Shown one piece after another: positions 1 through 64,000 of a DNA stretch of 64,000 bases. The DNA is from an uncultured Chthoniobacter sp. (GTDB lineage Bacteria > Verrucomicrobiota > Verrucomicrobiia > Chthoniobacterales > UBA6821): NCBI GenBank assembly GCA_964402065.1, contig CAYOAN010000001.1:200920-264919 (forward strand). The letters are read 5' to 3'. Below the pieces are notes generated by a model that was given only the letters and a program-made list of their open reading frames with translations, was not told the DNA's origin and did not search any database. Numbering within the stretch: position 1 is the first letter of the stretch; each line of letters starts with the position of its first letter. The position numbers and the translations under genes are program-made.

Positions 1-1
1 T

Positions 2-181
2 GAAGAATACGACTTGCTTTGGCCTTGTATTGCTAGTTTACAAGAGATGGTCGAAATACCTTTTGTGGCGAGATCTCGTGATAGTTCGATTAATGGATCA
101 GAAAGGGTGAGGGTTGATGGAGCTTCCATTAATGGATCATATTCTGAAACGGCAACAAATCTTTCATCTTCTGTTTTGTAA
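2..181 (+). CDS. 3' end of an unidentified CDS (5' part lies outside the window)
   Basis: Open frame from the window edge to TAA at 179-181 (..EEYDLLWPCIASLQEMVEIPFVARSRD..SSSVL*). No family is recognisable from 59 residues. Confidence 0.3.
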   Translation, partial: EEYDLLWPCIASLQEMVEIPFVARSRDSSINGSERVRVDGASINGSYSETATNLSSSVL

Positions 182-217
182 AACATCTGATTTTTCTCTA
201 TCTTTCTTTTACTCATT

Positions 218-1807
218 ATGAATCAAAAACAAAAATCCTCTCAGCAACACAAAGTTATTATTCTTGATTTTGGATCGCAGTACACGCAGGTAATTGCACG
301 TCGTGTTCGTGAAGCACATGTCTTTTCAGAGGTCTTGCCATACACTACCAAAGCTTCACAGCTCAGTAATGACCCTTCTATTCGTGGTATTATTTTGTCA
401 GGTGGACCAGCAAGTGTGTATGCTAAAAATGCTCCAGCAATTGATAAAAAAATCTACCAGCTAGGAATTCCTATCTTGGGGATTTGTTATGGAATGCAGC
501 TGATAGCTCATACATTGGGAGGAAAAGTCGCGCGTTCAGAACGCCGTGAATATGGGCAAGGTCAGCTCACTGTTAAAAAAGCGGGATTGCTCTTCAAAAA
601 GTTGAGCCGCAAATTACAAGTTTGGAACAGTCATAGTGATCATATTGAAAAATTACCCAAAGGCTTTACCATTCTTGGAACCACAGAAAATGCGCCCCAT
701 GCAGTCATTGCAGATGAAGAGAGAAAAATTTATGGCATGCAATTTCACCCTGAGGTCGCTCATACTCCTCAAGGAAAGGAAATTTTAAACAATTTTCTTT
801 TTGAAGTTTGTCGTTGTTCTGCAACGTGGACGATGGGTTGTTTTATTGATGCGGCATGTCAAAGAATTCGAGAACAAGTTGGTGAAGGTCGCGTCATCCT
901 TGGCCTAAGTGGAGGTGTTGACTCGTCGGTGGCTGCCGCACTGATTCATAAGGCTATTGGAGATCAATTAACCTGTATTTTTGTCGATAATGGCTTGCTT
1001 CGTGGAGGAGAGCGAAAGGGAGTTCAAGATCTCTTTGAACGTAACTTTAAAATGAAGTTGAAAGTTGTTCCTGCAGAAAAACAATTTCTTTCAAAGCTTC
1101 GTGGTGTAAGCGACCCAGAACGTAAGCGAAAAATCATTGGAAAAGAATTTATCCATGTCTTTGAGAAAGCCGCTTTAGACTTACAGCGCGCTTCGAAAAA
1201 AGCAGGGCATCCATTTAAATTTCTTGCTCAAGGAACACTTTATCCTGATGTCATTGAAAGCGTGCCTATCGGCAACAATCCTGCAGCACTCATTAAAAGC
1301 CACCACAACGTTGGGGGACTTCCAAAAAATATGAAATTTGAGTTGGTGGAACCGTTGCGTCAACTCTTCAAAGATGAAGTGCGAGAGGTGGGGCGCGAAC
1401 TTGGTTTGCCGCGTGAAGTTGTAGATCGCCAACCCTTTCCAGGACCAGGTCTTGCCGTTCGTATTATTGGAACAATTACACCTAGTCGACTTAGCATTTT
1501 GCGTGCTGCTGATGCTATTGTGCTTGAAGAAATGAGGGCGTCCGACTGGTACTATAAAGTTTGGCAATCTTTTGCTGTTCTGCTTCCTGTCCAGTCTGTT
1601 GGAGTCATGGGAGATGAGCGAACTTATGACTATACGATCGCTCTTCGTATTGTGGAAAGCCAAGATGGCATGACGGCCAGCTGGGTAGAGGTTCCTGCCG
1701 AAGTGCTTCGTAAGATTTCTAGTCGCATTATTAATGAGGTCAAGGGAGTCAATCGTTGCGTGTACGATATTTCGAATAAGCCACCAGCTACGATCGAATG
1801 GGAATAA
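218..1807 (+). CDS. guaA: GMP synthase (glutamine-hydrolysing)
   Basis: 529 aa. N-terminal class-I amidotransferase ([12 protein letters not shown]), ATP-PPase P-loop [18 protein letters not shown], and the canonical C-terminus PATIEWE. Confidence 0.97.
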
Positions 1808-1856
1808 TGGTTTGTTCATTCTACTAAGATTGTGCACTGCGGCGTTGCTGTGGTGC

Positions 1857-1996
1857 TAGAGCATTTTCAAAATTCTATAGCCGCGTATTGCGGCGTCACT
1901 CCGGTGCTCAAAACCTCGAGTATGAGATATACACTGCGTTTTTGCGCTCCTTGTTCCTGGTGCTACATCGGCTATCATATTTTTTAAAATGCTCTA
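1857..1996 (+). repeat. Family-1 MITE-like palindromic intergenic element, full copy (140 bp)
   Basis: Imperfect terminal inverted repeats: TAGAGCATTTTCAAAATTCTATAGCCG ... CGGCTATCATATTTTTTAAAATGCTCTA. Near-identical to 51239-51379. Confidence 0.85.
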
Positions 1997-2033
1997 CCCT
2001 CGTCACTGTTACCTTTTCTTCATGAATTTTTTG

Positions 2034-2061
2034 CTGTGACCCGCAACCTGTAACCTATAAC
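2034..2061 (+). promoter_or_regulatory. Tandem heptad array (CTGTGAC CCGCAAC CTGTAAC CTATAAC) 10 nt upstream of the coaD ATG
   Basis: Four head-to-tail 7-nt units read directly. The same motif class occurs upstream of 10 other genes. Confidence 0.6.
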
Positions 2062-2071
2062 CTGCCGTTTA

Positions 2072-2551
2072 ATGAAATTTAAACGTGCCATCTATCCAGG
2101 AAGTTTTGATCCCGTGACCAATGGACATCTGGATCTTATTGAGCGATCTCTAAAAATTTTTGACGAAGTGATTGTTGCGGTGGCGCGTAATTCAGAGAAG
2201 CGCCCCCTTTTTTCAGTGGAGGAGAGAATTGATCTATTGAAAAAAAGTATTGGTCCTCATCCACGAGTCCGTTTTGAGTCGTTAGAGGGACTTTTAGTTG
2301 AAGCAGCAAGAGAGCAAGAGGCTTTTGTGATTATTCGAGGGTTGCGAGCCGTTTCTGACTTTGAGTTTGAATTTCAAATGGCCCTGACAAATCGACGTCT
2401 CGAACCCAAAGTAGAAACCATGTTTTTAGCACCTCGTGAGGATTGTATCTTCCTGAGCTCTCGGATTGTCAAAGAGGTAGCTTCCCATGGCGGGGATGTG
2501 GCTGCTTTTGTGCCTGAAGTTGTAGCTACGGCTCTACGAGGAAAGTTTTAG
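2072..2551 (+). CDS. coaD: Phosphopantetheine adenylyltransferase
   Basis: 159 aa. AIYPGSFDPVTNGHLDLIERS nucleotidyltransferase motif, typical length. Confidence 0.95.
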   Translation: MKFKRAIYPGSFDPVTNGHLDLIERSLKIFDEVIVAVARNSEKRPLFSVEERIDLLKKSIGPHPRVRFESLEGLLVEAAREQEAFVIIRGLRAVSDFEFEFQMALTNRRLEPKVETMFLAPREDCIFLSSRIVKEVASHGGDVAAFVPEVVATALRGKF

Positions 2552-2571
2552 GGGATTTTATTAATAGGAAA

Positions 2572-2603
2572 GGGGCTAAAAGCTTCGTGTAGCCCCATTT
2601 TTT
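2572..2603 (+). terminator. Rho-independent terminator after coaD
   Basis: GGGGCTA (2572-2578) pairs with TAGCCCC (2590-2596) across an 11-nt loop, followed by ATTTTTT. Confidence 0.75.
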
Positions 2604-2720
2604 CAACGTGCTCCTAATGAACTATAGTAGTTCTGAAAAAATTGAGATTTTTAATTTTGCTTCATCTTGCTTCATGATTATTCTTGCTGGCATAGAACCT
2701 ATTAAAAGAGACAAATAATA

Positions 2721-3182
2721 ATGATCCCTATCCACCTTCATCAAATTCCTCAAAACGACACACTCTCCGTGGCTGGTGAGATTAGTGTTGGAGAACTGCA
2801 ACCTTTTAGTATTGAGGAGGCCGGTATGGAGCCGGTGGGACCTTTGCATTATCAGTTAGAAGTTGGGTTGTCCGATGGTGGCCTCTTCGCAACAGGATCT
2901 TGGTCGGTTCGACTTAAAGCAACATGTGTTTCTTGTCTGGAGCCATTCGAATATGAGGTCTCGAATAGTGAATTTGGGATGCAAAAAGAACTTACAGGAT
3001 CTGAATTAGTTGACTTGACTGATGAGGTGCGAGAGGATATACATCTTCTTCTGCCCATGCATCCCAAGTGCACTTTGGGTGGAAAAAAATGCCCGGCGCA
3101 GTTTCCGCAAAGAGTAGTTCCCTCTTCAAAAAATTCGGAAGTTCGTTCAGTCTGGGCGGCACTTGATAACTTCAAACATTAA
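2721..3182 (+). CDS. yceD: YceD/DUF177 family protein (large-subunit rRNA accumulation protein)
   Basis: 153-aa acidic protein with CVSCLEPF ... HPKC Cys motifs, in the conserved position directly upstream of rpmF-plsX-fabH. Confidence 0.8.
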   Translation: MIPIHLHQIPQNDTLSVAGEISVGELQPFSIEEAGMEPVGPLHYQLEVGLSDGGLFATGSWSVRLKATCVSCLEPFEYEVSNSEFGMQKELTGSELVDLTDEVREDIHLLLPMHPKCTLGGKKCPAQFPQRVVPSSKNSEVRSVWAALDNFKH

Positions 3183-3188
3183 TCATCC

Positions 3189-3371
3189 ATGGGAGTCCCA
3201 AAACGTAAAGTTTCTAAAATGCGCTTGCGCACTCGTAAAGCAGCTAATCGCTGGCATGCACCAAGTCTTGGCAAATGTCCAACTTGTGATGCTCCAATTC
3301 ACTCTCATACGGTTTGTCCTGCTTGTGGTTCCTATCGCAATCGTCAAGTTCTTGATGTAACTCCTGCTTAA
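3189..3371 (+). CDS. rpmF: 50S ribosomal protein L32
   Basis: 60 aa. MGVPKRKVSKMR N-terminus and CPTC...CPACG zinc ribbon. Confidence 0.95.
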   Translation: MGVPKRKVSKMRLRTRKAANRWHAPSLGKCPTCDAPIHSHTVCPACGSYRNRQVLDVTPA

Positions 3372-3414
3372 TCAGCAGGTCTTTTATTCGTATTTTTTAT
3401 CCCTCTAAAGCAAG

Positions 3415-4455
3415 ATGAGAATTGTTCTCGATGCTATGGGTGGGGACTATGCTCCTGCCAATACTGTGGCTGGAGCGGTCTTGGCGCTCAAAGAATATTC
3501 TAAAATTACCCGTCTTTTTTTAACGGGCGATGAGGCAATGTTGCGCGCTGAAGTCCGTAAACATCAGTGCAACGACCCTCGGCTTGAGATTGTTCATACA
3601 ACTCAGATCGTAGAAATGAGTGACCAAGCCGTTGAGGCTGTTCGCCGGAAAAAAGATTCTTCTATTTCACGGGCTGTGGACTTAGTAAAGAAAAAGGAGG
3701 CCGATGCCGTTGTAAGTGCAGGGCACACCGGTGCCGCTGTGGCTGCAACAACGATTAAATTACGAACGCTCGAAGGTATTGATCGCCCTGGTATTGCAAC
3801 CTGGTTTCCTACTGAAAAAAATCTCTGCGTGATTATGGATGCAGGAGCTAATCTTGATGCTCGTCCAGAACATCTCTTGCAATACGCTATCATGGGATCA
3901 GTTCTTTCTGAGCATATTCTTGGTTATGCCAATCCTTCAATTGGCTTGATGTCCATTGGAAGTGAGGATGTCAAGGGAAGTGGATTTACAAAAGAAACTT
4001 TTAAACTCCTCAAGGCAAGTTCTCTCAATTTTCGAGGCAATGTCGAAGGACATGATCTTTTTGAAAATCCAGTAGAAGTGGTCTTGTGTGATGGATTCAC
4101 GGGAAATGTTGTCTTAAAAACAGCGGAAGCAACGGCTTCGTTTTTAGTGCATACCTTAAAAAAAGAATTAACACAAACGCCAGTTCGTGCTCTTGGAGCA
4201 TGGTTGGCAAAGGGTGCTTTTCGGACCATTCGCAATCAACTCAATCCTGATCTTCATGGAGGTTCACCTCTTTTAGGAATTAATGGAACTTGTATCATCG
4301 CTCATGGATCAAGTTCTGCAATTGCAATCAAGCATGCTATTCGAGCTGCCACTGATTTTATTGAGCGCGGGGTTAATCCTCGTATTGTGGACGCAGTAAA
4401 AGCATATCATTTGAAAAACGCTGTCTCATCTCATGTCTCTGAACTTAAAAAATAA
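3415..4455 (+). CDS. plsX: Phosphate acyltransferase PlsX
   Basis: 346 aa. RIVLDAMGGDYAP, SAGHTGA, conserved synteny between rpmF and fabH. Confidence 0.95.
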   Translation: MRIVLDAMGGDYAPANTVAGAVLALKEYSKITRLFLTGDEAMLRAEVRKHQCNDPRLEIVHTTQIVEMSDQAVEAVRRKKDSSISRAVDLVKKKEADAVVSAGHTGAAVAATTIKLRTLEGIDRPGIATWFPTEKNLCVIMDAGANLDARPEHLLQYAIMGSVLSEHILGYANPSIGLMSIGSEDVKGSGFTKETFKLLKASSLNFRGNVEGHDLFENPVEVVLCDGFTGNVVLKTAEATASFLVHTLKKELTQTPVRALGAWLAKGAFRTIRNQLNPDLHGGSPLLGINGTCIIAHGSSSAIAIKHAIRAATDFIERGVNPRIVDAVKAYHLKNAVSSHVSELKK

Positions 4456-5440
4456 TCATCTACTTTCGGCTTCTGTTCTTGGAACTGGTAGTTATGTTCC
4501 TGAGCGTGTGATGAGGAATGAAGACCTTGAAAAAATGGTCGAAACGAATGATGAGTGGATTCGGACACGCACAGGAATTCGTGAGAGACGTATCGCTGCA
4601 CCGCATGAAACAACAAGTGACATGGCTGCTGCTGCAGCCCGAGCCGCTATAGAAAACGCCGGGATTATCGCGGAAGAAATTTCAATGATTATCTGCGCAA
4701 CAGTAACGCCAGATATGTTTTTTCCTAACACGGCTTGTTTTGTTCAAACCAAAATTGGAGCAACAAAAGCCATCTGCTTTGACGTGAGTGCTGCTTGTTC
4801 TGGGTTTCTCTACGCTATGGAGATAGCTCGTCAATTTATTGCAACAGGGACGCACAAAACCATTTTAGTTATTGGAGCTGATAAGCTTTCTAGTATTGTG
4901 AATTGGGAAGATCGCAATACATGTGTTCTATTTGGTGATGGAGCTGGAGCTGCCATTTTGCAGCATCGTGACGGGGCTCGTGGAATTCTTGCAACTCCTA
5001 TGGGAAGTGATGGAAGGCTTGCTGACATTCTTTATACTCCTGGAGGAGGAAGTGCTGCTCCCACAACGATTGAAAATGTGCATGAAAAACTTTCGACTAT
5101 TCGAATGAATGGAAGAGAGACTTATAAACAAGCAGTAAAAGCAATGGTCGAGTCTTCTCAAGAAGCCTTGCGTCGCGCCGGAGTGAGTATTGATGAGATC
5201 AAGTGTATTATTCCTCACCAAGCTAATTTGCGAATTATTGAAGCCATTGCTGATCGCCTTGAGGTGTCACTTGATAAATTTCATATTAACCTCGACCGCT
5301 ATGGAAATACTTCAGCTGCGGCCGTCGCTATTGCTTTTGACGAAGCTGCAAGACAACAGCGCTTTGAGCGAGGAGACCTCGTTTTGCTCGTTGTTTTCGG
5401 AGGGGGGTTGACCTGGGCCGCTTCTGTCTTAGAGTGGTGA
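4433..5440 (+). CDS. fabH: 3-oxoacyl-ACP synthase III
   Basis: 335 aa. Active-site context DVSAACSGF, HQANLRI, GNTSAAA. Overlaps the plsX 3' end by 23 nt. Confidence 0.95.
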   Translation: MSLNLKNNHLLSASVLGTGSYVPERVMRNEDLEKMVETNDEWIRTRTGIRERRIAAPHETTSDMAAAAARAAIENAGIIAEEISMIICATVTPDMFFPNTACFVQTKIGATKAICFDVSAACSGFLYAMEIARQFIATGTHKTILVIGADKLSSIVNWEDRNTCVLFGDGAGAAILQHRDGARGILATPMGSDGRLADILYTPGGGSAAPTTIENVHEKLSTIRMNGRETYKQAVKAMVESSQEALRRAGVSIDEIKCIIPHQANLRIIEAIADRLEVSLDKFHINLDRYGNTSAAAVAIAFDEAARQQRFERGDLVLLVVFGGGLTWAASVLEW

Positions 5441-5534
5441 GAAAATTCACCACGAAGATTGCCAAGTTGTTAAAGCGGTACGCAATGAACACAAAATAAA
5501 AAGTTTAAAAATTAGGATTTAGCATTCAACAAAA

Positions 5535-6982
<1,448 letters not shown>

Positions 6983-7142
6983 CAATGTTGGGAAGATACC
7001 ATGGGCAAGGAGCCGTTTTAAATTGTCCTCTACTCAGTCTTCCAGAACTTAATACCCTATATCTTAATAGAGCACACGTTCAGAGCTAGTATTATCACGA
7101 AGGATGATCTGCCTCTGAACTCATTTTTGATTACTTTTTTCC

Positions 7143-7997
7143 ATGTCTTCTATTACTCATCTCTGGACGCGACTCACTTCCAAAAATCATGAAGACGCTT
7201 GGGTAGAGCGTCTTCGTTTTGCGGGGCCTGAGAACCTCGTGATGAAAGCCTTTCCTGCGTCACGGACGTTGCGTTTGCAGGTTTATACGAATGAAGCAAC
7301 TTCTAAAAAGCTTATTAAACTTTTTGGTGGGTCTGTCCGCCCTTTTCGCTTAGCCACTTGGAAGCCTCCTGAAATCAAGCGTCGCAAGCCGCTCTGCATC
7401 GCAGGAGGGTTGCGGTTGCATAATGATCGCGAGTTGTTTTTACAAGATCGCAATAAGAAAAAGGGCTACCCTTTGCTTGTTCCTGCAGAAATGGCTTTTG
7501 GGACGGGAGAGCATGCAACAACTCGAAGTTGCCTTCGGATGCTCAGTAAGATTGCTCTGGAAGAGACAAAAAACAAGTGGTCTTTTCTTGATCTTGGAAC
7601 AGGCTCAGGAATTTTGGCGCTTGCTGCTGAGTTATTTGGAGCAGAAAAAATATTGGGAATCGATTTTGATCCTCGATGCATTAAGGTTGCACGAACTAAT
7701 GCCAAAGCAAACCAGTTATTAAAAGCCACGTGGGAACAAGCAGATCTCCTCAAGTGGAAAATTCCTGGAACATGGAATGTGATTGCAGCCAATATTTATT
7801 CTTCAGTGCTCACGGTTGCAGCTCCTAAAATTGCGAAAGGACTCAAGGCAGAGGGTCATCTCATTCTCTCAGGGATTTTTGCTCAAGAGATTCCTCAAAT
7901 TGAAAATTGTTTTGCTGCACTCGGTCTTCAAAGGAAGCATGCGATTATTCAAGGAAAATGGGGAGCGCTGTGGTTGGAGAGAAGTCATGAAAAATAG
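7143..7997 (+). CDS. prmA: Ribosomal protein L11 methyltransferase
   Basis: 284 aa. FGTGEHATTRSCL and SAM-binding LDLGTGSGILALAA. Confidence 0.88.
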   Translation: MSSITHLWTRLTSKNHEDAWVERLRFAGPENLVMKAFPASRTLRLQVYTNEATSKKLIKLFGGSVRPFRLATWKPPEIKRRKPLCIAGGLRLHNDRELFLQDRNKKKGYPLLVPAEMAFGTGEHATTRSCLRMLSKIALEETKNKWSFLDLGTGSGILALAAELFGAEKILGIDFDPRCIKVARTNAKANQLLKATWEQADLLKWKIPGTWNVIAANIYSSVLTVAAPKIAKGLKAEGHLILSGIFAQEIPQIENCFAALGLQRKHAIIQGKWGALWLERSHEK

Positions 7998-8016
7998 ACA
8001 TTGAAAGTCTATTTTC
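7994..8016 (+). terminator. Weak candidate terminator after prmA
   Basis: ATAGAC (7994-7999) pairs with GTCTAT (8007-8012), followed by TTTC. The stem is short and AT-rich. Confidence 0.3.
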
Positions 8017-8037
8017 ATGAAATGGTTTTATTTTTTC

Positions 8038-8065
8038 CTGTAGCCTGCAACCTCTAGCCTGTACC
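8038..8065 (+). promoter_or_regulatory. Tandem heptad array (CTGTAGC CTGCAAC CTCTAGC CTGTACC) 9 nt upstream of the uppS ATG
   Basis: Four contiguous 7-nt units read directly. Confidence 0.6.
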
Positions 8066-8074
8066 CTCTTTTCG

Positions 8075-8788
8075 ATGAAAATGACCTCTCCGCCACTACC
8101 AAAACACATTGCCATCATTATGGATGGGAATGGGCGTTGGGCCAAAGAGCGAGGCTGGATCAGGCTCAAAGGACATGAGCAAGGATCGCAATCAGTCCAA
8201 GAGGCACTAGATGCCTGCTTGGAAACTGGAGTGGAATATCTGACGCTTTATGCTTTTTCTTCTGAAAATTGGAAGCGCCCTAAACTTGAAGTGCAAGGTT
8301 TAATGACTCTTTTGGAGCATTACTTGGGGCATAAAATTGAAGAGATGAACAAAAATGGAATTCGCTTTCAGGCCATTGGGCGTCTCAATGAGTTGTCATC
8401 TTCAGTACAAAAGCGATTGCAAAAAGCCATTGATGCAACTGCTCATAACAGCAAACTGACGCTCACGCTAGCATTGAACTATGGCGCTCGTGCAGAAATT
8501 GTGGATGCAACGAAAATGATTGCACAAAAAGTGCAGCAAGGAATTTTATCCCTCAAAGAAATTACAGAGGAGTCTTTTTCGCATCATCTCTACACCGCTA
8601 ATATGCCTGATCCTGATTTGTTCATTAGGACGTCAGGAGAATATCGCATCTCGAATTTTTTACTCTGGCAGTTGAGTTACGCCGAACTTTATATTACACC
8701 TCAACTTTGGCCCGACTTTAAAAAAGCAGATCTCTTGGCTGCGATTGAAGAGTTTCAAAAACGGGAACGACGATTTGGAGGAGTGTGA
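8075..8788 (+). CDS. uppS: Undecaprenyl-diphosphate synthase (cis-prenyltransferase)
   Basis: 237 aa. HIAIIMDGNGRWA, RTSGEYRISNFLLWQ. Confidence 0.95.
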   Translation: MKMTSPPLPKHIAIIMDGNGRWAKERGWIRLKGHEQGSQSVQEALDACLETGVEYLTLYAFSSENWKRPKLEVQGLMTLLEHYLGHKIEEMNKNGIRFQAIGRLNELSSSVQKRLQKAIDATAHNSKLTLTLALNYGARAEIVDATKMIAQKVQQGILSLKEITEESFSHHLYTANMPDPDLFIRTSGEYRISNFLLWQLSYAELYITPQLWPDFKKADLLAAIEEFQKRERRFGGV

Positions 8789-8835
8789 AGGCAAAGCAAA
8801 TTAACCACAAAGAAAGAAAAACTTTAATCTCTTTC

Positions 8836-8856
8836 CTGCAACCTGTGACCTGTAAC
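8836..8856 (+). promoter_or_regulatory. Tandem heptad array (CTGCAAC CTGTGAC CTGTAAC) 5 nt upstream of the ATG
   Basis: Three contiguous 7-nt units read directly. Confidence 0.6.
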
Positions 8857-8861
8857 TTATT

Positions 8862-9632
8862 ATGAATTCTTGGTCCTGGCAGCAAAACGAGATGCAGCCT
8901 TGTGGTGAAGGTGTTCCTCTCAACGATCGTGGGTTTCGCTACGGCCAGCATCTTTTTGAAACAATTGCGATTCGAAATGGGGACGTTCTTTTTTTTGAAG
9001 AACATTGGAAAAGATTGATGCATGCAGCCGAGCGATATCATTTTCCAATTAATTATGCTTGGTATCAAAGTGTGAGCTATTTTTTAAAAAAAGAATCGTG
9101 GAATGATGGGATGTTAAGGATTTTTTTAACGGCGGGAGAAGGAGCGGCTTGTTCACCCATTGTGACTCCTCATTTATTTTTGCTGTGGGAAAAAGCGGAG
9201 TTTCCTTCGGAGGAAAAATTACGCGAAGGAATCAGTGTTGTTTCATTGGACCAACCCACAGGGATTAATTCTTGGGGAGAAAAAACAGGAAATTATTGGG
9301 AACATCTCCTTGCTCTTAACTCAGCGCGGCAAGCTGGTGCTGAAGAGGGACTCGTTTTTGATGTAGAGGGTTTTTTAATTTCTGCGGCGATGGCCAATAT
9401 CATTCTTTGGATGAATGATGGACGCATTGTGACGCCGCCTCGCACTCGTGGTGCACGTGATGGAGTGATGTTGGCTCAAGCGCGACGTCAACTTCCTGAG
9501 CTAATGGCAGCTGATGTGAAGAGAAATAATTTGGAGAACATTATTGCGATGGTTGTGACAAATTCGCGCCTTGGAATCATGCCTGTAGCGGAGCTTGATG
9601 GGAGGAAGCTGGAGCATTTTTGGAACAGATAG
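8862..9632 (+). CDS. Fold-type IV PLP enzyme, aminodeoxychorismate lyase-like
   Basis: 256 aa. N-terminal LNDRGFRYGQHLFETI is typical of class-IV aminotransferases/ADC lyase. The short length favours PabC-like. Function is tentative. Confidence 0.7.
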   Translation: MNSWSWQQNEMQPCGEGVPLNDRGFRYGQHLFETIAIRNGDVLFFEEHWKRLMHAAERYHFPINYAWYQSVSYFLKKESWNDGMLRIFLTAGEGAACSPIVTPHLFLLWEKAEFPSEEKLREGISVVSLDQPTGINSWGEKTGNYWEHLLALNSARQAGAEEGLVFDVEGFLISAAMANIILWMNDGRIVTPPRTRGARDGVMLAQARRQLPELMAADVKRNNLENIIAMVVTNSRLGIMPVAELDGRKLEHFWNR

Positions 9633-9696
9633 GCTACGTTTCAGAAGCTATTCGAGCATTTAATACACTATGCTGGAATGACGTTGTGGTGAAAGG

Positions 9697-9710
9697 TTGT
9701 AGCCTGTTAC
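9697..9710 (+). promoter_or_regulatory. Short heptad array (TTGTAGC CTGTTAC) 9 nt upstream of the mfd ATG
   Basis: Two units only. This is the weakest of the instances. Confidence 0.4.
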
Positions 9711-9719
9711 TCTTTTAAT

Positions 9720-12700
9720 ATGCCTCACGACGATCTGCTCGCTAAGATTGCAACAATACCAACATTCCAACAAGTTGTTGAAGTATTAGAGCGCGGTGAT
9801 TCTTGTTGTTTCACAAATGCTACGCGTGCCTCATGGCCTTTTTTAGGAGCAGCCCTGGTTGCTAGACTTGGAGAAGATCGTGGAATTTGGTTTCTCAGTC
9901 ATGATGTGCGCTCTCAAGAAAGATTTTTTCAAGAATGGAATGAAAGAGAAGAGCTATTAAATTTTTTCCCATCGCTCAGTATGACGGCGGAAGGAATAGG
10001 GCTTCCTGATCCAGAAGTCATTTCTGAAAGACTTGCTTTCCTGGGAAAGGTAGCTGAAAAAAAATCTTTTGCTGCTAGCGTTGCCTTTTTAGCTTTATCA
10101 GACAATGTTCCAACTCCGAAAGAACTTTTAGCTGATGTGTTAAAAGTTGCAATTGGCTGGAAAGGCTCCCCTGGAAGTCTTGCTAAGCAGCTCAAGGAAG
10201 TTGGCTTTGAGCGTACTGCTCAAGTAGCTCATCGCGGTGAGTATGCCTTAAGAGGAGGTATTCTAGATCTTTTTGCATGGCAGGAGGAGAGGCCATGTCG
10301 ATTGGAATTTGATGAGGAAAAAATCATTTCGATTCGTAGTTTTGATCCTGATTCACAACTTTCATTGGAACATTTAGAAGTTTGCGAAATTCAATGGGCA
10401 GAGCCAGAGCGCGCTGGAGTGCCACTTAGCAGCTATATTAAAAAAGAGGACTTCATTGTTTTACTCGGAGATGACTTTAGTGAAGATGAAACAAAAAAAT
10501 TGCTACTGCAACTTCCAGCAACAAAACTGAGGTTTTCAGAGCAATTAATTAACGCTAACGAAAAAGAAATTTCTTGCGAGCTTGCCTCGTTACCAATTCC
10601 TTTTGCTAGCTTTGCGGCAGGAGACTTTGTGACACATGAAGCACAGCGAAGAGAGTTTTTTAAGCAACTGAGGCAATGGCAAAAAGAAGAATATCAACTT
10701 TTCTTTTTTAGTAGTGCTGAGTCGGGAGGGGAACGCTTTACTGAACTAGCCGAAAAAGAAAATATTTCTCGTGCCTCATTGCAGTTGCATTCTGCTAATA
10801 TTTCGGAAGGCTTTGTATTGCCTCAAGCAAAGCTTGTTTTCCTTTCTGAAGCTGAAATTTTTGGGCGATCGGCCCAGCAACAATGGCGCGCTTCTCATCG
10901 CAAGAGAGAAGAACAACGAGCTGCACGCTCTGCGATTGATTACACAGAATTCGAAGAAGGCGATTTTGTCGTCCACGTTGAATATGGCGTTGCTTATTAT
11001 GCTGGCATTGAGAAGATATCTGACTTAAACGGCAACTTAACGGAAGTTTTGGTGCTTGAGTTTGCGGATAAAGCAAAGCTTTTTGTTTCATTAGATCAGG
11101 CTTGGCAGATCTCTCGCTACGTTGGTATTGGGAGAGCGAGACCATCACTTTCTTCTTTAGAAAATGATCGTTGGAAAAAGGCACGAGCCACTGCTGAGAA
11201 ATCTATTTTTCTTTATGCAGGAAAACTCTTGCAACTTCAAGCAGAGCGCGAGACTGGCTCTGGGCATGCATTTAGCCCTGACACACCGTGGCAGCGTGAA
11301 CTTGAAGAGCATTTTCCATATCGTGCAACAAGAGATCAGTTGCGGGCGGTTGCGGAAATTAAGCAAGATATGGAGTCGTCCATGCCAATGGATCGACTTC
11401 TATGTGGAGACGTTGGGTTTGGTAAAACAGAAGTGGCTTTGCGTGCTGCATTCAAGGCTGTGCTCGACGGGAAACAAGTTGTTTTTTTAGCTCCCACCAC
11501 AGTGTTGGCGCAGCAACATTTTCAAACATTAAAAGAGCGGATGAGTTCTTATCCAGCAACAATTGAGTTAATGAGCCGCTATCGTACAGCTGCAGAGCAG
11601 CGTGAAGTAGCAAAGGGGCTGGCAGCTGGTTCTGTTGATATTGTTGTAGGAACACATAGATTGTTGTCTGCTGATATTGTCTTTAAAGATCTAGGCTTAG
11701 TTATTGTCGATGAAGAGCAGCGATTTGGAGTGAAGCATAAGGAAATTTTCAAAGAACGCTTTCGTCTCATCGATATGTTGACGCTTTCAGCAACACCAAT
11801 TCCGCGAACGCTCTATCTTTCATTGATGGGAGCTCGCAAAATGTCACTCCTAGAAACCCCGCCAGCCAATCGACAGGCTGTTGAGACAGTAATAGCGGCT
11901 TATGACGAACGCCTCATTCGCAAGGCCATCGAACAAGAATTAACGCGTGGCGGACAAGTCTACTTTTTACATAATCGTGTAGCAACTATTGAAACAGTAG
12001 CAACACGATTACAAGAACTAGCTCCAAAAGCTCGTATCATTGTCGGACATGGACAAATGGAAGAAAAAGATTTGGAGCAAGTTATGCAACGATTTGTGAA
12101 AGGTGATGCCGATATTCTTGTTTCAACAACAATCATTGAAAGTGGCCTTGATATTCCTAATGCAAATACCATCATCATTGATCGTGCTGATCGTTTTGGG
12201 TTAGCTGATCTTTATCAATTGCGTGGTCGTGTCGGAAGAAGTCAGCAAAAAGCTTATGCCTACTTGTTATTACCGCGTAGTATGATGATTTTTGGGGAAG
12301 CGCGACGGCGTGTTCAAGCCATCCGACAATATTCAGAACTTGGCTCTGGCTTTAAAATTGCAATGCGCGATTTGGAAATTCGTGGAGCTGGGAATCTTTT
12401 AGGAACAGCCCAGAGTGGGCATATCACGGCTATTGGTTTTGATCTTTATTGCAAAATGCTTCATCAAGCTGTGGCTCAGCTTAAGGGAGAAAAAATTAAA
12501 GAATTGCCAGCTATTCAGACCACACTCTTTTTCGATTTTGTTGTTACTTCTATTGCCGCTTGGGAAAATGCACTTAAAGAACATAGCGCAAAAGAAAAAA
12601 CAGAAAGAAAACGATTTTGCCAATCGATCATACCAGCTTTTATTCCAGAAGAATATTTGCCCGAGGTGTCACTTCGTTTAGAACTTTATCGCCAACTTGC

Positions 12701-12992
12701 TGCAGCCTCTGATCGGAAGGAGCTGAAACAATTAGAAGCTTCTTGGCGTGACCGTTTTGGGCCTCTTCCTGAACCTCTGCAGTATCTTCTTATGATGGAA
12801 ATTATTCGACGTGTTGCTGCTGAATCTGGGGTGACCAAAGTAGAAACACAAGGACCAAAACTGTTGATGACACGGCATGGAGATTTTTTACAGCTGAATC
12901 ATCGCTTCCCACGATTAACGGCAGTGACGCCAGCAGCCAAGCTAAAGGAAGTTTTGCAATTTGTAGAATCGTTGAACTATTCAGGAACCTAG
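9720..12992 (+). CDS. mfd: Transcription-repair coupling factor
   Basis: 1090 aa. CarD/TRCF RNAP-interaction region (FEEGDFVVHVEYGVAYY), SF2 motifs GDVGFGKTEVA, DEEQRFG, LSATPIPRT, QLRGRVGRS, and a C-terminal TRCF domain. Confidence 0.96.
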   Translation: MPHDDLLAKIATIPTFQQVVEVLERGDSCCFTNATRASWPFLGAALVARLGEDRGIWFLSHDVRSQERFFQEWNEREELLNFFPSLSMTAEGIGLPDPEVISERLAFLGKVAEKKSFAASVAFLALSDNVPTPKELLADVLKVAIGWKGSPGSLAKQLKEVGFERTAQVAHRGEYALRGGILDLFAWQEERPCRLEFDEEKIISIRSFDPDSQLSLEHLEVCEIQWAEPERAGVPLSSYIKKEDFIVLLGDDFSEDETKKLLLQLPATKLRFSEQLINANEKEISCELASLPIPFASFAAGDFVTHEAQRREFFKQLRQWQKEEYQLFFFSSAESGGERFTELAEKENISRASLQLHSANISEGFVLPQAKLVFLSEAEIFGRSAQQQWRASHRKREEQRAARSAIDYTEFEEGDFVVHVEYGVAYYAGIEKISDLNGNLTEVLVLEFADKAKLFVSLDQAWQISRYVGIGRARPSLSSLENDRWKKARATAEKSIFLYAGKLLQLQAERETGSGHAFSPDTPWQRELEEHFPYRATRDQLRAVAEIKQDMESSMPMDRLLCGDVGFGKTEVALRAAFKAVLDGKQVVFLAPTTVLAQQHFQTLKERMSSYPATIELMSRYRTAAEQREVAKGLAAGSVDIVVGTHRLLSADIVFKDLGLVIVDEEQRFGVKHKEIFKERFRLIDMLTLSATPIPRTLYLSLMGARKMSLLETPPANRQAVETVIAAYDERLIRKAIEQELTRGGQVYFLHNRVATIETVATRLQELAPKARIIVGHGQMEEKDLEQVMQRFVKGDADILVSTTIIESGLDIPNANTIIIDRADRFGLADLYQLRGRVGRSQQKAYAYLLLPRSMMIFGEARRRVQAIRQYSELGSGFKIAMRDLEIRGAGNLLGTAQSGHITAIGFDLYCKMLHQAVAQLKGEKIKELPAIQTTLFFDFVVTSIAAWENALKEHSAKEKTERKRFCQSIIPAFIPEEYLPEVSLRLELYRQLAAASDRKELKQLEASWRDRFGPLPEPLQYLLMMEIIRRVAAESGVTKVETQGPKLLMTRHGDFLQLNHRFPRLTAVTPAAKLKEVLQFVESLNYSGT

Positions 12993-13981
12993 TGTACATT
13001 CAACAGTCTCTGCTCATGAAACGTTGGCTCTATTTCTACCTATTTATTTTTTTGATAGCTTCTCCTTCGCTATTGCAAGCCGAAGAAATTGTTGTCAATG
13101 GTATGGCAGCCATTGTTAATAATGATGTTATTACGTTTTCGCAAGTGCGCGAATTAACAGCAGCCCAAGAAAAAGCTGTTGCTCAAATGTATCAAGGAAA
13201 ACAGTTGGAGGATAAAATTAAAGAAATCCGTCAATCTGCAATGAGGGATTTAATTGATCGATCTTTAATTCTACAGGAGTTTAAGAAAAAGGAATTTTCG
13301 ATACCGGAGTATTATGTCGATGACGCTATTCAAAAAATTATTCGTGAGGAATTTGGCGGCGATCGAATGGCTTTCCTTAAAACATTGCAGGCACAAGGAT
13401 ACTCACTCACTCGTTTTCGACAGTCACAAAAAGAGAAACTCATCGTTCAAGTCATGCGGGGATCGAAGCTTAAGGAGAACTATGTTGTTTCTCCAGTAAA
13501 GGCCCGTTCGTATTACGAAAAAAACCGTGAAGTCTATGCTACGCCTGAACAAGTAAAACTTCGTATGATTGTTCTGCATGAGAGTGACCCTAATAACCCT
13601 GATGGTTCTAAAAAAGGGATGGCGGAGGAGATTCATCAAAAATTAGCAGGAGGAGCTGAATTTGATCGGATGGCACAAATGTATTCCGAAGATTCCACTC
13701 AAGATTCTGGAGGCGATTGGGGGTGGGTAGAACGAAAAACACTTAATACGACTCTTTCTAATGCTGCTTTTTCCATGAAAGCAGGAGAAGTAAGCCCCGT
13801 AATCGAACTGGATCATTCGTATTATATTCTCATGGTAGAGGCAGTTAAAAAGGCTTCAGTGAAACCATATACAGAAGTGCAGCGTGAGATTGAACAGAAC
13901 TTAATTGAGCAAGAAAAATTAAAAGCTCAAGAGCGATGGATGCAGGGGTTAAGAGATAAAGCCTATATTAAGATTTTATAA
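12992..13981 (+). CDS. Periplasmic SurA-like chaperone / parvulin-type peptidyl-prolyl isomerase
   Basis: Signal peptide MKRWLYFYLFIFLIASPSLLQA, SurA-N-like region, parvulin domain (FDRMAQMYSEDSTQDSGGDWGWV). The GTG at 12992 overlaps the mfd stop. ATG at 13016 is the more likely start. Confidence 0.85.
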   Translation: MYIQQSLLMKRWLYFYLFIFLIASPSLLQAEEIVVNGMAAIVNNDVITFSQVRELTAAQEKAVAQMYQGKQLEDKIKEIRQSAMRDLIDRSLILQEFKKKEFSIPEYYVDDAIQKIIREEFGGDRMAFLKTLQAQGYSLTRFRQSQKEKLIVQVMRGSKLKENYVVSPVKARSYYEKNREVYATPEQVKLRMIVLHESDPNNPDGSKKGMAEEIHQKLAGGAEFDRMAQMYSEDSTQDSGGDWGWVERKTLNTTLSNAAFSMKAGEVSPVIELDHSYYILMVEAVKKASVKPYTEVQREIEQNLIEQEKLKAQERWMQGLRDKAYIKIL

Positions 13982-14006
13982 ACCTCTTTGTGGTTCACTT
14001 TTTTTT

Positions 14007-15074
14007 ATGAGTTTTACTAAACTCTTTATTCCAGGGCCTGTTGAGGTTTCTCAAAAAACCCGTGAGGCTTTTGCTAAGCCGATGATTGGGCACCGTGGAG
14101 AAGAATTTAAGAGCCTCTATGCTTCCTGTCAGCCGCGATTGCAAGAGCTGTTTGGAACGACGAGACCGGTTTTTCTTGCGACTTCTTCAGCCTGGGGTGT
14201 GATGGAAGGAACACTGAGAAATTTAGCAAAAGGTAACGTCCTCAACTGCATGAATGGAGCGTTTTCAGATAAATGGTTTGAGGTTACTCAGCGTTGTGGC
14301 TGTGAAGCAGAGAAGCTTCAAGTTGATTGGGGAGCACCAATCACAAGCGAGCTGCTTGAGAAACGCTTGCAACAAGGAAAGATCGATGTTGTAACGTTGA
14401 TTCATAATGAGACATCGACAGGTGTTCTCAGCCCATTAGGAGAACTGGCTGTTGTTATGAAAAAATTTCCCGACGTGTTGTGGGTTGTAGACACAGTTTC
14501 TTCTTTTTCAACAATGCCAATTCCCATGGACAAATTCGGCATTGATGTCATGTTGACCAGCTCTCAAAAGGCTTTGGCGCTGCCTCCTGGGTTAGCCCTC
14601 TTTTCTGTTTCAGAAAAAGCAATGGCTCGTGCAGCTACAGTCAAGGGTCGTGGTTACTATTTTGATTTTCTTGAATTTCAAAAAAATCATGAAGGAAATA
14701 TGACGCCTAGCACGCCTTCCATTGGGCATATTTATGCTCTTGCTTCCAAGCTTGATGATATTTTTGAAGAAGGAATCGTACGGCGCTACGAACGGCATGC
14801 CTATACCAATGCGCTTGTTCATGAATGGGTGGTGCAACGAGGGTTTGATTTTTTCGCGCCCGAAGGATTTCGTTCCTTAGGGTTGACTTGTATTAAAAAC
14901 AATCAAGGAATTGACGTGGTAGCTTGGATTGCACGCCTCAAAAAAAAATATCAGTGCATCATTGATGGCGGTTATGGCCCACTTCAAGGAAAAACGTTCC
15001 GTATTTCTAACATGGGGGATGAAACTGCGGAGACGGTCTCGCAATTGCTAGCTTGGTTAGATGATGTTGCTTGA
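14007..15074 (+). CDS. Class-V aminotransferase (serine-pyruvate / alanine-glyoxylate type)
   Basis: 355 aa. FIPGPVEV N-terminus, PLP-lysine context TSSQKALALPPG. Confidence 0.85.
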   Translation: MSFTKLFIPGPVEVSQKTREAFAKPMIGHRGEEFKSLYASCQPRLQELFGTTRPVFLATSSAWGVMEGTLRNLAKGNVLNCMNGAFSDKWFEVTQRCGCEAEKLQVDWGAPITSELLEKRLQQGKIDVVTLIHNETSTGVLSPLGELAVVMKKFPDVLWVVDTVSSFSTMPIPMDKFGIDVMLTSSQKALALPPGLALFSVSEKAMARAATVKGRGYYFDFLEFQKNHEGNMTPSTPSIGHIYALASKLDDIFEEGIVRRYERHAYTNALVHEWVVQRGFDFFAPEGFRSLGLTCIKNNQGIDVVAWIARLKKKYQCIIDGGYGPLQGKTFRISNMGDETAETVSQLLAWLDDVA

Positions 15075-15175
15075 TAGAGCATTTTCAAAAATTCTATAGC
15101 CGCGTGTTGTGATGTCACTCCGGGGATCGAAGCCTCGAGTATGCCCAAATGGTATAGGTTCAGGACATAGGTAAC
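15075..15175 (+). repeat. Family-1 element, short variant B (about 101 bp)
   Basis: TAGAGCATTTTCAAAAATTCTATAGCCGCG...CTCGAGTATG...AGGTTCAGGACATAGGTAAC. Starts on the base after the TGA stop (15072-15074). Its closest relative is the inverted copy at 25837-25936. Confidence 0.8.
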
Positions 15176-15292
15176 ACTTTTTAAGGCAAAAAAAGCTTAA
15201 CAAACTTAAGAGATGCCTTGGAAAAACAATACACTTGTGGACCAACAAAAAGAATTTGACTGTAACTTACACTTTTAACTTCAACTGCCACG

Positions 15293-15313
15293 AAGTAGCC
15301 TGTAGCCTGTCTC
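15293..15313 (+). promoter_or_regulatory. Tandem heptad array (AAGTAGC CTGTAGC CTGTCTC) 7 nt upstream of the ileS ATG
   Basis: Three contiguous units read directly. Confidence 0.55.
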
Positions 15314-15320
15314 CCTTCTT

Positions 15321-18071
15321 ATGAGCCGTTATCGCGATACTGTCCTTCTACCTAAAACTGATTTTCCTATGCGCGCTGGTCTTGCTACGCGAGAACCGGA
15401 ACTGCTTGCTCGTTGGGAAAAAGAAAATCTCTACTTCAAAATTCAAGAAGCTCGTGCTGGAGCTCCTCGGTATGTATTGCATGATGGCCCTCCCTTCGCC
15501 AATGGCCAAGTGCACATGGGAACGGCGCTTAACAAGGTTCTTAAGGATCTAGTTGTTAAGTCAAAAACCATGCTTGGCTTTCAAGCACCTTTTGTTCCTG
15601 GATGGGATTGTCACGGATTGCCGATTGAATTTAAAGTTGTTAAATCTTCAAAAGGGTTAACGCCACTTCAAATTCGTGAGCAGTCAGATGCCTATGCACG
15701 CAAGTTCATTGATATTCAACGAGACGATTTCAAGCGTCTTGGAGTCTTTGGAGATTGGGAACATCCCTATCTGACGCTAGATCCAGGTTATGAAGCCACC
15801 ATCATTCGTTCTTTTTCTAAATTTGTAGAAAAAGGACTGGTTTACCAAAAGAAGAAGCCAGTCTATTGGAGCACCGGAGCACAAACAGCTCTGGCAGAGG
15901 CTGAGATTGAGTACCAAGAAAAAACTTCTCCAGCAATCTACGTCGCATTTCCGCTGGTAGTAGAAAAAGAAAGTTCGCCAAAATTTTCAAGCCTTACAGA
16001 TCTCTCGGTTGTCATTTGGACCACGACGCCTTGGACACTGCCTGCCAATGTTGCCATTGCTGTTAGCCCTGAGGCTACCTACGTTATTGTTCGAACAAAG
16101 AACCAACAGGGACTTGAAAAAAATTATCTTATTGCAGAATCTCGTGTGGAGAGTTTTTGTGAAGCATGTGCTTTAGAAAAAATCTCCCTTGGAGAAAAAA
16201 TCTTAGGGCGCGATCTTGAAGGGAAAATAGCAGAGCACCCATTTTTGCCTCGTACGGCAACATTGTATGGAGCCGATTTTGTAACGATGGATTCAGGAAC
16301 GGGTCTTGTTCATATCGCCCCTGGGCATGGTGAAGATGACTATGCTCTTGGGCTGCAAAAAAACCTTCCTGTCTTATCTCCTGTGGACGATGAAGGATGC
16401 TTTACCGAAGAATGTGGAGTTCCTGAACTGATTGGTAAAAATGTTTTTGTAGGAAATCCACTTGTTATTGCGATACTCGCAGCGAGAGGACTGCTCTTGG
16501 GGCATCAGGAATATCAGCATAGTTATCCACACTGTTGGCGTTCTAAAACACCAATCCTCTTCCGTGCTGTTGAACAATTTTTTATTAATATTGCTCAGCT
16601 CCGAGATCAAATGTTAGCAGGCATCGGTAATGTCGACTGGATTCCTGCCTGGGGCAAAAGCCGTATTAGCGCTGGAGTAGAGCGCTTGGATTGGTGCATC
16701 TCTCGCCAACGCTCATGGGGTGTTCCCTTGCCAATTTTCTATGACACTGAGAAAAAACCAATTCTCGAGCCTGCATTGATTCTTCAAATCGCTGATGTTT
16801 TTGACAAAGAAGGATCCAATGCTTGGTTTGCTTGGGATGATGCAACCTGGTGCCAACGCCTTGGAAAACCTGAAGGTTCTTTACAGCGTTTTTCATTAGA
16901 TATTCTCGATGTTTGGATTGAAAGTGGCGTCAGCCATGAAGCTGTTTTGCGTCAGCGCCCTGAACTCCAATTTCCTGCTGATCTTTATTTAGAAGCAACC
17001 GATCAACATCGTGGTTGGTTTCAATCTTCCTTGATGACCTCGGTTGCCTTAAATGAAGCTGCACCTTATAAAGCCGTTTTGACACATGGTTTTGTAGTTG
17101 ATGTGGACACACGTCAAAAAATTTCTAAGTCAAATCAAGGAGCCTCTGGTTATCAAAAACCGACCGAAGCCGCCCATTTTATCAAGACCTACGGTGCTGA
17201 TATTGTGCGCCTCTGGGCAGCAAGCGTTCAGTTCACAGATGAAGTTCCTTTCTCGGAAGAAATTTTTGCGCGTGTGACCGATTCATATCGTCGTATTCGC
17301 AATACGCTACGGATTTTATTAGGAAACATTCAGGGTTATGATGCAACAGAGCCTGCCGCAGCTTTAACAAGTATCGATGCTTGGATTTTAGAACGCTTGC
17401 AGCAGCTTGTGAACACCTGTCGCAAAGGCTATGAAGAGCTTGCTTTTCAAAAAGTGACACATGCCATCAATCAGTTTTGTACTGTTGATCTGAGCAGTCA
17501 CTACGTTGATGTTACGAAGGATCGGCTTTACTGTGATGGAAAAGATTCCGAAAGACGTCGCGCTACTCAAGCAACGATGGCCCGTATTTTCGAAACTATT
17601 ACCAAGTTACTAGCACCGATCTTAGTTTTCACAACAGAAGAAGCGTGGAGTTACTATCGTCCTAACAGTTCAATCCACCTGGAACTGCTTCCAGGGGAGG
17701 ACGATCTTGATGTGGCCTTACTGCAACGGTATGACAAACTTTTAGCACTTCGAGGTCAAATTGCGCAAGCTCTTGAAAAAGCACAACGTGATGGTGTTAT
17801 TGCAAACCCATTAGAAGCTTTTGTCAAAGTAACGACAAAGGAGCCAGAAATTTTGAAGGCAGCAACAACGCCAGCAGATGTTTCAATGATTGAAGAGTTT
17901 TTTATCCTCAGCCATCTTGAAATTGAAGAAGGCGAGGAAAAAGTCACCATTGCTTTGGAGAGTGCTGAAAAATGTGAACGCTGCTGGCGCCACCGCGCGG
18001 ATGTCGGCTCACATGTGGAGCATCCAACGTTGTGCGGACGATGTGCCAATGCCGTTGAAACCAAGAGTTAG
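15321..18071 (+). CDS. ileS: Isoleucine--tRNA ligase (type 1)
   Basis: 916 aa. HIGH-type PFANGQVHMGTALNK, KMSKS-type KISKS, C-terminal zinc motif CERCWRH...CGRC. Confidence 0.97.
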   Translation: MSRYRDTVLLPKTDFPMRAGLATREPELLARWEKENLYFKIQEARAGAPRYVLHDGPPFANGQVHMGTALNKVLKDLVVKSKTMLGFQAPFVPGWDCHGLPIEFKVVKSSKGLTPLQIREQSDAYARKFIDIQRDDFKRLGVFGDWEHPYLTLDPGYEATIIRSFSKFVEKGLVYQKKKPVYWSTGAQTALAEAEIEYQEKTSPAIYVAFPLVVEKESSPKFSSLTDLSVVIWTTTPWTLPANVAIAVSPEATYVIVRTKNQQGLEKNYLIAESRVESFCEACALEKISLGEKILGRDLEGKIAEHPFLPRTATLYGADFVTMDSGTGLVHIAPGHGEDDYALGLQKNLPVLSPVDDEGCFTEECGVPELIGKNVFVGNPLVIAILAARGLLLGHQEYQHSYPHCWRSKTPILFRAVEQFFINIAQLRDQMLAGIGNVDWIPAWGKSRISAGVERLDWCISRQRSWGVPLPIFYDTEKKPILEPALILQIADVFDKEGSNAWFAWDDATWCQRLGKPEGSLQRFSLDILDVWIESGVSHEAVLRQRPELQFPADLYLEATDQHRGWFQSSLMTSVALNEAAPYKAVLTHGFVVDVDTRQKISKSNQGASGYQKPTEAAHFIKTYGADIVRLWAASVQFTDEVPFSEEIFARVTDSYRRIRNTLRILLGNIQGYDATEPAAALTSIDAWILERLQQLVNTCRKGYEELAFQKVTHAINQFCTVDLSSHYVDVTKDRLYCDGKDSERRRATQATMARIFETITKLLAPILVFTTEEAWSYYRPNSSIHLELLPGEDDLDVALLQRYDKLLALRGQIAQALEKAQRDGVIANPLEAFVKVTTKEPEILKAATTPADVSMIEEFFILSHLEIEEGEEKVTIALESAEKCERCWRHRADVGSHVEHPTLCGRCANAVETKS

Positions 18072-18090
18072 AGTTGTGCAGTAAAATTTT

Positions 18091-18118
18091 CTGTAACCTG
18101 CAACCTGCAATCTATAAG
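18091..18118 (+). promoter_or_regulatory. Tandem heptad array (CTGTAAC CTGCAAC CTGCAAT CTATAAG) 9 nt upstream of ATG 18128
   Basis: Four contiguous units. A fifth degenerate unit, CTAGTGG, follows. Confidence 0.6.
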
Positions 18119-18127
18119 CTAGTGGCC

Positions 18128-18586
18128 ATGACTGCTCCTCTCTACTTCATCCCCATTGTCTTTCTTCTTGTTGCCTGCGATCAGCTGACAAAGTTACTAG
18201 TATTGCACGCTGTTTCTGTTTATGGAGCGGTAAAAATTGTACCAGGATTTTTTTACCTCACTCACCTCTACAACACAGGAGCTGCTTTTGGAATGCTTCA
18301 TGATAGCAACCGATTTTTTATGGGCATTTCGGTCGCAGCAATAGCAATTTTATTTTGGCAGCGTCACCATTTTGTAGCGCTTTCATTGCAACTTGGATGG
18401 GTATTAATGTTGAGTGGAATTCTTGGAAACCTCTGTGATCGCTGGTTTCGAGGGCATGTTGTTGATTTTCTTGGATTCCAAATTTGGAATTATTATTGGC
18501 CGCCATTCAACATCGCTGATACGTGCATTTGTATGGCGACAGGATTTTTTCTGTTGAGTGCATTTTCTTCGCAGCGCTCAAAGTAG
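18128..18586 (+). CDS. lspA: Lipoprotein signal peptidase (signal peptidase II)
   Basis: DQLTK, NTGAAFG, VVDFLGF, FNIADTCI. The track ORF starts at TTG 18074, but the heptad array lies inside that extension, so ATG 18128 (MTAPLYFIPIV) is preferred. Confidence 0.9.
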   Translation: MTAPLYFIPIVFLLVACDQLTKLLVLHAVSVYGAVKIVPGFFYLTHLYNTGAAFGMLHDSNRFFMGISVAAIAILFWQRHHFVALSLQLGWVLMLSGILGNLCDRWFRGHVVDFLGFQIWNYYWPPFNIADTCICMATGFFLLSAFSSQRSK

Positions 18587-18628
18587 AGAAGAAAAAGTTT
18601 AATCTGAAAAAGCACAAAAACAAAACGC

Positions 18629-19057
18629 ATGAATCTTCCGCGAAGCCCTTATGACGCAATTCATGGCCTCGTCTATTTTGGGCGATTACTTGATAAAATT
18701 CGGTTGCATGCTGCAGGCAAGTTGCCTGAAGTTTATATAGCCAACCTTGGTCATGACCAAAAATTCGATGGAGCCTGTCTTCGGTTTTTAGGCGTTTCTT
18801 ATCAAGCATTGGAACAAGTTGTGGTCGCTGGAGCTTCTGATGAAGAGGCTTGGGAATGGTGTTCCAAAAACGGAAAGATGCACACCGAAGAAGAGATCAT
18901 GATTTGGAATTCCTATATTGCCAAATCCGGTTGGCGTGACCCAATGGCAGAAATATTACAACGCCGTCTCAAAGAAGGTGGCTGGGAGAGCCGAACAGAC
19001 ATTCAAACCTTATTTGATTATATTGATCTTGATGAGGGGAGAGAACAAAAGCGCTAA
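18629..19057 (+). CDS. Conserved hypothetical protein (DUF5069-like)
   Basis: 142 aa. The N-terminal PRSPYDAIHGLVYFGRLLDKIR pattern resembles DUF5069 as I recall it. Function unknown. Confidence 0.6.
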   Translation: MNLPRSPYDAIHGLVYFGRLLDKIRLHAAGKLPEVYIANLGHDQKFDGACLRFLGVSYQALEQVVVAGASDEEAWEWCSKNGKMHTEEEIMIWNSYIAKSGWRDPMAEILQRRLKEGGWESRTDIQTLFDYIDLDEGREQKR

Positions 19058-19059
19058 CA

Positions 19060-19782
19060 CTATTTCTCTTTTCTCGGAGCCACATAATAATGTTCAGGCC
19101 AATTGATCTGGCGACGTAACAACCAGAAAACACCGATAAGGTCAAGGACGCCGTGGCTAGCTCGTTTTAAAATCGTATAGTTTGATTGACCAAAGCGACG
19201 AGGGCGATGATTGACAGGAAATTGACCGAGTGTGAGGCCTGCATGCTCGAGCATCGCAATCATGTAGCATTGCATTTGATTAAAGGGCATGAGAAATCGA
19301 AGGTATTCTTTGCGAATAACTTTTAGTGTGCAGCCTGCATCGCGCACCGTATCGCCAGTAAAAAATTTGCGCACCTTATTTGCAACTTTAGAGGCAGCCT
19401 TAACTTGCCAGCTATCTTTGCGGTGTTTTCTATAACCACAGACGATATCGTAATTTTGTGATTCACGAACCAACATGGGAATATCAGCAGGATCATTTTG
19501 CCCATCGCCGTCCATCAAGACGCAAATAGGATTAGAAGCTGCTAACAAGCCAGCATAGAGAGCAGCACTTTGGCCTAAGTTTTTTGAAAAAGAAACCAAA
19601 CGAACATCACTAAATTTCCTAATCAAAGATTCTGTGTGGTCCCGACTCCCATCATTAACAGCAATAATTTCAGCATGAGGATTCGTTGAGCGTGTTTCTT
19701 CAAGAACAGCAACAACGTTATCTTTTTCGTTATAAAAAGGAATGATAATAGAAATATTGAGCGAGGCTTGATCTTCAGGCAT
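19060..19782 (-). CDS. Family 2 glycosyltransferase (polyprenol-phosphate sugar synthase-like)
   Basis: 240 aa. GT-A motifs SIIIPFYNE, VNDGSRDHT, DGDGQNDP. Confidence 0.9.
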   Translation of the reverse strand: MPEDQASLNISIIIPFYNEKDNVVAVLEETRSTNPHAEIIAVNDGSRDHTESLIRKFSDVRLVSFSKNLGQSAALYAGLLAASNPICVLMDGDGQNDPADIPMLVRESQNYDIVCGYRKHRKDSWQVKAASKVANKVRKFFTGDTVRDAGCTLKVIRKEYLRFLMPFNQMQCYMIAMLEHAGLTLGQFPVNHRPRRFGQSNYTILKRASHGVLDLIGVFWLLRRQINWPEHYYVAPRKEK

Positions 19783-19783
19783 G

Positions 19784-19818
19784 AGGATAGCGTACAGATT
19801 AGAGGCTACAGGTTACAG
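19784..19818 (-). promoter_or_regulatory. Tandem heptad array (minus strand: CTGTAAC CTGTAGC CTCTAAT CTGTACG CTATCCT) ending 1 nt before the ATG
   Basis: Five contiguous units on the gene strand. Confidence 0.6.
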
Positions 19819-19843
19819 GAAAAAATTAAGGACTGCCCCTATG

Positions 19844-20539
19844 TTATGGAATGAGTGAGATGAGTCGTATCGGTGCTTCGGTGCCGTTACGTGTTTTAAT
19901 TGGAAGCGCTATGATCCAACTTCCTTTTGCTGGCAGCAGATCTATGTTTGCAATGTTTTCAATGATGTATCGTTCGCTTCCTAAAAATGCTGCATGGACT
20001 GGGTAATCACTTTCAGGCTTGTCAGGAGAGAGGGTATCGATGCCCAGGCCAACAGCTTGTCGTTGAATTAATAGTTCGGCTGCTTTTTGAGAAACAGAAG
20101 GAAAGCGATAATTGTTGTGATATTTTTTTGGCTCTTTCCAAAATTTTTCCCATCCCGTTTTAATAATGACAAAGCTTTTTGGTTCAATCAGGCCATGGGT
20201 TTTTTCAAAAAATTCAATTTCACCTGGTGGCAATAAATAGTGTTCATCAGCGTGCATTGAAACATCAATGACAACACAAGGAGCGACGAGGTTATTAAGA
20301 TCAAGTTGATCAATTGTCTTTTTTCCCAAGCTGCAGTGAGCAGGCGCATCTATGTGCGTACCAATGCCAGCATGCATTTTAAGTTGTTGCACGCGGAAGG
20401 AAATATCAGTTGCTGAATCATAATCAAGTTTGAGTTCTTGATGAAAGCCACAGCTTCCACTCCAAGAAGGAACTGTTTCATCAAGGGTGTGACTCAGGTC
20501 AACGAGCTTGTAAGGGAAAAAAGAGGGTATGGTTTTCAT
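19844..20539 (-). CDS. Cyclase-family protein (kynurenine formamidase-like)
   Basis: 231 aa. HxGTHxDxPxH metal motif (HAGIGTHIDAPAH). Confidence 0.85.
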   Translation of the reverse strand: MKTIPSFFPYKLVDLSHTLDETVPSWSGSCGFHQELKLDYDSATDISFRVQQLKMHAGIGTHIDAPAHCSLGKKTIDQLDLNNLVAPCVVIDVSMHADEHYLLPPGEIEFFEKTHGLIEPKSFVIIKTGWEKFWKEPKKYHNNYRFPSVSQKAAELLIQRQAVGLGIDTLSPDKPESDYPVHAAFLGSERYIIENIANIDLLPAKGSWIIALPIKTRNGTEAPIRLISLIP

Positions 20540-20545
20540 AGGACA

Positions 20546-21061
20546 TTACATAATGACGATGCCTTTTTCCATGGCACGTGCCAATATTTTGGTAGCATCA
20601 GAACTGTAAGGGCGCGTGGAAGCTATTTCGTTGTCATCATCCTCGGGCGTGTCCGTGTTTTTTTTGCTATCATTCTTTTTTTTAAATGGAGGTCGGCGAG
20701 CACCTCTTTGTCCAATGTTAGCAATGATTTGATCCTGGGTTGTGGCTGCTTGTAAGGTGGACTTAGCCGTGTCATCAACGGTGGTGTATTGATTTCCTGG
20801 TGTGGCTTGGCCTGTTGCTGTTGACCCAAAAACAAAAGCTGTTGCATCGTTGGACTGCATTGCATAAGCATCAGGCGCAACAGTGCCTGGTGCTACGCTC
20901 ACACTGGCCTCAGTTCCGCTACTCACGCCTGTCGATGTTTCACCTTGCCCGCCAGTTGGAGGTGTTGAGCTGTTGGAGGGAGAAAATTGATCATTGTTAG
21001 CAGCAAGTGAAGATTGAATCATTTGCGCTGGCGAGATCATGGTGATGGGATGATTAGCCAT
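20546..21061 (-). CDS. Hypothetical low-complexity (S/T/G/A/Q-rich) protein
   Basis: 171-aa ORF, 6 nt upstream of the cyclase gene on the same strand, with a heptad array in front of its ATG. No recognisable domain. Basic/acidic tail ..KKKNDSKKNTDTPEDDDNE.. Confidence 0.55.
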   Translation of the reverse strand: MANHPITMISPAQMIQSSLAANNDQFSPSNSSTPPTGGQGETSTGVSSGTEASVSVAPGTVAPDAYAMQSNDATAFVFGSTATGQATPGNQYTTVDDTAKSTLQAATTQDQIIANIGQRGARRPPFKKKNDSKKNTDTPEDDDNEIASTRPYSSDATKILARAMEKGIVIM

Positions 21062-21082
21062 GATAGAAATTATAGGTTATAG
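21062..21082 (-). promoter_or_regulatory. Heptad array (minus strand: CTATAAC CTATAAT TTCTATC) abutting the ATG
   Basis: AT-rich variant of the heptad motif, read directly. Confidence 0.45.
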
Positions 21083-21193
21083 AAATTTTTATGATGTACC
21101 GAAATCATGATGAGAGTTACGAGCTCTTGCAAAGAGGGTAGATAGTAAAAATTAGTGGTTTTGATAGTTCCTATTTTTTGTGAGGGTGTTGGA

Positions 21194-21916
21194 TCAAAAC
21201 AATCCAGCAATAATGTTGACAACTAACGCAATGATGGAGGTGTTAAAAAGAAACGAGAGTAATCCATGCAATAAAACGAGTCGACGCAATTGATGTTTTG
21301 TGATGCCAACATCAGCTACTTGACAAGTCATTCCAATGACAAAAGAAAAATAGACGAAGTCCCAATAGTCAGGAAATTTTTCTTGGCCAGGAAAAGCAAG
21401 TCCACCTGCAAAGGTTGTCTGATCGCCCTGATTTTCATTTGAAATATTAGAAGGAAGAGCACGATAAAAAAAATGAGCATACAGGCTTGCAAAACGGGTA
21501 TGAACAAAGATCCAAGAGATCGCAATGGTGATTAGCGCAAAAACAATGCTCGCAGAGAGATGAAGAGTAAATTTTTCTTTTACTAAGTTTAATAAGAACC
21601 ACGTCGATAAAACACTAACAATGGCTGCCAGAATAACGACCAAAAAGAAAAAATGACGAGTGTTATCATTGAGGCGAAGCTGCTTTCTAATCTCATAAGG
21701 ATTTTTAGTGAAAATAAATAACCCGGTAAGAGCAATGCTGGTAAAGGCGAATCCATCCCAAGCGACTAGAAAAGGGATTGGAAAGGGAAAGTGTTGTCGC
21801 AATTTAAAAAAAAGAAGTAGCGCTATGAAGCACTCAATCACCCAATATTCATGAAAATGCAAAAAATGATGGGATCGTTTTGTGAGTTGATTTATTTTTT
21901 TGTGTGATAATAACAT
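21194..21916 (-). CDS. DUF1345-like integral membrane protein
   Basis: 240 aa with several TM helices. PDYWDFVYFSFVIGMTCQVADV resembles the DUF1345 signature as I recall it. Confidence 0.65.
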   Translation of the reverse strand: MLLSHKKINQLTKRSHHFLHFHEYWVIECFIALLLFFKLRQHFPFPIPFLVAWDGFAFTSIALTGLFIFTKNPYEIRKQLRLNDNTRHFFFLVVILAAIVSVLSTWFLLNLVKEKFTLHLSASIVFALITIAISWIFVHTRFASLYAHFFYRALPSNISNENQGDQTTFAGGLAFPGQEKFPDYWDFVYFSFVIGMTCQVADVGITKHQLRRLVLLHGLLSFLFNTSIIALVVNIIAGLF

Positions 21917-21933
21917 GAATAGCCTGAACTAGT

Positions 21934-24156
21934 ATGAGATCTGAGCAATTTTTCTCAAAGAATTTTTTTTCGCAGCCTTTGGCTGGCGTAGTCGTATTTT
22001 TAGTTGCACTCCCACTTTCTCTCGGCATTGCATTGACGTCTGGTGCGCCACTTTTTTCAGGACTCTTGGGTGGGATGATTGGAGGACTTGTTGTAGGGGT
22101 ATTAAGCGGTTCACAAGTTAGTATTAGTGGTCCCTCAGCTGCATTAGCTTCGATTGTGGCTCAGCAAATTAGCGAGCTCCATTCTTTTGAAGCATTTTTA
22201 TTAGCACTTTTTTTCGCAGGTATCATTCAGGTTATTGTGGGCTGGGTTCGTGGGGGCTTTATTGCAGAATTTTTTCCTTCGAGTGTGATCAAGGGGTTGC
22301 TCACAGCTACTGGAATTTTGATTGTTCTTAAGCAAATTCCACACTTGATTGGTTATGATCCAGTAGCCTTTGGCGATTCTGCATTTTGGGAATGGGATGG
22401 GAACAATACTTTCAGTGCTATTAAATGCGCTGCCGTTCATTTGCAGTTTGGAGCTTTGTTAGTGGGAAGTCTCTCGCTCTTTTTTTTAATACTCAGTAAT
22501 CGAGTGAAATGGGTAAAAGCCATCCCAATTCCACCTCCTTTATTAGTGGTTGTTGGGGCAGTTGGTGTGAACGAGCTATTGCGCCGTTGGGGGTGTTCTT
22601 GGGAGATTGAGTCGACGCATCTGGTCCAAATTCCAAAAATTGCAACCCCTGCCGTTTTTTTAACAGCACTTCGCTTTCCCGATTTTTCTCAATGGGTACA
22701 ACCTGGAGTTTACACGGCAGCTATTTTCATTGCTATCAGTGCTAGCCTTGAAACGTTATTAAACTTGGAAGCGACTGACAAAATTGATCCTGAACAACGC
22801 GTTAGTCCTCCAAATCGAGAGCTTATTGCGCATGGTGTTGGAAATATGGTTTTAGGTCTTATCGGAGGAATTCCAATTACCAGTGCGATTGTAAGGAGTA
22901 CAGCTAATATCACGGCAGGGGGACGTACCCGCTGGGCAACAATCACGCATGGTGTTTTTCTTTTTGTGTCGATTCTTTTTTTATCCCGGTGGATCAATGA
23001 GATTCCACTTGCTGCCTTGGCTGCGATTTTGGTGATAGTGGGCATGAAACTAGTTCAGCCTCAAGTTGCTCTTAGCCTTTGGCATGAGGGATTGAGTCAA
23101 TTTGCACCATTTGTGGTAACGATCGCAGCGATTATTTTTACGAATTTACTTTTTGGAATTTTAATTGGCCTTGGTGTTGGTCTTCTTTTTTTACTTCATA
23201 ACAATCTTTATCGTCCCATTCATCAAGTGTTAGAACGGCATGCGGCTGGAGATGTCTTGCGTATAGAGTTAGCAAATCAAGTAAGTTTTTTAAATCGGCC
23301 ATCTCTCATGAAGGCTCTGGATGCGGTTCCTTCCAAAAGTCATCTTTTTATTGATGCTCGTGGTACCGATTATATTGACCCTGACATCATCAGTTTAATT
23401 CGTGATTTTCTTCAATCGAAAGCTAAGGTGCGCAATATTACCGTGAGTCTTCTTGGTTTTCAGAAAAAGTATAAACGCATCAAAGATGTTGTTCGCTTTA
23501 TTGACTATTCGACTCGAGAGCTGCAATCCAAGCTGTTGCCAGAGCAGGTGCTGGTAATTATGAAAGAAGGGAATGAGCGCTTCTGGCAAGGACGGCCCTT
23601 ACAGCGCGACCTGCGTCGTCAAATGCAAAAGACATCCGAAGGCCAATACCCTATGGGAGTGATTCTTAGTTGTATTGATAGTCGTGCTCCTGTGGAGATG
23701 ATTTTTGATGCTGGGTTGGGGGATTTTTTTAGCGTTCGGATGGCTGGTCAAGTTGCTAATCATAAGGAGCTCGCCAGCATGGAGTATAGTTGTGTGGTTG
23801 CTGGCGCTAAACTCATCTTAGTCTTGGGGCATAGCTCCTGTGGGGCAGTTGGAGCGGCTCTTGAGTTTTATCAGCAACAAACAACAGCTCAACAAGCTAC
23901 AGGGTGTGAACATCTTGATTCACTTCTTCAGGAGATCCAACAGTCCATCGATCCTTCTACACCAGTGAACTTTTCTTCAGCGGAGGAAAAAAAAATATGG
24001 GTCGATGATTTAGCACGCCGTCACGTTAGCGCAACGATTGGTTTTATTCGTAATGAAAGTTTTTCATTACGTCGCCTTGAAGAAGAGGGAGTGATTAAGA
24101 TCATAGGCGCATTTTATAATGTGAGTACTGGGCGAGTTGAGTTTCTGCGCTCCTAA
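21934..24156 (+). CDS. SulP-family anion transporter fused to a STAS domain and a C-terminal beta-carbonic anhydrase
   Basis: 740 aa. SulP N-terminus (PLAGVVVFLVALPLSLGIA), STAS-like region (LRIELANQVSFLN), beta-CA motifs CIDSR and GHSSCGAV. Confidence 0.9.
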   Translation: MRSEQFFSKNFFSQPLAGVVVFLVALPLSLGIALTSGAPLFSGLLGGMIGGLVVGVLSGSQVSISGPSAALASIVAQQISELHSFEAFLLALFFAGIIQVIVGWVRGGFIAEFFPSSVIKGLLTATGILIVLKQIPHLIGYDPVAFGDSAFWEWDGNNTFSAIKCAAVHLQFGALLVGSLSLFFLILSNRVKWVKAIPIPPPLLVVVGAVGVNELLRRWGCSWEIESTHLVQIPKIATPAVFLTALRFPDFSQWVQPGVYTAAIFIAISASLETLLNLEATDKIDPEQRVSPPNRELIAHGVGNMVLGLIGGIPITSAIVRSTANITAGGRTRWATITHGVFLFVSILFLSRWINEIPLAALAAILVIVGMKLVQPQVALSLWHEGLSQFAPFVVTIAAIIFTNLLFGILIGLGVGLLFLLHNNLYRPIHQVLERHAAGDVLRIELANQVSFLNRPSLMKALDAVPSKSHLFIDARGTDYIDPDIISLIRDFLQSKAKVRNITVSLLGFQKKYKRIKDVVRFIDYSTRELQSKLLPEQVLVIMKEGNERFWQGRPLQRDLRRQMQKTSEGQYPMGVILSCIDSRAPVEMIFDAGLGDFFSVRMAGQVANHKELASMEYSCVVAGAKLILVLGHSSCGAVGAALEFYQQQTTAQQATGCEHLDSLLQEIQQSIDPSTPVNFSSAEEKKIWVDDLARRHVSATIGFIRNESFSLRRLEEEGVIKIIGAFYNVSTGRVEFLRS

Positions 24157-24160
24157 AGTG

Positions 24161-24186
24161 CTCTTTTCAATTTAATGCACTATAGT
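24161..24186 (+). repeat. Family-2 repeat, tail fragment only
   Basis: CTCTTTTCAATTTAATGCACTATAG matches the 3' tail of the family-2 copy at 59548-59672 (CCTTTTCAATTTAATACACTATAA). Confidence 0.5.
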
Positions 24187-24228
24187 TGCGAGGGTGAGTG
24201 GTGGATTACAAAACAGAATAAAAAATTT

Positions 24229-24256
24229 CTGTAACCTGTGCTCCGTAAGCTATAAT
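24229..24256 (+). promoter_or_regulatory. Tandem heptad array (CTGTAAC CTGTGCT CCGTAAG CTATAAT) 8 nt upstream of the ATG
   Basis: Four units. The last unit contains a perfect TATAAT. Confidence 0.55.
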
Positions 24257-24264
24257 CTTCTCGT

Positions 24265-25827
24265 ATGTCTAATATTTCTTCCAAGATTTCTTTTTTTGAA
24301 AAAAAATCTGCCCTTCTATTTTTTGCCCTACTCATCATTGCGGTAACTCTTTTTCGGTTTTGGTATGCCACACAACTCGAATTAATAGGAGATGAGGCTT
24401 ATTATTGGTATTGCTCAAAGCATCTCGATTGGAGTTTTTTTGATAAAGGCCCTGGTGCGGCAGTAACGATTTGGTTAGGAACGCATCTTTTTGGAGATAC
24501 TGTTTTTGGAGTGCGCTTTTTTGCAGTGTTACTCTCAGCCGCAACGGGGATGGCTCTCTTTGCGCTAGCCCGAATGCTTTTTTCACAACGAGCTGCTTGC
24601 TGGACCTTGCTCCTTGCTCTCTTTATGCCGCTTTACGCTGTCGGAAGTATTTTAATGACCATTGATCCATTAAGTATTTTCTTTTGGACCTTGGCAGCGA
24701 TTTCTTTTTGGAAGGCCACAGCGAGCTTTAAAGCAGGTTTTAAAGAAGTTTTCTTTTGGATCTTAACAGGAACTTTTGTTGGGCTGGGAATGCTTGCAAA
24801 ATATACGAACTTAATAGAACTACTTTGCTTTGCGATTTTTTGTTGTTGGAATCGAGAGGAACGGCGGCAATGGAAGAGACCTCATTTTTATCTCATGTTA
24901 GCAACGACCTTGTGTTTTGCATTGCCAATGGTGATTTGGAATATCCAACATCAAGGGATAGGCCTCGTTCATTTAATTCATCGAGGTGATCTTGATCATA
25001 GTTGGAGTATCAAACCAGGAGAATTACTGACTTTTCTTGGGGCACAAGCTGGTGTTATTTCGCCTCTCTTTTTTCTTGGTATGGTCGTGTCTGTTTTTTG
25101 GCCGCAGTGTGATCAAAAACATGAAAAAGCAACATGCTATCTTCGTTCGCTTTTTATACCTCTTTTTGCTTTTTACTCTTTCCTCAGTTTGAATAAAGCA
25201 GCAGAACCAAACTGGACAGCGCCTTGTTATATTGCAGGAATGGTATTACTTGCCGGGAATTGGCCTGTACTACAGCAGCGATGGGCGCTTGCAAAAAAAT
25301 GGATTGTGGCTGCGCTGATGATTGCTACTTTTGAAACGGTCATGTTGCACAATACTTGGTGGCTTCATATGCCGGTCCCAGCAGTCTTGCAAACGAGTAA
25401 AAATCCTGTGGTTCAAAAATTGGTCGAAGCTTATCTCAATGTAGGGGCCGTGGATCCTCTTGATCGCGCTCGTGGCTGGGAGTCATTGGCTCAACACGCA
25501 TTAGAGCTTTCTAAAAAATATAAAACGGACTTTTTTATTTCAGACAATTATCAAATGGCAAGCCTGTTGAGCTTTTACCTTCCAGGGCATCCCGATACTT
25601 ATGAAGCTGACTGGGGACGGATCAAAGACCAGTTTTCAATTTGGCCAGGATTTAAAGAAGGCTACCCTTTAGGAAGCAACGCTCTTTTTATTTTTGAGTG
25701 GCCTTACTCACCTAAAGAAGTCCGCCGTGATTTTACTCAAGTGAAAGAAGTTGATCAAAGCTATTCAATGACAGGCGCTCGACCTGTTAAAAAATATTAC
25801 TATTCAGTCTGTTTCAATTTGAGATGA
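24265..25827 (+). CDS. Family 39 (ArnT/PMT-like, GT-C) glycosyltransferase
   Basis: 520 aa, polytopic. N-terminal GDEAYYWYCSKHLDWSFFDKGPG motif typical of the ArnT/GT39 family. Confidence 0.85.
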   Translation: MSNISSKISFFEKKSALLFFALLIIAVTLFRFWYATQLELIGDEAYYWYCSKHLDWSFFDKGPGAAVTIWLGTHLFGDTVFGVRFFAVLLSAATGMALFALARMLFSQRAACWTLLLALFMPLYAVGSILMTIDPLSIFFWTLAAISFWKATASFKAGFKEVFFWILTGTFVGLGMLAKYTNLIELLCFAIFCCWNREERRQWKRPHFYLMLATTLCFALPMVIWNIQHQGIGLVHLIHRGDLDHSWSIKPGELLTFLGAQAGVISPLFFLGMVVSVFWPQCDQKHEKATCYLRSLFIPLFAFYSFLSLNKAAEPNWTAPCYIAGMVLLAGNWPVLQQRWALAKKWIVAALMIATFETVMLHNTWWLHMPVPAVLQTSKNPVVQKLVEAYLNVGAVDPLDRARGWESLAQHALELSKKYKTDFFISDNYQMASLLSFYLPGHPDTYEADWGRIKDQFSIWPGFKEGYPLGSNALFIFEWPYSPKEVRRDFTQVKEVDQSYSMTGARPVKKYYYSVCFNLR

Positions 25828-25836
25828 ACTTTTCGG

Positions 25837-25936
25837 GTTACCTAGGTTCTGAACCTGTACCACACCTAATACTCGAGGCTTCGAGCACCGGAGTGACGCC
25901 GCAATGTGCAGCTATAGAATTTTTTAAAATGCTCTA
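25837..25936 (-). repeat. Family-1 element, short variant B, inverted
   Basis: The reverse complement reads TAGAGCATTTTAAAAAATTCTATAGCTGCACATTGCGGCGTCACTCCGGTGCTCGAAGCCTCGAGTAT...AGGTTCAGAACCTAGGTAAC. Lies 10 nt after the GT39 stop. Confidence 0.8.
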
Positions 25937-25986
25937 GCTATGTAGTCAACTTACTTAGAGATTACAACAAGCTGACGTGATCTTAG

Positions 25987-26100
25987 TTAGGAAAAAGCAG
26001 CGTTCTCATCCCATCACGTTATCGTTGAGATAGCGCTCGGTCTTCGGTCTCGCCTTTTCTAAAGGGCTCTGCGTTCCTTCCTGTCATTGCTAAGTAATTT
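25987..26100 (+). repeat. Family-2 dispersed repeat
   Basis: TTAGGAAAAAGCAGCGTTCTCAT..CACGTTATCGTTGAGATAGCGCTCGGTCTTCGGTCTCGCC. Aligns with 59548-59672 and 29162-29280. Confidence 0.65.
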
Positions 26101-26102
26101 GA

Positions 26103-27272
26103 CTATAAAGCTTCTGCAGCAGCATTTGCACTAGCCCAAGCCCATTGGAAGTTGTAACCACCGAGCCAGCCAGTTACATCAATGACTTCGCCTATAAAGT
26201 AAAGTCCAGGAATGCGACGTGACTCCATTGTTTTGGAGGAAAGTTCAGAAGTGGAAACCCCACCGCAGGTCACTTCGGCTTTTGGATAGCCTTCGCTTCC
26301 TGAAAAGCGCATAGGCCAATGATGAAGCATTTCCAGGAAATAAGAAAATTCTTGATCACTGCATTGGTGAGCGGATTTAGAAAAGTGATGTCGTTGGCAC
26401 CAGGCCTCAGCAAAACGCCGAGGAAGATAATGGCTCAAAATATTAGGTAGTAGAGCATGACTCTTTCTTTCTTGAGCTAGTTGAGAAGAGGCTGTTGGGT
26501 TGGGGAGTAAGTCAAAAACAAGTTCTTCACCAGGCTCCCATGTCGAAGAAATTTGTAGTATAGCAGGGCCGCTAACGCCACGATGGGTGAATAAGAGGGC
26601 CTCTTCAAATGTGACGCTACGATACGTTACAGATACTGGCAGTGAAACGCCGGCTAAGTCGTTGCAAAAATGGCGGTCTGTTGACATGAACGTTAATGGT
26701 ACAAGACCTGGTCGTAATGTTGTCACTGCTATGCCAAATTGTTGCGCAATGCGATATCCAAAATCAGTCGACCCAAGTTTAGGGAAAGAGAGCCCTCCTG
26801 TAGCAATCACAAGAGAATCAGCGGTGAAAGAGCCTCTGGAGGTGAGGAGATGAAAGGAAGTAGTTTCTTTCCGAACTTTTTGAACGCGACAGGAAGTCAT
26901 GATCTCAACCCCTTTTGCATGGCACTCGCGCAATAACATCTCAATAATTTCACGAGAGCTTGAATCACAAAACTGTTGGCCTAATTTTTTTTCGTGATAA
27001 GCGATTCCATGCTTTTCTACGAGAGATATGAAGTCCCAAGGAGAATAACGAGCCAATGCTGACTTGCAGAAGTTAGGGTTTTCAGAGAGGTAATTTTCAG
27101 CGTTGGCATGAATATTTGTAAAATTACAACGGCCACCACCAGAAATGCCGATCTTTTTTCCGACGCGATCATTGTGTTCTAATAAAAGAACCTGATGCCC
27201 TCGGTGAGCCGCTTGGAAAGAGCAAAAGAGGCCTGCTGCGCCAGCTCCAATAATGATAACATCGAAATGCAT
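26103..27272 (-). CDS. HI0933/YhiN (BaiN-like) family flavoprotein
   Basis: FDVIIIGAGAAGLFCS dinucleotide fold, GGGRCNFTN, GGYNFQWAWASA. ATG 27272 (MHFDVIIIG) is preferred. The track extension to 27416 would overlap the divergent helicase gene. Confidence 0.9.
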   Translation of the reverse strand: MHFDVIIIGAGAAGLFCSFQAAHRGHQVLLLEHNDRVGKKIGISGGGRCNFTNIHANAENYLSENPNFCKSALARYSPWDFISLVEKHGIAYHEKKLGQQFCDSSSREIIEMLLRECHAKGVEIMTSCRVQKVRKETTSFHLLTSRGSFTADSLVIATGGLSFPKLGSTDFGYRIAQQFGIAVTTLRPGLVPLTFMSTDRHFCNDLAGVSLPVSVTYRSVTFEEALLFTHRGVSGPAILQISSTWEPGEELVFDLLPNPTASSQLAQERKSHALLPNILSHYLPRRFAEAWCQRHHFSKSAHQCSDQEFSYFLEMLHHWPMRFSGSEGYPKAEVTCGGVSTSELSSKTMESRRIPGLYFIGEVIDVTGWLGGYNFQWAWASANAAAEAL

Positions 27273-27335
27273 CTCTTTTTTATAGGGATCTTTTTTCAAT
27301 AAGCGACATTTTCTTTGTGTTCTTTGTCTTCTTTT

Positions 27336-28919
27336 ATGGCTATTAATCAACGGATGGAAAAACGTACGTTCGAGGCGCTCGGCCTCTCTCCCGAGATGAT
27401 GAAGGCTATTGCGCAACTTGGCTTTGAAGAAGCTTCACCTATTCAAACAGCAGCTATACCTGTTTTGATGTCTGGATCTGATGTTGTTGGACAGTCTCAA
27501 ACCGGCTCTGGAAAGACGGCTGCATTTGCGATCCCTGCAATTGAAAAAATTGATCCAGCTAAAAAAGGAGTTCAAGTTTTAGTCCTTTGTCCAACACGAG
27601 AGTTAGCTACACAAGTAGCAGACGAGGTTTACAAATTGACAGCTTTCAAGCGAAACATTCATTGCGTGCCCATCTATGGCGGAGCTTCATATGAGCGTCA
27701 GCTTTTTGAATTGAAGAAAGGAGTTCAGATTGTGATTGGTACTCCAGGTCGTGTAATGGACCATTTGGAGAGGGGTACTTTAAAGTTAGATCAACTCCAA
27801 GTTGTTATTTTGGATGAAGCAGATCGCATGCTCGATATGGGATTTCGTGATGACATTCAAACAATTCTTGAAAAAACACCTCCAGAACGACAAACCGTTT
27901 TCTTTTCAGCGACTCTCTCTAAACCGATTCGCGATCTCATTAATCGTTTTTCACATGAGCCACAGACAATCAAAATTGAGCAAAAAGAGTTAGCTGTTCC
28001 AACAATTGAGCAATGGTTTTATGAAATCCCATCGCGCATGAAAGTTGAAACATTAATTCGACTCATTGATTTTCATGAATACAAGTTGGGAATTATTTTT
28101 TGCAACACTCAGCGGATGGTCGATGAATTGGCTGATGCGCTCTTGGCACAAGGCTTTTCAACAGATCGTTTGCACGGTGGTATTGCCCAGGCTCAACGGA
28201 CACGGGTGATGAATAAATTTAAAAATTCCGAATTTGAATTTCTTGTTGCAACCGATGTTGCAGGACGTGGGATTGATGTGGATGCTTTAGAAGTTGTCGT
28301 TAACTATGATCTTCCATACGATCCTGAAGATTATGTCCATCGCATTGGACGTACTGGAAGAGCCGGCAAAAAGGGAGTTGCAATCACCTTTGCAAGTGGC
28401 AGAGACATTTATAAGCTTCAATTTTTGGAACGCTTTACCAAAGCAAAAATTCGCCGTGGGACTATTCCGACTGTGGGAGAGGTTGAGGGAAAGCGTGCTG
28501 AACAGCTTTATGGAAAACTTCTTCAGCAGCTTCAATCAAACTCTTTTAAAAAGCATGATGTCCTCATGGATCGTCTGTTAGAAGAGGGGTATACGTCCAC
28601 CGATATTGGATCAGCGCTCTTTTCAATGTTGTTAGGTGGAGCTTCAGGAGCCTCAAAAAAGCAAACTGCAGAAACATCAACACAGCGTGAGTCACAACAG
28701 TTTTCTTTTGCACAATCTCAGGGAAGTCGAGGCGGTCATCGCGATGATCGTCGTGATGCTTCTCGTGGAAGTCGCAGTTTTAAAGGTGGTGCGAACCGTG
28801 GTGACCGAGGAGAGCGTCGGGGTGGGCCAAGGCATGAGAGTGATTATCGAGCAGAGGCACCTAGAGATCGTTCTTTTAAAAAGGGACCCGTGAGAAAATA
28901 TTCAAAGCCTCAGAGGTAA
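27336..28919 (+). CDS. DEAD-box ATP-dependent RNA helicase with RG-rich C-terminal tail
   Basis: Q-motif (FEEASPIQ), GQSQTGSGKT, PTRELA, DEAD, SAT, HRIGRTGRAG. The tail is rich in RGG/RGD. The start could be ATG 27336 or 27354. Confidence 0.95.
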   Translation: MAINQRMEKRTFEALGLSPEMMKAIAQLGFEEASPIQTAAIPVLMSGSDVVGQSQTGSGKTAAFAIPAIEKIDPAKKGVQVLVLCPTRELATQVADEVYKLTAFKRNIHCVPIYGGASYERQLFELKKGVQIVIGTPGRVMDHLERGTLKLDQLQVVILDEADRMLDMGFRDDIQTILEKTPPERQTVFFSATLSKPIRDLINRFSHEPQTIKIEQKELAVPTIEQWFYEIPSRMKVETLIRLIDFHEYKLGIIFCNTQRMVDELADALLAQGFSTDRLHGGIAQAQRTRVMNKFKNSEFEFLVATDVAGRGIDVDALEVVVNYDLPYDPEDYVHRIGRTGRAGKKGVAITFASGRDIYKLQFLERFTKAKIRRGTIPTVGEVEGKRAEQLYGKLLQQLQSNSFKKHDVLMDRLLEEGYTSTDIGSALFSMLLGGASGASKKQTAETSTQRESQQFSFAQSQGSRGGHRDDRRDASRGSRSFKGGANRGDRGERRGGPRHESDYRAEAPRDRSFKKGPVRKYSKPQR

Positions 28920-28955
28920 AGCTAAGCTTGGCTGTTGCTTCTCCTGTTATTCCAT

Positions 28956-29095
28956 TAGAGTATTTTAAAAACTTCCGTAGCCGTACATGATGTTGTTGTT
29001 CTGCTGAGCGTGTTTGTTTCACTTTCTGCAGCGAGGCTCAGCTTCAACATCTGTCGGGCTTCATTTATTTGGCAGTAAGAATGTAAATGCTTTAA
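28956..29095 (+). repeat. Diverged family-1-like element
   Basis: The left end TAGAGTATTTTAAAAACTTCCGTAGCCG resembles the family-1 TIR. There is an internal GCTGAGC...GCTCAGC palindrome. The right end is poorly defined. Confidence 0.4.
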
Positions 29096-29161
29096 TACAT
29101 TTCTGGCTTTATTTATCACCTATTAAATCAATAAGGGCACTCTACAGACTTGCGCTTTTTG

Positions 29162-29280
29162 CTTAAGAGGGCGTTCTCAGAGCCTACCTTACCGTAAGCT
29201 CGTGCCTCGATCTTCGGACGTGTCCTGAGAAAAAACTTTTGCCTTTCTCTCGCGCTTTTCTCAATTTCATACGCGATAAC
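29162..29280 (+). repeat. Family-2 dispersed repeat (diverged)
   Basis: ..GGGCGTTCTCAG..TCGATCTTCGGACGTGTCCTGAGAAAAAAC..TTTTCTCAATTTCATACGCGATAAC aligns block by block with 59548-59672. Confidence 0.55.
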
Positions 29281-29393
29281 ACCCCTTAGGATTGTAACCA
29301 GCTAGTTGAAATAAGGATGGGCTTTAGGAGTCTCATCTTCAAGATTCTTGCTGAAGAGCCAAGGGTGACCTTGGGAACCCTGGGCGTATCTGG

Positions 29394-29428
29394 TTTAAAC
29401 TTGACAGGGTTACAAGCAATATAATAAT
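29394..29428 (+). promoter_or_regulatory. Candidate sigma70-type promoter of the Rpn gene
   Basis: TTTAAACTTGACA (29394-29406) is the same 13-mer as in both cassette promoters. An A/T-rich -10 candidate AATAAT lies at 29423-29428 (16-nt spacer). The -10 assignment is ambiguous. Confidence 0.35.
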
Positions 29429-30308
29429 GGGGGGCCTTATGGCACGTTACCTCGATCCCAAGAACGATTTTATTTTTAAGAGGATTTTTGGCCAACATCC
29501 TGAGTTGCTCAGGAGTTTTCTCAATGCTGTCTTGCCTCTGCCTGAGGAGTGTGTGATCGAAAGTCTAACGTATCTTCGAACTGAAAACGTTCCCGAGGTT
29601 CCCGCACTCAAATATTCTATCGTTGACGTTCGGTGTTGTGATAATCACGGTCGCCATTTTATTGTGGAGATGCAGTTGCAGTGGACGAGTGATTTTATTA
29701 AACGGATGCTGTTTAATTCAGCTACAACTTATGTTCGGCAACTCGAAAAAAGAGAACAATATCGAGATTTGAGCCCAGTCTATGGCTTAGCCTTGCTGGA
29801 TACTAAGTTTGATCAAGGTGAGGAGTGGTTTCACCACTACCAGATGACGCATGCCATTAATAAAGATAAAACCCTGGATGATATCCAACTTGTTTTAATC
29901 GAGCTTCCCAAGCTTAAGCCAACAACAATGAACCAAAAAAAATTGGCCATTTTGTGGCTTCGTTTTTTAAAAGAAATTGATGAGCGAACTCAAGAAGTGG
30001 ACCCTAACTTGCTGAATGTTGCACCGATCAAAGAGGCTCTTCATCTTCTTGAAATTGCTTCTTACGACGAAACTGAATTAATGGCCTACGATCGAGAGTG
30101 GGATGCTGTTAGATCGGAAAAAACATTGTTGAGTGGTAGGTTTGAAGAGGGGAGAGCAGAGGGGCGTGCAGAGGGCGAAGCCAAGGGTATCGAAAAAGGA
30201 AAGGCTGAGGTTGCAATGAAGCTGTATCAGACAAAAGTACCGATAAGCCAAATTGCCAATGTTACAGGGTTTACCGAAGAGCAACTCAAGGAGTTAGGCT
30301 TGAACTGA
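29427..30308 (+). CDS. Rpn-family recombination-promoting nuclease / PD-(D/E)XK putative transposase
   Basis: 293 aa. YLDPKNDFIFKRIFG N-terminus, nuclease core SIVDVRC...HFIVEMQ, C-terminal GRAEGRAEGEAKGIEKGKAE repeat typical of the family. Alternative start at 29439. Confidence 0.88.
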   Translation: MGGLMARYLDPKNDFIFKRIFGQHPELLRSFLNAVLPLPEECVIESLTYLRTENVPEVPALKYSIVDVRCCDNHGRHFIVEMQLQWTSDFIKRMLFNSATTYVRQLEKREQYRDLSPVYGLALLDTKFDQGEEWFHHYQMTHAINKDKTLDDIQLVLIELPKLKPTTMNQKKLAILWLRFLKEIDERTQEVDPNLLNVAPIKEALHLLEIASYDETELMAYDREWDAVRSEKTLLSGRFEEGRAEGRAEGEAKGIEKGKAEVAMKLYQTKVPISQIANVTGFTEEQLKELGLN

Positions 30309-30320
30309 GCTCCAAGTAGC

Positions 30321-32108
30321 ATGTTCAACAACTTGTTAAAGACGTTCTTGGAAAAACTTTCATCTCCCATCTTTCGTTGTCTGTTTTTCTTTGTTGTTGC
30401 TAGCGTTCTGCTAACAGCAATACATGCTGATGTAACGCTGCCTGCTATCTTTGGCGATCATATGGTCCTTCAGCAGGGAGCATCCTTGCCAATTTGGGGG
30501 GAAGCTGATCCGGGCGAGCGAATAACGGTGAAATTTGTTGGGCAGCAAGTAACAACAATCGCACGCCAAGATAGACAGTGGCGCGTTAATCTCCGACCAG
30601 TCTATCTTCGTAGTTCATCTGATGTTTTGATCGTTGATGGGAAAAATCATTTAGAATTTTCTGATGTGCTTGTAGGGGATGTCTGGCTTTGTTCCGGGCA
30701 ATCTAATATGGCATTTCCATTAAAGGCCGCAGAAGGAGGGGAGGCTGCGGTCATACATGCTCACGATGATCAAATGCGTTTTTTTGTTGTTCCTGAAAAG
30801 TGTGCTTTGATGCCACAACGCCAATTAGAGGGAAGATGGGAATGTTGTTCTCCAGAGGCAGCGGCCAATTTTTCTGCAGTTGGATATTTTTTTGGGCGAG
30901 ATATTCGTATGGCAACAGGAATGCCGATTGGCTTGATTGGAAGCTATTGTGGAGCTACTTCAATACAAGCCTGGATGAGTCTTGCCGCGTTGAAGCAGGC
31001 TCCTTCTTTTGGGCATTATCTTGCCGAATATAATCAAATCGTCCGTGATTTTGCAAAAAATCAAGAGGCTTATGATCAGCGAGAAAAAAACTATGAACAA
31101 GAATTAGCCACATGGGAAGAAGAGGTTGGAGCTCCTTATCAAGCTGAATTGGCAGATTGGAAGCTTAAATGCAAAGAGGCTTGTTCAAAGCTTTGGGCTC
31201 AACCATTAAAGCCAGATCCACTATCTCCAAAACCAATGCGTCCTTTGTCGCCAAATGGAGGTACCACAGCGCCGACTATTTTTTTTAATGCAATGATTGC
31301 TCCACTCATTCCCTATGCGATTACGGGGGTAATTTGGTATCAAGGAGAAGCTAATGAAAATAGAGAATCTAAAAAATCATGGATGGCGGCACTCCCAAAA
31401 GGTGGTACTAAAACTAATATTCCTGACGCATTTGAATATCGACGGCTCTTTCAACGACTCATTCGTTCGTGGCGTGCGGCTTGGGGAGAAGGGCCATTTC
31501 CTTTTTATTTTGTTAGCTTGGCTGGATTTCGGAAGCCGACTCTCGATCCTATTGAAATGCTAGTTGATGATGAAGGAGAACTGAATCCTGGATGGGCTTG
31601 GGTTCGTGAAGGGCAAGCGACGGCGCTTTTCCTTCCTGAGACAGGAATGGCAGTGACCACAGATATAGGAAGTCCGAATGATATTCATCCAAAAGACAAG
31701 TTGGATGTAGGGCGCCGGCTAGCATTGCTTGCACGGAAAAATCTTTATGCCCAGCCTGTCGTTGCAAGTGGTCCAACCTATCGTTCTATGAAACAAGAAG
31801 AAGGTAAAATTCGCCTTAGTTTTAGTAATATTGGTAAAGGGTTGACTGTTGCTGCTCCTGCGTGGCGATATGACGGAGGAATGATTGTGCCGCGTTCTTT
31901 ACAAGGTTTTGCTATTGCCGGAGATGATCGCCATTGGTATGACGCAGTAGCGCTTATTGAAGGGAATGAAGTTACCGTCTCGAGTGAACTTGTTCTAAAG
32001 CCAACAGCAGTGCGTTATAACTGGAAAGATAATCCAACGGGCAATTTTTATAACAAGGATGGCCTGCCTGCAGCACCCTTTCGAACTGATTTGGATCAAC
32101 CTCGTTAG
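30321..32108 (+). CDS. Sialate O-acetylesterase (SASA-domain SGNH-like esterase)
   Basis: 595 aa. N-terminal signal/anchor, CSGQSNM nucleophile motif, WYQGEAN, NDIHPKDK. Confidence 0.88.
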   Translation: MFNNLLKTFLEKLSSPIFRCLFFFVVASVLLTAIHADVTLPAIFGDHMVLQQGASLPIWGEADPGERITVKFVGQQVTTIARQDRQWRVNLRPVYLRSSSDVLIVDGKNHLEFSDVLVGDVWLCSGQSNMAFPLKAAEGGEAAVIHAHDDQMRFFVVPEKCALMPQRQLEGRWECCSPEAAANFSAVGYFFGRDIRMATGMPIGLIGSYCGATSIQAWMSLAALKQAPSFGHYLAEYNQIVRDFAKNQEAYDQREKNYEQELATWEEEVGAPYQAELADWKLKCKEACSKLWAQPLKPDPLSPKPMRPLSPNGGTTAPTIFFNAMIAPLIPYAITGVIWYQGEANENRESKKSWMAALPKGGTKTNIPDAFEYRRLFQRLIRSWRAAWGEGPFPFYFVSLAGFRKPTLDPIEMLVDDEGELNPGWAWVREGQATALFLPETGMAVTTDIGSPNDIHPKDKLDVGRRLALLARKNLYAQPVVASGPTYRSMKQEEGKIRLSFSNIGKGLTVAAPAWRYDGGMIVPRSLQGFAIAGDDRHWYDAVALIEGNEVTVSSELVLKPTAVRYNWKDNPTGNFYNKDGLPAAPFRTDLDQPR

Positions 32109-32240
32109 AATTGTTAAAATTCCACTGTAGCGATAACGAGCCGTGTAGCACCAGTACTCGTACATTGATACACACATCGTCGCTCTGAGCTCCCTCAGCT
32201 TGCTCTTGTCTATTTCATGCACGATGAGTTCAGATTTAGC
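32106..32240 (+). repeat. Diverged family-1-like element beginning with the esterase stop codon
   Basis: TAGAATTGTTAAAATTCCACTGTAGCG compares with the TIR TAGAGCATTTTCAAAATTCTATAGCCG. The interior resembles the 63128-63264 copy (..GCTTGCTCTTG..). The right boundary is approximate. Confidence 0.45.
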
Positions 32241-32250
32241 AATTTTCAGT

Positions 32251-32285
32251 TTGTACGTTGTAGTGTGTAAACTATAACCTGTAGC
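32251..32285 (+). promoter_or_regulatory. Tandem heptad array (TTGTACG TTGTAGT GTGTAAA CTATAAC CTGTAGC) 7 nt upstream of the ffh ATG
   Basis: Five contiguous units in register. Confidence 0.55.
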
Positions 32286-32292
32286 TTTTCTT

Positions 32293-33657
32293 ATGTTTTC
32301 TCGTCTTTCTGATCAACTTCAACAAACTTTTAAAAATCTTCGAGGACAAGGCCGCATTACGGAATCAAATGTTTCCGAGGCGCTTCGAGAAGTCCGTCTA
32401 GCCTTGCTAGACGCTGATGTTCATTTTCAAGTTGCTAAAGATTTTATAGCGCGTGTGAAAGAAAAAGCATTGGGGGAAGAAGTGCTTAAGAGCGTTACTC
32501 CTGGCCAACAGATCGTCAAAATTTTTCACGATGAATTAACTCAATTGCTCGGCGGAGATGCCGCTCCTCTCAACTTAAATAAACCAGGGCGTCTTTTAAT
32601 GGTCGGTTTGAATGGCGCTGGAAAAACGACTTCTTCTGCAAAGCTTGCGAAGTGGTTGAAAGGCCAAGGTCATCATCCAATGCTTGTTGCACTTGATTTA
32701 GTGAGGCCTGCAGCGATTGAGCAATTGGTTGTTCTCGGTAAGCAGATAGATGTCCCTGTGTTTGCACCAGCCTCTGGTGCCAAAGATGTAATGGTTGTGG
32801 TTAAGGAGGCTCTTGCATGGTGCGACCAGCAACAAGGAAATGTTACAATCTTTGATACAGCTGGGCGTCGAGAGATTAATGAAGCACTAATCAGTGAGCT
32901 GAAACAACTCAAAGAGTTTCTAAAGCCAGAAGAAATTTTATTAGTCTGCGATGGAGCTACTGGACAACAGGCTGTCAGCGTGGCTGAACGTTTTCATGCG
33001 GCACTTGGATTAACTGGTCTCATTCTGACAAAGCTTGATGGAGATGCTCGTGGCGGTGCAGCACTTTCATTGCGCTCCGTGACTGGAAAGCCAATCAAAT
33101 TTGTAGGTGTCGGAGAGAAGCTTGATCAATGGGAGCTATTTCATCCTGACCGTTTAGCGGGGAGGATTCTTGGGATGGGAGACATTGTCAGCTTTGTTGA
33201 AAAAGCCGCAGAGGCGGTTGAGATGGATGAAATGATGCAGTTAGAAAAAAAACTGAAAACATCATCTTTGGATCTCAATGATTTTTTAATGCAGCTCAAA
33301 ATGATTCGACGCATGGGACCATTAGAAAATCTTCTTGGAATGTTGCCAGGAGGAGCGAATCTTCCTACAAATGTTCTTAATGGAAAAGAGCTCACTCGAA
33401 TTGAGGCAATTATTTTTTCGATGACTCCACAGGAGCGCCAGCGCCCGGAGATCCTGAATGCACGCCGACGCCAGAGAATTGCTCAAGGTAGTGGGACGAG
33501 CGTAACGGAGGTGAATAATCTCCTTCTTCGCTTTCAGCAATTAAAGAAGATGACAAAAAATATGGGGCAAATGAAAAAAATGCTGGCTCAATTTGGGAAA
33601 AAAGGTTCTAATACTTCACTTTCTCAACATTTACCAAATCGATTCCCATGGCAGTAG
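32293..33657 (+). CDS. ffh: Signal recognition particle protein
   Basis: 454 aa. N-domain MFSRLSDQLQQTFKNLRG, GTPase GLNGAGKTT / DTAGR / TKLDG, Met-rich M-domain. Confidence 0.97.
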   Translation: MFSRLSDQLQQTFKNLRGQGRITESNVSEALREVRLALLDADVHFQVAKDFIARVKEKALGEEVLKSVTPGQQIVKIFHDELTQLLGGDAAPLNLNKPGRLLMVGLNGAGKTTSSAKLAKWLKGQGHHPMLVALDLVRPAAIEQLVVLGKQIDVPVFAPASGAKDVMVVVKEALAWCDQQQGNVTIFDTAGRREINEALISELKQLKEFLKPEEILLVCDGATGQQAVSVAERFHAALGLTGLILTKLDGDARGGAALSLRSVTGKPIKFVGVGEKLDQWELFHPDRLAGRILGMGDIVSFVEKAAEAVEMDEMMQLEKKLKTSSLDLNDFLMQLKMIRRMGPLENLLGMLPGGANLPTNVLNGKELTRIEAIIFSMTPQERQRPEILNARRRQRIAQGSGTSVTEVNNLLLRFQQLKKMTKNMGQMKKMLAQFGKKGSNTSLSQHLPNRFPWQ

Positions 33658-33899
33658 CAATTAGACTTCGTCGCGAAGGAGCGCGTAATCATCCTTTTTA
33701 CCGTATCACTGTGGCAGACCAACGTAGCCCGCGTGATGGCAAATTTATTGAACTTATCGGACACTACGATCCAAAGAAAAAAGAAGAAAATTTTTCTATT
33801 GATTTAGAGCGCGCCGAATATTGGTTGAGCGTTGGAGCTCGCCCATCTCAAACTGTAAAAAGTTTTATTACTAAGGCTCAAAAAAAGGCTGGTAAGTAA
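33648..33899 (+). CDS. rpsP: 30S ribosomal protein S16
   Basis: 83 aa. MAVAIRLRREGARNHPFYRI. 10-nt overlap with ffh. Confidence 0.95.
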   Translation: MAVAIRLRREGARNHPFYRITVADQRSPRDGKFIELIGHYDPKKKEENFSIDLERAEYWLSVGARPSQTVKSFITKAQKKAGK

Positions 33900-33948
33900 T
33901 CAACTTAACATTCGAGAGTATCAAGACTTTTCAAAGATATTACATTCT

Positions 33949-34143
33949 ATGAAACAGCTCTTTCTTTTTTTCTTCGCAGGATTAGTTCTTGTGCTGGGAG
34001 TTGCTTGCGATCGTCATCCTGTTTCGCAAACAATTCCTGGTTATCAAGAAAAAAGTCATCTCCTTGAAAGTAAACAGGCATTAACCCCTGCAAGGCATCC
34101 CGTGAAGTTTTTTTCAGAGAAAAAAACGACATCCTTAAATTAA
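33949..34143 (+). CDS. Small putative lipoprotein
   Basis: 64 aa. MKQLFLFFFAGLVLVLGVAC has a lipobox-like LGVAC. No homology is recognisable. Confidence 0.45.
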   Translation: MKQLFLFFFAGLVLVLGVACDRHPVSQTIPGYQEKSHLLESKQALTPARHPVKFFSEKKTTSLN

Positions 34144-34211
34144 ATTGCTTTTCTAGGTAGGTGGTCTTTTGTGAGGGTTAAATTTAAGAGTTCTTGCGAT
34201 TTAGTTTTGCT

Positions 34212-34889
34212 ATGAACCTCGTTCTCTTTGATCTTGATCATACCTTACTCAATGGCGATACCCAAAGTGAGTGGGGGCGTTATTTAGCAGATCATGGAGT
34301 TATTGATTTGAAGGAATATCAAAAAGCAATGGCTGTTTTTTATGCAGCCTATCGCCGAGGGAAATTGGATATTCCAGCATTGATAGAGTTCCAAATTGGT
34401 ATTTTGAAGCTGCATTCTCGCTCAGTAATAGAGGCATGGCGCGAGCAATTTGTGGAAGAGCGTATTCGTCCTTTGATTGTACAAGCAGGATGGGAAGCTG
34501 TTATAGAGCATCAAAAGCAGGGAGATGATCTCGTTTTGATAACGGCAACAAATGAATTTCTCACAACACCCATCGCAAAACTTTTGGAGATTCCTCATCT
34601 CATTGCTTCGCAGGAAGAATATGATCAAGTAGGAAACTTCACAGGGCGATGCTATGGAGTTCCTTCCTACCGTGATGGGAAAATTACACGCCTGCATCAA
34701 TGGTTTGAAGAACAGCAGCGTTCAAGAGAACATTACGACAAAGTTGTGTTTTATAGTGATTCCCATAATGACATCCCGCTTCTTTCTTTTGTAGATGAGC
34801 CAATTATCGTGAATCCTGACGCAAAACTTCAAGAATATGCTTTAAAAAGGCAATGGAAGATTGTTGACTTTGGAATTCAGCGTAAGTAG
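34212..34889 (+). CDS. HAD-IB family hydrolase (SerB-like)
   Basis: MNLVLFDLDHTLL (DxDxT motif I), ITATNEF, SDSHNDIPLL. ATG 34212 is preferred over TTG 34194. Confidence 0.85.
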   Translation: MNLVLFDLDHTLLNGDTQSEWGRYLADHGVIDLKEYQKAMAVFYAAYRRGKLDIPALIEFQIGILKLHSRSVIEAWREQFVEERIRPLIVQAGWEAVIEHQKQGDDLVLITATNEFLTTPIAKLLEIPHLIASQEEYDQVGNFTGRCYGVPSYRDGKITRLHQWFEEQQRSREHYDKVVFYSDSHNDIPLLSFVDEPIIVNPDAKLQEYALKRQWKIVDFGIQRK

Positions 34890-35115
34890 GTTCCTGAATT
34901 CCGTTAAAATGAAAACACAGATTTTTCTGCAGCTGCATTTTTATTTTGTGAGCCAGTGTGAGTACCTTGCAGTACCTTAGTTGCTTTTTTTACAACAAAG
35001 CAGGGGCTTTCTTTTTTACCTGTTCCTTCAACCTCTTTCTGTAGCTATCAGTGTAGCTTGTGAGCCGAAGATAAAGCGTTCTCGTCATCGGCGCTTTTTT
35101 ATTTTCTATTTTTAT

Positions 35116-36873
35116 ATGAAGCTCCCTAAAAAACCGTTTCCTTTTATCTTTTATTTTGTTTCTCAGCAATGGATCAAATGCCTTCTTGCTGTGATTGCTG
35201 CTGCTTCTTGGGGTGTTTACAGCGCTATTTTTCCCTACTTTATCAAAAGTCTAATTAATTCTTTAGAATTCCATCCTACTTTTCCAATTCCTGCGATAAG
35301 TCTGAAAATAACAGGAATGATTATAGCATTGTGGATTGTAGCGCATCTCTTTCATATCCTCCAAGGATTTGTCTTTCGCGTTCATTTTTGTGCACGGTTC
35401 AGAGCTTCTATTAGAGAGGCTCTTTTTCAATATGTACAAACACATTCAACATCCTATTTTTCAAATCATTTTTCAGGAACTATCGCTGGCAAAATATCAG
35501 ATATTCCTACGAATTGTGAACGGATGATCAGTATGATGTGCGTTGAATTTACAACAGCCTTTGTCATGGCTCTGACCATCTTCATTAGCATGTGGCTTGC
35601 GCAACCTTTATTCGCACTGCTCCTATTTGTTTGGCTTGTACTCCACTTTGTCATTACATTTTTCTTTCTTAGAAAAACAAATCTTCTTTTAGAAGAACAT
35701 GCTGATTCTGTGACGACACTTTCAGGAAGGATTGTAGATGTTTTTACTAATATCCAAAATGTGAAGCTGTTTGCTCGTGAACAAAAAGAGCAAGCTGTTT
35801 TTCGTGAAATTCAAGGGCAAGAAGTTGAAAAATCAAATCAAGCTTATACCTACTTAGAATGGACGCAAATAGCATACAGCATCAACCACACCTTTCTCAT
35901 AGGTGGAATGCTATGTCTTTTAATATGGGGGTGGGAATGTCATTGGGTGAGTCTCGGAGATTTTGCACAAATAATGATGCAATCATTTTATCTTTCTGGA
36001 TGGGTATGGTTTATTAGTGATCAAATAAAGGACTTCATCAAAAATAGTGCCACCGTCCATGCCGCTTTGTCACTAATTCAGCAGCCTCATGATATTGTTG
36101 ATATGAATAATGCTGCTGTATTAAAAGTCCAGCGAGGAGCTATTCAATTTAAAGAGGTCGGTTTTTCATATCAGAATCATCCTGTTTTTCAAAATCTCAA
36201 TGTAACAATTCCTGCTGGTGAAAAAGTTGGTCTTGTTGGTTTTTCAGGGGCCGGAAAGACCACGTTTCTTAATCTCATTTTGAGACTCTATGATTTGAAT
36301 GTTGGGAAAATTTTGATTGATGGACAATCAATAGCAACCGTTACACAGCAATCATTGCATCAAAATATCGCCGTCATTCCACAAGAACCTCTGCTCTTTC
36401 ATCGAACGCTGATGGAAAATATTCGTTATGGGCGCTTGGAAGCTTCTGATAAAGAAGTTTTCGAGGCTGCTAAACGAGCACATTGTCACGAATTTATTGA
36501 ACAGCTTCCTGAAAAATATGAGACACTCGTTGGAGAGCGAGGAGTCAAGCTTTCTGGAGGCCAGCGTCAGCGAATTGCCATTGCTCGAGCTTTACTCAAA
36601 AATGCGCCGATTCTTATTTTGGATGAAGCCACATCATCACTTGATTCTCTAACAGAGCAAAAAATTCAAGAAGGACTGAAAGCTTTAATGAAAGGAAGAA
36701 CCACAATTATTATTGCTCATCGTCTTTCAACACTTGCAGCAATGGATCGAATTTTGGTTTTTCATGATGGAAATATTATTGAAGATGGAAGTATTGAAGA
36801 ATTACTTAAGCGAGAAAACCATTTTACAACCCTTTGGAAAATGCAGCAGCGAGATTCTTTGATTGAAGGTTGA
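35116..36873 (+). CDS. ABC transporter, fused permease/ATPase (MsbA-like type I exporter)
   Basis: Six predicted TM helices, Walker [10 protein letters not shown], signature [14 protein letters not shown], Walker [16 protein letters not shown] 35116 is preferred over the TTG 34981 extension. Confidence 0.9.
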
Positions 36874-36904
36874 TCATGACCAGGGCAGTTGTTACGCTCG
36901 CCGC

Positions 36905-37672
36905 ATGAAATGTGTCATTTTAGCAGGTGGCCTCGGAACACGCATTAGCGAAGAGAGCGTGCTTAAACCAAAGCCAATGGTAGAGATTGGTGGAAAACCA
37001 ATTCTTTGGCACGTTATGAAAATCTACTCAGCACATGGTATGCATGAGTTTATTATCTGTGCTGGCTACAAGGGCTATTTAATCAAAGAATATTTTGCGA
37101 ATTATTTTTTGCACATGTCAGATGTGACCTTTGACATGAAGGCCAATAGCATGGAAGTTCATGAACGCTATGCAGAGCCATGGAAAGTTACCATTGTTGA
37201 CACAGGCGAAGAGACAATGACAGGAGGTCGCTTAAAAAAAGTGGAGCGTTATCTTAATGGTGAAACTTTTTGCATGACATATGGTGATGGGGTTGGCGAT
37301 ATTGATATTTCAAAAGTTTTAGAAGCTCATCGGCAGAAAAAGCTCAAAGCAACAATGACTGCTGTTCAGCCACCGGGCCGTTTTGGAGCCTTACATTTAG
37401 AAGACAACAGTGTCACTCATTTCATTGAAAAACCAGAAGGCGATGGCGCCTGGATTAATGGTGGTTTTTTTGTTTTAGAACCTGAAGTGCTCAATCACAT
37501 CGAACATAACAATATCATTTGGGAGCGTGAGCCATTACAACGACTAGCGAAAGAAAAACAATTAAATGCATATCAGCATCGAGGGTTTTGGCAGCCAATG
37601 GATAGTTTACGTGACAAGCAACTTTTAGAAGAGCTTTGGAATGTCGGAAAGGCACCATGGAAAATATGGTAA
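36905..37672 (+). CDS. rfbF: Glucose-1-phosphate cytidylyltransferase
   Basis: [32 protein letters not shown]. About 255 aa, typical of RfbF/DdhA. ATG 36905 is preferred. Confidence 0.92.
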
Positions 37673-37679
37673 AAAAGCA

Positions 37680-38789
37680 ATGACATCGTTTCATACTCAG
37701 CTTGCCAATATCTATCGAGGGAAACGTGTTTTTCTAACAGGTCATACCGGTTTTAAGGGGTCATGGCTTGCGGAATGGCTTTTGAAGCTGGGTGCCGAGG
37801 TGCATGGCTATTCATTAGAACCAGTAACAAGCCCTTCACTTTTTCATCAGCTGGGACTGACTTCGCGTCTACATCACCAGGTTGGAGATGTGAGAAACTT
37901 TGAGGTGCTCCAAAAATCTATAGTGTCGTTTCAACCCGATTTTATTTTTCATTTAGCAGCACAACCACTCGTCCGTTACTCCTATCAGCAACCGCTCAAT
38001 ACTTATGAAACCAATGTAATGGGGACATTGCATGTTCTTGAGGCTTTGCGCTCATTACAACAACAGCAACCTTCTCATCGCATCGTAGGGGTCATGGTGA
38101 CAACTGATAAATGTTATGAAAATGTTGAAAATGGAAAGGCCTACCATGAAAGTCATGCACTTGGTGGACATGATCCTTATAGTTCTAGCAAGGCAATGGC
38201 AGAGATTGGGACAGCAGCCTATCGACGATCCTATTTTTCAAACGCTTCTTCCATTCACATTGCAACTGCACGTGCTGGCAATGTGATTGGAGGAGGTGAC
38301 TGGGCTCATGATCGGATTGTTCCTGATGTGATTCGTGCTTTAGAAAAAGAGGCAGCAGTTCTCGTTCGCAATCCTTCTGCTGTTCGGCCTTGGCAGCATG
38401 TTCTAGAACCACTTGCAGGATACCTGCTCTTGGGAGCTAAATTGACTCAAGATCCCAAACTGGCAGGAGCTTTTAACTTTGGTCCTCTGCTCGAAGAAAA
38501 TTATTCGGTTGCAGATGTTGTTGATGAAATGTTGCAACACTGGCCAGGATCATGGAGAGACGCCAGCGATCCAACTGCGCCTCATGAAGCCCTGCATTTG
38601 AGCCTTTCGATCAAAAAGGCCATGGATATTTTAGGGTGGTATCCTGTTTGGAATTTTAAAGAGACAATTGCACGCACCGTTCAGTGGTACCGAGCTCAGT
38701 ACGAGGATTCGAAAAATGCTCTTGTGTTAACCCAGCAACAGATTGCTGCTTACGAAGCAGCTGCCTTGGCTGTTACCACGCCATGTTAA
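37680..38789 (+). CDS. rfbG: CDP-glucose 4,6-dehydratase
   Basis: VFLTGHTGFKGSWL, YSSSK (YxxxK), C-terminal WYR motif region. ATG 37680 lies 7 nt after the rfbF stop. Confidence 0.92.
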   Translation: MTSFHTQLANIYRGKRVFLTGHTGFKGSWLAEWLLKLGAEVHGYSLEPVTSPSLFHQLGLTSRLHHQVGDVRNFEVLQKSIVSFQPDFIFHLAAQPLVRYSYQQPLNTYETNVMGTLHVLEALRSLQQQQPSHRIVGVMVTTDKCYENVENGKAYHESHALGGHDPYSSSKAMAEIGTAAYRRSYFSNASSIHIATARAGNVIGGGDWAHDRIVPDVIRALEKEAAVLVRNPSAVRPWQHVLEPLAGYLLLGAKLTQDPKLAGAFNFGPLLEENYSVADVVDEMLQHWPGSWRDASDPTAPHEALHLSLSIKKAMDILGWYPVWNFKETIARTVQWYRAQYEDSKNALVLTQQQIAAYEAAALAVTTPC

Positions 38790-38805
38790 GTTTTGATATT
38801 TTTTC

Positions 38806-40314
38806 ATGAATAAAAATCCTGCTGAATTAAAAAGTGAAATCCTTCGTCTTACGCGTGAGTATTCCTCGCTTGTGCATCAAGCTCATTTGCCAGCTTCAGC
38901 AAAAAAGCCTGACTTTATTCCAGGTGAAACAATGATTCCGTATGCCGGGCGTGTTTTCAATGAAAGTGAAGTAGAAGCTGCTGTAGCAAGTACTCTTGAT
39001 TTTTGGTTGACTCTTGGTAAAGAAGGAAGCGCTTTTGAAAAAGAGTTTGCAGAGTTTTTGGGAGTGAAGCACACACTTTTGGTTAACTCTGGTTCTTCAG
39101 CAAATTTAATAGCCCTTTCAGCACTAACTACTCACAAACTTCCATCCCATCAGCGTTTGAAGCCAGGTGACGAAGTGATTACGGTTGCTGCTGGTTTTCC
39201 AACAACAGTAGCACCAATTCTACAATTTGGAGCAGTTCCTGTTTTTTTGGATAACGATCCTCAAACTGGAAATATGAATATTGCATTGCTTGAAGAAGCA
39301 TTTTGCAACGGGAAAACAAAAGCGGTCATGATGGCACATGCCCTTGGTAATCCTTTTGACATTGCAACAGTACTAGAATTTTGTCGTTGCCATGGACTTT
39401 GGCTTATTGAAGACAATTGCGATGCGCTTGGATCAACTTATTCAATGCCACTCGAGCGTGCTAAAAAATTAGGAATCACAGAAAATTCTCCTGGCATTCC
39501 GGCTGATGGAAAGAACATTACTCGCTACACAGGAACGTGGGGTGATCTTTCCACTCAATCTTTTTATCCGCCTCATCATCTCACGATGGGCGAGGGAGGT
39601 GCTGTGAATATCGTCTCACGATCGCCGCTTAAATCTTATGCGGAAAGCTTTCGTGATTGGGGGCGTGACTGCTGGTGCGCTTCTGGCCAAGACAATACTT
39701 GTCATAAACGATTTGGTTGGCAGTTGGGTGAGTTGCCACAGGGCTATGACCACAAATACATTTATAGCCATCTCGGCTACAATTTAAAGCCGCTCGATCC
39801 TCAAGCTGCTATTGGTCGTGAGCAGCTCAAAAAATTGACAGTTTTTGTCGAAGCTCGGAAAAAAAACTGGAACATTCTTCGTTCAGGTTTAGCTGGATTA
39901 GAGGAATTTTTTGACTTTTCATTACCAACCCATGCAGTCTCTTGGAATGAAGATGGGACATTCAGTTGGAATAGCTCTCAGAATCGAAGTGATTGTTCAT
40001 GGTTTGGATTTATGCTGCGAGTTAAATCAAAAGCCCCTTTTTCTCATGCTGATTTAGCATGCCACCTTGAGAGGAATAAAATTGGGACGCGAATGTTTTT
40101 TGGAGGAAATTTGTTACGACAGCCAGCATTCGTGCAGCTCAAGAAAGATCGACCTGAGGCTCTGCGTGTTGTAGGAAGCCTATCTGGAGCTGATGTCATC
40201 ATGGACAGCGCGCTTTTTTTAGGAACATATCCTGGCTTAACGCAAGCAATGTTGGATTATGAAATAAAAGTTATTTGGGATTTTGTTAAAACTCGAAAAG
40301 AGCAAACGCGTTAG
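38806..40314 (+). CDS. rfbH: CDP-6-deoxy-4-keto-hexose 3-dehydrase (E1, RfbH/DdhC/AscC type; DegT-family fold)
   Basis: 502 aa. DegT/aspartate-aminotransferase fold with His replacing the PLP-Lys (SFYPPHHLTMGEGG). Has a C-x-C-x7-C cluster (DCWCASGQDNTCH), as in the [2Fe-2S] PMP-dependent E1 dehydrase. Confidence 0.85.
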   Translation: MNKNPAELKSEILRLTREYSSLVHQAHLPASAKKPDFIPGETMIPYAGRVFNESEVEAAVASTLDFWLTLGKEGSAFEKEFAEFLGVKHTLLVNSGSSANLIALSALTTHKLPSHQRLKPGDEVITVAAGFPTTVAPILQFGAVPVFLDNDPQTGNMNIALLEEAFCNGKTKAVMMAHALGNPFDIATVLEFCRCHGLWLIEDNCDALGSTYSMPLERAKKLGITENSPGIPADGKNITRYTGTWGDLSTQSFYPPHHLTMGEGGAVNIVSRSPLKSYAESFRDWGRDCWCASGQDNTCHKRFGWQLGELPQGYDHKYIYSHLGYNLKPLDPQAAIGREQLKKLTVFVEARKKNWNILRSGLAGLEEFFDFSLPTHAVSWNEDGTFSWNSSQNRSDCSWFGFMLRVKSKAPFSHADLACHLERNKIGTRMFFGGNLLRQPAFVQLKKDRPEALRVVGSLSGADVIMDSALFLGTYPGLTQAMLDYEIKVIWDFVKTRKEQTR

Positions 40315-40432
40315 TGAGTTTTAGGAAAACAAAACTATAAAATGCGAGTGCCTCAAAACTTTTGGCCCTACTTTCTTAAAGCTTCAGCGTTCTTTTCTGT
40401 AATCTCAAAGTAATTTAGCTATAACATTTTTT

Positions 40433-41455
40433 ATGGTGCTGCGACCTCTTCCGTTAGAAGATCTTGAACATGTCTTAACTCATACGAAGCCGCTCTGGGA
40501 GAGCCTTCGCAGAGGTCGTATTTTTGTGACAGGAGCAACAGGATTTTTTGGGATTTGGCTATTAGAAACTTTTTTATATGCCAATGAACAGTTGGACTTG
40601 AGAGCAGAACTTGTAGGACTGAGCCGTGATCCTTCTTCTTTTGCTGCAAAAGCACCTCATCTTTTTAATCATCAAGCCATTCAAATGTGTGCTGGAGATG
40701 TGCGTGATTTTATATTTCCGGAAGGAAAATTTTCCCATGTGATTCATGCAGGAACAACTGCGAGCGTTCCTGTGCCGCCGCTCGAAATGCTAGAAACGAT
40801 CACTCAGGGAACACAGCGTGTGCTCGATTTTGCTGTTGCGTGTGAAGCAAGGCGGTTTTTGTTTGTGAGCTCGGGGGCTGTTTATGGAGAGGCTTCATCA
40901 GTACGGCATTATTTTTCAGAAGAAGATCATGCTGCTCCAGACCCCATGAAATCAGGCTCTGCCTATGGTGAAGGAAAGAGGCTTGCGGAGTTATTATGCC
41001 GTCTTTGTCACGACCAACATGGCTTAGAGACAATGATTGCTCGCTGTTTTACTTTTGTAGGTCCTCATCTCCCACTGGATGCTCATTTTGCTATTGGAAA
41101 TTTTTTGCGCGATGCTTTAGAAAAAAAACCGATTATCATTAAAAGTGATGGTAGCTCCCAACGTTCCTACCTTTATACTGCTGACCTTATGGTTTGGCTC
41201 TGGACAATTTTATTCAAGGGGCAGTCATGCCGTCCTTACAATGTTGGTTCAGAGCACGCGATCACGATCAAGCAATTAGCAGAAAAAATTCAGACTATAT
41301 TACAACTCAAAGAAAGCTTACGGGTCGGGATAGGGGGTACAAGCTCCTGTTACCTACCTCAGACACAACGTGCCCAAAATGAATTGGGGCTTAAAGAATG
41401 GGTAAGTCTGGAAGAGAGTGTAATGAGATCTTTTAAATGGTCATACTCTCATTAA
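40433..41455 (+). CDS. NAD-dependent epimerase/dehydratase-family (extended SDR) enzyme
   Basis: 340 aa. VTGATGFFG Rossmann motif, SAYGEGK (YxxxK). The position after rfbH suggests a CDP-sugar 4-reductase/epimerase, but specificity is unknown. Confidence 0.85.
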   Translation: MVLRPLPLEDLEHVLTHTKPLWESLRRGRIFVTGATGFFGIWLLETFLYANEQLDLRAELVGLSRDPSSFAAKAPHLFNHQAIQMCAGDVRDFIFPEGKFSHVIHAGTTASVPVPPLEMLETITQGTQRVLDFAVACEARRFLFVSSGAVYGEASSVRHYFSEEDHAAPDPMKSGSAYGEGKRLAELLCRLCHDQHGLETMIARCFTFVGPHLPLDAHFAIGNFLRDALEKKPIIIKSDGSSQRSYLYTADLMVWLWTILFKGQSCRPYNVGSEHAITIKQLAEKIQTILQLKESLRVGIGGTSSCYLPQTQRAQNELGLKEWVSLEESVMRSFKWSYSH

Positions 41456-41461
41456 GGAGAA

Positions 41462-43195
41462 ATGAAAAAGAAAGTTTTCAGTTTTTTTCAAACTAGCCTG
41501 TTTAAAAAAATTGGCTATGGAAGTTTTGTCATTGCTGTGCTGTTTTTAGGAAGCATTTTTTTTATGCAAAATAGCGTAGAACATTTTTGGATCATGATCT
41601 TCTTGTCTGGAATTGTCGCTTTGTTATTAGGAGTGCTTTTGGAAACATCAAGTTATAAAGCGAAGGTAGAACGTTTTTTAAACCATCCTATAAAATGGAA
41701 AATAACGTGTTGTTGCTGTTTGGTGGTTTTAGTTTTTGGCACTCTTTGTTGCGGCATGCAGCAATTTGGAGGATGGGATTTTAGCATTCTTGTTGATTCC
41801 GCCTGGAGGTTTTATCAAGGCCAAATTCCGTATGAAACTTTTGTTTGTACAACTCCTCCTGGATTTTTAATAGGTGGAATGCTCGCATTTAAGTTTTTTG
41901 GAGTACGCTGGTTTTCATTAGTGCTCATTGCAGCAATTTATGGTGGAGTTACTTTTTTATGGAGTTGTTGGCTCTTAAGACAGCTCGCTGATCGTAGGCT
42001 GGTCGCATTATTGATGGCTTTACTACTACAATCATCAACGACCTTCCTTGCAGGATTTTGGTGGTTTAATTCTATTACAACAATCGCTGGAATCCTTTTT
42101 TTCTTATCAGCATTGTTGTTTTTAAGAGCGCCGCATTCTCGATATGCTCTATTTTCCTATTTGGGATCATTGATGTTACTTTTATTCATGAAGCCAAATA
42201 CCGTTGGGGTAGAAGTGATAGGAATAACAACAGTACTGTTTTTTTCATTTTCAAATGCTTCTCGAGCAAGATTGATAGGGCTTTCAATCATTGCCCTTAT
42301 TGGATGGGTAGCAATGTTATCATTGCTCAATATTAATGTGATCAATTTATTGAGGAGTTATGCAGGCATTGCTCATCGAGCATTCACCTTAAAACAATTT
42401 ATAGATAACAATCTATTTCAAATGGATGTTGTTGAAAGGAGTTTAAGAATCAGCATTTGGGGAGCATTGATCTTATTACTTCTGTCACTTTATCGTGTCA
42501 TTATCTATTCCTTCACACCTCAAAAGGGTATCGCGCTTATAACGATAATAGCTGGTATTTTTGCAACGATTAATAATTGTGAAAATGCATTGATGAGTCT
42601 TCAGTTTATCCTATTTGGAATTTGGGGCGTACTAACAGACTTCAGCGTGACCAATAGCAAACTTCTTTCTAAGCTAAGATTTTTGGTTTTAGTAGATTAT
42701 TTAGCGCTCATTTTCTTGTGCTATTTTTTATTAGGGCTTTCGTTTGGAGAAGGGATAGGACGAAATAGAGTCAAAGGGATTGGAGATTTTTTTGACTATA
42801 CAACTTCTTCAGAAACGATTTCTGGAGATTTTTTTGAAGATGTTTATGCAAGTCCACTTTTTGTGGAGCTCCATCACGCTCTAACAGCTAGTATTCCATT
42901 TTATATAGCAAGGGGAGCTTCTATTTGGTTTGGTCCGCGCTTAGGATGGGCCTATGCTGATTTTGGTCTTCCTTCCCCTGCGGGCCAGCCTGTTACTTGG
43001 GAAAGAGGTGTTTTTTATGCGCCTCAGCAAGAGCCTTATCTTATTCAAGAATGGATAGAAAAAAAATTTGATGTGTTAGTTTTTTTTAAAAATGATGCTA
43101 CCTATGTTCCCATAGAGCTTCTTCAATTTATTGGAAACAACTATTTTTTACTTCAGCAGCAAAGTCTAATAACGATTTTCTGCCGCAAGAAATAA
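41462..43195 (+). CDS. Polytopic membrane protein, GT-C-type glycosyltransferase candidate (DUF2029/GT87-like motif)
   Basis: 577 aa with at least 10 TM helices. The first-loop motif DSAWRFYQGQIPYETFVCTTPPGF resembles the D..Y..G..PY...PP loop of GT-C enzymes. Confidence 0.55.
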   Translation: MKKKVFSFFQTSLFKKIGYGSFVIAVLFLGSIFFMQNSVEHFWIMIFLSGIVALLLGVLLETSSYKAKVERFLNHPIKWKITCCCCLVVLVFGTLCCGMQQFGGWDFSILVDSAWRFYQGQIPYETFVCTTPPGFLIGGMLAFKFFGVRWFSLVLIAAIYGGVTFLWSCWLLRQLADRRLVALLMALLLQSSTTFLAGFWWFNSITTIAGILFFLSALLFLRAPHSRYALFSYLGSLMLLLFMKPNTVGVEVIGITTVLFFSFSNASRARLIGLSIIALIGWVAMLSLLNINVINLLRSYAGIAHRAFTLKQFIDNNLFQMDVVERSLRISIWGALILLLLSLYRVIIYSFTPQKGIALITIIAGIFATINNCENALMSLQFILFGIWGVLTDFSVTNSKLLSKLRFLVLVDYLALIFLCYFLLGLSFGEGIGRNRVKGIGDFFDYTTSSETISGDFFEDVYASPLFVELHHALTASIPFYIARGASIWFGPRLGWAYADFGLPSPAGQPVTWERGVFYAPQQEPYLIQEWIEKKFDVLVFFKNDATYVPIELLQFIGNNYFLLQQQSLITIFCRKK

Positions 43196-43208
43196 TTTAA
43201 TACGCTCT

Positions 43209-44693
43209 ATGTCATCACTCACTTCAAATAACCATCAGTATGACATCATTATCCTTGGCGCTGGCCCAGCAGGACTGAGTTGTGCTTACGAACATGCTAA
43301 ACGAGAACATCGAGGATTAATCCTTGAGAAAAACTCTATTGTTGGAGGGCTGTCACGGACAGAAATATACCGTGGTTATCGTTTTGATGTTGGCCCCCAT
43401 CGTTTCTTCACTAAAAACGATGAGGTTGATCGGCTGTGGCATGAATTGGGCGGAGAAGAAATTATTCGAGTGCCTCGTTTAACGCGAATTTTATATCGTG
43501 GAAAATTTTTTGAATATCCATTGAAGCCATTGCAGGCCTTATTTGGATTAGGAATTGTCACATCAATACAAGCATTCTTGAGCTACCTCTTAGCACAGCT
43601 AAAACCTAAAAAAGAAACATTAACTTCCTTTGAAGATTGGGTTGTTCAAAAGTTTGGGGCAAAGCTCTATTCCATTTTTTTTAAAACTTACACCGAAAAG
43701 GTTTGGGGAATTCCTTGCTCTGAAATTGGCGCAGAATGGGCTGCTCAGCGCATCAAAGGACTTTCCCTAACGGAGGTGATACGGACTGCTTTTTGCGGGC
43801 AACGTAAAAATAAGTCAAAAAAAATTAAATCCCTTGTTGATGAATTTTCTTACCCCAAGCATGGAGCGGGGCGCGTCTATGAAAAAATGAGGAACTATGT
43901 CTGTGAGCATGGTTTCGAGGTCCGTACTTCAGAAATAGTGGAGCGCATTGCATTCATCAATGGAACGTATGAGTTATGGACACGCACCCAACATGGCCAA
44001 CTCCAGACCTATTCATGTAATGCTCTTTTTTCGAGTATTCCTTTAACGGAGTTTATCCTTAAACTGCAACCGCCTCCGCCTTCCTCTGTGATTGAAGCAG
44101 CCCGTGCACTCTACTATCGAGATCATATTACTGTGAATTTAATTTTAGATGCTCCTACGCCTTTTCCTGACAATTGGATTTATGTTCACAGTCCTGAAGT
44201 TAGGATGGCGCGCATTTGTGAATATGGAAATTTTTCCAAGGAGATGCTTGCCTCTCCCAATCACAGTGCACTGAGTGTCGAATATTTCTGTTTTGCGCAT
44301 GATGATTTATGGCAAATGAAAGACGAGACATTAATTCACTTTGCAATGGAAGAGATGAAGAGAGTCGGTCTTCTCAAGAGAGAGTCCCTTGTTGACGGCT
44401 TTGTCATTCGAGAAAAAGATAGCTACCCTGCGTACTACCTTGGACATCAGCATCACTTTGGAAAGCTCAAAAGCTTTATTTCACAATTACCAAACCTTTG
44501 GATGATTGGGCGAGGTGGCATGTATAAATATAACAATCAAGATCACTCGATCTTGTCTGGTATCCTTGCGGCCAGAGCTTATCACGGTGAACAAGTCGAT
44601 CTTTGGGAAATTAATAGCGATGAAAACTACCTCGAGGAAAAACAGCTGCCGAGTCCTTTATCCGTTGCTTCACCGCAACACGCTGGGCAGTAG
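43209..44693 (+). CDS. FAD-dependent oxidoreductase (amine-oxidase / UDP-galactopyranose-mutase-like fold)
   Basis: 494 aa. YDIIILGAGPAGLSCAYE dinucleotide-binding motif, and a GRGGMYKYNNQDH C-terminal FAD motif. Confidence 0.8.
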   Translation: MSSLTSNNHQYDIIILGAGPAGLSCAYEHAKREHRGLILEKNSIVGGLSRTEIYRGYRFDVGPHRFFTKNDEVDRLWHELGGEEIIRVPRLTRILYRGKFFEYPLKPLQALFGLGIVTSIQAFLSYLLAQLKPKKETLTSFEDWVVQKFGAKLYSIFFKTYTEKVWGIPCSEIGAEWAAQRIKGLSLTEVIRTAFCGQRKNKSKKIKSLVDEFSYPKHGAGRVYEKMRNYVCEHGFEVRTSEIVERIAFINGTYELWTRTQHGQLQTYSCNALFSSIPLTEFILKLQPPPPSSVIEAARALYYRDHITVNLILDAPTPFPDNWIYVHSPEVRMARICEYGNFSKEMLASPNHSALSVEYFCFAHDDLWQMKDETLIHFAMEEMKRVGLLKRESLVDGFVIREKDSYPAYYLGHQHHFGKLKSFISQLPNLWMIGRGGMYKYNNQDHSILSGILAARAYHGEQVDLWEINSDENYLEEKQLPSPLSVASPQHAGQ

Positions 44694-44773
44694 AAGACAC
44701 ACGGACGAAGATCTGCATTGCTGAGGAAAAATTTTCTTGTTAGAAACGAGGGCAACATTTTTCTGAAAACCAA

Positions 44774-45652
44774 ATGAAACAAGAACTCATTATCGCTGAT
44801 CGAGCTGTGGGTAAAGGCCACCCCTGTTACATCATTGGCGAAATTGGTATTAATCATAATGGAAATCTTGAGATTGCAAAAAATCTTATTTCTATTGCAA
44901 AAAATGCAGGGTGCAATGCCGTTAAGTTTCAAAAGCGCACTGTTGATCTGGTTTATACAGCAGAAGAATTAGCAAAGCCGCGTGAAAATCCTTTTGGAGT
45001 AACAAATGGCGATCTCAAGCATGGATTAGAGTTTGGAGTAGAGGAATATCGTGAGATTGATGAATATTGTAAGGAAATAGGAATGACATGGTTTGCTTCT
45101 TGTTGGGATGAGGCTTCTGTCGACTTGATAGAAAAGTTTTCCGTGCCCTGTTACAAAATTGCTTCTGCTTCACTGACGGATGATGCCCTTTTAAAACACA
45201 CACGAGCTACAGGAAAGCCGATTCTGCTTTCCACTGGCATGAGTACCTATGAAGAAATTGACCATGCTGTAACAATTTTAGGAAAAGAAAATCTCATCCT
45301 CATTCACACTTGTAGCACCTATCCTTCAAAGTATAGCGAACTAAATCTTCGTGTGATTCCAGCGCTTCAAGAACGTTATGGAGTTCTAGTTGGCTATTCA
45401 GGACATGAAACAGGCTTAGCTTCCTCAGTTGCTGCCGTAGTGATGGGGGCATGTGTGCTCGAAAGACATATTACCTTGGACCGTGCAATGTGGGGCTCTG
45501 ATCAAGCCGCTTCTCTTGCGCCAAGTGGTCTTTCCCATTTAGTGAGAGATGTGCGTCTTGTTGAAGAGTCAATGGGAGACGGAATTAAGATTGTTCAAAA
45601 AAGCGAGATTCCTGTTATGAAAAAACTTCGCCGTGTAGGATGCAAAGCATGA
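44774..45652 (+). CDS. NeuB-family ulosonic acid (N-acetylneuraminate-type) synthase, lacking the C-terminal SAF domain
   Basis: 292 aa. IIGEIGINHNG, AVKFQKRT, KIASASL, LSTGMSTYEEI, GYSGHETG, LERHITLD. Ends about 50 aa short of SAF-containing NeuB. Confidence 0.85.
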   Translation: MKQELIIADRAVGKGHPCYIIGEIGINHNGNLEIAKNLISIAKNAGCNAVKFQKRTVDLVYTAEELAKPRENPFGVTNGDLKHGLEFGVEEYREIDEYCKEIGMTWFASCWDEASVDLIEKFSVPCYKIASASLTDDALLKHTRATGKPILLSTGMSTYEEIDHAVTILGKENLILIHTCSTYPSKYSELNLRVIPALQERYGVLVGYSGHETGLASSVAAVVMGACVLERHITLDRAMWGSDQAASLAPSGLSHLVRDVRLVEESMGDGIKIVQKSEIPVMKKLRRVGCKA

Positions 45653-46116
45653 TGCCGACGATTAAAGCTATTGCTCTGGATATTGATGGAGTTTTAACAG
45701 ATGGAACATTTTTGTGGGACTCTAATGGAGGTGAACAAAAGCGTTTTAACTTTCGAGATGTTATGGGGATTGTTCGCGCTGGACGACAAGGAGTTATTTT
45801 TGCGCTCATCTCCGGAGAAAAAAACTCTATTGTTGATCGCCTTGCTGCGAAGCTCAATATTTCATCAGTCTATCAAGGCTGTTCAGATAAAGCTGCAGCC
45901 ATTCGCAGTTTTGCAAAAGAAAACAATCTTGCTCTGTCAGACATTTGTTTTATGGGGGATGATATTAACGATCTCGAGGCGCTTAACATTGTAGGCTATT
46001 CTGCAGCACCTTCTAATGCCCATGAAAGCGTGTTAAGTATTGTTAATTTTGTGACTCAAAAGGAAGGTGGCATGGGAGCCGTGAGGGAGTTAATTGATTG
46101 TTTGAATATTTTATGA
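45640..46116 (+). CDS. KdsC-family HAD phosphatase (ulosonate-phosphate phosphatase)
   Basis: IKAIALDIDGVLTDG (DxDxV/T), GDDINDL. The alternative ATG 45649 would give an ATGA overlap with the upstream stop. Confidence 0.85.
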   Translation: MQSMMPTIKAIALDIDGVLTDGTFLWDSNGGEQKRFNFRDVMGIVRAGRQGVIFALISGEKNSIVDRLAAKLNISSVYQGCSDKAAAIRSFAKENNLALSDICFMGDDINDLEALNIVGYSAAPSNAHESVLSIVNFVTQKEGGMGAVRELIDCLNIL

Positions 46117-46829
46117 AAAATATTCTTCATGGAAAAAAAGTATTAATTACTGGAGCAAGTGGCGGTTTAGGAGCCGCTATCGCAAAGGAATTAGGAACAT
46201 TAAAATGTCACCTTTTTTTAACAGGGCGTAAGCATTCTGCTCTTGAAGAAGTAGCAAAAGAACTTTCTAAAAGCACGCATGAGGTAAAAATATTTTCTGC
46301 AGACTTAGCAAAAGAAAATGAAATATTAGCTCTTGAAAAAGAAGTTCGAAAAACTTTTCAATCAATCGATATTTTGATCAATTGTGCAGGAGTCTTCCCA
46401 GTTGCTTCTATTGCAGAGACAACACTCGAGGACTTTGATCGCTGTTTTGCTCTTAATGTGAGAGCACCCTTTTATTTATCAAAACTTTTTTTGCCAGATA
46501 TGATTGCCCAGCAATGGGGGCGTATCGTTAACATAGGTTCTTCGTCTGCTTTTAGTGGTTTTAAAAATACCGCTATTTATTGTGCCTCAAAACATGCGCT
46601 CTTAGGCTTAAGTCGCGCTCTCTATCAAGAGGCCAAGGAACACAATGTAAGGGTGATCAGCCTCAATCCTGGATCTATAAAAACAGAAATGGGAAAAAAA
46701 AGTAGCGATCAAGAATTTGATACTTTTATGGATCCCGATGAGATTGCTCAATATCTAGCTTTTACTATCGCTTGGAATTCGGAAATGGTTGCAGAAGAAA
46801 TTAGGCTCAATCGTTTTGTCATGAAGTAG
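46113..46829 (+). CDS. Short-chain dehydrogenase/reductase
   Basis: ITGASGGLGAAIA, NCAG, YCASKHAL. ATG 46113 forms an ATGA overlap with the upstream stop. Confidence 0.88.
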   Translation: MKNILHGKKVLITGASGGLGAAIAKELGTLKCHLFLTGRKHSALEEVAKELSKSTHEVKIFSADLAKENEILALEKEVRKTFQSIDILINCAGVFPVASIAETTLEDFDRCFALNVRAPFYLSKLFLPDMIAQQWGRIVNIGSSSAFSGFKNTAIYCASKHALLGLSRALYQEAKEHNVRVISLNPGSIKTEMGKKSSDQEFDTFMDPDEIAQYLAFTIAWNSEMVAEEIRLNRFVMK

Positions 46830-46864
46830 TCGGCACGCCGGTTTTCTAATGCTTGTTTATTATT

Positions 46865-48673
46865 ATGAAGCTTTCTGATTATGTGATTGATGTTTTAATT
46901 CAGCAGGGAATAAAACATGTTTTCTTTTTACCCGGTGGCGCTGCTATGCACCTTAATGACTCGCTTGGAAAAAGGCGCGAAGAAATAGCTTTTATTCCAA
47001 TGCTGCACGAACAAGCTGTTTCTATTGCCACGGAAGCCTATGCTAAGTCATCTCAACAAATAGGCGCTGCAATGGTAACGAGTGGACCTGCTGCAACAAA
47101 TACGCTGACTGGAGTTGTTGGAGCTTGGCTTGATTCAACAGCAACAATTTTTTTATCAGGTCAGGTAAAACGTGCAGATCTTAAAAAAACACCCAAGCTG
47201 CGACAACTAGGATCTCAAGAAGTTGATATTACTACTATTGTTAGCTCAGTGACGAAATATGCAGTGACCATTACAGATCCTCAACGGATACGTTACCATT
47301 TGGAAAAAGCTTTTTACCTAGGTCGTGAGGGAAGGCCAGGGCCCGTGTGGCTTGATTTTCCCTTGGACGTACAAGCCTCTGAAATTGCTCCCGAAGCATT
47401 AGAAAGCTTTGTTCCTGAAGACTCACAAAAAGCGGATGGATCTATTCTGCAACAAAAAGCAGAAGAGCTTTTAGCCATGCTTCAAGCCGCAGAACGGCCT
47501 GTGATTGTCGCAGGAAATGGCATTCGCATTGCTAATGCTATTCCAGAATTCCATGAATTTATTGAAAAGATGGGAGCGCCTGTATTAACAACATGGCCAG
47601 CTATGGACTTGCTTCCACATGATCACCCTCTTTTTGCTGGTCGACCTGGTGTGATTGCTTCTAGAGGAGCAAATTTCACACTTCAAAATTCTGACCTCAT
47701 GATTGTTGTTGGGTCTCGATTAGATATGTTTTTTACAGGTTATGCCCATGAAAACATGGCTCGAGGAGCAAAAAAAGTGATGGTTGATATTGATGAGGAA
47801 GAGATCAAAAAAATGCAGACAAAGATAGATCTTCCCATTGTTGCTGATGTGCGACTTTTTTTAGAAGTACTTTTAAAACAAATGGAAAAAGCTCCTTCTA
47901 GCGCCTTCGGTAATTTTGATGCTTGGGTGGCCAAGACCCGAGAGTGGAAAAAAAAGTATCCATTAGTACAGCCTCAACATCGACAAATCAAAGATAGAGT
48001 CAGCCTCTATTGTTTTTCAGAAGTCCTTTCTCAATGTCTACCAGAAGGAGCGCTCGTTGCTCCGGGAAGTTCTGGTGTTGCTATTGAATTATTTTTGCTC
48101 AACTTTTCTATTAAAAAAAACCAACGTGTTTTTCACAACAGAGGGCTTGGTTCGATGGGGTTTGCACTACCTTCTGCTATTGGGGCATGTTTAGCTGCTG
48201 GTACCAAAGAAACAATTTGCATTGATGGTGACGGTGGTTTTCAAATGAATGTCCAAGAATTGGCATTGGTGGCCCAATGGCAGTTACCCATTAAAATTTT
48301 TATATTGAATAATGATGGATATGCCTCGATTAGAAGTTCTCAAAAAAACTACTTTCAGCAGCTTGTAGGAGCTGATGCTAGTAGCGGATTAGCTTTACCA
48401 AATTTACAAAAAGTAGCAAAAGCATACGAGATTCCAACAGCCTGCATTAAGAATCAAAAAAATTTGAAGCGAAAGATTCAGAGTGTTCTGGCAAGACCAG
48501 GACCTGTTATTTGTGAAGTAATGGTTGTTGCTGATGAGCAACGAGAGCCTCGGATCTCTTCCGTGCAGCGACCAGATGGGAGCATGGTTTCTAAACCGCT
48601 GGAGGATTTGTGGCCCTTTTTAGAAAGAGAAGAATTTTTATCGAATATGATAATACCAGCTTTAGAGGAGTGA
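46865..48673 (+). CDS. Thiamine-diphosphate-dependent enzyme (acetolactate-synthase large-subunit-like; YerE-like candidate)
   Basis: About 600 aa. N-terminal Pyr domain (HVFFLPGGAAMHL..HEQA), ThDP-binding motif GDGGFQMNVQELA...NNDGY. Confidence 0.85.
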   Translation: MKLSDYVIDVLIQQGIKHVFFLPGGAAMHLNDSLGKRREEIAFIPMLHEQAVSIATEAYAKSSQQIGAAMVTSGPAATNTLTGVVGAWLDSTATIFLSGQVKRADLKKTPKLRQLGSQEVDITTIVSSVTKYAVTITDPQRIRYHLEKAFYLGREGRPGPVWLDFPLDVQASEIAPEALESFVPEDSQKADGSILQQKAEELLAMLQAAERPVIVAGNGIRIANAIPEFHEFIEKMGAPVLTTWPAMDLLPHDHPLFAGRPGVIASRGANFTLQNSDLMIVVGSRLDMFFTGYAHENMARGAKKVMVDIDEEEIKKMQTKIDLPIVADVRLFLEVLLKQMEKAPSSAFGNFDAWVAKTREWKKKYPLVQPQHRQIKDRVSLYCFSEVLSQCLPEGALVAPGSSGVAIELFLLNFSIKKNQRVFHNRGLGSMGFALPSAIGACLAAGTKETICIDGDGGFQMNVQELALVAQWQLPIKIFILNNDGYASIRSSQKNYFQQLVGADASSGLALPNLQKVAKAYEIPTACIKNQKNLKRKIQSVLARPGPVICEVMVVADEQREPRISSVQRPDGSMVSKPLEDLWPFLEREEFLSNMIIPALEE

Positions 48674-48675
48674 AC

Positions 48676-49494
48676 ATGCTGCTTGGAATCATGCAAGGGA
48701 GATTGCTTCCTCCTATCAATAACCGAATTCAATGCTTCCCAAAAGATAGATGGAATGAAGAATTTTCTTTAGCATCTTCGTTGGGAATCCAAATGATTGA
48801 ATGGATTTATGAAGACTATGGGTCTAATGAAAATCCTTTATCGAGTGACACAGGTATCAGCTCTATAGAAAAGCTTGCTGCTGAGCAAGGGGTACAAGTT
48901 CTTTCTCTATGCGCAGACTATTTTATGGATTATCCTTTTTTGAGATGTAGCAGGAGCGAGCAACAAGAACGTATTAGCAAATTAAAATGGCTCCTCGATC
49001 GAGGACGAAAAGCTCATATTCGATCCATAGTGCTTCCATTTGTAGACGCTGCAAATATTAGAAATGTAGAGGAAATGAAAGAAGTGGTGGCGTTGTTGCA
49101 AGAAGTATTACCCTTGGCCGAACAATACAATATAGAACTTCATTTGGAAGCGGACTTGCCTCCAAATGTTTTCCATGCATTGCTGTGCCAATTGCGCCAT
49201 CCTCTTTTAATGGTTAATTACGATTCTGGAAATAGCGCATCATTAGGATATTCTATTTCAGAAGAGTTTAAGGCTTATGGAGAACGTATCGGTAGTATCC
49301 ATATTAAGGATCGTCTACTTGGAGGAAGTACCGTTTCCTTGGGGAAGGGGGCTGTTAATTTTATTGAACTTGCTACGGCTTTAAAAAAAATTCAGTATGA
49401 GCGCCCTCTCATTTTACAGATTGCTCGTGGAGTTTCTGGCGACGAAGTTCATTGGATAAAAAAGCATCTTCAAATGTTAACTGACATTTTTTAA
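48676..49494 (+). CDS. Xylose-isomerase-like TIM-barrel protein (sugar-phosphate isomerase/epimerase family)
   Basis: About 272 aa from ATG 48676 (MLLGIMQGRL), 2 nt after the upstream stop. Pattern ..IEW.., LEADL, NYDSGN, IHIKD is typical of AP_endonuc_2/TIM-barrel proteins. Confidence 0.75.
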   Translation: MLLGIMQGRLLPPINNRIQCFPKDRWNEEFSLASSLGIQMIEWIYEDYGSNENPLSSDTGISSIEKLAAEQGVQVLSLCADYFMDYPFLRCSRSEQQERISKLKWLLDRGRKAHIRSIVLPFVDAANIRNVEEMKEVVALLQEVLPLAEQYNIELHLEADLPPNVFHALLCQLRHPLLMVNYDSGNSASLGYSISEEFKAYGERIGSIHIKDRLLGGSTVSLGKGAVNFIELATALKKIQYERPLILQIARGVSGDEVHWIKKHLQMLTDIF

Positions 49495-49500
49495 AAACTG

Positions 49501-50328
49501 ATGAATGCCCTTCCATGGTTTAGCCTTGAAAAAAAACTTGCTGTTATCACTGGCGGTGCAGGCCTCCTAGGACGTCAGCATGTACATGCTATTGCGCTTG
49601 CTGGAGGTAGTTCCGTTATTCTTGATGTCGCAGCGGCTAAGCCTATCGAGGTAGCAAAAAAATTGGCAACAGAATGGAACGCTCCCATTTATGGGTATGA
49701 AGTTGATATCACCGATGTGAATGCGATTAGGAGCATGCAACAGCAGCTATTTTCTGAGTTAGGAAATATTGATATTTTAATTAATAATGCCGCTAATAAT
49801 CCCAAGATGAATGGCGATATCACCTCCAACAACTCAAGATTTGAATCATTTTCTTTGGAGGCATGGCATCAAGATGTAGCCGTTGGTCTAACAGGTTCTT
49901 TTTTATGTTGTCAGGTTTTTGGGGCTGAGATGGCTAAACAGGGACATGGAGTGATTGTTAATATTGCTTCTGACTTAAGCCTGATTTCACCAGATCAACG
50001 CCTTTACAAAGAACCTCATCTTCCTGAAAATTTACAACCAGTAAAGCCAGTGACCTATTCGGTCGTGAAGAGTGGAATTATAGGGCTGACACGTTACTTG
50101 GCAACTTATTGGGCTGACTGTGGTGTTCGTGTGAATGCGCTTTCTCCTGGAGGAGTCTTTACGGGACAAAATAAAGCTTTTGTGCAACGCTTAACTTCCT
50201 TAATTCCCCTAGGTCGAATGGCCGCTCCTACGGAATATCAAGCCGCGATTATTTTTCTTTGTTCTGAGGCTTCTTCCTATATGACGGGGCATAATTTAGT
50301 CATTGATGGGGGAAGAACATGTTGGTGA
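49501..50328 (+). CDS. Short-chain dehydrogenase/reductase
   Basis: ITGGAGLLGRQ, NNAA, YSVVKSG (YxxxK), NALSPGGV. Confidence 0.88.
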   Translation: MNALPWFSLEKKLAVITGGAGLLGRQHVHAIALAGGSSVILDVAAAKPIEVAKKLATEWNAPIYGYEVDITDVNAIRSMQQQLFSELGNIDILINNAANNPKMNGDITSNNSRFESFSLEAWHQDVAVGLTGSFLCCQVFGAEMAKQGHGVIVNIASDLSLISPDQRLYKEPHLPENLQPVKPVTYSVVKSGIIGLTRYLATYWADCGVRVNALSPGGVFTGQNKAFVQRLTSLIPLGRMAAPTEYQAAIIFLCSEASSYMTGHNLVIDGGRTCW

Positions 50329-50355
50329 TTGTTTCATCTATTCAATTTTTAAAAA

Positions 50356-51294
50356 ATGAAGAGTGAGAGAAGTCAGCGTGTTTATCTTTTAGGGGCGAGT
50401 GGTCGTTTAGGAAAAACCTTGTTGCAACAATGGAGGCATCATCAAAAAGCTGACTCTATCATTCCCTTAAGCAGGCAGGAGATTGATTTTTTAAATCCCC
50501 TTCTTGCTCAGAAAAATTTTTCTGCTTATGACCTTTGTGAAAACGATCTTGTGATTAATTGCGCTGCTTTAACCGATGTTGACTATTGTGAAAGTGAGGC
50601 TGTAGCAGCAACAGCTGTCAATGCAACAACGCCTGCTTTTTTAGCAGAGGTTTGTGCTCAAAAAGGAGCGCGCTTTCTTCAGCTTAGCACGGATTACGTA
50701 TTTGATGGCACCTTAGATCGTCCCTATGAAGAAACTGATGAGCCAGCTCCTATCAATCACTACGGTATTAGTAAACTTATTGGAGAACAACGGGTGATAG
50801 CAACTTCTGAGCAGCATATCATTGCTAGGATTTCTTGGGTCTTTGGCCCAGGATGTCCTAGCCTTATTGATCAAATACTTCAGGAAGCTATGACTTCTAA
50901 AAAAGTTGTTTCAGCTGTTGATAGAATCGCTTCGCCTTCTTTCACCCATGATCTGATAGAATCGCTTGGCGTGTTTTTAAATTCTTCTGTCAAAGGTGGA
51001 ATCTATCACCTTTGCAATACAGGAGCTTGCTCTTGGTATGAATATGGAACCTATGTTTTAAAAAAAGCCAGCGATTACGGAATGCCTGTTCGAACAACAG
51101 AAATTATTCCAACGAAATTATATTCTATGAAACAATTTAGAACACATCGCCCCTTGAAGACCCCTCTTAATACTAATAAATTTCGTAACGAGAGTGGCCT
51201 TACTTTCCGTCCATGGCAAGAGGCAGTAGATGAATATTTAGAGCATGTTCAAAAATTCTATAGCCGCTTATTGCGGCGTCACTCCGGTATTTGA
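50356..51294 (+). CDS. RmlD-type (dTDP-4-dehydrorhamnose reductase family) sugar-nucleotide reductase with a repeat-derived C-terminus
   Basis: LLGASGRLG, STDYVFDG, YGISKLIGE. The last 17 codons and the stop (..EHVQKFYSRLLRRHSGI*) are encoded by the family-1 element starting at 51239. Confidence 0.85.
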   Translation: MKSERSQRVYLLGASGRLGKTLLQQWRHHQKADSIIPLSRQEIDFLNPLLAQKNFSAYDLCENDLVINCAALTDVDYCESEAVAATAVNATTPAFLAEVCAQKGARFLQLSTDYVFDGTLDRPYEETDEPAPINHYGISKLIGEQRVIATSEQHIIARISWVFGPGCPSLIDQILQEAMTSKKVVSAVDRIASPSFTHDLIESLGVFLNSSVKGGIYHLCNTGACSWYEYGTYVLKKASDYGMPVRTTEIIPTKLYSMKQFRTHRPLKTPLNTNKFRNESGLTFRPWQEAVDEYLEHVQKFYSRLLRRHSGI

Positions 51295-51379
51295 GGCCTC
51301 GAGTATGAGATATACACTGCGTTTCTGCGCTCCTCGTTCCTGACACTATATCGGCTATAATATTTTTTAAAACGCCCTA
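51239..51379 (+). repeat. Family-1 MITE-like element, full copy (141 bp), overlapping the 3' end of the RmlD-like gene
   Basis: TAGAGCATGTTCAAAAATTCTATAGCCG ... CGGCTATAATATTTTTTAAAACGCCCTA. Near-identical in the core to 1857-1996. Confidence 0.85.
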
Positions 51380-51393
51380 GCGTCTGTGTCCCA

Positions 51394-52383
51394 ATGCTAC
51401 TGATAAAAAAAATGATGGTAACAACAAAACAGAGGGTTCCTGTAATAAAAGAAATAAAAAAGTGGCTTTTACTCCAAGGGCCTCATTCTATTTTTACTCA
51501 ATGGTCGTTGAAGCTCTATGGACTGTTGAAAGGTGGATATAAAGTCACTTTCAACAATGGAGTGATTAAATTTAGGAAAGCTCATCAGTGTCTTGTTATT
51601 AGCGAGAAGGATTGCATTTTTGCGCCATTAATTATGCGAGGCTTTTTTGATCAAAAATTTAACGAAATTGAGGCGAAGAAAATTAATGATATGGAGGTGC
51701 TTGATTTTTCGAAGCCAGGAACTCATTACCTTAAAGGTGATAAAATTGGATTTATCTTTCCAGGTTTGGCAGATGCTCCTGTTCATACTTATATTGATAA
51801 ATTTAAACCTGCTCCGGGAATGATTGTGTTTGATGTTGGTGCGCATGTCGGTGCTATTAGTTATTTTTTTTCAAAGATGGTAGGGGAGCAAGGTAAGGTT
51901 TATGCTTTTGAACCTGATGAAATCAACCTCTGCTATCTTAAGAGTAATATAAAAAATAAAAATTTAGCTAATGTTGCTGTTGTAACTGCAGCATTAGGAG
52001 GGCAATCAGGGAGCTCTGTATTTTTTGCCGATGGATCAATGCGATCATCTTTTGTAAAAAATGCTCCGTATCTTCCTAGTGATGGAGCTCAAAAAAAAGT
52101 AACGGTTTTAACGATTCAAGATTGTTGTGAGCAGCTAGGGGTTATTCCTGATTTTATTAAAATGGATATTGAAGGGGCAGAGATTGAGGTGATCAAAAGT
52201 TCTCTACATTTTTTAAAAGAACATCACATCCATTTTGCTATTGAAAGTAACCATCTTACTCAAGACGGCTGTTTAACGTCTGATGAGTTAGAAAGATTAT
52301 TTAAATCTATTGGCTATGTTGTAGAATCATCAGATCAGTTTGGAGAAATGTTTACTTGGGCAGCTCCGCCTGATCCGCTTTAA
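51394..52383 (+). CDS. FkbM-family methyltransferase
   Basis: VFDVGAHVGAISYFF (SAM motif), AFEPD, IKMDIEGAEIEV. The start codon is uncertain and several in-frame Met are present. Confidence 0.8.
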   Translation: MLLIKKMMVTTKQRVPVIKEIKKWLLLQGPHSIFTQWSLKLYGLLKGGYKVTFNNGVIKFRKAHQCLVISEKDCIFAPLIMRGFFDQKFNEIEAKKINDMEVLDFSKPGTHYLKGDKIGFIFPGLADAPVHTYIDKFKPAPGMIVFDVGAHVGAISYFFSKMVGEQGKVYAFEPDEINLCYLKSNIKNKNLANVAVVTAALGGQSGSSVFFADGSMRSSFVKNAPYLPSDGAQKKVTVLTIQDCCEQLGVIPDFIKMDIEGAEIEVIKSSLHFLKEHHIHFAIESNHLTQDGCLTSDELERLFKSIGYVVESSDQFGEMFTWAAPPDPL

Positions 52384-52397
52384 CGGAAGTGACTACC

Positions 52398-53333
52398 ATG
52401 AAAAAAAAACTCATTACCATTCTTACTCCAACTTTCAACGAAGAGGGAAATGTGGAAGAACTCTACCAGCAGGTACGAGAAATATTTCGTGGGTTGCCTC
52501 AGTATGATTATGAGTACCTTTTTATTGATAACGCTTCCCAGGATCGAACAGCAGAGCAGCTGAGGCTGCTGGCAGCAACTGACCCCAAGGTTAAAGTCAT
52601 TTTTAACCAGCGTAATTTTGGACATGCTCGCTCTCCGCAGTATGCATGCTATCAAGCGAGTGGAGAGGCTATTATTTCTCTAGCCTGTGACTTACAGGAT
52701 CCGCCTGCTCTTATTCCTGAGTTTTTAAAAAAATGGGAAGAAGGGTATCTCGTAGTGCTGGGGCAGAAAGTTAATAGCAAAGAATCAGCTATTATGTTTG
52801 CACTGCGAACAATGTACTATTCACTAGTCAATAAATTGTCTGATACCGAACTCATGCAGCATGTCACGGGTTTTGGACTTTATGATCGAACTGTGATTGA
52901 TCAGATCAAATCGTTAAATGACCCTTATCCCTATACGCGCGGCCTCATTGCTGAGCTTGGATATTCTGTTGCGCGTATTCCTTACACTCAATCAAAGCGC
53001 AAACGAGGACTGTCAAAAAATAATTTTTATACACTCTACGACTACGCAATGTTAGGAATTACAAGTCATTCAAAAATACCATTGCGACTAGCAACAATGC
53101 TTGGCTTTTTGATGTCCTTTTTGAGCGGGATTGCAGCAATAGGCTATTTTATTTATAAGCTTTTATTTTGGGATTCTCTTCCTATTGGGATTGCTCCGAT
53201 TGTGATTGGGCTTTTTCTCTTCTCATCGGTTCAACTTTTTTTCATTGGCATCGTTGGGGAATATATCGGAGCTATGCACACACAAATTTTACATCGTCCT
53301 TTGGTGGTTGAAAAAGAGCGTCTAAATTTCTAA
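52398..53333 (+). CDS. Family 2 glycosyltransferase, GtrB/CsbB/ArnC-type polyprenol-phosphate sugar synthase
   Basis: ILTPTFNEEGNV, IDNASQDRT, ACDLQDPP, plus two C-terminal TM helices (..LGFLMSFLSGIAAIGYFIY.. and ..IVIGLFLFSSVQLFFIGIVGEYIG). Confidence 0.9.
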   Translation: MKKKLITILTPTFNEEGNVEELYQQVREIFRGLPQYDYEYLFIDNASQDRTAEQLRLLAATDPKVKVIFNQRNFGHARSPQYACYQASGEAIISLACDLQDPPALIPEFLKKWEEGYLVVLGQKVNSKESAIMFALRTMYYSLVNKLSDTELMQHVTGFGLYDRTVIDQIKSLNDPYPYTRGLIAELGYSVARIPYTQSKRKRGLSKNNFYTLYDYAMLGITSHSKIPLRLATMLGFLMSFLSGIAAIGYFIYKLLFWDSLPIGIAPIVIGLFLFSSVQLFFIGIVGEYIGAMHTQILHRPLVVEKERLNF

Positions 53334-53351
53334 ATTGGTTCGTTTTTAAAT

Positions 53352-55718
53352 ATGCAGCAAAACAATAATTATTCTTTTTCAACCAGACTGATTTTTGGAA
53401 TAGGCTTCTTATTTTTTGGTGTGATTGGAATAACTTGGCTGTGCCAGCTTCCATCAGCTGAAGAAGCTTTCGGCAATACAGGAAAGTTATGGGATTTGCT
53501 GCAGACTCATTGGAACGGTTGGACACCGACATTCATGTTGGGGCATAGCGGTATGATTTATCAGCTCTCAGTCATAGAGCTTTTTACTCATTACCTTCTG
53601 CTGCCGCTTCAATCTTTTTTAACATTGTTTGCTATCAAAAAACTCATTGCGCTGGGGTATTTTGCAACTAGTGGTGTGACCATGTTTTTTTTCGCGCGAC
53701 GCCTGACCCGTAATGAAACTCAGGCTGCCGTGGCAGCGCTAGCCTACATCATGATGCCATCCATCACGGTCGCTATGGGAATTTATGAGCATTTCAGTGT
53801 GACCCTTTGTTTTGTTTTTGTTCCACTTATTTTACGAGGAGTTTTAGTTTTGTCCGAAGAGAAGTCGCTGCGAGAGACTGTTGGGCTAGGAATAGCAGCA
53901 AGTGCAATAGCATTAAGTTATGCGAAAATTGCTGTCGTGATTTCTCCGATGCTACTGCTCTGGACGTTGGAAGTTTTACGCTTACAACCTGTTGCAGTTC
54001 GTTTGAAAATCATCACGCGCTACGCCATGAGTGCTGCGCTAGCACTTATATTGACGCTTCCTTTTTTATTGCCAGCCTCACGAGAGTTTGGTTTTGCCGC
54101 TGGTTTTTTATTTGATCCGCTAGACGCTTGGCAACATCATTACGCATTTAAGTCAGCACTTCAATGGATTGATCTCTGGGGATTTTTGATGAAAGGTTCA
54201 GGAGCTGATATAGAGAGGGATGCTGCGATGTTTGCAATTGGGTTCATTCCACTGTTAGGCATTTCCTTGGGATTAGGGCTTCCTGCTTTAAAAGAATGGC
54301 GTCATTCCTTGCTTGGACGTTGGTTCCTAATCCTAGTAGTCTGCTGGTTATTTTCTATCAATCTGGCCGCAGGTCCTGATGGAATTCTTTTAGGGCATTG
54401 GCATCTTTTAAAAAATAATGCTCGTGATATTTCGGACTTTTCTGTTCCTCTTCTTTGGCTCGCTCTTGCTTGGTTAATTTGGATGAGTTATCAGGTTATC
54501 CGTTATCTCATTGCGGGAGCACCATGGCGCTCATGGTTATTATTAGCCTTATTTTTAGCGCTGCCTTTTTTTCGGATTGCAGCCGTATTTCCTTTATTTA
54601 AGGATATTCGAGCTCCGGAATCATTTTGGAGTGTGGGAGGTTTTTGCGCATTAGCAGCCGCTATTGGAATGGTGACAGTAGAGCTTTTTGTGAAAGTAGT
54701 TCCAATACGATTCCGTACTCTTGTCGCAGTAGTCATGGGCCTTCTGTTTATACTCGAGCTTTATCCTATTCATTCCACTTATTGGACACGTGGTCTATCT
54801 GAGGAACTTTTTTCTGATTACGATCAGTCAGTGGTTTTTTTAAAAAATGCACCGTTACCCGGTCGTGTCTACCCGTTGAGTAGCCGTTATTTTTATTTAA
54901 CGATTCCGCAAAAGACAGGGCGTTCTCTTAGTACGGAGGCCCTGATGCGGCATTTTGAATTGAAGTGGGTTCGGTGTTTTGAAGCCGCAGGGATGGCCAA
55001 CATTGATATGATGAAAACCTATCTCAACCTATCAGGGGTTTCTTATGTTTTCATCGATAAGGAAGATCCTCTGACGCCAAAACAAACGCAGGATATTTAC
55101 CGTGCTCTTTTTCCAGTCGTGTTTGAAAATCATTCGATTGTGATTTTAGCCAATGAGACTTCACTCTACCCGGCTTTTTTGGCACATAACTTTGTTGTGC
55201 TTCCTTCAGAAAGTTATCAGATGGCTCCAATGAGCTTGCAGTTAGCGCGAATGAATCTTCTTAGTGTAGAGCTTGCTTCAAGCGATCAACGGCAAAATGG
55301 ATTTGCAGGCAGAGCTGCCGGAAATAGTCAGGTAGAACTTTTGCCGCAATATCAAAAAAGCGGAGGAGCTCCTTTTGAACGCGTTCCTTCTATGAGTCGT
55401 CGGTCTGATGATTATGGGAAAATGATCTATCGTTTGCCTTCCACTGTTTCAGGATGGTTGACTGTTGCGGAGGCTTTTCATCCGGACTGGCAAGCTTTTA
55501 TTGATGGGCAGCCAACCGATATTCGTCGAGCTGCTTCAGCACTCCTTGCTGTCTATGTGCCACTTGGCTCTCAAGAAATTCTTTTTAAATTTGTTCCGCC
55601 GCTTTGGTATTCCATTTCATTTTACCTTGGATGCTTGCTTTGGGTCATAGCCTTGGGAAGCTTTTTATTTTTCCGCAGTCGTTGGGCTCATCCTTCTTGG
55701 AAGGACTGGTGGAATTAG
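53352..55718 (+). CDS. YfhO-like polytopic membrane protein (GT-C-type extracytoplasmic glycosyltransferase candidate)
   Basis: 788 aa with many TM helices. C-terminal module AEAFHPDWQAFIDGQPTDIRRA..LLAVYVPLGSQEILFKFVPP matches the YfhO-family tail pattern, followed by a final TM helix. Confidence 0.75.
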   Translation: MQQNNNYSFSTRLIFGIGFLFFGVIGITWLCQLPSAEEAFGNTGKLWDLLQTHWNGWTPTFMLGHSGMIYQLSVIELFTHYLLLPLQSFLTLFAIKKLIALGYFATSGVTMFFFARRLTRNETQAAVAALAYIMMPSITVAMGIYEHFSVTLCFVFVPLILRGVLVLSEEKSLRETVGLGIAASAIALSYAKIAVVISPMLLLWTLEVLRLQPVAVRLKIITRYAMSAALALILTLPFLLPASREFGFAAGFLFDPLDAWQHHYAFKSALQWIDLWGFLMKGSGADIERDAAMFAIGFIPLLGISLGLGLPALKEWRHSLLGRWFLILVVCWLFSINLAAGPDGILLGHWHLLKNNARDISDFSVPLLWLALAWLIWMSYQVIRYLIAGAPWRSWLLLALFLALPFFRIAAVFPLFKDIRAPESFWSVGGFCALAAAIGMVTVELFVKVVPIRFRTLVAVVMGLLFILELYPIHSTYWTRGLSEELFSDYDQSVVFLKNAPLPGRVYPLSSRYFYLTIPQKTGRSLSTEALMRHFELKWVRCFEAAGMANIDMMKTYLNLSGVSYVFIDKEDPLTPKQTQDIYRALFPVVFENHSIVILANETSLYPAFLAHNFVVLPSESYQMAPMSLQLARMNLLSVELASSDQRQNGFAGRAAGNSQVELLPQYQKSGGAPFERVPSMSRRSDDYGKMIYRLPSTVSGWLTVAEAFHPDWQAFIDGQPTDIRRAASALLAVYVPLGSQEILFKFVPPLWYSISFYLGCLLWVIALGSFLFFRSRWAHPSWKDWWN

Positions 55719-55795
55719 AGCGGTTTATCTCAAGTTAATGCTGCAACGATGGTCATTTCGGTACGTGCCTTCTCGATAACCACGTCCAAGAAAAA

Positions 55796-56410
55796 TCAAA
55801 AGTAATCTTTTTTTATTTCAGTGTTAGCAGTGCCATTCTCCCGCATTTCCCATTTTCTTTTTTCCTTTGTAGTCAATTGATCAAGGTCCTTTTTTGAAGG
55901 GAACTTAAAGCTGATTAGTTTTGAAGAGCTCGTATCCCAATCTACATCAAAGATGCACATTTTTTGCTCTTTGAACGGACTACCTTTAAAAGGATAAACT
56001 CCATAAATCAACCTGGCATTTTTTTTAAAAAAATGAACACCTACAACAAAGTAATAAGATGGTTCCTGTATGGGAGGATCACAATCGTAAGCCATCCAAT
56101 GATTGTCTTGGTAATGAACAATGGTGGCCATTGACCCTCCTGATAAATGAGAAACGATAAACAATGATTTTGAATCAGGTGTCCATTTAATATTTTGTAT
56201 GGAAAGAACAAGAGATTTTGAAAAGTCATTTTTAGAGGTTAAGCAATTATGAATTGTTAAAACTGTTTCTCTATCCCCAATAACCAACCTCGCAATATAT
56301 TTTTTGTTTGGTGATGGATATTCTTCATGACGTTCATATGCAACAGCCTCTTGCCCATGTATTAGACAGGTTAAAAATAATGAAAATAAAAAATTGCGAA
56401 AGAAGTTCAT
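55796..56410 (-). CDS. Cassette partner protein A: 204-aa signal-peptide protein of unknown family (candidate immunity/inhibitor)
   Basis: MNFFRNFLFSLFLTCLIHGQEA signal-like N-terminus. Its ATG lies 2 nt after the stop of the upstream gene. SPNKKYIA / WTPDSKSLFIV are beta-propeller-blade-like strings. The paralogue is at 58041-58655. Confidence 0.8.
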   Translation of the reverse strand: MNFFRNFLFSLFLTCLIHGQEAVAYERHEEYPSPNKKYIARLVIGDRETVLTIHNCLTSKNDFSKSLVLSIQNIKWTPDSKSLFIVSHLSGGSMATIVHYQDNHWMAYDCDPPIQEPSYYFVVGVHFFKKNARLIYGVYPFKGSPFKEQKMCIFDVDWDTSSSKLISFKFPSKKDLDQLTTKEKRKWEMRENGTANTEIKKDYF

Positions 56411-56412
56411 AT

Positions 56413-57174
56413 TTAGGATCCAGATGGATAGTAAGTAACTGTAGCATAAATGTCTCTATCATGATTAAATTGGTCAGAAGGATCTGTTGGAACTGGCCCT
56501 AATCCACCACTTCGCTCTTTAATGCCTAATCCGAGATCCTGAGCAGCTTTGATAGAAATTTCACCAACGCTATCTTTTTCAGGACCAAAGTCTCCTACAA
56601 TTGATGAGATAGATTTTATATATTGAGTTGAGTCAATGATGATAGGCCTACCACCTATCATACGCCAAGCGTATGTATAAAAATATACAGTTACATCTGC
56701 TCTGTCTCCCTTTTTGACACCTTGATTAATTAACCATATAGGAGCAACAACATAGGAATCAGTATCAGCATTGAGAGCTTTGTTATTTCTATGAAATGAT
56801 GTGTCCCCCTTATGATCGTAATCTCCATGAGAAGGTCCCGTTCCATCATCATCAAGTTTAATTTGGCCGTTATATGTTAATGGCCCTCTTACCATCATGA
56901 GAGGTAATTCTTCTTTAAATTCAGAAGCATTCTCGTTACTTGACTGATTTTCATAATCAGTTTCAATATTTTTATCGACACTAGTATTTTGATATTCTGC
57001 AGGTGTCTCGCTTTCCTCATTGGTTACTTCATTGCTAGTAGAGTAACAACCAATGCTTGAATAACTGCTAGCTGAAGAGTCAGAGTTGTACTCCGGAATA
57101 CTACTATAGGCAATAAGTTGATTTGGAAATAAAGTAGTCCATAGACAAAAAAGAAGGAGGAAAAATGGTTTCAT
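56413..57174 (-). CDS. Cassette protein A: 253-aa secreted protein with a GH75-chitosanase / double-psi-beta-barrel-like C-terminal domain (candidate glycan-hydrolase effector)
   Basis: Signal peptide MKPFFLLLFCLWTTLFPNQLIA, then an acidic S/N/E-rich linker. Motif order: LDDDGTG, GDTSF, LNADTDSYVVAP, GDRADVTV, IVGDFGP..VGEISIKAAQDLG. Confidence 0.8.
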   Translation of the reverse strand: MKPFFLLLFCLWTTLFPNQLIAYSSIPEYNSDSSASSYSSIGCYSTSNEVTNEESETPAEYQNTSVDKNIETDYENQSSNENASEFKEELPLMMVRGPLTYNGQIKLDDDGTGPSHGDYDHKGDTSFHRNNKALNADTDSYVVAPIWLINQGVKKGDRADVTVYFYTYAWRMIGGRPIIIDSTQYIKSISSIVGDFGPEKDSVGEISIKAAQDLGLGIKERSGGLGPVPTDPSDQFNHDRDIYATVTYYPSGS

Positions 57175-57193
57175 GGTTTTAGATTAGGGTCCT

Positions 57194-57222
57194 TCTAAAA
57201 CTGCGTGCTGGTATATTGTCAA
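57194..57222 (-). promoter_or_regulatory. Sigma70-type promoter of cassette A
   Basis: Minus strand: TTGACA (57217-57222), 17-nt spacer, TTTAGA (57194-57199), about 20 nt upstream of ATG 57174. Preceded by TTTAAAC. Confidence 0.55.
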
Positions 57223-57302
57223 GTTTAAATATCGTTATTTCCATGGATGATCAGCTTTCTATTGTTGGTGAGAAGAGCTAACTTGGATTGTGCTTCTGCG
57301 TA

Positions 57303-57437
57303 TCACACAATAACGTGTCGCAGGATTCGCTCTGGATTAAAAGGAGATCCGCTTCCTGGGAGTCTGATAAGTTTATCCTTGATCATATTTTGCTCAAGTA
57401 GCTCACTCAGAATATGTGCTCGTTCCAACTCCGTGAA
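57303..57437 (-). pseudogene. 3'-terminal fragment of an unidentified gene, truncated by the family-1 copy at 57438
   Basis: Minus-strand frame reads ..FTELERAHILSELLEQNMIKDKLIRLPGSGSPFNPERILRHVIV* with no start codon. The frame begins exactly at the repeat boundary. Confidence 0.4.
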
Positions 57438-57515
57438 TAGAGCATGTTAAAAAATTCTATAACCGCGTATTGCGGCGTCACTCCAGTGCTCGAAGTCCCC
57501 AGTATGAGATATAAT
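57438..57515 (+). repeat. Family-1 element, truncated (left half only)
   Basis: TAGAGCATGTTAAAAAATTCTATAACCGCGTATTGCGGCGTCACTCCAGTGCTCGAAGTCCCCAGTATGAGATATA, after which homology is lost. Confidence 0.8.
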
Positions 57516-57548
57516 ACCCATTTAGGGGAGTGGGGTATAAGAAGATAA

Positions 57549-57917
57549 ATGTTAAATCTTTTGATTTCTTGAAAATTTAAAACCAAATTGGGATTGGTCG
57601 TTTATACAAGTTTCAGCTTTCAATTCTCTAAATAAAGATCAAGTAAGACCCCTACCAATTTATAAAAAGAATGGGATCCACCTCTGAGGCCAACTCGAGA
57701 TTTTCTCTTTTGAAAATCCTCCGAAGCGCTCTTCGCAGCCTGAAGCATGTGGATTGCGGCATTTAGCATTTGCTGTTAATGATCTCCAGGCCGCTGTTCA
57801 ATATTTGGTCGAGAGAGACATTGTCTGTGAACCAATTCGTATTGATGAATTGACGAGTAAACGATTTGTTTTTTCAACACTCCTGATGAGTTGCCATTGG
57901 AGCGTTATGAAAAATAG
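57549..57917 (+). pseudogene. Decayed VOC/glyoxalase-family (YaeR-like) pseudogene
   Basis: 57694-57917 reads LEIFSFENPPKRSSQPEACGLRHLAFAVNDLQAAVQYLVERDIVCEPIRIDELTSKRFVFF-NTPDELPLERYEK* only if 1 nt is restored in the T6 run at 57869-57874. There is an in-frame TGA at 57685-57687. The N-terminal half is eroded or shortened. Confidence 0.75.
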
Positions 57918-58040
57918 ACAAGATCAAGTACAAGGTGGAGAGTATAAGAATTTTTTAACTCTTCCAAAAATTTTTCGACAGATTCAATAAATTGTACCTA
58001 TCACCTTCTTCACTAGGAAAATAACCACGTCCGCGAAGAA

Positions 58041-58655
58041 TCAAAAGTAATCTTTTTTTATTTCAGTGTTAGCAGTGCCATTCTCCCACATTTCCCATTT
58101 TCTTTTTTCCTTTGTAGTCAATTGATCAAGGTCCTTTTTTGAAGGGAGCTTAAAGCTGATTAGTTTTGGAGAGCCGGTATTCCAGTCTACATCAAAAATG
58201 CATATTTTTTGTTCTTTGAACGGACTACCTTTGGAAGGATAAACTCCATAAACTAGCCTAGCAAATTTTTTGAAGAAGTGAGCTCCAACAACAAAGTAAT
58301 AGCATGGACCCTTTACAGGAGGATCACAATTGTAAGCCATCCAATGATTGTCTTGGTAATGAACAATGGTGGCCATCGATCCTCCTGATAAATGCTCAAC
58401 GATAAATAGTGATTTTGAATCAGGCGTCCATTGAATATTTTCTACACGGGAAATAAGAGCTTGTGAAAAATCATCTTTAGAGGTTAAGCAATTATGAATT
58501 GTTAAAACTGTTTCTCTATCCCCAATAACCAACCTCGCAATATATTTTTTGTTTGGTGATGGATATTCTTCATGACGTTCATATGCAACAGCCTCTTGCC
58601 CATGTATTAGACAGGTTAAAAATAATGAAAATAAAAAATTGCGAAAGAAGTTCAT
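58041..58655 (-). CDS. Cassette partner protein B: 204-aa signal-peptide protein (candidate immunity/inhibitor), paralogue of 55796-56410
   Basis: The first 60 aa are identical to copy A. The central region is diverged (DDFSQALISRVENIQW vs NDFSKSLVLSIQNIKW; PPVKGPCYY vs PPIQEPSYY). Same 2-nt coupling to the upstream gene. Confidence 0.8.
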   Translation of the reverse strand: MNFFRNFLFSLFLTCLIHGQEAVAYERHEEYPSPNKKYIARLVIGDRETVLTIHNCLTSKDDFSQALISRVENIQWTPDSKSLFIVEHLSGGSMATIVHYQDNHWMAYNCDPPVKGPCYYFVVGAHFFKKFARLVYGVYPSKGSPFKEQKICIFDVDWNTGSPKLISFKLPSKKDLDQLTTKEKRKWEMWENGTANTEIKKDYF

Positions 58656-58657
58656 AT

Positions 58658-59422
58658 TTAGGATCCAGATGGATAGTAAGTAACTGTAGCATAAATGTCT
58701 CTGTTTTGATTGACTTGATCATGAGGATCTGTTGGAACTGGTCCTAGTCCATTAGAGCGTTCCCTGATACCCAGTCCCAAATCCCTAGCTGCCTTGATAG
58801 ATATTTCACCGACGTCATCTTGCACAGGCCCAACATCTCCTACTATTGATGATATTGATTTTGTATAACAATTACAGGGGTAGGTTACTAAGTTATTATT
58901 GGCATCTAAGCCACTATTATATTCATAAAAATATACGGTTACATCGGCTCTATCTCCCCCTCTAACACCTTGACTGGATAACCATCCAGGAGCGACAACA
59001 TAGGAATCAGTATCAGCATTGAGAGCTTTGTTATTTCGATGAAATGCTGTATCGTTGTTGTGCTTTTTATCATTATGAGATGGTCCCGTTCCATCATCAT
59101 CAAGTTTAATTTGGCCGTTATATGTTAATGGCCCTCTTACCATCATGAGAGGTAATTCTTCTTTAAATTCAGAAGCATTCTCGTTACTTGACTGATTTTC
59201 ATAATCAGTTTCAATATTTTTATCGACACTAGTATTTTGATATTCTGCAGGTGTCTCGCTTTCCTCATTGGTTACTTCATTGCTAGTAGAGTAACAACCA
59301 ATGCTTGAATAACTGCTAGCTGAAGAGTCAGAGTTGTACTCCGGAATACCAGTATAGGCAATAAGTTGATTTGGAAATAAAGTAGTCCATAGACAAAAAA
59401 GAAAGAGGAAAAATGGTTTCAT
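58658..59422 (-). CDS. Cassette protein B: 254-aa secreted GH75/DPBB-like protein, paralogue of 56413-57174
   Basis: The N-terminal roughly 115 aa are nearly identical to copy A. The catalytic-domain core is diverged, but DDDGTG, LNADTDSYVVAP, GDRADVTV and IVGDVGP..VGEISIKAARDLG are retained. Confidence 0.8.
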   Translation of the reverse strand: MKPFFLFLFCLWTTLFPNQLIAYTGIPEYNSDSSASSYSSIGCYSTSNEVTNEESETPAEYQNTSVDKNIETDYENQSSNENASEFKEELPLMMVRGPLTYNGQIKLDDDGTGPSHNDKKHNNDTAFHRNNKALNADTDSYVVAPGWLSSQGVRGGDRADVTVYFYEYNSGLDANNNLVTYPCNCYTKSISSIVGDVGPVQDDVGEISIKAARDLGLGIRERSNGLGPVPTDPHDQVNQNRDIYATVTYYPSGS

Positions 59423-59441
59423 GGTTTTAGATTAGGGACCT

Positions 59442-59470
59442 TATAAAACTGCGTGCTGGTATATTGTCAA
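59442..59470 (-). promoter_or_regulatory. Sigma70-type promoter of cassette B
   Basis: Minus strand: TTGACA (59465-59470), 17-nt spacer, TTTATA (59442-59447). Conserved with cassette A. Confidence 0.55.
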
Positions 59471-59547
59471 GTTTAAATAGCATCGTAGTTATTGTAATTT
59501 TTGAACTATTATTACTTAGAAATTACATTAAGTTGATTTCATCTTAT

Positions 59548-59672
59548 TTAGGAACAAGCAGCGTTCGCATTCAGTCACGTTATCTTCGGATAGCGTCTCA
59601 GTCTTCGGCCTTGTCCTAAGAAAAAATGCCGGCGCTTCTAACGTCCCCCTTTTCAATTTAATACACTATAAT
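59548..59672 (+). repeat. Family-2 dispersed repeat (best-preserved copy)
   Basis: TTAGGAACAAGCAGCGTTCGCAT..CACGTTATCTTCGGATAGCGTCTCAGTCTTCGGCCTTGTCCTAAGAAAAAAT..CTTTTCAATTTAATACACTATAAT. Contains the hairpin CGTTATC-TTCG-GATAGCG (59578-59595). Confidence 0.75.
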
Positions 59673-59687
59673 TTTACTTAAAGTGGC

Positions 59688-60527
59688 CTAAGCGCCTAAA
59701 TCAATAGAGTGATTTTTTAATGCAGGTAGCCATTCTTGAGCCCAAGCAATAACGGTGTCGATTCCTCTTTCTAGCTCAATAGTTGGTTGCCATGAAAGAT
59801 CATGATGATACTGCGTAGATTCTAACAGCTCTTCTTTGTTTTGATGCTGGTGATCACCAATAAGGGTTACGACATCTTCAAAACTTACGTTCAGGCGATT
59901 GCAAATTAAAGACACAAGGTCTCGAACTGAAATGAGGTGATTGTTAGAAAAATGATAAATCTCTCCAGGGACTCCCTCGTAAACTACCCTGAAGATGCCG
60001 GCAGTGATGTCATTGATATGAATAAAGGCTTGCTTGGTGTGGCCACCATCATGAAGGAGAAATTTTTTTTCTGATAAAATAGAGAGAATGATTTTAGGAA
60101 TGAGCTCATGAACTTGCTGACCGGGGCCGTAAACATGACTCATTGGAGCTATGACAACAGAAGAAGTTTTGGTAGTTGTGTTCCGTTGATAGCAATTCTC
60201 CTTCAGTGAGGAAACAGAGACATACTTCAGAGGCTGATTTTTTAATTGATCATGAAAGTCGAGCTGAACATCACCCATGCAATGAATAATATAATCTGGA
60301 TTATAATCATTGATCATCGAGATGGCATTATCAGGATGAGCACCCAAACTGAGTTGCTTTAGGGTAAGGCGGTGAGCGCTTCCTACTTTCCAATGATAAG
60401 GTGTAAACGGAATACTTTTTTTGGGGACGTAGCTTATCCCTAGTACAGTGAGCCCTTGAGAGAGTGCATGGTGAACAAAATGACTTCCCGAAAAAGAATG
60501 ACTTCCAATAATAACGATTTTTTCCAT
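59688..60527 (-). CDS. Divergent NAD-dependent epimerase/dehydratase-family protein (catalytic motif apparently degenerate)
   Basis: 279 aa. The N-terminal Rossmann-like IVIIGSHSFSGSHF and HVYGPGQ are conserved. The region where S..YxxxK is expected is shortened (..ENCYQRNTTTKTS..), with no clear YxxxK. Confidence 0.75.
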   Translation of the reverse strand: MEKIVIIGSHSFSGSHFVHHALSQGLTVLGISYVPKKSIPFTPYHWKVGSAHRLTLKQLSLGAHPDNAISMINDYNPDYIIHCMGDVQLDFHDQLKNQPLKYVSVSSLKENCYQRNTTTKTSSVVIAPMSHVYGPGQQVHELIPKIILSILSEKKFLLHDGGHTKQAFIHINDITAGIFRVVYEGVPGEIYHFSNNHLISVRDLVSLICNRLNVSFEDVVTLIGDHQHQNKEELLESTQYHHDLSWQPTIELERGIDTVIAWAQEWLPALKNHSIDLGA

Positions 60528-60541
60528 GGTGTTAGATTTCC

Positions 60542-60562
60542 TCTGCAGGCTATAGCCTATAA
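60542..60562 (-). promoter_or_regulatory. Heptad array (minus strand: TTATAGG CTATAGC CTGCAGA) 14 nt upstream of the ATG
   Basis: Read directly. It coincides with the tail of the inverted family-2 copy. Confidence 0.45.
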
Positions 60563-60670
60563 AACTGAAAAGGGTGCGTTAGAAGCACAGAAATTTTTTC
60601 TTAGGACAAGGCTGAAGATTGAACCGCTATCTGAAGATAACCAGCCGTCTGAAAACAAAGTCTTAAGAAA
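60549..60670 (-). repeat. Family-2 dispersed repeat, inverted relative to 59548-59672
   Basis: The reverse complement reads ..GGTTATCTTCAGATAGCGGTTCAATCTTCAGCCTTGTCCTAAGAAAAAATTTCTGTGCTTCTAACGCACCCTTTTCAGTTTTATAGGCTATAG. About 85 percent identical by eye to the 59548 copy over the core. Confidence 0.7.
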
Positions 60671-60948
60671 AAAAAGAACAAGCTTAAGCCGTGCATGATA
60701 AATGATAGCAAGATGCTGTGCAAGGTGCAGGAACACGAGGAGGGTGAAAGAAAGCGATTCTACTTTTTAAGTAACAAAATACCTTGAACGCTTCGCAATA
60801 TGTTATCGACACGAGGCTAGTTTTAGTCACATTGGGAGAGTTCAAACAGAAATGCTTGAATGACCTTCCAGATGGAAATGAATTTCAATATGAAAATTCT
60901 TGATAACGCTGCAGGTCAGATTACATTTTTTATTTCCTACTTTTTTTC

Positions 60949-61692
60949 ATGAACACACTTTCTATTCGCAATCTTCATGCTTCCATTGGTGAGCAACCCA
61001 TTCTTCGAGGCCTTAATTTAGAGATTCCACAAGGAGAGGTTCACGCAATTATGGGAAAGAATGGTTCTGGAAAAAGCACGCTTGCTAAAGTCATGGCTGG
61101 ACATCCTGACTATACGGTTACGGAAGGAGAGGTGTTGCTCAATGGGCAAAATATTTTTGGTATGGAGCCAGATGAGCGTGCTCGTCTGGGACTTTTTCTC
61201 GCCTTTCAATATCCAATGGAAATTCCTGGTGTCACGATTGCTAATTTTATTCGAGCAGCATTGCAGGCTCGCCTTCCTGAAGGTGAAGAACTAGAAGCGA
61301 CAGAGTATTACGCTCAGCTTTATAAAAAAATGGACGAGCTGAGCATTCCTCGCACCTTCACTTCACGTGCTGTTAACGAAGGGTTCTCAGGTGGAGAAAA
61401 AAAACGCTGTGAAGTTTTACAGATGGCAATGCTACAACCTAGCTATGCTGTACTTGATGAAACTGATAGCGGTCTGGATATCGATGCGCTCAAAATTGTT
61501 TCTTCTGGAGTCAATGCGCTGCGAGGTCCCGGAGTTGGTATGCTGGTCATTACTCACTACCAAAGGCTCCTCAACTACATTGTCCCTGACAAGGTCCACG
61601 TGATGACCGAGGGACGAATTGTGATGAGTGGGGATAAAGATCTCGCTTTGAAATTAGAATCGGAAGGCTACGACTGGGTTAAAGCAGAATAA
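60949..61692 (+). CDS. sufC: Fe-S cluster assembly ATPase SufC
   Basis: 247 aa. Walker [23 protein letters not shown] signature, Walker [12 protein letters not shown]. Confidence 0.96.
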
Positions 61693-61705
61693 AACATGTA
61701 ATGTT

Positions 61706-63130
61706 ATGAAGGAAACTGAATCTTCAACTATTGCAGAACAAGTAGCTATTGACCGTTCGGTTGGCGATTTTCGCTACGATGTCGATTATGCTTTTGATGC
61801 TGGTGTCGGCTTAACAGAAAAAACCATCGATTACATTTGTGATGTAAAAGGTGATCCTGACTGGGTTCGCAAGTTTCGAAAAGAGGGGTACAAGAAATTT
61901 TTAGAGAAACCAATGCCAACGCATTGGGCGAGTAAAGATCTTGAAAATATTGTTTTTGAAAATATTCGCTATTACCTTGCGCAGGGACAGGCTCCTAAAC
62001 GTAGCTGGGAAGAGGTTCCTGAAGAAGTGAAAAAGACTTTCGAGCGCCTTGGTATTCCAGAACAAGAGCGCAAATTTTTAGCTGGTGTTGAAGCTCAGTT
62101 TGATAGCGAAGCGGCTTATTCCAACATTAAAGAGGCTGTAGGCAAACAGGGAGTTATTTTTGTAGGAAGCACCGAAGGCTTACAAAAACACCCTGAAATT
62201 TTTAAAAAATGGTTTGGGAAGGTCATTCCAAGTGGTGATAACAAATTTAGTGCCCTAAATAGCGCTGTCTTTAGCGGTGGAAGTTTTATTTATGTCCCTC
62301 CGGGTGTTAAGGTTTCTCATCCGCTTCAAGCCTACTTCCGGATTAATGCTCAAAACTTTGGGCAGTTCGAGCGAACCCTTATCATTGCTGATGAAGGTTC
62401 AGAAGTAACGTATATGGAGGGGTGTACTGCGCCAAAATTTGAAACAGCAACGCTGCACAGTGCTGTGGTTGAATTAGTCGCATTAAAAGGGGCAAAAATT
62501 CAATATATTACAGTACAGAATTGGAGCTCTAATGTTTTTAATCTCGTAACAAAGCGTGGTCTTGCTCACGAAGATGCTGAGATCAAGTGGATCGATTGTA
62601 ATATTGGTTCACGTCTTACCATGAAATATCCAGGCGTTGTTATGAAAGGGCGTCGTGCGCGTGGAGAAGTGATTTCAATTGCTCTTGCAGGTGATGGCCA
62701 GCATCAAGACACGGGTGCAAAAATGGTTCACGCTGCGGATGAAACAACGAGCAATATCATTTCCAAATCAATTAGCCTTGGGACGGGCCGTGCAACTTAC
62801 CGAGGCATGGTGCATATTCCAAAGCATCTCAAAAAATGCAAAAACAATACGGAATGTGATGCATTGTTGATTAATGCCAATAGCCGTACGGATACTTATC
62901 CTGCGATTACAGTTCGTGGTCAAGGTCACTCGGTTCAGCACGAGGCAAGTGTCAGCCAGATTAATGAAGAGCAAATTTTTTATATGCAACAGCGGGGTCT
63001 CAGTGAGGCTGCTGCAATGAGCTTGGCGGTGAATGGTTTTGTTAATGATCTCGTGCAGCAATTTCCTATGGAATACTCCGTAGAGTTGAAACGCCTGATT
63101 GATCTAGAAATGGAGGGCTCTGTTGGTTAG
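61706..63130 (+). CDS. sufB: Fe-S cluster assembly protein SufB
   Basis: 474 aa. Conserved SufB core ([59 protein letters not shown]). Confidence 0.96.
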
Positions 63131-63264
63131 TTTACTTTGTTCCTGCTATTGCGTGAGCTCCGTTGCGACGGGACTCGACGCTTCCAGTATTTCCATATAC
63201 ACTCTTCCTTTTTCTGCGATCGAGCCTTGCTCTTCATCCGTGCTAGCGAATTTTTAATGTACTA
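63128..63264 (+). repeat. Diverged family-1-like element beginning with the sufB stop codon
   Basis: ..CCAGTATTTCCATATACACTC.. compares with GAGTATGAGATATACACTGC. The right end GCTAGCGAATTTTTAATGTACTA compares with GGCTATCATATTTTTTAAAATGCTCTA. Confidence 0.5.
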
Positions 63265-63287
63265 GTTCAAGATGATATGTCTTTCCT

Positions 63288-64000
63288 ATGAATATTGCTT
63301 CACAACATAAAAGTAATTCTGTTTTTCCAAACTGGTTTGCTCAACAACAAGAACTTGCTTGGAAACAATTTCAAGCATTACCAGTGCCAACACGACATGA
63401 TGAGTTGTGGCGGTTTTCCAATTTAAAAAGTCTCGACCTGTCAACGTGGCAGGAAGCTTCTGCGCCGACGGACAGAGATGATTTATTGGCTCTTTCCCAA
63501 GGAATGAACGATGTTGCAGCAAAGCTTGTTTTTTCAAATGATCATTTAATTGCGAGAGAGGCTAACGAACTTCCAGGCGGTGTGTTACTTGTTTCCTTAG
63601 AAGAAGCAGCACGAGATCATGAGGCATTATTAAAAAATTATTTTATGAACCACCCTGCTTTGCTTGGTTCAGCCAAGATCGCAGCGCTTCATCAAGCTCA
63701 ATTGAAAACAGGAGCGTTTCTCTATGTTCCAAGTGGGGTGAAAATTGAAAAGCCTATCGAATTATGGCATTGGAACGATGGCAGCCATGTCGCTACTTTT
63801 CCTCATACCCTTATCGTCTGTGAGGAGGGAAGCTCCGTTTCAGTAGTTGATCATTTTTGCTCAGTAAAAAAGGAAGCGTCTTTTGTCGCAGGCGTTCATG
63901 ATTTGATAGTAAAAGAAAATGCAAATCTGAAGTATGTTGCTGTGCAAAATTCGAATGCTGAGACAACAGCTTTTCACTTGAATACGACGGATGTCAGTAA
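63288..64000 (+). CDS. sufD: Fe-S cluster assembly protein SufD (3'-truncated by the window edge)
   Basis: Open frame from ATG 63288 to the window end (MNIASQHKSNSVFPNWFAQQQELAWKQFQALPVPTRHDELWRFSNL..LYVPSGVKIEKPIEL..). Not in the ORF track because no stop is reached. Confidence 0.9.
   Translation, partial: MNIASQHKSNSVFPNWFAQQQELAWKQFQALPVPTRHDELWRFSNLKSLDLSTWQEASAPTDRDDLLALSQGMNDVAAKLVFSNDHLIAREANELPGGVLLVSLEEAARDHEALLKNYFMNHPALLGSAKIAALHQAQLKTGAFLYVPSGVKIEKPIELWHWNDGSHVATFPHTLIVCEEGSSVSVVDHFCSVKKEASFVAGVHDLIVKENANLKYVAVQNSNAETTAFHLNTTDVS

What the first reader, a model, noticed from the sequence alone, without database searches (positions are those of the whole stretch)
18091..18125. Arrays of tandem CTGTAAC-like heptads immediately upstream of at least 11 start codons
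At 11 loci the 14-35 nt just 5' of a start codon consist of 2-5 head-to-tail imperfect 7-nt units. The consensus is CTGTAAC, with variants CTGCAAC, CTGTGAC, CTGTAGC, CTATAAC and CTCTAGC. The loci are 2034-2061 (coaD), 8038-8065 (uppS), 8836-8856, 9697-9710 (mfd), 15293-15313 (ileS), 18091-18118 (lspA), 19784-19818 (-), 21062-21082 (-), 24229-24256, 32251-32285 (ffh) and 60542-60562 (-). A weak instance lies at 40397-40425. The arrays are always in the gene orientation and end 1-14 nt before the ATG, where a Shine-Dalgarno would be expected, and no AGGAGG is present there. The last unit is often -10-like (CTATAAC/CTATAAT). Operon-internal genes, most of the polysaccharide cluster and the duplicated cassette lack them. 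I know of no described element of this kind. Possible roles are a core promoter giving near-leaderless mRNAs, a 5'-UTR translation element, or an operator for an abundant regulator.
Basis: seen in the sequence. Interest (0 to 1): 0.65.

Follow-up and report, generated by a model that had tools for sequence, protein, structure and literature searches.

The report
Tandem heptad modules before start codons
In an uncultured freshwater Verrucomicrobium that does not use Shine-Dalgarno sites, about a dozen genes are preceded by a compact module (a T-run, about four CTGTAAC-like 7-nt repeats, then about 8 nt and the ATG). The module is conserved in relatives and is probably a promoter or leader signal of a kind not described before.

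Summary
CTGTAAC-like heptads in register occur at the stated loci, always in gene orientation, and end 3-14 nt before an ATG. There are 6 arrays of at least 2 near-perfect units against 0.04 expected.

The organism is an uncultured Chthoniobacterales/'Spartobacteria' (Verrucomicrobiota) lineage with almost no Shine-Dalgarno sites. Close relatives carry the same arrays, often as 4 perfect units, but gain, lose and resize them at orthologous genes. More distant relatives carry other 7-8-nt units at the same place.

The typical module is a T-run, 4 units, a partial 'CT(G)', about 6 nt and then the ATG. That is 35-39 nt from array start to ATG. Each unit junction forms a TAnnnT hexamer. The last one lies a median of 6 nt from the ATG, which is the signature of promoters for leaderless mRNAs.

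My best reading is a compact promoter giving leaderless or very short-leader mRNA (about 0.4). The main rival is a transcribed, G-poor, Shine-Dalgarno-independent leader (about 0.33). Modules built from units that lack any -10-like box, and modules within the atp gene cluster of relatives, favour the rival.

Only mapping of transcription start sites can decide. I found no published description.

The parts
2027..2071 (+). Module upstream of the coaD-like gene (ATG 2072). It comprises T-run 2027-2032, units CTGTGAC CCGCAAC CTGTAAC CTATAAC at 2034-2061, and tail ctgccgttta.
   Evidence: Array start to ATG is 38 nt. Junction hexamer TAACCT lies 8 nt from the ATG.
8031..8074 (+). Module upstream of uppS (ATG 8075). 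It comprises T-run 8031-8036, units CTGTAGC CTGCAAC CTCTAGC CTGTACC at 8038-8065, and tail ctcttttcg.
   Evidence: This is the top weight-matrix hit (36.4 bits). The L007 orthologue has no heptads but keeps a T-run about 38 nt before the ATG.
8836..8861 (+). Three units CTGCAAC CTGTGAC CTGTAAC (8836-8856) plus ttatt, before ATG 8862 of a class IV aminotransferase. There is no T-run.
   Evidence: The array is absent at the L007 orthologue.
9697..9719 (+). Weak two-unit array TTGTAGC CTGTTAC (9697-9710) before mfd (ATG 9720). TACTCT lies 6 nt from the ATG.
   Evidence: (score within the shuffle range).
15293..15320 (+). ileS module AAGTAGC CTGTAGC CTGTCTC CCTTCTT, running in phase up to ATG 15321.
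   Evidence: The module is conserved upstream of ileS in L005-L008 (3 good units plus 2 degenerate ones), while the flanking intergenic DNA is not alignable. Four of the five genomes have TTGCTT, TTGCCT or TTGATC 18 nt upstream of the TAGCCT/TAACCT junction hexamer.
18083..18127 (+). It comprises A/T-run 18083-18090, units CTGTAAC CTGCAAC CTGCAAT CTATAAG at 18091-18118, tail ctagtggcc and ATG 18128. It begins 12 nt after the ileS stop codon (TAG 18069-18071).
   Evidence: It is present in L007 and replaced by CT-rich tracts in L005 and L008. It is identical in four metagenome contigs of the same population.
19783..19825 (-). Module upstream of a GT2 glycosyltransferase (ATG 19782, minus strand). 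It comprises T-run 19820-19825, units CTGTAAC CTGTAGC CTCTAAT CTGTACG, and tail ctatcctc.
   Evidence: Orthologous arrays occur in L005 and L008. Its orientation follows the gene, not the replication strand.
21062..21082 (-). Units CTATAAC CTATAAT plus ttctatc before ATG 21061 (171-aa protein of unknown function).
   Evidence: The orthologues keep both flanks but hold 1 (L005), 3 (L008) or 4 (L007) units, which indicates change of unit number by slippage.
24220..24264 (+). Module upstream of a PMT_2/ArnT-like glycosyltransferase (ATG 24265). It comprises A/T-run, units CTGTAAC CTGTGCT CCGTAAG CTATAAT at 24229-24256, and tail cttctcgt.
   Evidence: Unit 1 and the last unit (TATAAT) are kept and the middle units have decayed.
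32251..32292 (+). ffh module TTGTACG TTGTAGT GTGTAAA CTATAAC CTGTAGC plus ttttctt, before ATG 32293.
   Evidence: In L310, a relative with 91% identical Ffh, the same position holds a different heptad family (CTCATTA/CCCGTTA). L314 (92%) has none.
40393..40432 (+). Relic module before an epimerase gene (ATG 40433). It comprises T-run, CTGTAAT, 15 nt of non-repeat sequence, CTATAAC and tail atttttt.
   Evidence: Only the first and last units survive, at the usual 36-nt distance.
60542..60562 (-). Doubtful instance TTATAGG CTATAGC CTGCAGA, 14 nt before ATG 60527.
   Evidence: It is semi-palindromic and scores on both strands. A GAGG lies between it and the ATG, and the gene's N-terminal part has no epimerase match.

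Best explanation
The arrays are the body of a compact, self-contained promoter placed directly against the start codon.

In the standard module a T-run sits 37-43 nt before the ATG, where an UP element or -35 contact would be. It is followed by four heptads. Every unit junction reads TA(A/G)C|CT, which is a TAnnnT -10-type hexamer. The last such hexamer ends about 6 nt before the ATG. RNA polymerase would therefore start at, or within a few nucleotides of, the A of the ATG. That would give a leaderless or very short-leader mRNA, which suits an organism that lacks Shine-Dalgarno sites.

The 7-nt period means slippage can add or remove units without destroying a -10 box in the right register. 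That would explain how modules appear, resize and vanish between close relatives.

Shown: the geometry, the hexamers, the conservation and the turnover.

Inferred: that RNA polymerase uses them and where transcription starts.
For: - Position and orientation: all strong arrays lie just upstream of a co-oriented ATG, on both strands.
- Fixed geometry: array start to ATG is 35-39 nt in 14 of 18 modules of the clade. The T-run abuts unit 1.
- The junction hexamer of the last unit is TAnnnT in 10 of 11 modules of this genome. Its gap to the ATG over 21 modules is 3-12 nt, with a median of 6. The register is non-random: 14 of 16 independent loci fall in 3 of the 7 phases (p=3e-4).
- This matches the published signature of leaderless genes. 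In Deinococcus, TANNNT lies 6-7 bp upstream of the ORF with T1, A2 and T6 invariant (PMC12340547). In M. tuberculosis, TANNNT lies at -7..-12 of the transcription start site with no -35 motif (PMC3898074).
- Unit 1 is the best kept: 0.2 mismatches against 1.4-1.6 for units 2-4. 40397-40425 keeps only the first and last units, like a two-box promoter.
- At ileS, four of five genomes keep TTGCTT, TTGCCT or TTGATC 18 nt upstream of a junction hexamer, although the surrounding intergenic DNA has diverged.
- Arrays at ileS are conserved across genomes with 83-88% IleS identity whose flanks no longer align, which indicates purifying selection.
- There are no Shine-Dalgarno sites to serve these genes.
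- In L084 the sense array is the 3' arm of a 28-bp terminator-like hairpin that ends 8 nt before the ATG. The downstream gene there needs a promoter inside the module.
Against: - By E. coli standards the boxes are weak. TAACCT matches the -10 consensus at 3 of 6 positions. CTGTAA matches the -35 consensus at 3 of 6. The TG is one base out of register for an extended -10.
- Close relatives build the same architecture from units with no possible -10. L314 atpF has no TA at all. L312 atpF has T-run, 4 x CCAACTG and the ATG at 37 nt, with TGAACT at -12..-7.
- Short G-free repeat spacers fill 28-36-nt gaps between genes of the atp cluster (atpH-atpA, atpG-atpD). Internal promoters there would be unexpected.
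- The 5-10 nt between array and ATG are about 82% pyrimidine and 8% G (my count), like the transcribed start regions of tightly packed genes. This is unexplained if those bases are not transcribed.
- In array-less genes, TAnnnT at gap 5-7 is not enriched beyond position-specific composition: 13 observed against 11.5 expected.
- The motif is not used in single copy near other ATGs.
- The TGTAAC-N15-18-TAnnnT two-box pattern occurs upstream of only one gene without an array.
- No array was found upstream of a tRNA or other RNA gene, but almost none were available to test.
- The tests for a special last unit are weak (p=0.22 and 0.057).
Confidence: 0.4

Rival explanations
1. The module is transcribed and forms the translation-initiation region of a Shine-Dalgarno-independent mRNA. 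A U-run, a likely target of ribosomal protein S1, is followed by about 36 nt of G-poor, weakly structured repeat RNA that leads the ribosome to the AUG. Transcription starts further upstream, or the gene is co-transcribed with its upstream neighbour. The repeats matter through composition and length rather than through their exact sequence.
For: - The genome lacks Shine-Dalgarno sites. All genes, including tightly packed ones, have a T-rich, G-poor -15..-1 region, with 7-8% G at -10..-1.
- Relatives use many different units, all G-poor on the sense strand: CCAACTG, CTCATTA, CAACTTT, TTCAACG, CTTCAGC, TTCCATC and TCTTTCA.
- Modules and G-free repeat spacers occur within the atp gene cluster. 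CTGTAAC modules occur 56-77 nt after co-directional genes, as in ileS-lspA.
- Array-less orthologues carry CT-rich tracts at the same place. L008 lspA has TATAAT 53-58 nt upstream of such a tract.
- The arrays have no stable structure (z-scores -1.5 to +1.4).
- There is a precedent. [quoted passage not shown]
- A length of about 36 nt equals the upstream reach of a 30S initiation footprint (from my own knowledge).
Against: - A generic unstructured leader does not predict a fixed heptad register relative to the AUG (p=3e-4), nor the near-perfect first unit.
- CTGTAAC arrays are not especially G-poor (14% G, against 17-20% in ordinary upstream DNA). They are unusually C-rich.
- The T-run lacks a -10-type hexamer in 10 of 16 modules by my count. 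It is therefore not itself the promoter, and no conserved promoter is seen further upstream.
- In L084 and L310 the sense array is locked in a long hairpin whenever the upstream arm is co-transcribed. That is the opposite of an open leader.
- The folding energies are no weaker than those of shuffled sequences.
Confidence: 0.33
2. The arrays are by-products of replication slippage in a stretch between an upstream T-run and the ATG that tolerates insertions. They have no function of their own beyond not disturbing expression.
For: - Unit number differs among orthologues with both flanks conserved. At g21061 there are 1, 2, 3 or 4 units.
- Arrays are present or absent at orthologous genes of close relatives.
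- Within an array, the A/G at unit position 6 changes in concert. At ileS, L008 has all AAC and L007 has all AGC.
- Heptad microsatellites of this and of permuted units are about equally common in viral contigs: 41 against 22 and 94.
Against: - Independent slippage would amplify a different local seed at each locus. Yet 11 or more dispersed loci of one genome share one unit family.
- Orientation, register and the preference for four units are all constrained.
- The ileS arrays persist where the flanks have diverged beyond alignment.
- No arrays occur downstream of genes or inside genes in the window.
Confidence: 0.1
3. The heptads are binding sites (an operator or activator array) for an abundant DNA- or RNA-binding regulator that reads a 7-nt register. 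One candidate is a cold-shock-domain protein, whose binding site is about 7 nt.
For: - One unit family occurs at many genes of one genome, which implies a common reader.
- Lineage-specific units suggest co-evolution with a trans-acting factor.
- Many targets are cell-envelope genes: uppS, lspA, GT2, PMT_2, an epimerase and ffh.
- The units TGTAAC, TGCAAC and TGAAAC resemble -35 boxes of ECF sigma factors. This resemblance comes from my own memory and was not tested.
Against: - The targets have no coherent function (ileS, mfd and coaD are among them), and the window is rich in envelope genes anyway.
- Several unit families coexist in one genome. L007 has CTGTARC, CGTTACY and TTACTCG.
- Orthologues swap families or lose arrays altogether.
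- The 'CGT' -10 box of ECF promoters is absent at the required 16-17-nt distance.
- A 7-bp period puts successive sites on different faces of the DNA helix.
Confidence: 0.07

Closest known systems
Promoters of leaderless genes: a TANNNT -10 box adjacent to the ORF (Deinococcus-Thermus, Actinobacteria; PMC12340547, PMC3898074, PMC2238952)
   Same: A TAnnnT hexamer with T1, A2 and T6 kept lies a median of 6 nt upstream of an ATG. No Shine-Dalgarno site and no good -35 box is present. The genes have no common function.
   Different: Here the box is one junction of a tandem 7-nt array, preceded by a T-run at a fixed distance. The taxon is Verrucomicrobiota. No genome-wide single-copy TANNNT signal could be shown. 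Transcription start sites are unknown.
Heptanucleotide simple-sequence repeat (ATCTTTC)n upstream of Haemophilus influenzae hmw1A/hmw2A (PMC12721329, PMC8262952)
   Same: Both are tandem 7-nt, pyrimidine-rich, G-poor units between a promoter region and the start codon. In hmw they are transcribed from the first repeat onward. In relatives of the window organism (L084, L310), heptad arrays also form long hairpins upstream of the ATG. TCTTTCA, a rotation of the same unit, occurs in L009 and L013.
   Different: hmw is a single phase-variable virulence locus with at least 11 repeats, an RBS further downstream and RNase III processing. Here 2-5 units abut the ATG of about a dozen housekeeping genes. 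Unit number is stable within the population (L001-L004 are identical). No hairpin partner exists in the window.
Cyanobacterial STRR (short tandemly repeated repetitive) heptamers (mentioned in PMC2670836; the consensus sequences are from my own memory)
   Same: Both are families of 7-bp tandem repeats dispersed in the non-coding regions of one genome. Their function is unknown, and some can form hairpins.
   Different: The phylum and unit sequences differ. STRR are not known to sit at a fixed distance and orientation in front of start codons.
Shine-Dalgarno-independent, unstructured translational enhancers (E. coli atpE U-rich region, TMV omega leader; from my own knowledge)
   Same: Both are G-poor, repeat-containing leaders with little structure, preceded by or containing U-rich tracts. 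Both are used where Shine-Dalgarno pairing is weak or absent.
   Different: Those are single, experimentally defined leaders. It has not been shown that the arrays here are transcribed.

Membership tests
Leaderless-gene promoter (-10 box adjacent to the ORF) | TANNNT hexamer with T1, A2 and T6 conserved | tested here: met
   10 of 11 modules of this genome have it at the junction of the last unit (TAACCT, TACCCT, TAAGCT, TACGCT, TAATCT, TAGCTT and others). mfd has TACTCT shifted by one base.
Leaderless-gene promoter (-10 box adjacent to the ORF) | Hexamer ends about 6-7 bp upstream of the start codon | tested here: met
   Over 21 modules the gaps are 3, 5x3, 6x8, 7x5, 8, 9x2 and 12, with a median of 6. 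The published value is 6-7 bp.
Leaderless-gene promoter (-10 box adjacent to the ORF) | Primary transcript 5' end at or next to the start codon | not testable with these tools
   No transcriptome data could be reached. dRNA-seq or mapping of metatranscriptome reads is needed.
Leaderless-gene promoter (-10 box adjacent to the ORF) | The motif is a genome-wide positional signal upstream of many ORFs | tested here: inconclusive
   For non-array genes with at least 40 nt of upstream space, 17 were observed against about 6 expected by within-region shuffles. After removing weak arrays, the count was 13 against 11.5 under a position-specific composition null. Only about 130 genes were available.
Phase-variable heptanucleotide repeat in a promoter or 5'UTR (hmw type) | Tandem 7-nt units between promoter and coding sequence | tested here: met
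Phase-variable heptanucleotide repeat in a promoter or 5'UTR (hmw type) | Repeat number hypervariable within a population, switching expression | tested here: not met
   Four metagenome contigs of the same population are identical at lspA and at 19818. The clade strongly prefers 4 units. Number varies only between species, with 1-4 units at g21061.
Phase-variable heptanucleotide repeat in a promoter or 5'UTR (hmw type) | Repeats form one arm of a long 5'-UTR hairpin | tested here: not met
   The window modules fold no better than shuffled sequences and have no inverted partner. The feature is met in the relatives L084 and L310.
Cyanobacterial STRR | Occurs in heterocystous cyanobacteria with the STRR consensus heptamers | tested here: not met
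   The host is Chthoniobacterales (Verrucomicrobiota). The unit CTGTAAC is not a rotation or complement of the STRR units as I recall them.
Shine-Dalgarno ribosome-binding site | Purine-rich GGAGG-like core 5-10 nt upstream of the start codon | tested here: not met
   None occurs in any array tail. In the whole window 4 of 49 starts have one, against 16% background.
ECF-sigma promoter | -35 box with an 'AAC' core, plus a 'CGT'-type -10 box 16-17 nt downstream | tested here: not met
   The units resemble the -35 box (TGTAAC, TGCAAC), but no CGT motif lies at the required spacing in any module. The consensus is taken from my own memory.
Known RNA families (Rfam) | Match to a curated covariance model | tested here: not met
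   No hit at gathering threshold in the window, L005, L007 or L008. In six related metagenome loci (L058, L060, L070, L071, L073, L090) the only hits were four microRNA-family matches in L058 with E-values from 3e-6 to 0.08, all far below their gathering scores.

The most novel reading that the evidence does not exclude
In a Shine-Dalgarno-less branch of Verrucomicrobiota, gene expression signals are built from short tandem repeats. A portable module of about 45 nt (a T-run plus four 7-nt units) serves as the complete start-proximal signal, whether promoter, ribosome-loading site or both. It is read by a factor that recognises a 7-nt register. It is created, resized and replaced by slippage, so that each lineage evolves its own unit 'dialect'. 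This would be a microsatellite-based alternative to the promoter plus Shine-Dalgarno arrangement.
Probability: 0.2. Interest if true: 0.85.

Novelty: new variant of a known kind. Interest (0 to 1): 0.6.

Why it matters
How bacteria without Shine-Dalgarno sites mark gene starts is only partly understood. It is essentially unstudied in Verrucomicrobiota, an abundant freshwater, soil and gut phylum.

A short, repeat-built module may supply the promoter and/or the ribosome-loading region for housekeeping genes. If so, it would have three consequences:

- It would explain expression in these organisms.
- It would improve gene-start and operon prediction in their many metagenome-assembled genomes.
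- It would show a way in which slippage can create and tune expression signals quickly.

It would also provide a compact expression part for genetic work in Verrucomicrobia.

Tried and rejected
- **Replication-oriented motif (Chi or KOPS type):** rejected. Minus-strand genes carry minus-strand arrays.
- **Structured RNA element or riboswitch:** rejected. No Rfam hits, and folding z-scores lie around 0.
- **Alternative Shine-Dalgarno site:** rejected. The heptads have the same sense as, not the complement of, the h44/h45 region of 16S rRNA as I recall it. No 16S sequence of the clade was available, so this was not pursued.
- **Stop codons in all three frames (TAA, TAG or TGA in each unit; 7 mod 3 = 1):** rejected. 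This is true for CTGTARC. It fails for the common CTGCAAC variant and for the other unit families.
- **The T-run as the U-tail of an upstream terminator:** rejected. No adjacent GC-rich hairpins were found (and reading).
- **The T-run as the -10 box, with the array as leader from +1:** weakened. 10 of 16 T-runs contain no TAnnnT (my count).
- **The unit CTGTAAC as a specially widespread element:** rejected. 120 or more metagenome hits span 27-70% GC. In viral contigs the unit gives 41 hits, against 22 for the reversed unit and 94 for a permuted unit.
- **Arrays upstream of tRNA or other RNA genes as a test for a promoter:** no informative case. The clade loci contain no tRNA. The one tRNA in a distant relative has an ordinary TTGTAC-N17-TATGAT promoter.
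- **A generic sigma-70 consensus scan:** uninformative. 32 sites were found against 30 expected.
- **TGTAAC as the clade's general -35 box:** not supported. Only one array-less gene (ATG 218) shows the two-box pattern.
- **Arrays as amplified copies of a common single-copy -10 motif:** not supported.
- **One literature search on bare heptamer strings:** wasted.

Full report
**Observation**

Reading the stated loci shows in-register 7-nt units of the family CTGTAAC, CTGTAGC, CTGCAAC and CTATAAC. They lie in the orientation of the downstream gene and end 3-14 nt before an ATG that opens a long ORF. The lspA start is ATG 18128, which translates to a protein found unchanged in four metagenome contigs.

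- Arrays of at least 2 units with at most 1 mismatch number 6, against 0.04 in Markov-1 shuffles.
- Tandem Repeats Finder independently reports period-7 arrays at five of the loci.
- A weight matrix trained only on relatives places six window arrays above the best score of any shuffle: 8038, 2034, 18091, 8836, 19805(-) and 32272. All six sit just upstream of a co-oriented ATG.
- The remaining loci are weak by score. ileS and the gene at 21061 are confirmed by stronger orthologous arrays in relatives. 60542-60562 is doubtful.
- Pfam confirms the gene labels.

**Organism and translation context**

IleS-based retrieval places the window in uncultured Chthoniobacterales/'Spartobacteria' (Verrucomicrobiota). 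Four genomes have 83-88% IleS identity and GC of 41-46% (L005-L008). About twenty have 60-69% identity and GC of 52-62%.

The window has essentially no Shine-Dalgarno sites. A 4-mer core occurs in -20..-4 of 4 of 49 starts, against 16% background. All genes have a T-rich, G-poor -15..-1 region. Some Verrucomicrobia are already listed as 'SD-scarce' (PMC10783764).

**Anatomy**

The standard module has five parts:

- an A/T-run ending in 4-7 T;
- four heptads;
- a partial unit 'CT(G)';
- about 6 further nucleotides;
- the ATG.

Array start to ATG is 35-39 nt in 14 of 18 modules of the clade. Each junction reads TA(A/G)C|CT, a TAnnnT hexamer. The last one is TAnnnT in 10 of 11 modules of this genome. 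It ends a median of 6 nt before the ATG. The register is non-random: 14 of 16 independent loci fall in three of the seven phases (p=3e-4).

The unit next to the T-run is almost always perfect (0.2 mismatches), while later units decay (1.4-1.6). 40397-40425 keeps only the first and last units. The statistical case that the last unit is special is weak (p=0.22 and p=0.057).

**Comparative evidence**

L005, L007 and L008 carry the same arrays, often as four perfect units, at orthologous genes.

At ileS the array is kept in all five genomes although the flanking intergenic DNA no longer aligns. In four of them a TTGCTT, TTGCCT or TTGATC hexamer lies 18 nt upstream of a junction hexamer.

Elsewhere arrays turn over:

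- uppS and the gene at 8862 have them in the window but not in L007.
- The gene at 14007 has one in L007 only.
- lspA has one in the window and L007, but CT-rich tracts in L005 and L008.
- The gene at 21061 keeps both flanks with 1, 2, 3 or 4 units in four genomes.
- L007 uppS has no heptads but keeps a T-run about 38 nt before the ATG.

More distant Chthoniobacterales lack CTGTAAC. They carry other 7-8-nt units at the same place and in the same orientation: CTTCAGY, CTAACAGY, TAATAGTC, TCTTTCA and TTCCATC. Periods 7 and 8 dominate the non-triplet tandem repeats of 24 loci.

Loci retrieved through Ffh homologues extend this to very close relatives:

- ffh itself has a CTCATTA/CCCGTTA array in L310 (91% identity) and none in L314 (92%).
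- L312 atpF has a T-run plus 4 x CCAACTG, 37 nt from the ATG.
- L312 ribH has CAGYCTY units, 38 nt from the ATG.
- L314 has G-free repeat spacers of 28-36 nt between atpH and atpA and between atpG and atpD.
- L314 also has an atpF array without a single TA.

**What it is not**

- It is not an RNA family or a stable structure.
- It is not a Shine-Dalgarno substitute by complementarity.
- It is not replication-oriented.
- It is not a terminator tail.
- It is not an ECF-type promoter, because no CGT box lies at the right spacing.
- It is not a specially widespread motif. The many metagenome and viral hits are matched by control heptads.
- An operator for one regulator fits poorly with the mixed gene functions and the turnover of units.

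**Mechanism**

Two readings survive.

*(A) Compact promoter for leaderless or very short-leader mRNA.*

- The last TAnnnT lies 6 nt from the ATG, exactly as in Deinococcus and Actinobacteria.
- The T-run sits at -37..-43, where an UP element would lie.
- Alternatively, if the junction of units 3 and 4 is the -10 box, the T-run sits at -35 with a 17-18-nt spacer. The TTG hexamer of ileS has this same geometry.
- The first and last units are the constrained ones.
- In L084 the module follows a 28-bp terminator-like hairpin, of which the sense array is the 3' arm.

*(B) Transcribed Shine-Dalgarno-independent leader.*

- It comprises a U-run followed by about 36 nt of G-poor, weakly structured RNA.
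- It is favoured by the -10-less modules and the atp-cluster spacers of relatives.
- The pyrimidine-rich tails resemble those of all other genes.
- CT-rich tracts replace arrays in orthologues.
- The hmw precedent shows heptads transcribed from the first repeat onward.
- It is disfavoured by the fixed register and by the long hairpins of L084 and L310.

I could not show a genome-wide leaderless signal independent of composition. The motif is not used in single copy. No RNA gene with an array was available to test.

I commit to (A) at about 0.4 and put (B) at about 0.33. A dual role is possible. Upstream registers of the array could fire as well, giving 7- or 14-nt heptad leaders.

**Novelty**

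Literature searches found no description of such modules in Verrucomicrobiota or elsewhere. The nearest known things are:

- -10 boxes adjacent to leaderless ORFs;
- the phase-variable hmw heptads;
- cyanobacterial STRR.

None combines a dispersed unit family, a T-run, a fixed four-unit geometry against the ATG of housekeeping genes, and lineage-specific unit turnover. I rate it a new variant of a known kind, of real interest. It can be decided by start-site mapping on genomes that are already public.

Noticed in passing
L084:1505-1612 (-) and L310:190-400 (+): In a GC-59% metagenome contig and in a close relative (Ffh 91% identical), an antisense-oriented heptad array lies upstream of the sense array. 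The two fold into very long hairpins (dG -46 and -61 kcal/mol, z -6.5 and -7.5) that end 8-10 nt before the ATG. This is reminiscent of the RNase III-processed hmw 5'UTR hairpin, or of a terminator fused to the next gene's module.
   Followed up: partly
L314:1821-8787 and L312:1-5422 (atp gene clusters of relatives): The spacers between atp genes (28-36 nt) start with a T-run right after the stop codon and are completely G-free repeats, such as CAACTTCAACTTTTAACTT. atpE-atpF is separated by 227-246 nt in both genomes and ends in a heptad or octad array.
   Followed up: partly
window 55796-57174 and 58041-59422 (- strand): This is a tandemly duplicated two-gene cassette (204 aa plus 253/254 aa). 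The two upstream regions are nearly identical and carry a canonical TTGACA-N17-TTTTAT/TTTTAG promoter-like site and a leader of about 15 nt. The genome therefore also holds E. coli-type promoters.
   Followed up: no
window 59688-60527 (-): This 279-aa ORF matches the epimerase profile only from profile position 161 onward (protein residues 121-191). It may be a truncated or rearranged epimerase gene next to the duplicated cassette.
   Followed up: no
window 21916 / 21934: Divergent genes have start codons only 17 nt apart, so each promoter must lie inside the other gene's coding region. There is no array here.
   Followed up: no
window 1857-1996: An inverted repeat (arms of 16-30 nt, 85-108 nt apart; TAGAGCATTTTCAAAA / TTTTTAAAATGCTCTA) lies in the 264-nt spacer upstream of the coaD module and ends about 38 nt before the array.
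   Followed up: no
L007:1904-1931, 19002-19148: The same genome that carries perfect CTGTAGC arrays also carries other heptad families upstream of other genes (CGTTACY, TTACTCG), including a divergent pair. Several unit 'dialects' therefore coexist in one genome.
   Followed up: partly
window 33640-33660: The rpsP (S16) reading frame (MAVAIRLRR...) appears to start at or overlapping the end of ffh in the window, and 5 nt after it in L312. L310 and L314 instead have 59-72-nt spacers with a conserved ...TAACATTATCGATTCCC ATG leader.
   Followed up: no
L307:100-188 (same genome, about 6 kb upstream of the window): mutS has a T-run followed by degenerate units (GATAGC CTGTAGC CTATGAA), about 25 nt of non-repeat sequence, and then CTGTAAC CTGTAAT CTGTTCT cc ATG. 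This is a twelfth module of this genome, with a split array.
   Followed up: partly
L090:3233-3456: A low-GC (0.41) metagenome contig has an 11-unit array (8 x CTGCAAC plus 3 x CTGTAAC) 6 nt before an ATG. It also has an oppositely oriented T-run plus 4-unit module that points at the 3' end of a convergent gene, with no ORF start after it.
   Followed up: partly

Follow-up and report, generated by a model that had tools for sequence, protein, structure and literature searches.

Two direct copies of a two-gene cassette were found in the window, the 64,000-nucleotide stretch of DNA from an uncultured Chthoniobacter sp. that was analyzed here. The first gene of each copy, A, encodes a protein whose C-terminal 160 residues are a divergent GH75 glycoside hydrolase domain, and the second, B, encodes a small partner. 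We consider it likely that each cassette specifies a Sec-exported, probably peptidoglycan-targeting toxin together with a periplasmic immunity protein, and the best reading of A and B is that of a new family pair inside the known polymorphic toxin-immunity kind. In this model, A would leave the cytoplasm via Sec using its own signal peptide and would carry, behind a disordered linker, an inverting hydrolase domain of the divergent GH75 type that most likely cleaves the glycan strands of peptidoglycan. B would share a transcript with A, translation of the two being probably coupled, and would be exported to the periplasm to bind and block A so that the wall of the producer is spared. Other bacteria have the same domain and partner in Rhs/PAAR toxins, where the domain forms the C-terminal tip. 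Here it stands alone behind a signal peptide in a bacteriocin-like manner, with A presumably toxic to other cells after taking some route across the outer membrane and B presumably inhibiting it directly.

Two copies of the 1.46-kb unit lie in the same orientation, offset by 2245/2248 nt, with segment identities of 89–95% (repeat families D1-D3). Their approximate boundaries, set by a 40-nt sliding alignment and listed with the other features in Table 1, match those given in a preliminary description of this DNA (55775-57232 and 58022-59477). That description was also borne out on the four genes, all of them whole ORFs on the minus strand, on the tight A-B junction, where B begins 2 nt past the TAA stop of A in an arrangement that suggests translational coupling, and on the location of the cassettes between a polysaccharide cluster and the suf genes. 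The upstream neighbors are rmlD, an FkbM methyltransferase gene, a GT2 gene and a YfhO-like gene; downstream lie a truncated dTDP-glucose dehydratase-like gene followed by sufC and sufB. GC content falls over both cassettes and is lower there than in the polysaccharide cluster. The promoters ascribed to the cassettes fared less well. Both hexamer pairs are present, the first of them 20 nt upstream of the A1 start codon, but neither was called by a consensus scanner because the second hexamer is weak, and they are therefore reported as sequence facts and not as promoter evidence. The "heptad leader" described for many core genes of this DNA was not shown by Tandem Repeats Finder. The spacer between the cassettes is not repeated and contains an ORF remnant (57754-57990, plus strand) that was judged by eye to be a VOC/glyoxalase-like fragment and had no Pfam match.

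Table 1. Features of the two cassettes and the spacer between them, in window coordinates.
Feature	Coordinates	Strand	Basis
Cassette copy 1, type I allele: promoter-like site, A1, B1	55780..57235	-	Repeat families D1-D3, 40-nt sliding identity
Gene B1, 204 aa, exported all-beta partner, candidate immunity protein	55796..56410	-	ORF
Gene A1, 253 aa	56413..57174	-	ORF
A1 GH75-like double-psi beta-barrel catalytic domain; D108, D110, D195, E205	56416..56901	-	Foldseek, motif alignment, conserved columns
Promoter-like TTGACA-17 nt-TTTAGA upstream of A1	57194..57222	-	Read from sequence
Non-repeated inter-cassette spacer with ORF remnant	57236..58024	.	Sliding identity, six-frame translation
Cassette copy 2, type II allele: promoter-like site, A2, B2	58025..59480	-	Repeat families, sliding identity
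Gene B2, 204 aa	58041..58655	-	ORF
Gene A2, 254 aa	58658..59422	-	ORF
Promoter-like TTGACA-17 nt-TTTATA upstream of A2	59442..59470	-	Read from sequence

The A1 protein consists of a signal-peptide-like segment (residues 1-22), a disordered linker rich in Ser, Asn and Glu (23-91) and the GH75-like domain (92-253). As read from the sequences, both proteins have signal-peptide-like starts, each with a basic residue, a hydrophobic stretch and a small-residue cleavage-type motif (...NQLIA/YS in A and ...QEAVA/YE in B). In the AlphaFold models the N-termini of A and B form a helix followed by disorder, and pLDDT for A1 was below 50 over residues 16-91 and about 90 over the domain. When the A model was compared with the PDB using Foldseek, the sole significant matches were to the GH75 chitosanase V-Csn (7tvm/7tvo/7tvp; E = 1.5e-4 to 2.2e-4, probability 1.0). 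The corresponding TM-scores were modest (0.29-0.40), partly because the 90 disordered residues are included in the query length. The domain is predicted to adopt a double-psi beta-barrel like that of V-Csn Domain-1. The GH75 signature comprises D34, D36, D148 and E157 of V-Csn plus two universally conserved glycines (PMC9485262), and it is intact in both A1 and A2 as D108-x-D110-G111, G194-D195 and G204-E205. A profile-to-PDB match of A lands on the GDvGP...GEgS segment of V-Csn (residues 135-170), and thus V-Csn D148 and E157 align with D195 and E205 of A; D108 and D110 were equated with D34 and D36 by motif pattern rather than by residue-level structural alignment. Across a family of 169 members, the aligned acidic columns are nearly invariant (D110 in 162 of 162, D195 in 154 of 160 and E205 in 160 of 160), and at the D108 column 153 members have D and 8 have C.

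Against the Pfam GH75 model PF07335, the four window proteins gave no match at E <= 1, and all fell below its 27-bit gathering threshold. An exhaustive search with a profile of the A domain returned 419 cluster representatives at E <= 1e-3, and PF07335 matched 20 of 61 mid-length hits at E <= 0.01 (best 1e-17). Five other proteins found by the A profile at whole-library E-values of 1e-8 to 1e-10 (P0116, P0129, P0141, P0145 and P0174) exceed the 27-bit cut-off of PF07335. Because the link to PF07335 runs via intermediates only, A represents a divergent branch of the superfamily and not a Pfam-defined member. The original guess that A is a glycan hydrolase is thus backed by the fold of the domain, by its catalytic signature and by the profile links that tie it to GH75.

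Homologues of the A domain are found at the C-termini of recognizable toxin scaffolds. In P0031, P0033 and P0034 the domain begins directly after a DPWGL/DPSGL motif, and DPxG[LWTF] occurs no more than 140 residues upstream of the domain in 17 of the 169 family members. P0031 carries an RHS_repeat (precomputed annotation), nine further proteins have an RHS_repeat and end in the domain (P0037, P0038, P0044, P0052, P0054, P0055, P0068, P0070 and P0108), and P0129 has a PAAR motif together with it. The homologues therefore show the Rhs-CT arrangement of a C-terminal domain on varied scaffolds after DPxGL, and a small downstream gene tracks the toxin domain; the window proteins have a signal peptide only. 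As the tip of RHS-repeat and PAAR proteins, the domain supports the view of the preliminary description that the cassettes are polymorphic effector-immunity pairs. Other relatives fuse the domain to PG_binding_1, Glucosaminidase, Peptidase_M15_4/VanY and T4SS pilin modules, and the peptidoglycan-binding part of P0174 matches endolysin PHROGs. It is these domain fusions that suggest peptidoglycan as the substrate of A.

The partner had been described as a protein without a nameable family, and Pfam, NCBIfam and PHROG indeed contain no model matching A or B; nor did B match Pfam PD40 or WD40. The B model (pLDDT 72) is predicted to contain about 11 strands, in roughly three propeller blades, plus C-terminal helices. 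Its best Foldseek matches were propellers, the tricorn-type 2gop and TolB (7mx5/1crz), at E ~1e-3 over 140-190 aligned columns with TM-scores of 0.3-0.4, to be read with the moderate confidence of the model. The motifs SP(N/D)xxY and W(T/A)PDSK are reminiscent of PD40 blades, whereas TolB/PD40 proteins form a closed propeller of 6-8 four-stranded blades. B homologues bear signal- or lipoprotein-type N-termini, and in a single protein, P0058, a B-like half (E = 4e-10) is fused to an A domain.

A named refuting test of the pairing was loss of genomic linkage, and linkage held. A B homologue lies directly 3' of A in 14 distinct cassettes, 2 in the window and 12 elsewhere (L012, L005, L023, L015, L017, L024-L028 and the Rhs modules L009 and L010). 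The two genes either overlap or are 2 nt apart. These cassettes span 45-100% identity in the A domain, and the B homologues downstream of the Rhs-CT versions were matched at E = 7e-12 and 5e-14. All five loci reached through B have A immediately upstream. Three further loci carry in B's position an exported protein of an unrelated family, C, which like B has no Pfam or NCBIfam model, and no partnerless A was seen among the informative loci. The source genome itself encodes a third A paralogue whose partner belongs to family C. At the same gyrA-A-partner-secA locus, an arrangement shared by three genomes, the partner can be C in place of B, and at L013 A is frameshifted and C is intact. Neighboring genes otherwise differ from genome to genome and include secA, T3SS genes, surA or a PS decarboxylase gene; none of the loci shares the window's neighbors. 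The family is rare and patchy: 5.8 billion clustered proteins include 22 close relatives. The relatives derive from Verrucomicrobiota MAGs of freshwater and soil.

Divergence between the two window copies is not uniform. Some blocks are identical at the nucleotide level, and others have dS values up to ~2. The first ~112 residues of A2 are nucleotide-identical to A1 except for three codons in the signal-peptide region; the catalytic domain has diverged, and the hairpin at residues ~165-185 has been replaced. B2 is 88% identical to B1, with the differences limited to residues ~59-165. The copies are two old allele types that were brought together and homogenized in patches by gene conversion, not recent duplicates, and to call them "duplicated and co-diverged", as was done initially, is too simple. 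Overall dN/dS is 0.39 for A and 0.28 for B, indicating purifying selection, and B diverges faster (mean identity 44% versus 58% for A). Partner exchange, decay of A at L013, a fast B, rarity and patchiness, changing neighbors and the GC dip are typical of toxin-immunity evolution.

Could the pair instead serve housekeeping wall remodeling, with A as an autolysin-type periplasmic glycosidase and B or C as its regulator or inhibitor, and no role in competition? The recurrent gyrA-A-partner-secA order and the purifying selection on both genes are compatible with a housekeeping enzyme as well. A carries no delivery domain beyond its Sec signal, and the relatives fused to T4SS pilin modules recall cases in which wall hydrolases aid machine assembly rather than killing. 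We nevertheless find this unlikely, given the great rarity of the family, the presence of three paralogues in one genome with neighbors that vary by genome, the exchange of the partner family at one locus, the survival of a partner beside a decayed A, and the occurrence of the same pair on the C-termini of Rhs proteins, which are dedicated toxins. It is also improbable that A is a true chitosanase for foraging on, or attacking, fungal, algal or zooplankton chitosan or chitin-derived glycans, with B, jointly, an accessory glycan-binding or folding factor and not an immunity protein. Chitosan hydrolysis is the only GH75 activity demonstrated, and D36 and D148 of V-Csn contact the free amine of GlcN (PMC9485262); the freshwater and soil origin of the relatives would fit such a role, as would a few propeller blades in B, a fold capable of ligand binding. 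However, such an enzyme needs no tightly coupled exported partner that accompanies its domain onto Rhs tips, let alone one replaceable by an unrelated family. Moreover, the fused modules are peptidoglycan-binding or -hydrolase rather than chitin-binding, and sugar-uptake or catabolic genes are absent beside the cassette in every locus.

Proximity to the polysaccharide cluster raises a further alternative, that the neighboring GT2/YfhO/rml genes make a glycan which A trims, much as periplasmic hydrolases do in exopolysaccharide operons. This we regard as very improbable: the cassettes lie on the opposite strand, have their own promoter-like sites and a lower GC content than the cluster, and the pair adjoins quite different genes in other genomes.

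The toxin-immunity reading places the cassettes beside the T6SS Tge/Tgi and VgrG3/TsiV3 pairs and pesticin/Pim, which are periplasm-acting glycoside hydrolases with periplasmic immunity. The logic would be alike, a wall-glycan cutter acting in the target periplasm and an exported, adjacently encoded inhibitor that guards the producer. Tge, VgrG3 and pesticin have lysozyme-like (alpha-helical) folds, unlike the GH75 barrel, and pesticin has receptor-binding and translocation domains, both of which A lacks. Tgi, TsiV3 and Pim are, to our knowledge, unrelated to B and C. An assignment of A to the lysozyme-fold effectors of the Tge/VgrG3 type was rejected, as its model matches no lysozyme-like structure. 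VgrG3 is cited as a periplasm-acting glycoside hydrolase effector in PMC12663445. With the GH75 chitosanases (CAZy GH75, PF07335; V-Csn PDB 7TVL/7TVM; PMC9485262), A has in common the acidic tetrad D-x-D...D...E, the conserved pair of glycines and, as predicted, the double-psi beta-barrel core. In contrast, half of the V-Csn cleft is made up by Domain-2, of ~70 residues, in place of which A has a loop of ~30 residues bearing a conserved SHxDxxH motif, and A has a long variable beta-hairpin inserted at residues ~158-196. A further difference from these chitosanases is that the A domain, accompanied by a dedicated exported partner, serves at the tip of Rhs/PAAR toxins, a use that we did not find reported for GH75 in the literature searched. 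Like Rhs toxin-immunity systems, the family places a C-terminal domain on varied scaffolds with a small immunity-type gene directly downstream. It also shares with polymorphic toxin systems alternative immunity families, standalone cassettes and orphan modules near transposase/resolvase genes (L009), but the window A proteins lack Rhs, PAAR or other trafficking domains, and the A domain is, like B and C, without a Pfam or NCBIfam model. The survey of Zhang et al. 2012 (PMC3482391) does not mention a chitosanase or double-psi barrel toxin and states that a beta-propeller immunity protein was then unknown. Within the window no delivery apparatus or outer-membrane crossing route was identified, in line with the earlier remark that secretion-system markers are missing. 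The term "undescribed Sec-dependent variant" was, however, overstated, as signal-peptide-only (Sec/T2SS) polymorphic toxins are a class already listed in that survey.

A unit of ∼1.46 kb occurs in the window as two direct copies (repeat families D1–D3; 2245/2248 nt from start to start; 89–95% identity), each carrying gene A, which codes for a secreted-type protein with a C-terminal GH75-like domain, and directly after it gene B, which codes for an exported partner. The start of B follows the TAA stop codon of A after a gap of 2 nt. The duplicated two-gene cassette proposed in the preliminary description of this DNA is thus borne out by the direct repeats, the four intact reading frames, and the short gap, and the flanks described there were also recovered on both sides. 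With the boundaries set by a 40-nt sliding comparison, the repeat unit starts just 5′ of TTGACA and ends ∼15 nt past the B stop codon, so that the duplicated segment is exactly one self-contained cassette. The hexamers located 20 nt 5′ of each A start codon (TTGACA-17-TTTAGA and TTGACA-17-TTTATA) are regarded as putative promoters only, because a consensus promoter scanner made no call at these TTGACA sites. The GC content is 0.35–0.38 over both cassettes and the spacer (55600–59800) versus 0.41–0.45 in the flanking polysaccharide and suf genes, which is consistent with acquired DNA.

Coordinates of the two cassettes, their genes, and neighboring features in the window
Feature	Position	Strand	Basis
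Cassette copy 1	~55780-57235	minus	sliding identity
Cassette copy 2	~58025-59480	minus	sliding identity
A1, 253 aa	56413-57174	minus	intact ORF
B1, 204 aa	55796-56410	minus	intact ORF
A2, 254 aa	58658-59422	minus	intact ORF
B2, 204 aa	58041-58655	minus	intact ORF
Spacer ORF, 78 aa	57754-57990	plus	
Inverted repeat, 74 nt	59579-59652 and 60568-60641		84% complementary
dTDP-glucose 4,6-dehydratase-like gene, truncated	59688-60527	minus	family profile
Upstream flank: rmlD, FkbM methyltransferase, GT2, YfhO-like gene			
Downstream flank: truncated dTDP-glucose dehydratase-like gene, then sufC, sufB			

When A, B, and an alternative exported partner, family C, were scanned directly against Pfam, NCBIfam, and PHROG, nothing meaningful matched, and the A family proved to be rare, with 22 relatives in a collection of 5.8 billion proteins. 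In its alignment, the N-terminus resembles a signal peptide, the linker that follows is variable and of low complexity, and the C-terminal ∼160 residues form a well-conserved domain. AlphaFold modeled this domain with confidence (pLDDT ∼90) and left linker residues 16–91 disordered. The only significant matches in a fold search of the PDB were three entries of V-Csn, a viral GH75 chitosanase (E = 1.5–2.2e-4, prob 1.0, TM 0.29–0.40). V-Csn also ranked first when the A family profile was compared with PDB sequences; the E-value is poor (0.32), yet the match lies precisely over GDvGP...GEgS. A single significant match was found in the BFVD viral library, a 551-aa phage protein (E = 7e-8). GH75 is defined by four acidic residues and two glycines, and in V-Csn both D148 and E157 are required for full activity, D148N causing a five-fold drop and E157Q nearly abolishing it (PMC9485262). 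E157 is the proton donor, and D34 and D36 lie near the N-terminus, D36 being the proposed base (PMC9485262). The invariant residues of A are D108-x-D110-G111, G194-D195, and G204-E205. Across the family, the catalytic columns are kept in 153–162 sequences (∼161 aligned; 169 members), with Cys at the first position in eight, a substitution also reported for some viral GH75 proteins (PMC9485262). An exhaustive profile search of 1.84 billion cluster representatives returned 419 proteins at E ≤ 1e-3 (91 at E ≤ 1e-10). The Pfam GH75 model, PF07335, was matched at E ≤ 0.01 by 20 of 61 mid-length family hits (best 1e-17), and five other family proteins exceed its 27-bit cut-off. Because fold, sequence, signature, and profile bridge agree, A is placed in the GH75 superfamily as a divergent branch that keeps the catalytic signature intact. 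Two features set it apart from V-Csn: a long β-hairpin (residues ∼158–196), and a conserved SHxDxxH motif carried on a loop of ∼30 residues where the viral enzyme has its ∼70-residue Domain-2. In A1 this motif covers residues 115–121 (window ∼56812–56832), and H116 and H121 are present in 104 and 96 of ∼160 aligned members, respectively; the motif may serve to bind metal or substrate in a way particular to the A branch.

The end of an Rhs shell, where C-terminal toxin domains start, is marked by a DPxGL-type motif. In three homologues (P0031, P0033, and P0034) the GH75-like domain starts directly after DPWGL or DPSGL, and P0031 has Pfam domains of the RHS-repeat and YD-shell kinds. Nine more proteins of 370–1,923 aa (P0037, P0038, P0044, P0052, P0054, P0055, P0068, P0070, and P0108) combine RHS repeats with this domain at their very C-terminal end, and P0129 has a PAAR motif. 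Other members have the domain fused to wall-associated modules (PG_binding_1, Glucosaminidase, Peptidase_M15_4/VanY, and T4SS pilin), and in P0174 the PG-binding portion has matches among endolysin PHROGs. Chitosan hydrolysis is the only activity shown for GH75. Because the fused wall-associated modules point to peptidoglycan, we infer that this is the substrate of the bacterial branch. The fusions to TrbC/VirB2-type T4SS pilins, seen in P0103, P0149, and nine members of alignment A5, suggest that the domain serves to cut the wall while conjugation machinery is assembled.

The model of B is all-β, with ∼11 strands followed by short helices (pLDDT 72), and in a fold search it matched best to propeller segments of the TolB/PD40 and tricorn types (E ∼1e-3, TM 0.3–0.4). 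Linkage of the two genes was assessed by running A-domain and B HMMs across all retrieved loci. Besides the two window copies, a B homologue lies directly downstream of A in L012, L005 and its duplicates, L023, L015/16, L017, and L024–L028, and likewise in two Rhs C-terminal modules (L009 and L010/11). The spacing is a 2-nt gap or a gene overlap, and the B homologues have signal-type or lipoprotein-type N-termini. At three loci (L001, L020, and L013) the place of B is taken by an exported protein of 224–241 aa; the three are clearly homologous to each other and form family C. C was considered as a remote homologue of B, but hhalign gave a probability of 18% with an alignment limited to the signal peptide and an SPxxxY motif, and the two are therefore treated as separate families. 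Among the informative loci, none had A without a partner gene. The linkage on which the preliminary description had staked its interpretation therefore held, with A followed by B or, at three loci, by C. Loci found through B had A upstream in 5 of 5 cases; these are close relatives from a narrower metagenome scan, so this direction of the test spans little divergence. A genome scan, run with a narrow search pattern, gave 3 loci.

The exhaustive search returned P0058 (337 aa), in which a signal peptide, a B-like region (13–148; E = 4e-10), and an A-type GH75 domain (192–337) are joined in an order opposite to that of the separate genes; the fusion could be an assembly or gene-calling artefact. 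In another part of the window's 467-kb contig (L001, 6001–7386), the genome carries its third A paralogue, P0015 (219 aa, 49% identical); the gene for a 241-aa exported C protein lies 1 nt after it, and the pair is located between gyrA and secA. In L013, A (4445–4906) is frameshifted into two 74-aa pieces and the downstream C gene (4909–5583) is intact, the pattern that would be expected of an orphan immunity gene. In L005–L008 (MAG GCA_001830205.1 and relatives, labelled Verrucomicrobia or Chthoniobacterales), A-B lies between toxin-antitoxin genes (PhdYeFM/YoeB, ParD) on one side and type III secretion genes (FHIPEP, YscD-like, TPR chaperone-like) on the other.

The neighbors of the cassette differ in every genome, and no synteny beyond the cassette was found between the window and any related locus. 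A gyrA-A-partner-secA arrangement is present in three genomes, with C as the partner in two (L001 and L020) and B in one (L023). Divergence is faster in B than in the A domain (mean pairwise identities of 44% and 58%, respectively; r = 0.93). Comparison of the two window copies gave nucleotide-identical blocks from the putative promoter through A residue ∼112, over B residues 1–58, and over most of the B C-terminus, with three replacement changes (codons 7, 24, and 25) within the otherwise identical start of A. The diverged blocks are the A catalytic domain (dS 0.3–2.1) and the middle of B (dS 0.2–1.1), with overall dN/dS values of 0.39 (A) and 0.28 (B). Alignment with close relatives defined two allele classes, type I (copy 1, L012, L026, and L027) and type II (copy 2, L024, and L025), which are distinguished chiefly by the hairpin and the C-terminal third. 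Given this mosaic divergence and the two classes, the window holds a cassette of each of the two old types, between which gene conversion has homogenised part of the sequence, and not a recent duplicate that diverged later; this differs from the duplicated and co-diverged history first proposed. B positions Q/K ∼115, V/A ∼125, and M/I ∼151 agree with the A type in all 7 pairs, a co-variation that linkage alone could explain. The variable B segment 60–75 was also considered as a candidate for allele-specific pairing to the A hairpin; these regions did not co-vary.

The GH75 signature, the Rhs/PAAR tips, and the partner linkage support and extend the effector–immunity interpretation of this cassette, and A-B is probably a toxin–immunity pair. 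A would be exported by Sec, and its GH75-type domain would hydrolyse a β-1,4 glycan, which is most likely to be the backbone of peptidoglycan; B, co-expressed and exported, would block A in the periplasm of the producer. To leave the cell and reach the target wall, A could depend on vesicles, on lysis, or on a type II secretion system. If the pair is indeed toxin and immunity protein, we put the case for peptidoglycan as the substrate of A at about even. The known activity of GH75 would fit a chitosanase used for foraging or against eukaryotes, but this is unlikely given that a coupled exported partner accompanies the domain onto Rhs tips and that the domain is fused to peptidoglycan modules. 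A could instead be a housekeeping autolysin and its partner a regulator, as the conserved gyrA/secA locus and the purifying selection might indicate; the rarity of the family, its paralogy, the swapping of partners, the decay of A, and the Rhs context make this improbable. A role for A as a processing enzyme of the neighboring polysaccharide cluster seems very improbable indeed, given the strand and GC of the cassettes and the absence of conserved synteny.

A wider joint reading can be put forward tentatively, although we doubt that it holds in its entirety: bacterial GH75 would be mainly a family of peptidoglycan-cutting weapons or lysins, not of chitosan foraging, with three delivery modes (Rhs/PAAR toxin tips, endolysin-like PG-binding fusions, and Sec-exported bacteriocin-like proteins as in the window) and at least two new periplasmic immunity families, B being the first propeller-like-blade immunity protein. 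If so, some of the GH75 'chitin-cycle auxiliary metabolic genes' of soil viruses could be lysis or host-competition genes.

The cassette shares its logic with polymorphic toxin–immunity modules. It had been thought an undescribed Sec-dependent variant, but signal-peptide-only (Sec/T2SS) toxins are already a listed class in Zhang et al. 2012 (PMC3482391). Neither a chitosanase nor a double-psi barrel toxin is mentioned in that survey, which also states that propeller immunity proteins were unknown at the time (PMC3482391). The cassette is a known kind of system in which the putative toxin family and the partner families are new. GH75 as a toxin or peptidoglycan hydrolase was not reported in the literature searched, which took in only a minority of subscription journals, and an earlier description is possible. 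The 'chitosanase-like' T6SS effectors of the literature (e.g. VgrG3) were considered as GH75 members and set aside, as they have the lysozyme fold. The catalogue of bacterial toxin–immunity systems would gain one toxin domain (419 cluster representatives or more) and two partner families, all unannotated, the window-type branch and both partner families being without a Pfam, NCBIfam, or PHROG model. GH75, so far known only for chitosan degradation, would be tied to interbacterial antagonism, probably acting on peptidoglycan, which affects the reading of GH75 genes from metagenomes and soil viruses. The window itself is a compact testable system, with two natural toxin/partner allele types adjoining and a third paralogue with the other partner family in the same genome, a set suited to comparing cognate with non-cognate protection. 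It also provides a first lead on competition factors in freshwater/soil Verrucomicrobiota-like bacteria, a poorly studied phylum.

A tblastn search of the whole window with A, B, and C at E ≤ 10 found no extra copy or orphan fragment. The 'heptad leader' said to precede core genes did not appear as a tandem repeat with Tandem Repeats Finder (score ≥ 40, whole window). The ORF in the spacer between the cassettes (MRHLAFAVNDLQAAVQYLVERDIV...) looks by eye like a VOC/glyoxalase-type fragment, to which a Pfam scan gave no match, and is probably pseudogene debris from insertion of the second cassette. On the suf side, the inverted repeat flanks the dehydratase-like gene, of which the family profile matches the C-terminal half only, and this gene looks like a remnant enclosed by terminal repeats.

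Follow-up and report, generated by a model that had tools for sequence, protein, structure and literature searches.

We propose that the 204-aa protein encoded at 55796..56410 on the minus strand of the window (the whole 64,000-nucleotide stretch of DNA analysed here) is very probably the cognate, Sec-exported (periplasmic) immunity protein of the chitosanase-like toxin whose gene lies immediately upstream. This role is predicted because the same two-gene pairing recurs at Rhs toxic tips in distant bacteria, and an Rhs toxin tip followed by a small, co-diverging gene with an export signal is the canonical layout of polymorphic toxin/immunity loci (PMC3482391). The initial annotation had already taken the protein for a candidate cognate immunity protein or inhibitor in the compartment of the enzyme, and this proposal is now strongly supported, albeit by other evidence, namely the adjacency of the two genes across genomes and their occurrence at Rhs tips. 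The pair in the window is a toxin-immunity module of known kind in a Verrucomicrobiota genome, with both families unannotated in Pfam and NCBIfam, and in our literature searches neither the toxin/immunity pair nor the immunity family turned up in any paper.

Cassette layout and recurrence of the gene pair

The window carries two tandem cassettes on the minus strand, each consisting of the gene for a secreted enzyme-like protein (253/254 aa) and then the gene for its 204-aa partner, with 2 nt between the toxin stop and the partner ATG. In cassette A (repeat unit 55776-57231) toxin A of 253 aa (56413..57174) precedes partner A, while in cassette B (repeat unit 58021-59479) the paralogous toxin B of 254 aa (58658..59422), which has the 'NS' type of hairpin (YEYNSGLDANNNLVTYPCN), precedes partner B (58041..58655), the 204-aa paralogue of partner A. 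The repeat unit extends from 57 nt 5' of the toxin ATG to about 20 nt beyond the partner stop. The conserved 57-nt upstream segment (57175..57231 on the minus strand in cassette A, with its counterpart at 59423-59479 in cassette B) contains TTGACA, and a consensus promoter scan called no promoter within it. Approximately 790 nt of unique DNA (57236-58020) separate the cassettes. This spacer holds a 78-aa ORF on the plus strand (57754-57990) that by eye resembles a glyoxalase/VOC fragment, gave no match in a Pfam scan and is possibly a remnant gene. The cassettes are flanked by GT2, YfhO-like and epimerase genes. [quoted passage not shown]

A partner-family gene was found directly downstream of the toxin domain, on the same strand, in 19 of the 20 distinct complete-toxin loci examined (window A, window B, L001-4, L005-7, L018, L021, L022, L023, L025, L008/9/19, L027, L015, L016/17, L020, L028, L029, L030, L031-33 and L034), and the adjacency persists even for partners that are only about 20% identical. 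Among these loci, the close relatives of the window toxin (L001-4, L005-7, L018, L021-L023, L025 and L008/9/19/27) have the partner gene after them without exception. The identities among toxin domains and among partners are closely correlated (r = 0.97, 17 pairs), a value reached by none of 5000 Mantel permutations. Eight of the paired loci have the toxin domain as the C-terminal end of a far longer protein, and five of these are shown to be RHS/YD-shell proteins. L015 and L020 exceed the Pfam RHS_repeat cut-off (82 and 94 bits vs 22), and L016 and L031 have precomputed RHS_repeat/YD-shell matches. In the translations of L015, L016, L031 and L034 the toxin domain comes after the end of the Rhs core and the tips align with the domain of the window, while the tip of L020 matches the toxin profile; L020, together with L028, L029 and L030, makes up four further large proteins that end in the toxin domain and have the partner gene next to them.

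The same arrangement was reached from the partner side. Four distant partners of about 20-24% identity (P0172, P0185, P0048 and P0065) could each be traced back to a toxin of the window family. P0172 and P0185 lie directly downstream of RHS/YD-shell proteins whose last ~130 residues, which come after the core-terminating motif (...NNPVTRWDxFGL), can be aligned with the domain of the window and share with it the pattern MRLDDDGSGPxH...NLNADxxxYVVAP...VGDxG...WGEVS...GPVIP...PTGY, which ends at the stop codon. The more distant P0048 and P0065 also follow Rhs proteins, and there the tips are divergent versions of the toxin domain.

The single exception to the pairing is a third toxin paralogue, P0022 (L010/11), which belongs to the window's own genome but lies outside the window. 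It is 219 aa long and 49% identical, is found at L010 8001-9386 between gyrA and secA, and is followed by a gene for a 241-aa secreted protein. We considered the latter as a divergent member of the partner family and rejected it (hhalign probability 11%, hmmsearch 0.8 bits); it may be an alternative immunity protein. Conversely, the gene upstream of the partner relative P0041 (L012), 55 aa of which are visible (L012 3-170), does not end in a sequence recognisable as the toxin domain. That gene ends in …SLAFALSLVIDGW at its stop codon, which is not toxin-like, and the contig is short. P0041 is either an orphan immunity gene or one paired with a different toxin. The contig of another relative, P0061 (L014), is too short to inform on pairing.

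The surroundings of the cassette differ between genomes. In L001-L004, on contigs of ~16 kb (genes 1-3601, 7245-7883), it lies beside a TrwC-type relaxase, split Transposase_mut genes and a ParA/CbiA ATPase, which points to a copy carried by a plasmid or an integrative element; a tblastn search of PLSDB plasmids with both proteins gave no matches. In L008 (4225-5039, 8423-10531) and L009, which come from a Chthoniobacterales/'Verrucomicrobia RIFCSPHIGHO2' relative, toxin-antitoxin genes (YoeB/YefM and ParD) and type III secretion genes (FHIPEP/SctV, YscD-like) flank the cassette. These plasmid-like and toxin-antitoxin neighbourhoods are consistent with a mobile conflict module. They also bear on another explanation, according to which the pair is a housekeeping glycan-remodelling hydrolase, acting on chitosan or exopolysaccharide, with its regulatory inhibitor, so that its location among surface-polysaccharide genes would be meaningful and no interbacterial conflict would be involved. 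GH75 enzymes are indeed chitosanases, and the position of the cassettes between GT2, YfhO-like and epimerase genes would suit such a role. However, Rhs proteins use this very domain as their toxin tip, related cassettes are found in plasmid-like surroundings (TrwC relaxase, ParA, transposase) or beside toxin-antitoxin modules, and the genomic position of the cassette varies among relatives, so we regard a housekeeping function as highly improbable.

Folds of the toxin and its partner

Scans of the full-length toxin against Pfam, NCBIfam and PHROGs gave no usable match. Toxin A is made up of a signal peptide (by inspection), a YSSIPEY..YSSIGCY motif, an acidic linker and a C-terminal GH75-like double-psi beta-barrel (DPBB) domain. 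The AlphaFold2 model, built on a 22-sequence alignment, has a leader helix, then a disordered, acidic Ser/Asn-rich linker (aa 15-92, pLDDT < 50), and then the C-terminal domain (aa 93-253, with the 'AW' type of hairpin) at a pLDDT of about 90. When the model was compared with the PDB using Foldseek, five entries of the viral GH75 chitosanase V-Csn (7TVO, 7TVP, 7TVM, 7TVN and 7TVL) took ranks 1-5 with E values of 5e-5 to 8e-5 and a probability of 1.0, and there was no other significant match.

Six positions are universally conserved in GH75, namely the acidic residues D34, D36, D148 and E157 (V-Csn numbering) and two glycines, and the V-Csn mutations E157Q and D148N abolish or reduce activity (PMC9485262). 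The toxin segments D108-x-D110-G and G-D195...G-E205 match this signature in order and spacing. D108 and D110, within codons D108-D109-D110 of toxin A (56845..56853, minus strand), correspond to V-Csn D34 and D36, while D195 and E205 (VGD....VGEIS; 56560..56592, minus strand) correspond to D148 and E157, and all four acidic residues are invariant in the 17 aligned toxins. At the sequence level the Pfam Glyco_hydro_75 profile gave weak matches to four of 11 domain sequences (best E 7.6e-4, below the family threshold); the window toxins themselves had no match to it (PF07335) at E ≤ 1 and missed the gathering threshold, and a toxin-domain profile searched against PDB sequences returned only noise. 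Taking the Foldseek match to V-Csn, the acidic signature and the weak Pfam GH75 matches together, we assign the C-terminal domain, on the basis of its modelled fold, as a hydrolase of the double-psi beta-barrel type that is distantly GH75-like and retains the full catalytic signature, rather than as a Pfam-level member of GH75. Like V-Csn (PDB 7TVL; PMC9485262), the toxin has a double-psi beta-barrel core, a DxD...D...E tetrad with the same spacing and a variable insertion between conserved segments. Unlike V-Csn, with which it shares 15-19% identity, below the Pfam GH75 cut-off, it lacks the 70-aa Domain-2 and has in its place a beta-hairpin insertion, which is hypervariable (aa 166-190 of toxin A; 56605..56679, minus strand) and is missing from the Rhs-tip versions. 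The toxin domain further differs from GH75 chitosanases in being paired with an immunity gene and fused to Rhs.

Two further observations concern the toxin. The YSSIPEY...YSSIGCY double motif lies just after the signal peptide (aa 24-47 of toxin A, 57100-57035; 59348-59283 in toxin B) and precedes the disordered acidic linker. It is kept even in relatives at 40-50% identity (YSNIPEY, YSSISEY, YSNISSY) and is missing from the Rhs-tip versions, and it could be a sorting, anchoring or secretion tag. Separately, the toxin model matches the BFVD entry A0A6J7X6A9 (E 9e-9, 157 columns, 26% identity). This 551-aa protein comes from an uncultured Caudovirales phage and bears the annotation 'molybdopterin dinucleotide-binding domain'; it may represent a homologue of the GH75-like domain in a phage, such as a virion-associated lysin.

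The 204-aa partner likewise found no usable match in scans against Pfam, NCBIfam and PHROGs. A word-seeded search recovered only seven close relatives, while an exhaustive profile search recovered 143 partner-family cluster representatives at E ≤ 1e-3, mostly 175-205 aa long with hydrophobic leaders. The AlphaFold2 model of the partner, of moderate confidence (pLDDT 71.7, pTM 0.63), consists of an N-terminal helix (residues 3-19), about 11 beta strands arranged as hairpins, and C-terminal helices. Its Foldseek matches were segments of beta-propellers only (TolB, trilobed protease, acylaminoacyl peptidase, DPP-IV and WD40, E about 1e-3), and a 66-sequence partner profile matched TolB blades among PDB sequences at E 7e-5 over profile positions 27-117. 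The remark in the initial annotation that the protein contains blade-like strings was therefore right, in that the family weakly matches TolB/PD40 propeller blades. The partner is predicted from its model to be a partial beta-propeller of roughly three blades; at 204 aa it falls short of a complete six-bladed TolB/PD40 propeller with an N-terminal TolB domain. By eye, basic and hydrophobic N-terminal leaders are present in all partners, in stand-alone and Rhs-linked contexts alike. A lipoprotein, as might be read from the FLTC string, was considered and rejected on inspection, as conservation of the Cys is lacking (L005 and L018 have R instead) and T occupies position -1.

The nearest structural precedent is Tsi1 of P. 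aeruginosa, a periplasmic immunity protein with a leader that inhibits the T6SS amidase Tse1. Its three antiparallel sheets make up a partial beta-propeller, to which a short C-terminal helix is added, and its closest structures are DPP-IV-type propellers (PMC3391265). The partner model resembles Tsi1 in combining a partial propeller with C-terminal helices and in matching TolB, acylaminoacyl-peptidase and DPP-IV propellers, and the partner too is proposed to neutralise a cell-wall enzyme acting in the periplasm. Sequence similarity between the two was not detected, as the matches of the 66-member partner profile among all PDB sequences at E ≤ 10 included TolB and WD40 proteins but not Tsi1. 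Unlike Tse1, which is an NlpC/P60-type amidase delivered by the T6SS, the window toxin has a GH75-like glycosidase fold.

The same data could be read as those of an accessory subunit (a chaperone, secretion adaptor, or substrate- or receptor-binding subunit) that serves the export or activity of the toxin. Adjacency and co-divergence would fit an obligate helper equally well, beta-propeller-like folds often mediate protein or ligand binding, and the stand-alone toxin and the partner share a compartment. Adaptors of Rhs and T6SS toxins are cytoplasmic and usually encoded upstream. The partner, by contrast, has an apparent export signal and its gene comes right after the toxin tip, where immunity genes are canonically found, and its fold has an inhibitor precedent in Tsi1. 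We therefore consider it very unlikely that the partner is a helper, and favour the immunity role.

Divergence between the two cassettes

The two 204-aa paralogues had been described in the initial annotation as identical at their ends and divergent in the middle, and this was borne out, with every quoted string exact. Partners A and B are identical at 179 of 204 residues (88%, BLASTP) without gaps; residues 1-60 are the same in both, and residues 170-204 differ only at 170 (F/L) and 190 (R/W). The toxins are 83% identical, with the differences limited to aa 113-240. Over the cassettes as a whole there are 169 differences in 1382 aligned nt, yet uninterrupted identical runs of 268 and 227 nt are present. 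In 10,000 shuffles no identical run exceeded 116 nt (mean 43), so the block pattern is far from chance, and we read it as a gene-conversion mosaic. The first tract (268 nt; 56834..57101 on the minus strand, identical to 59082-59349) covers toxin codons 25-114, and the second (227 nt; 56231..56457 on the minus strand, identical to 58476-58702) extends over the final 15 codons of the toxin, the 2-nt gap and codons 1-60 of the partner. The boundaries of the tracts disregard gene and domain boundaries, the second tract crossing the toxin-partner junction.

In the unconverted blocks dS was 0.39-1.17 (saturated in the hairpin) and dN/dS 0.15-0.44, with a value of 0.23 for partner aa 61-169. For the variable region of the partner the median omega was 0.18 (range 0.11-0.31) over 28 pairwise comparisons among eight close loci. 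Gene-wide positive selection was rejected on these values, and both copies of the cassette appear, from their sequences, to be intact and under purifying selection. Since the dS between A and B (0.49) equals the scale found between the copies of different metagenomes, the cassettes would represent old lineages carrying recent conversion patches.

These findings bear on the earlier claim that the joint divergence of partner and enzyme is the expected signature of specificity co-evolution, a claim that found no support. Both genes lie within one duplicated segment, so joint divergence is expected in any case, and the identical blocks are conversion tracts. The pairwise codon analysis of the copies and their homologues that the initial annotation had recommended returned the low dN/dS values given above, and partner blocks are swapped relative to toxin type in related loci.

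It is unlikely that A and B embody orthogonal toxin/immunity specificities in which the variable residues of the partner have co-evolved with the variable half of the toxin and each partner protects only against its own toxin. In favour of such specificities, the catalytic half of the toxin and the core of the partner stay divergent between the conversion tracts, which leaves a residual argument for selection against homogenisation. The two hairpin types are also each conserved at other loci, AW (YTYAWRM-IGGRPIII) in cassette A, L005, L018 and L021, and NS (YEYNSGLDANxNLVTYPCN) in cassette B, L001, L022 and L023. Within this close group toxin and partner identities remain correlated (r = 0.705, reached by two of 5000 permutations), and over the eight loci the residues at partner sites 115, 125 and 151 divide without exception according to toxin type. 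However, this partition is inseparable from shared ancestry, because the eight sequences represent about four independent lineages, and these three are the only ones of the 25 partner sites differing between A and B that track toxin type; the other 22 are independent of it, many being private to one copy. Block 1 of the partner (nt 958-1017) runs against toxin type, in that the cassette A version is 0.98 identical to that of L022, an NS locus, while the cassette B version is closest (0.90) to that of L021, an AW locus. Overall, partner A is nearer to the partners of NS loci (0.83-0.85) than to those of AW loci (0.75). The dN/dS of 0.15-0.44 in the divergent blocks, with high dS, and the median partner omega of 0.18 also argue against it. 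Furthermore, since the Rhs-tip toxins without the hairpin retain the same immunity family, recognition must rest largely on the conserved core.

A broader version of this idea would hold that the two specificities are kept apart despite conversion and are set by the toxin hairpin together with partner sites 115, 125 and 151, and that the stand-alone toxins are a bacteriolysin system of Verrucomicrobiota which requires Sec but no contact, with the previously undescribed YSSIPEY..YSSIGxY motif as its routing signal. We regard this as speculative and improbable. Cassettes A and B illustrate cleanly how tandem paralogues that undergo patchy conversion can give the impression of "co-variation".

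Proposed mechanism and significance

We propose the following model for the immunity role. Toxin and partner would both be exported by the Sec pathway, as suggested by leaders recognised by inspection. Since the partner has an apparent export signal, the toxin would act in the periplasm, which fits a glycan hydrolase attacking the cell wall, and the immunity pairing together with the Rhs fusion points to a target in the bacterial envelope rather than to nutritional chitosan. The toxin would thus hydrolyse an envelope glycan, most plausibly the peptidoglycan backbone, since an immunity protein is needed at all and is predicted to be periplasmic. In the periplasm the partner would bind the DPBB domain of the toxin and block its acidic cleft, thereby shielding the producer until the toxin has left the cell, and also from the toxin of sister cells. 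In Rhs-bearing bacteria the domain would be delivered as the Rhs tip, while in the Verrucomicrobiota lineage of the window the toxin is a stand-alone protein with its own signal peptide (by inspection) and disordered linker. The two cassettes probably arose by an old duplication (or acquisition) of the whole module and were later partly homogenised by gene conversion. Several points count against the immunity reading. A stand-alone toxin with its own Sec signal would meet its partner in the periplasm of the producer, which is unusual for effector-immunity pairs; the others include the P0022 exception, P0041, the partner pLDDT of 72 and the sub-threshold Pfam GH75 matches.

The module shares its principal features with the Rhs and other polymorphic toxins surveyed by Zhang et al. 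(2012, PMC3482391), in that the toxin domain forms the extreme C-terminus of RHS/YD-shell proteins, a small same-strand gene directly downstream co-diverges with it, and the domain also occurs as a stand-alone toxin with a Sec signal, a class included in that survey. It is unlike annotated polymorphic toxins in that the toxin domain and the immunity family are absent from Pfam and NCBIfam, and unlike Rhs systems in that the module of the window is stand-alone, tandemly duplicated and patchily gene-converted. The survey stated that beta-propeller immunity proteins were unknown at that time (PMC3482391). A chitosanase-like fold has been noted before in an antibacterial effector, as a table in PMC12135965 gives 101 WHIX T6SS effectors with an HHpred-assigned 'Chitosanases-like' toxic domain. 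The resemblance of these domains to the window toxin is one of fold label, and the passage around that table describes neither an immunity family nor biochemical activity.

A glycosidase toxin with a GH75-like double-psi beta-barrel, paired with a putative periplasmic immunity protein of partial beta-propeller fold, defines a previously unannotated family and assigns a putative function to about 140 clusters of hypothetical proteins. The partner would also be a second, sequence-unrelated case of the Tsi1-type "fragmented propeller" inhibitor architecture. Together the findings suggest that Verrucomicrobiota of soil and freshwater, and their neighbours, employ chitosanase-fold enzymes as antibacterial weapons, with the cell wall as the probable target.
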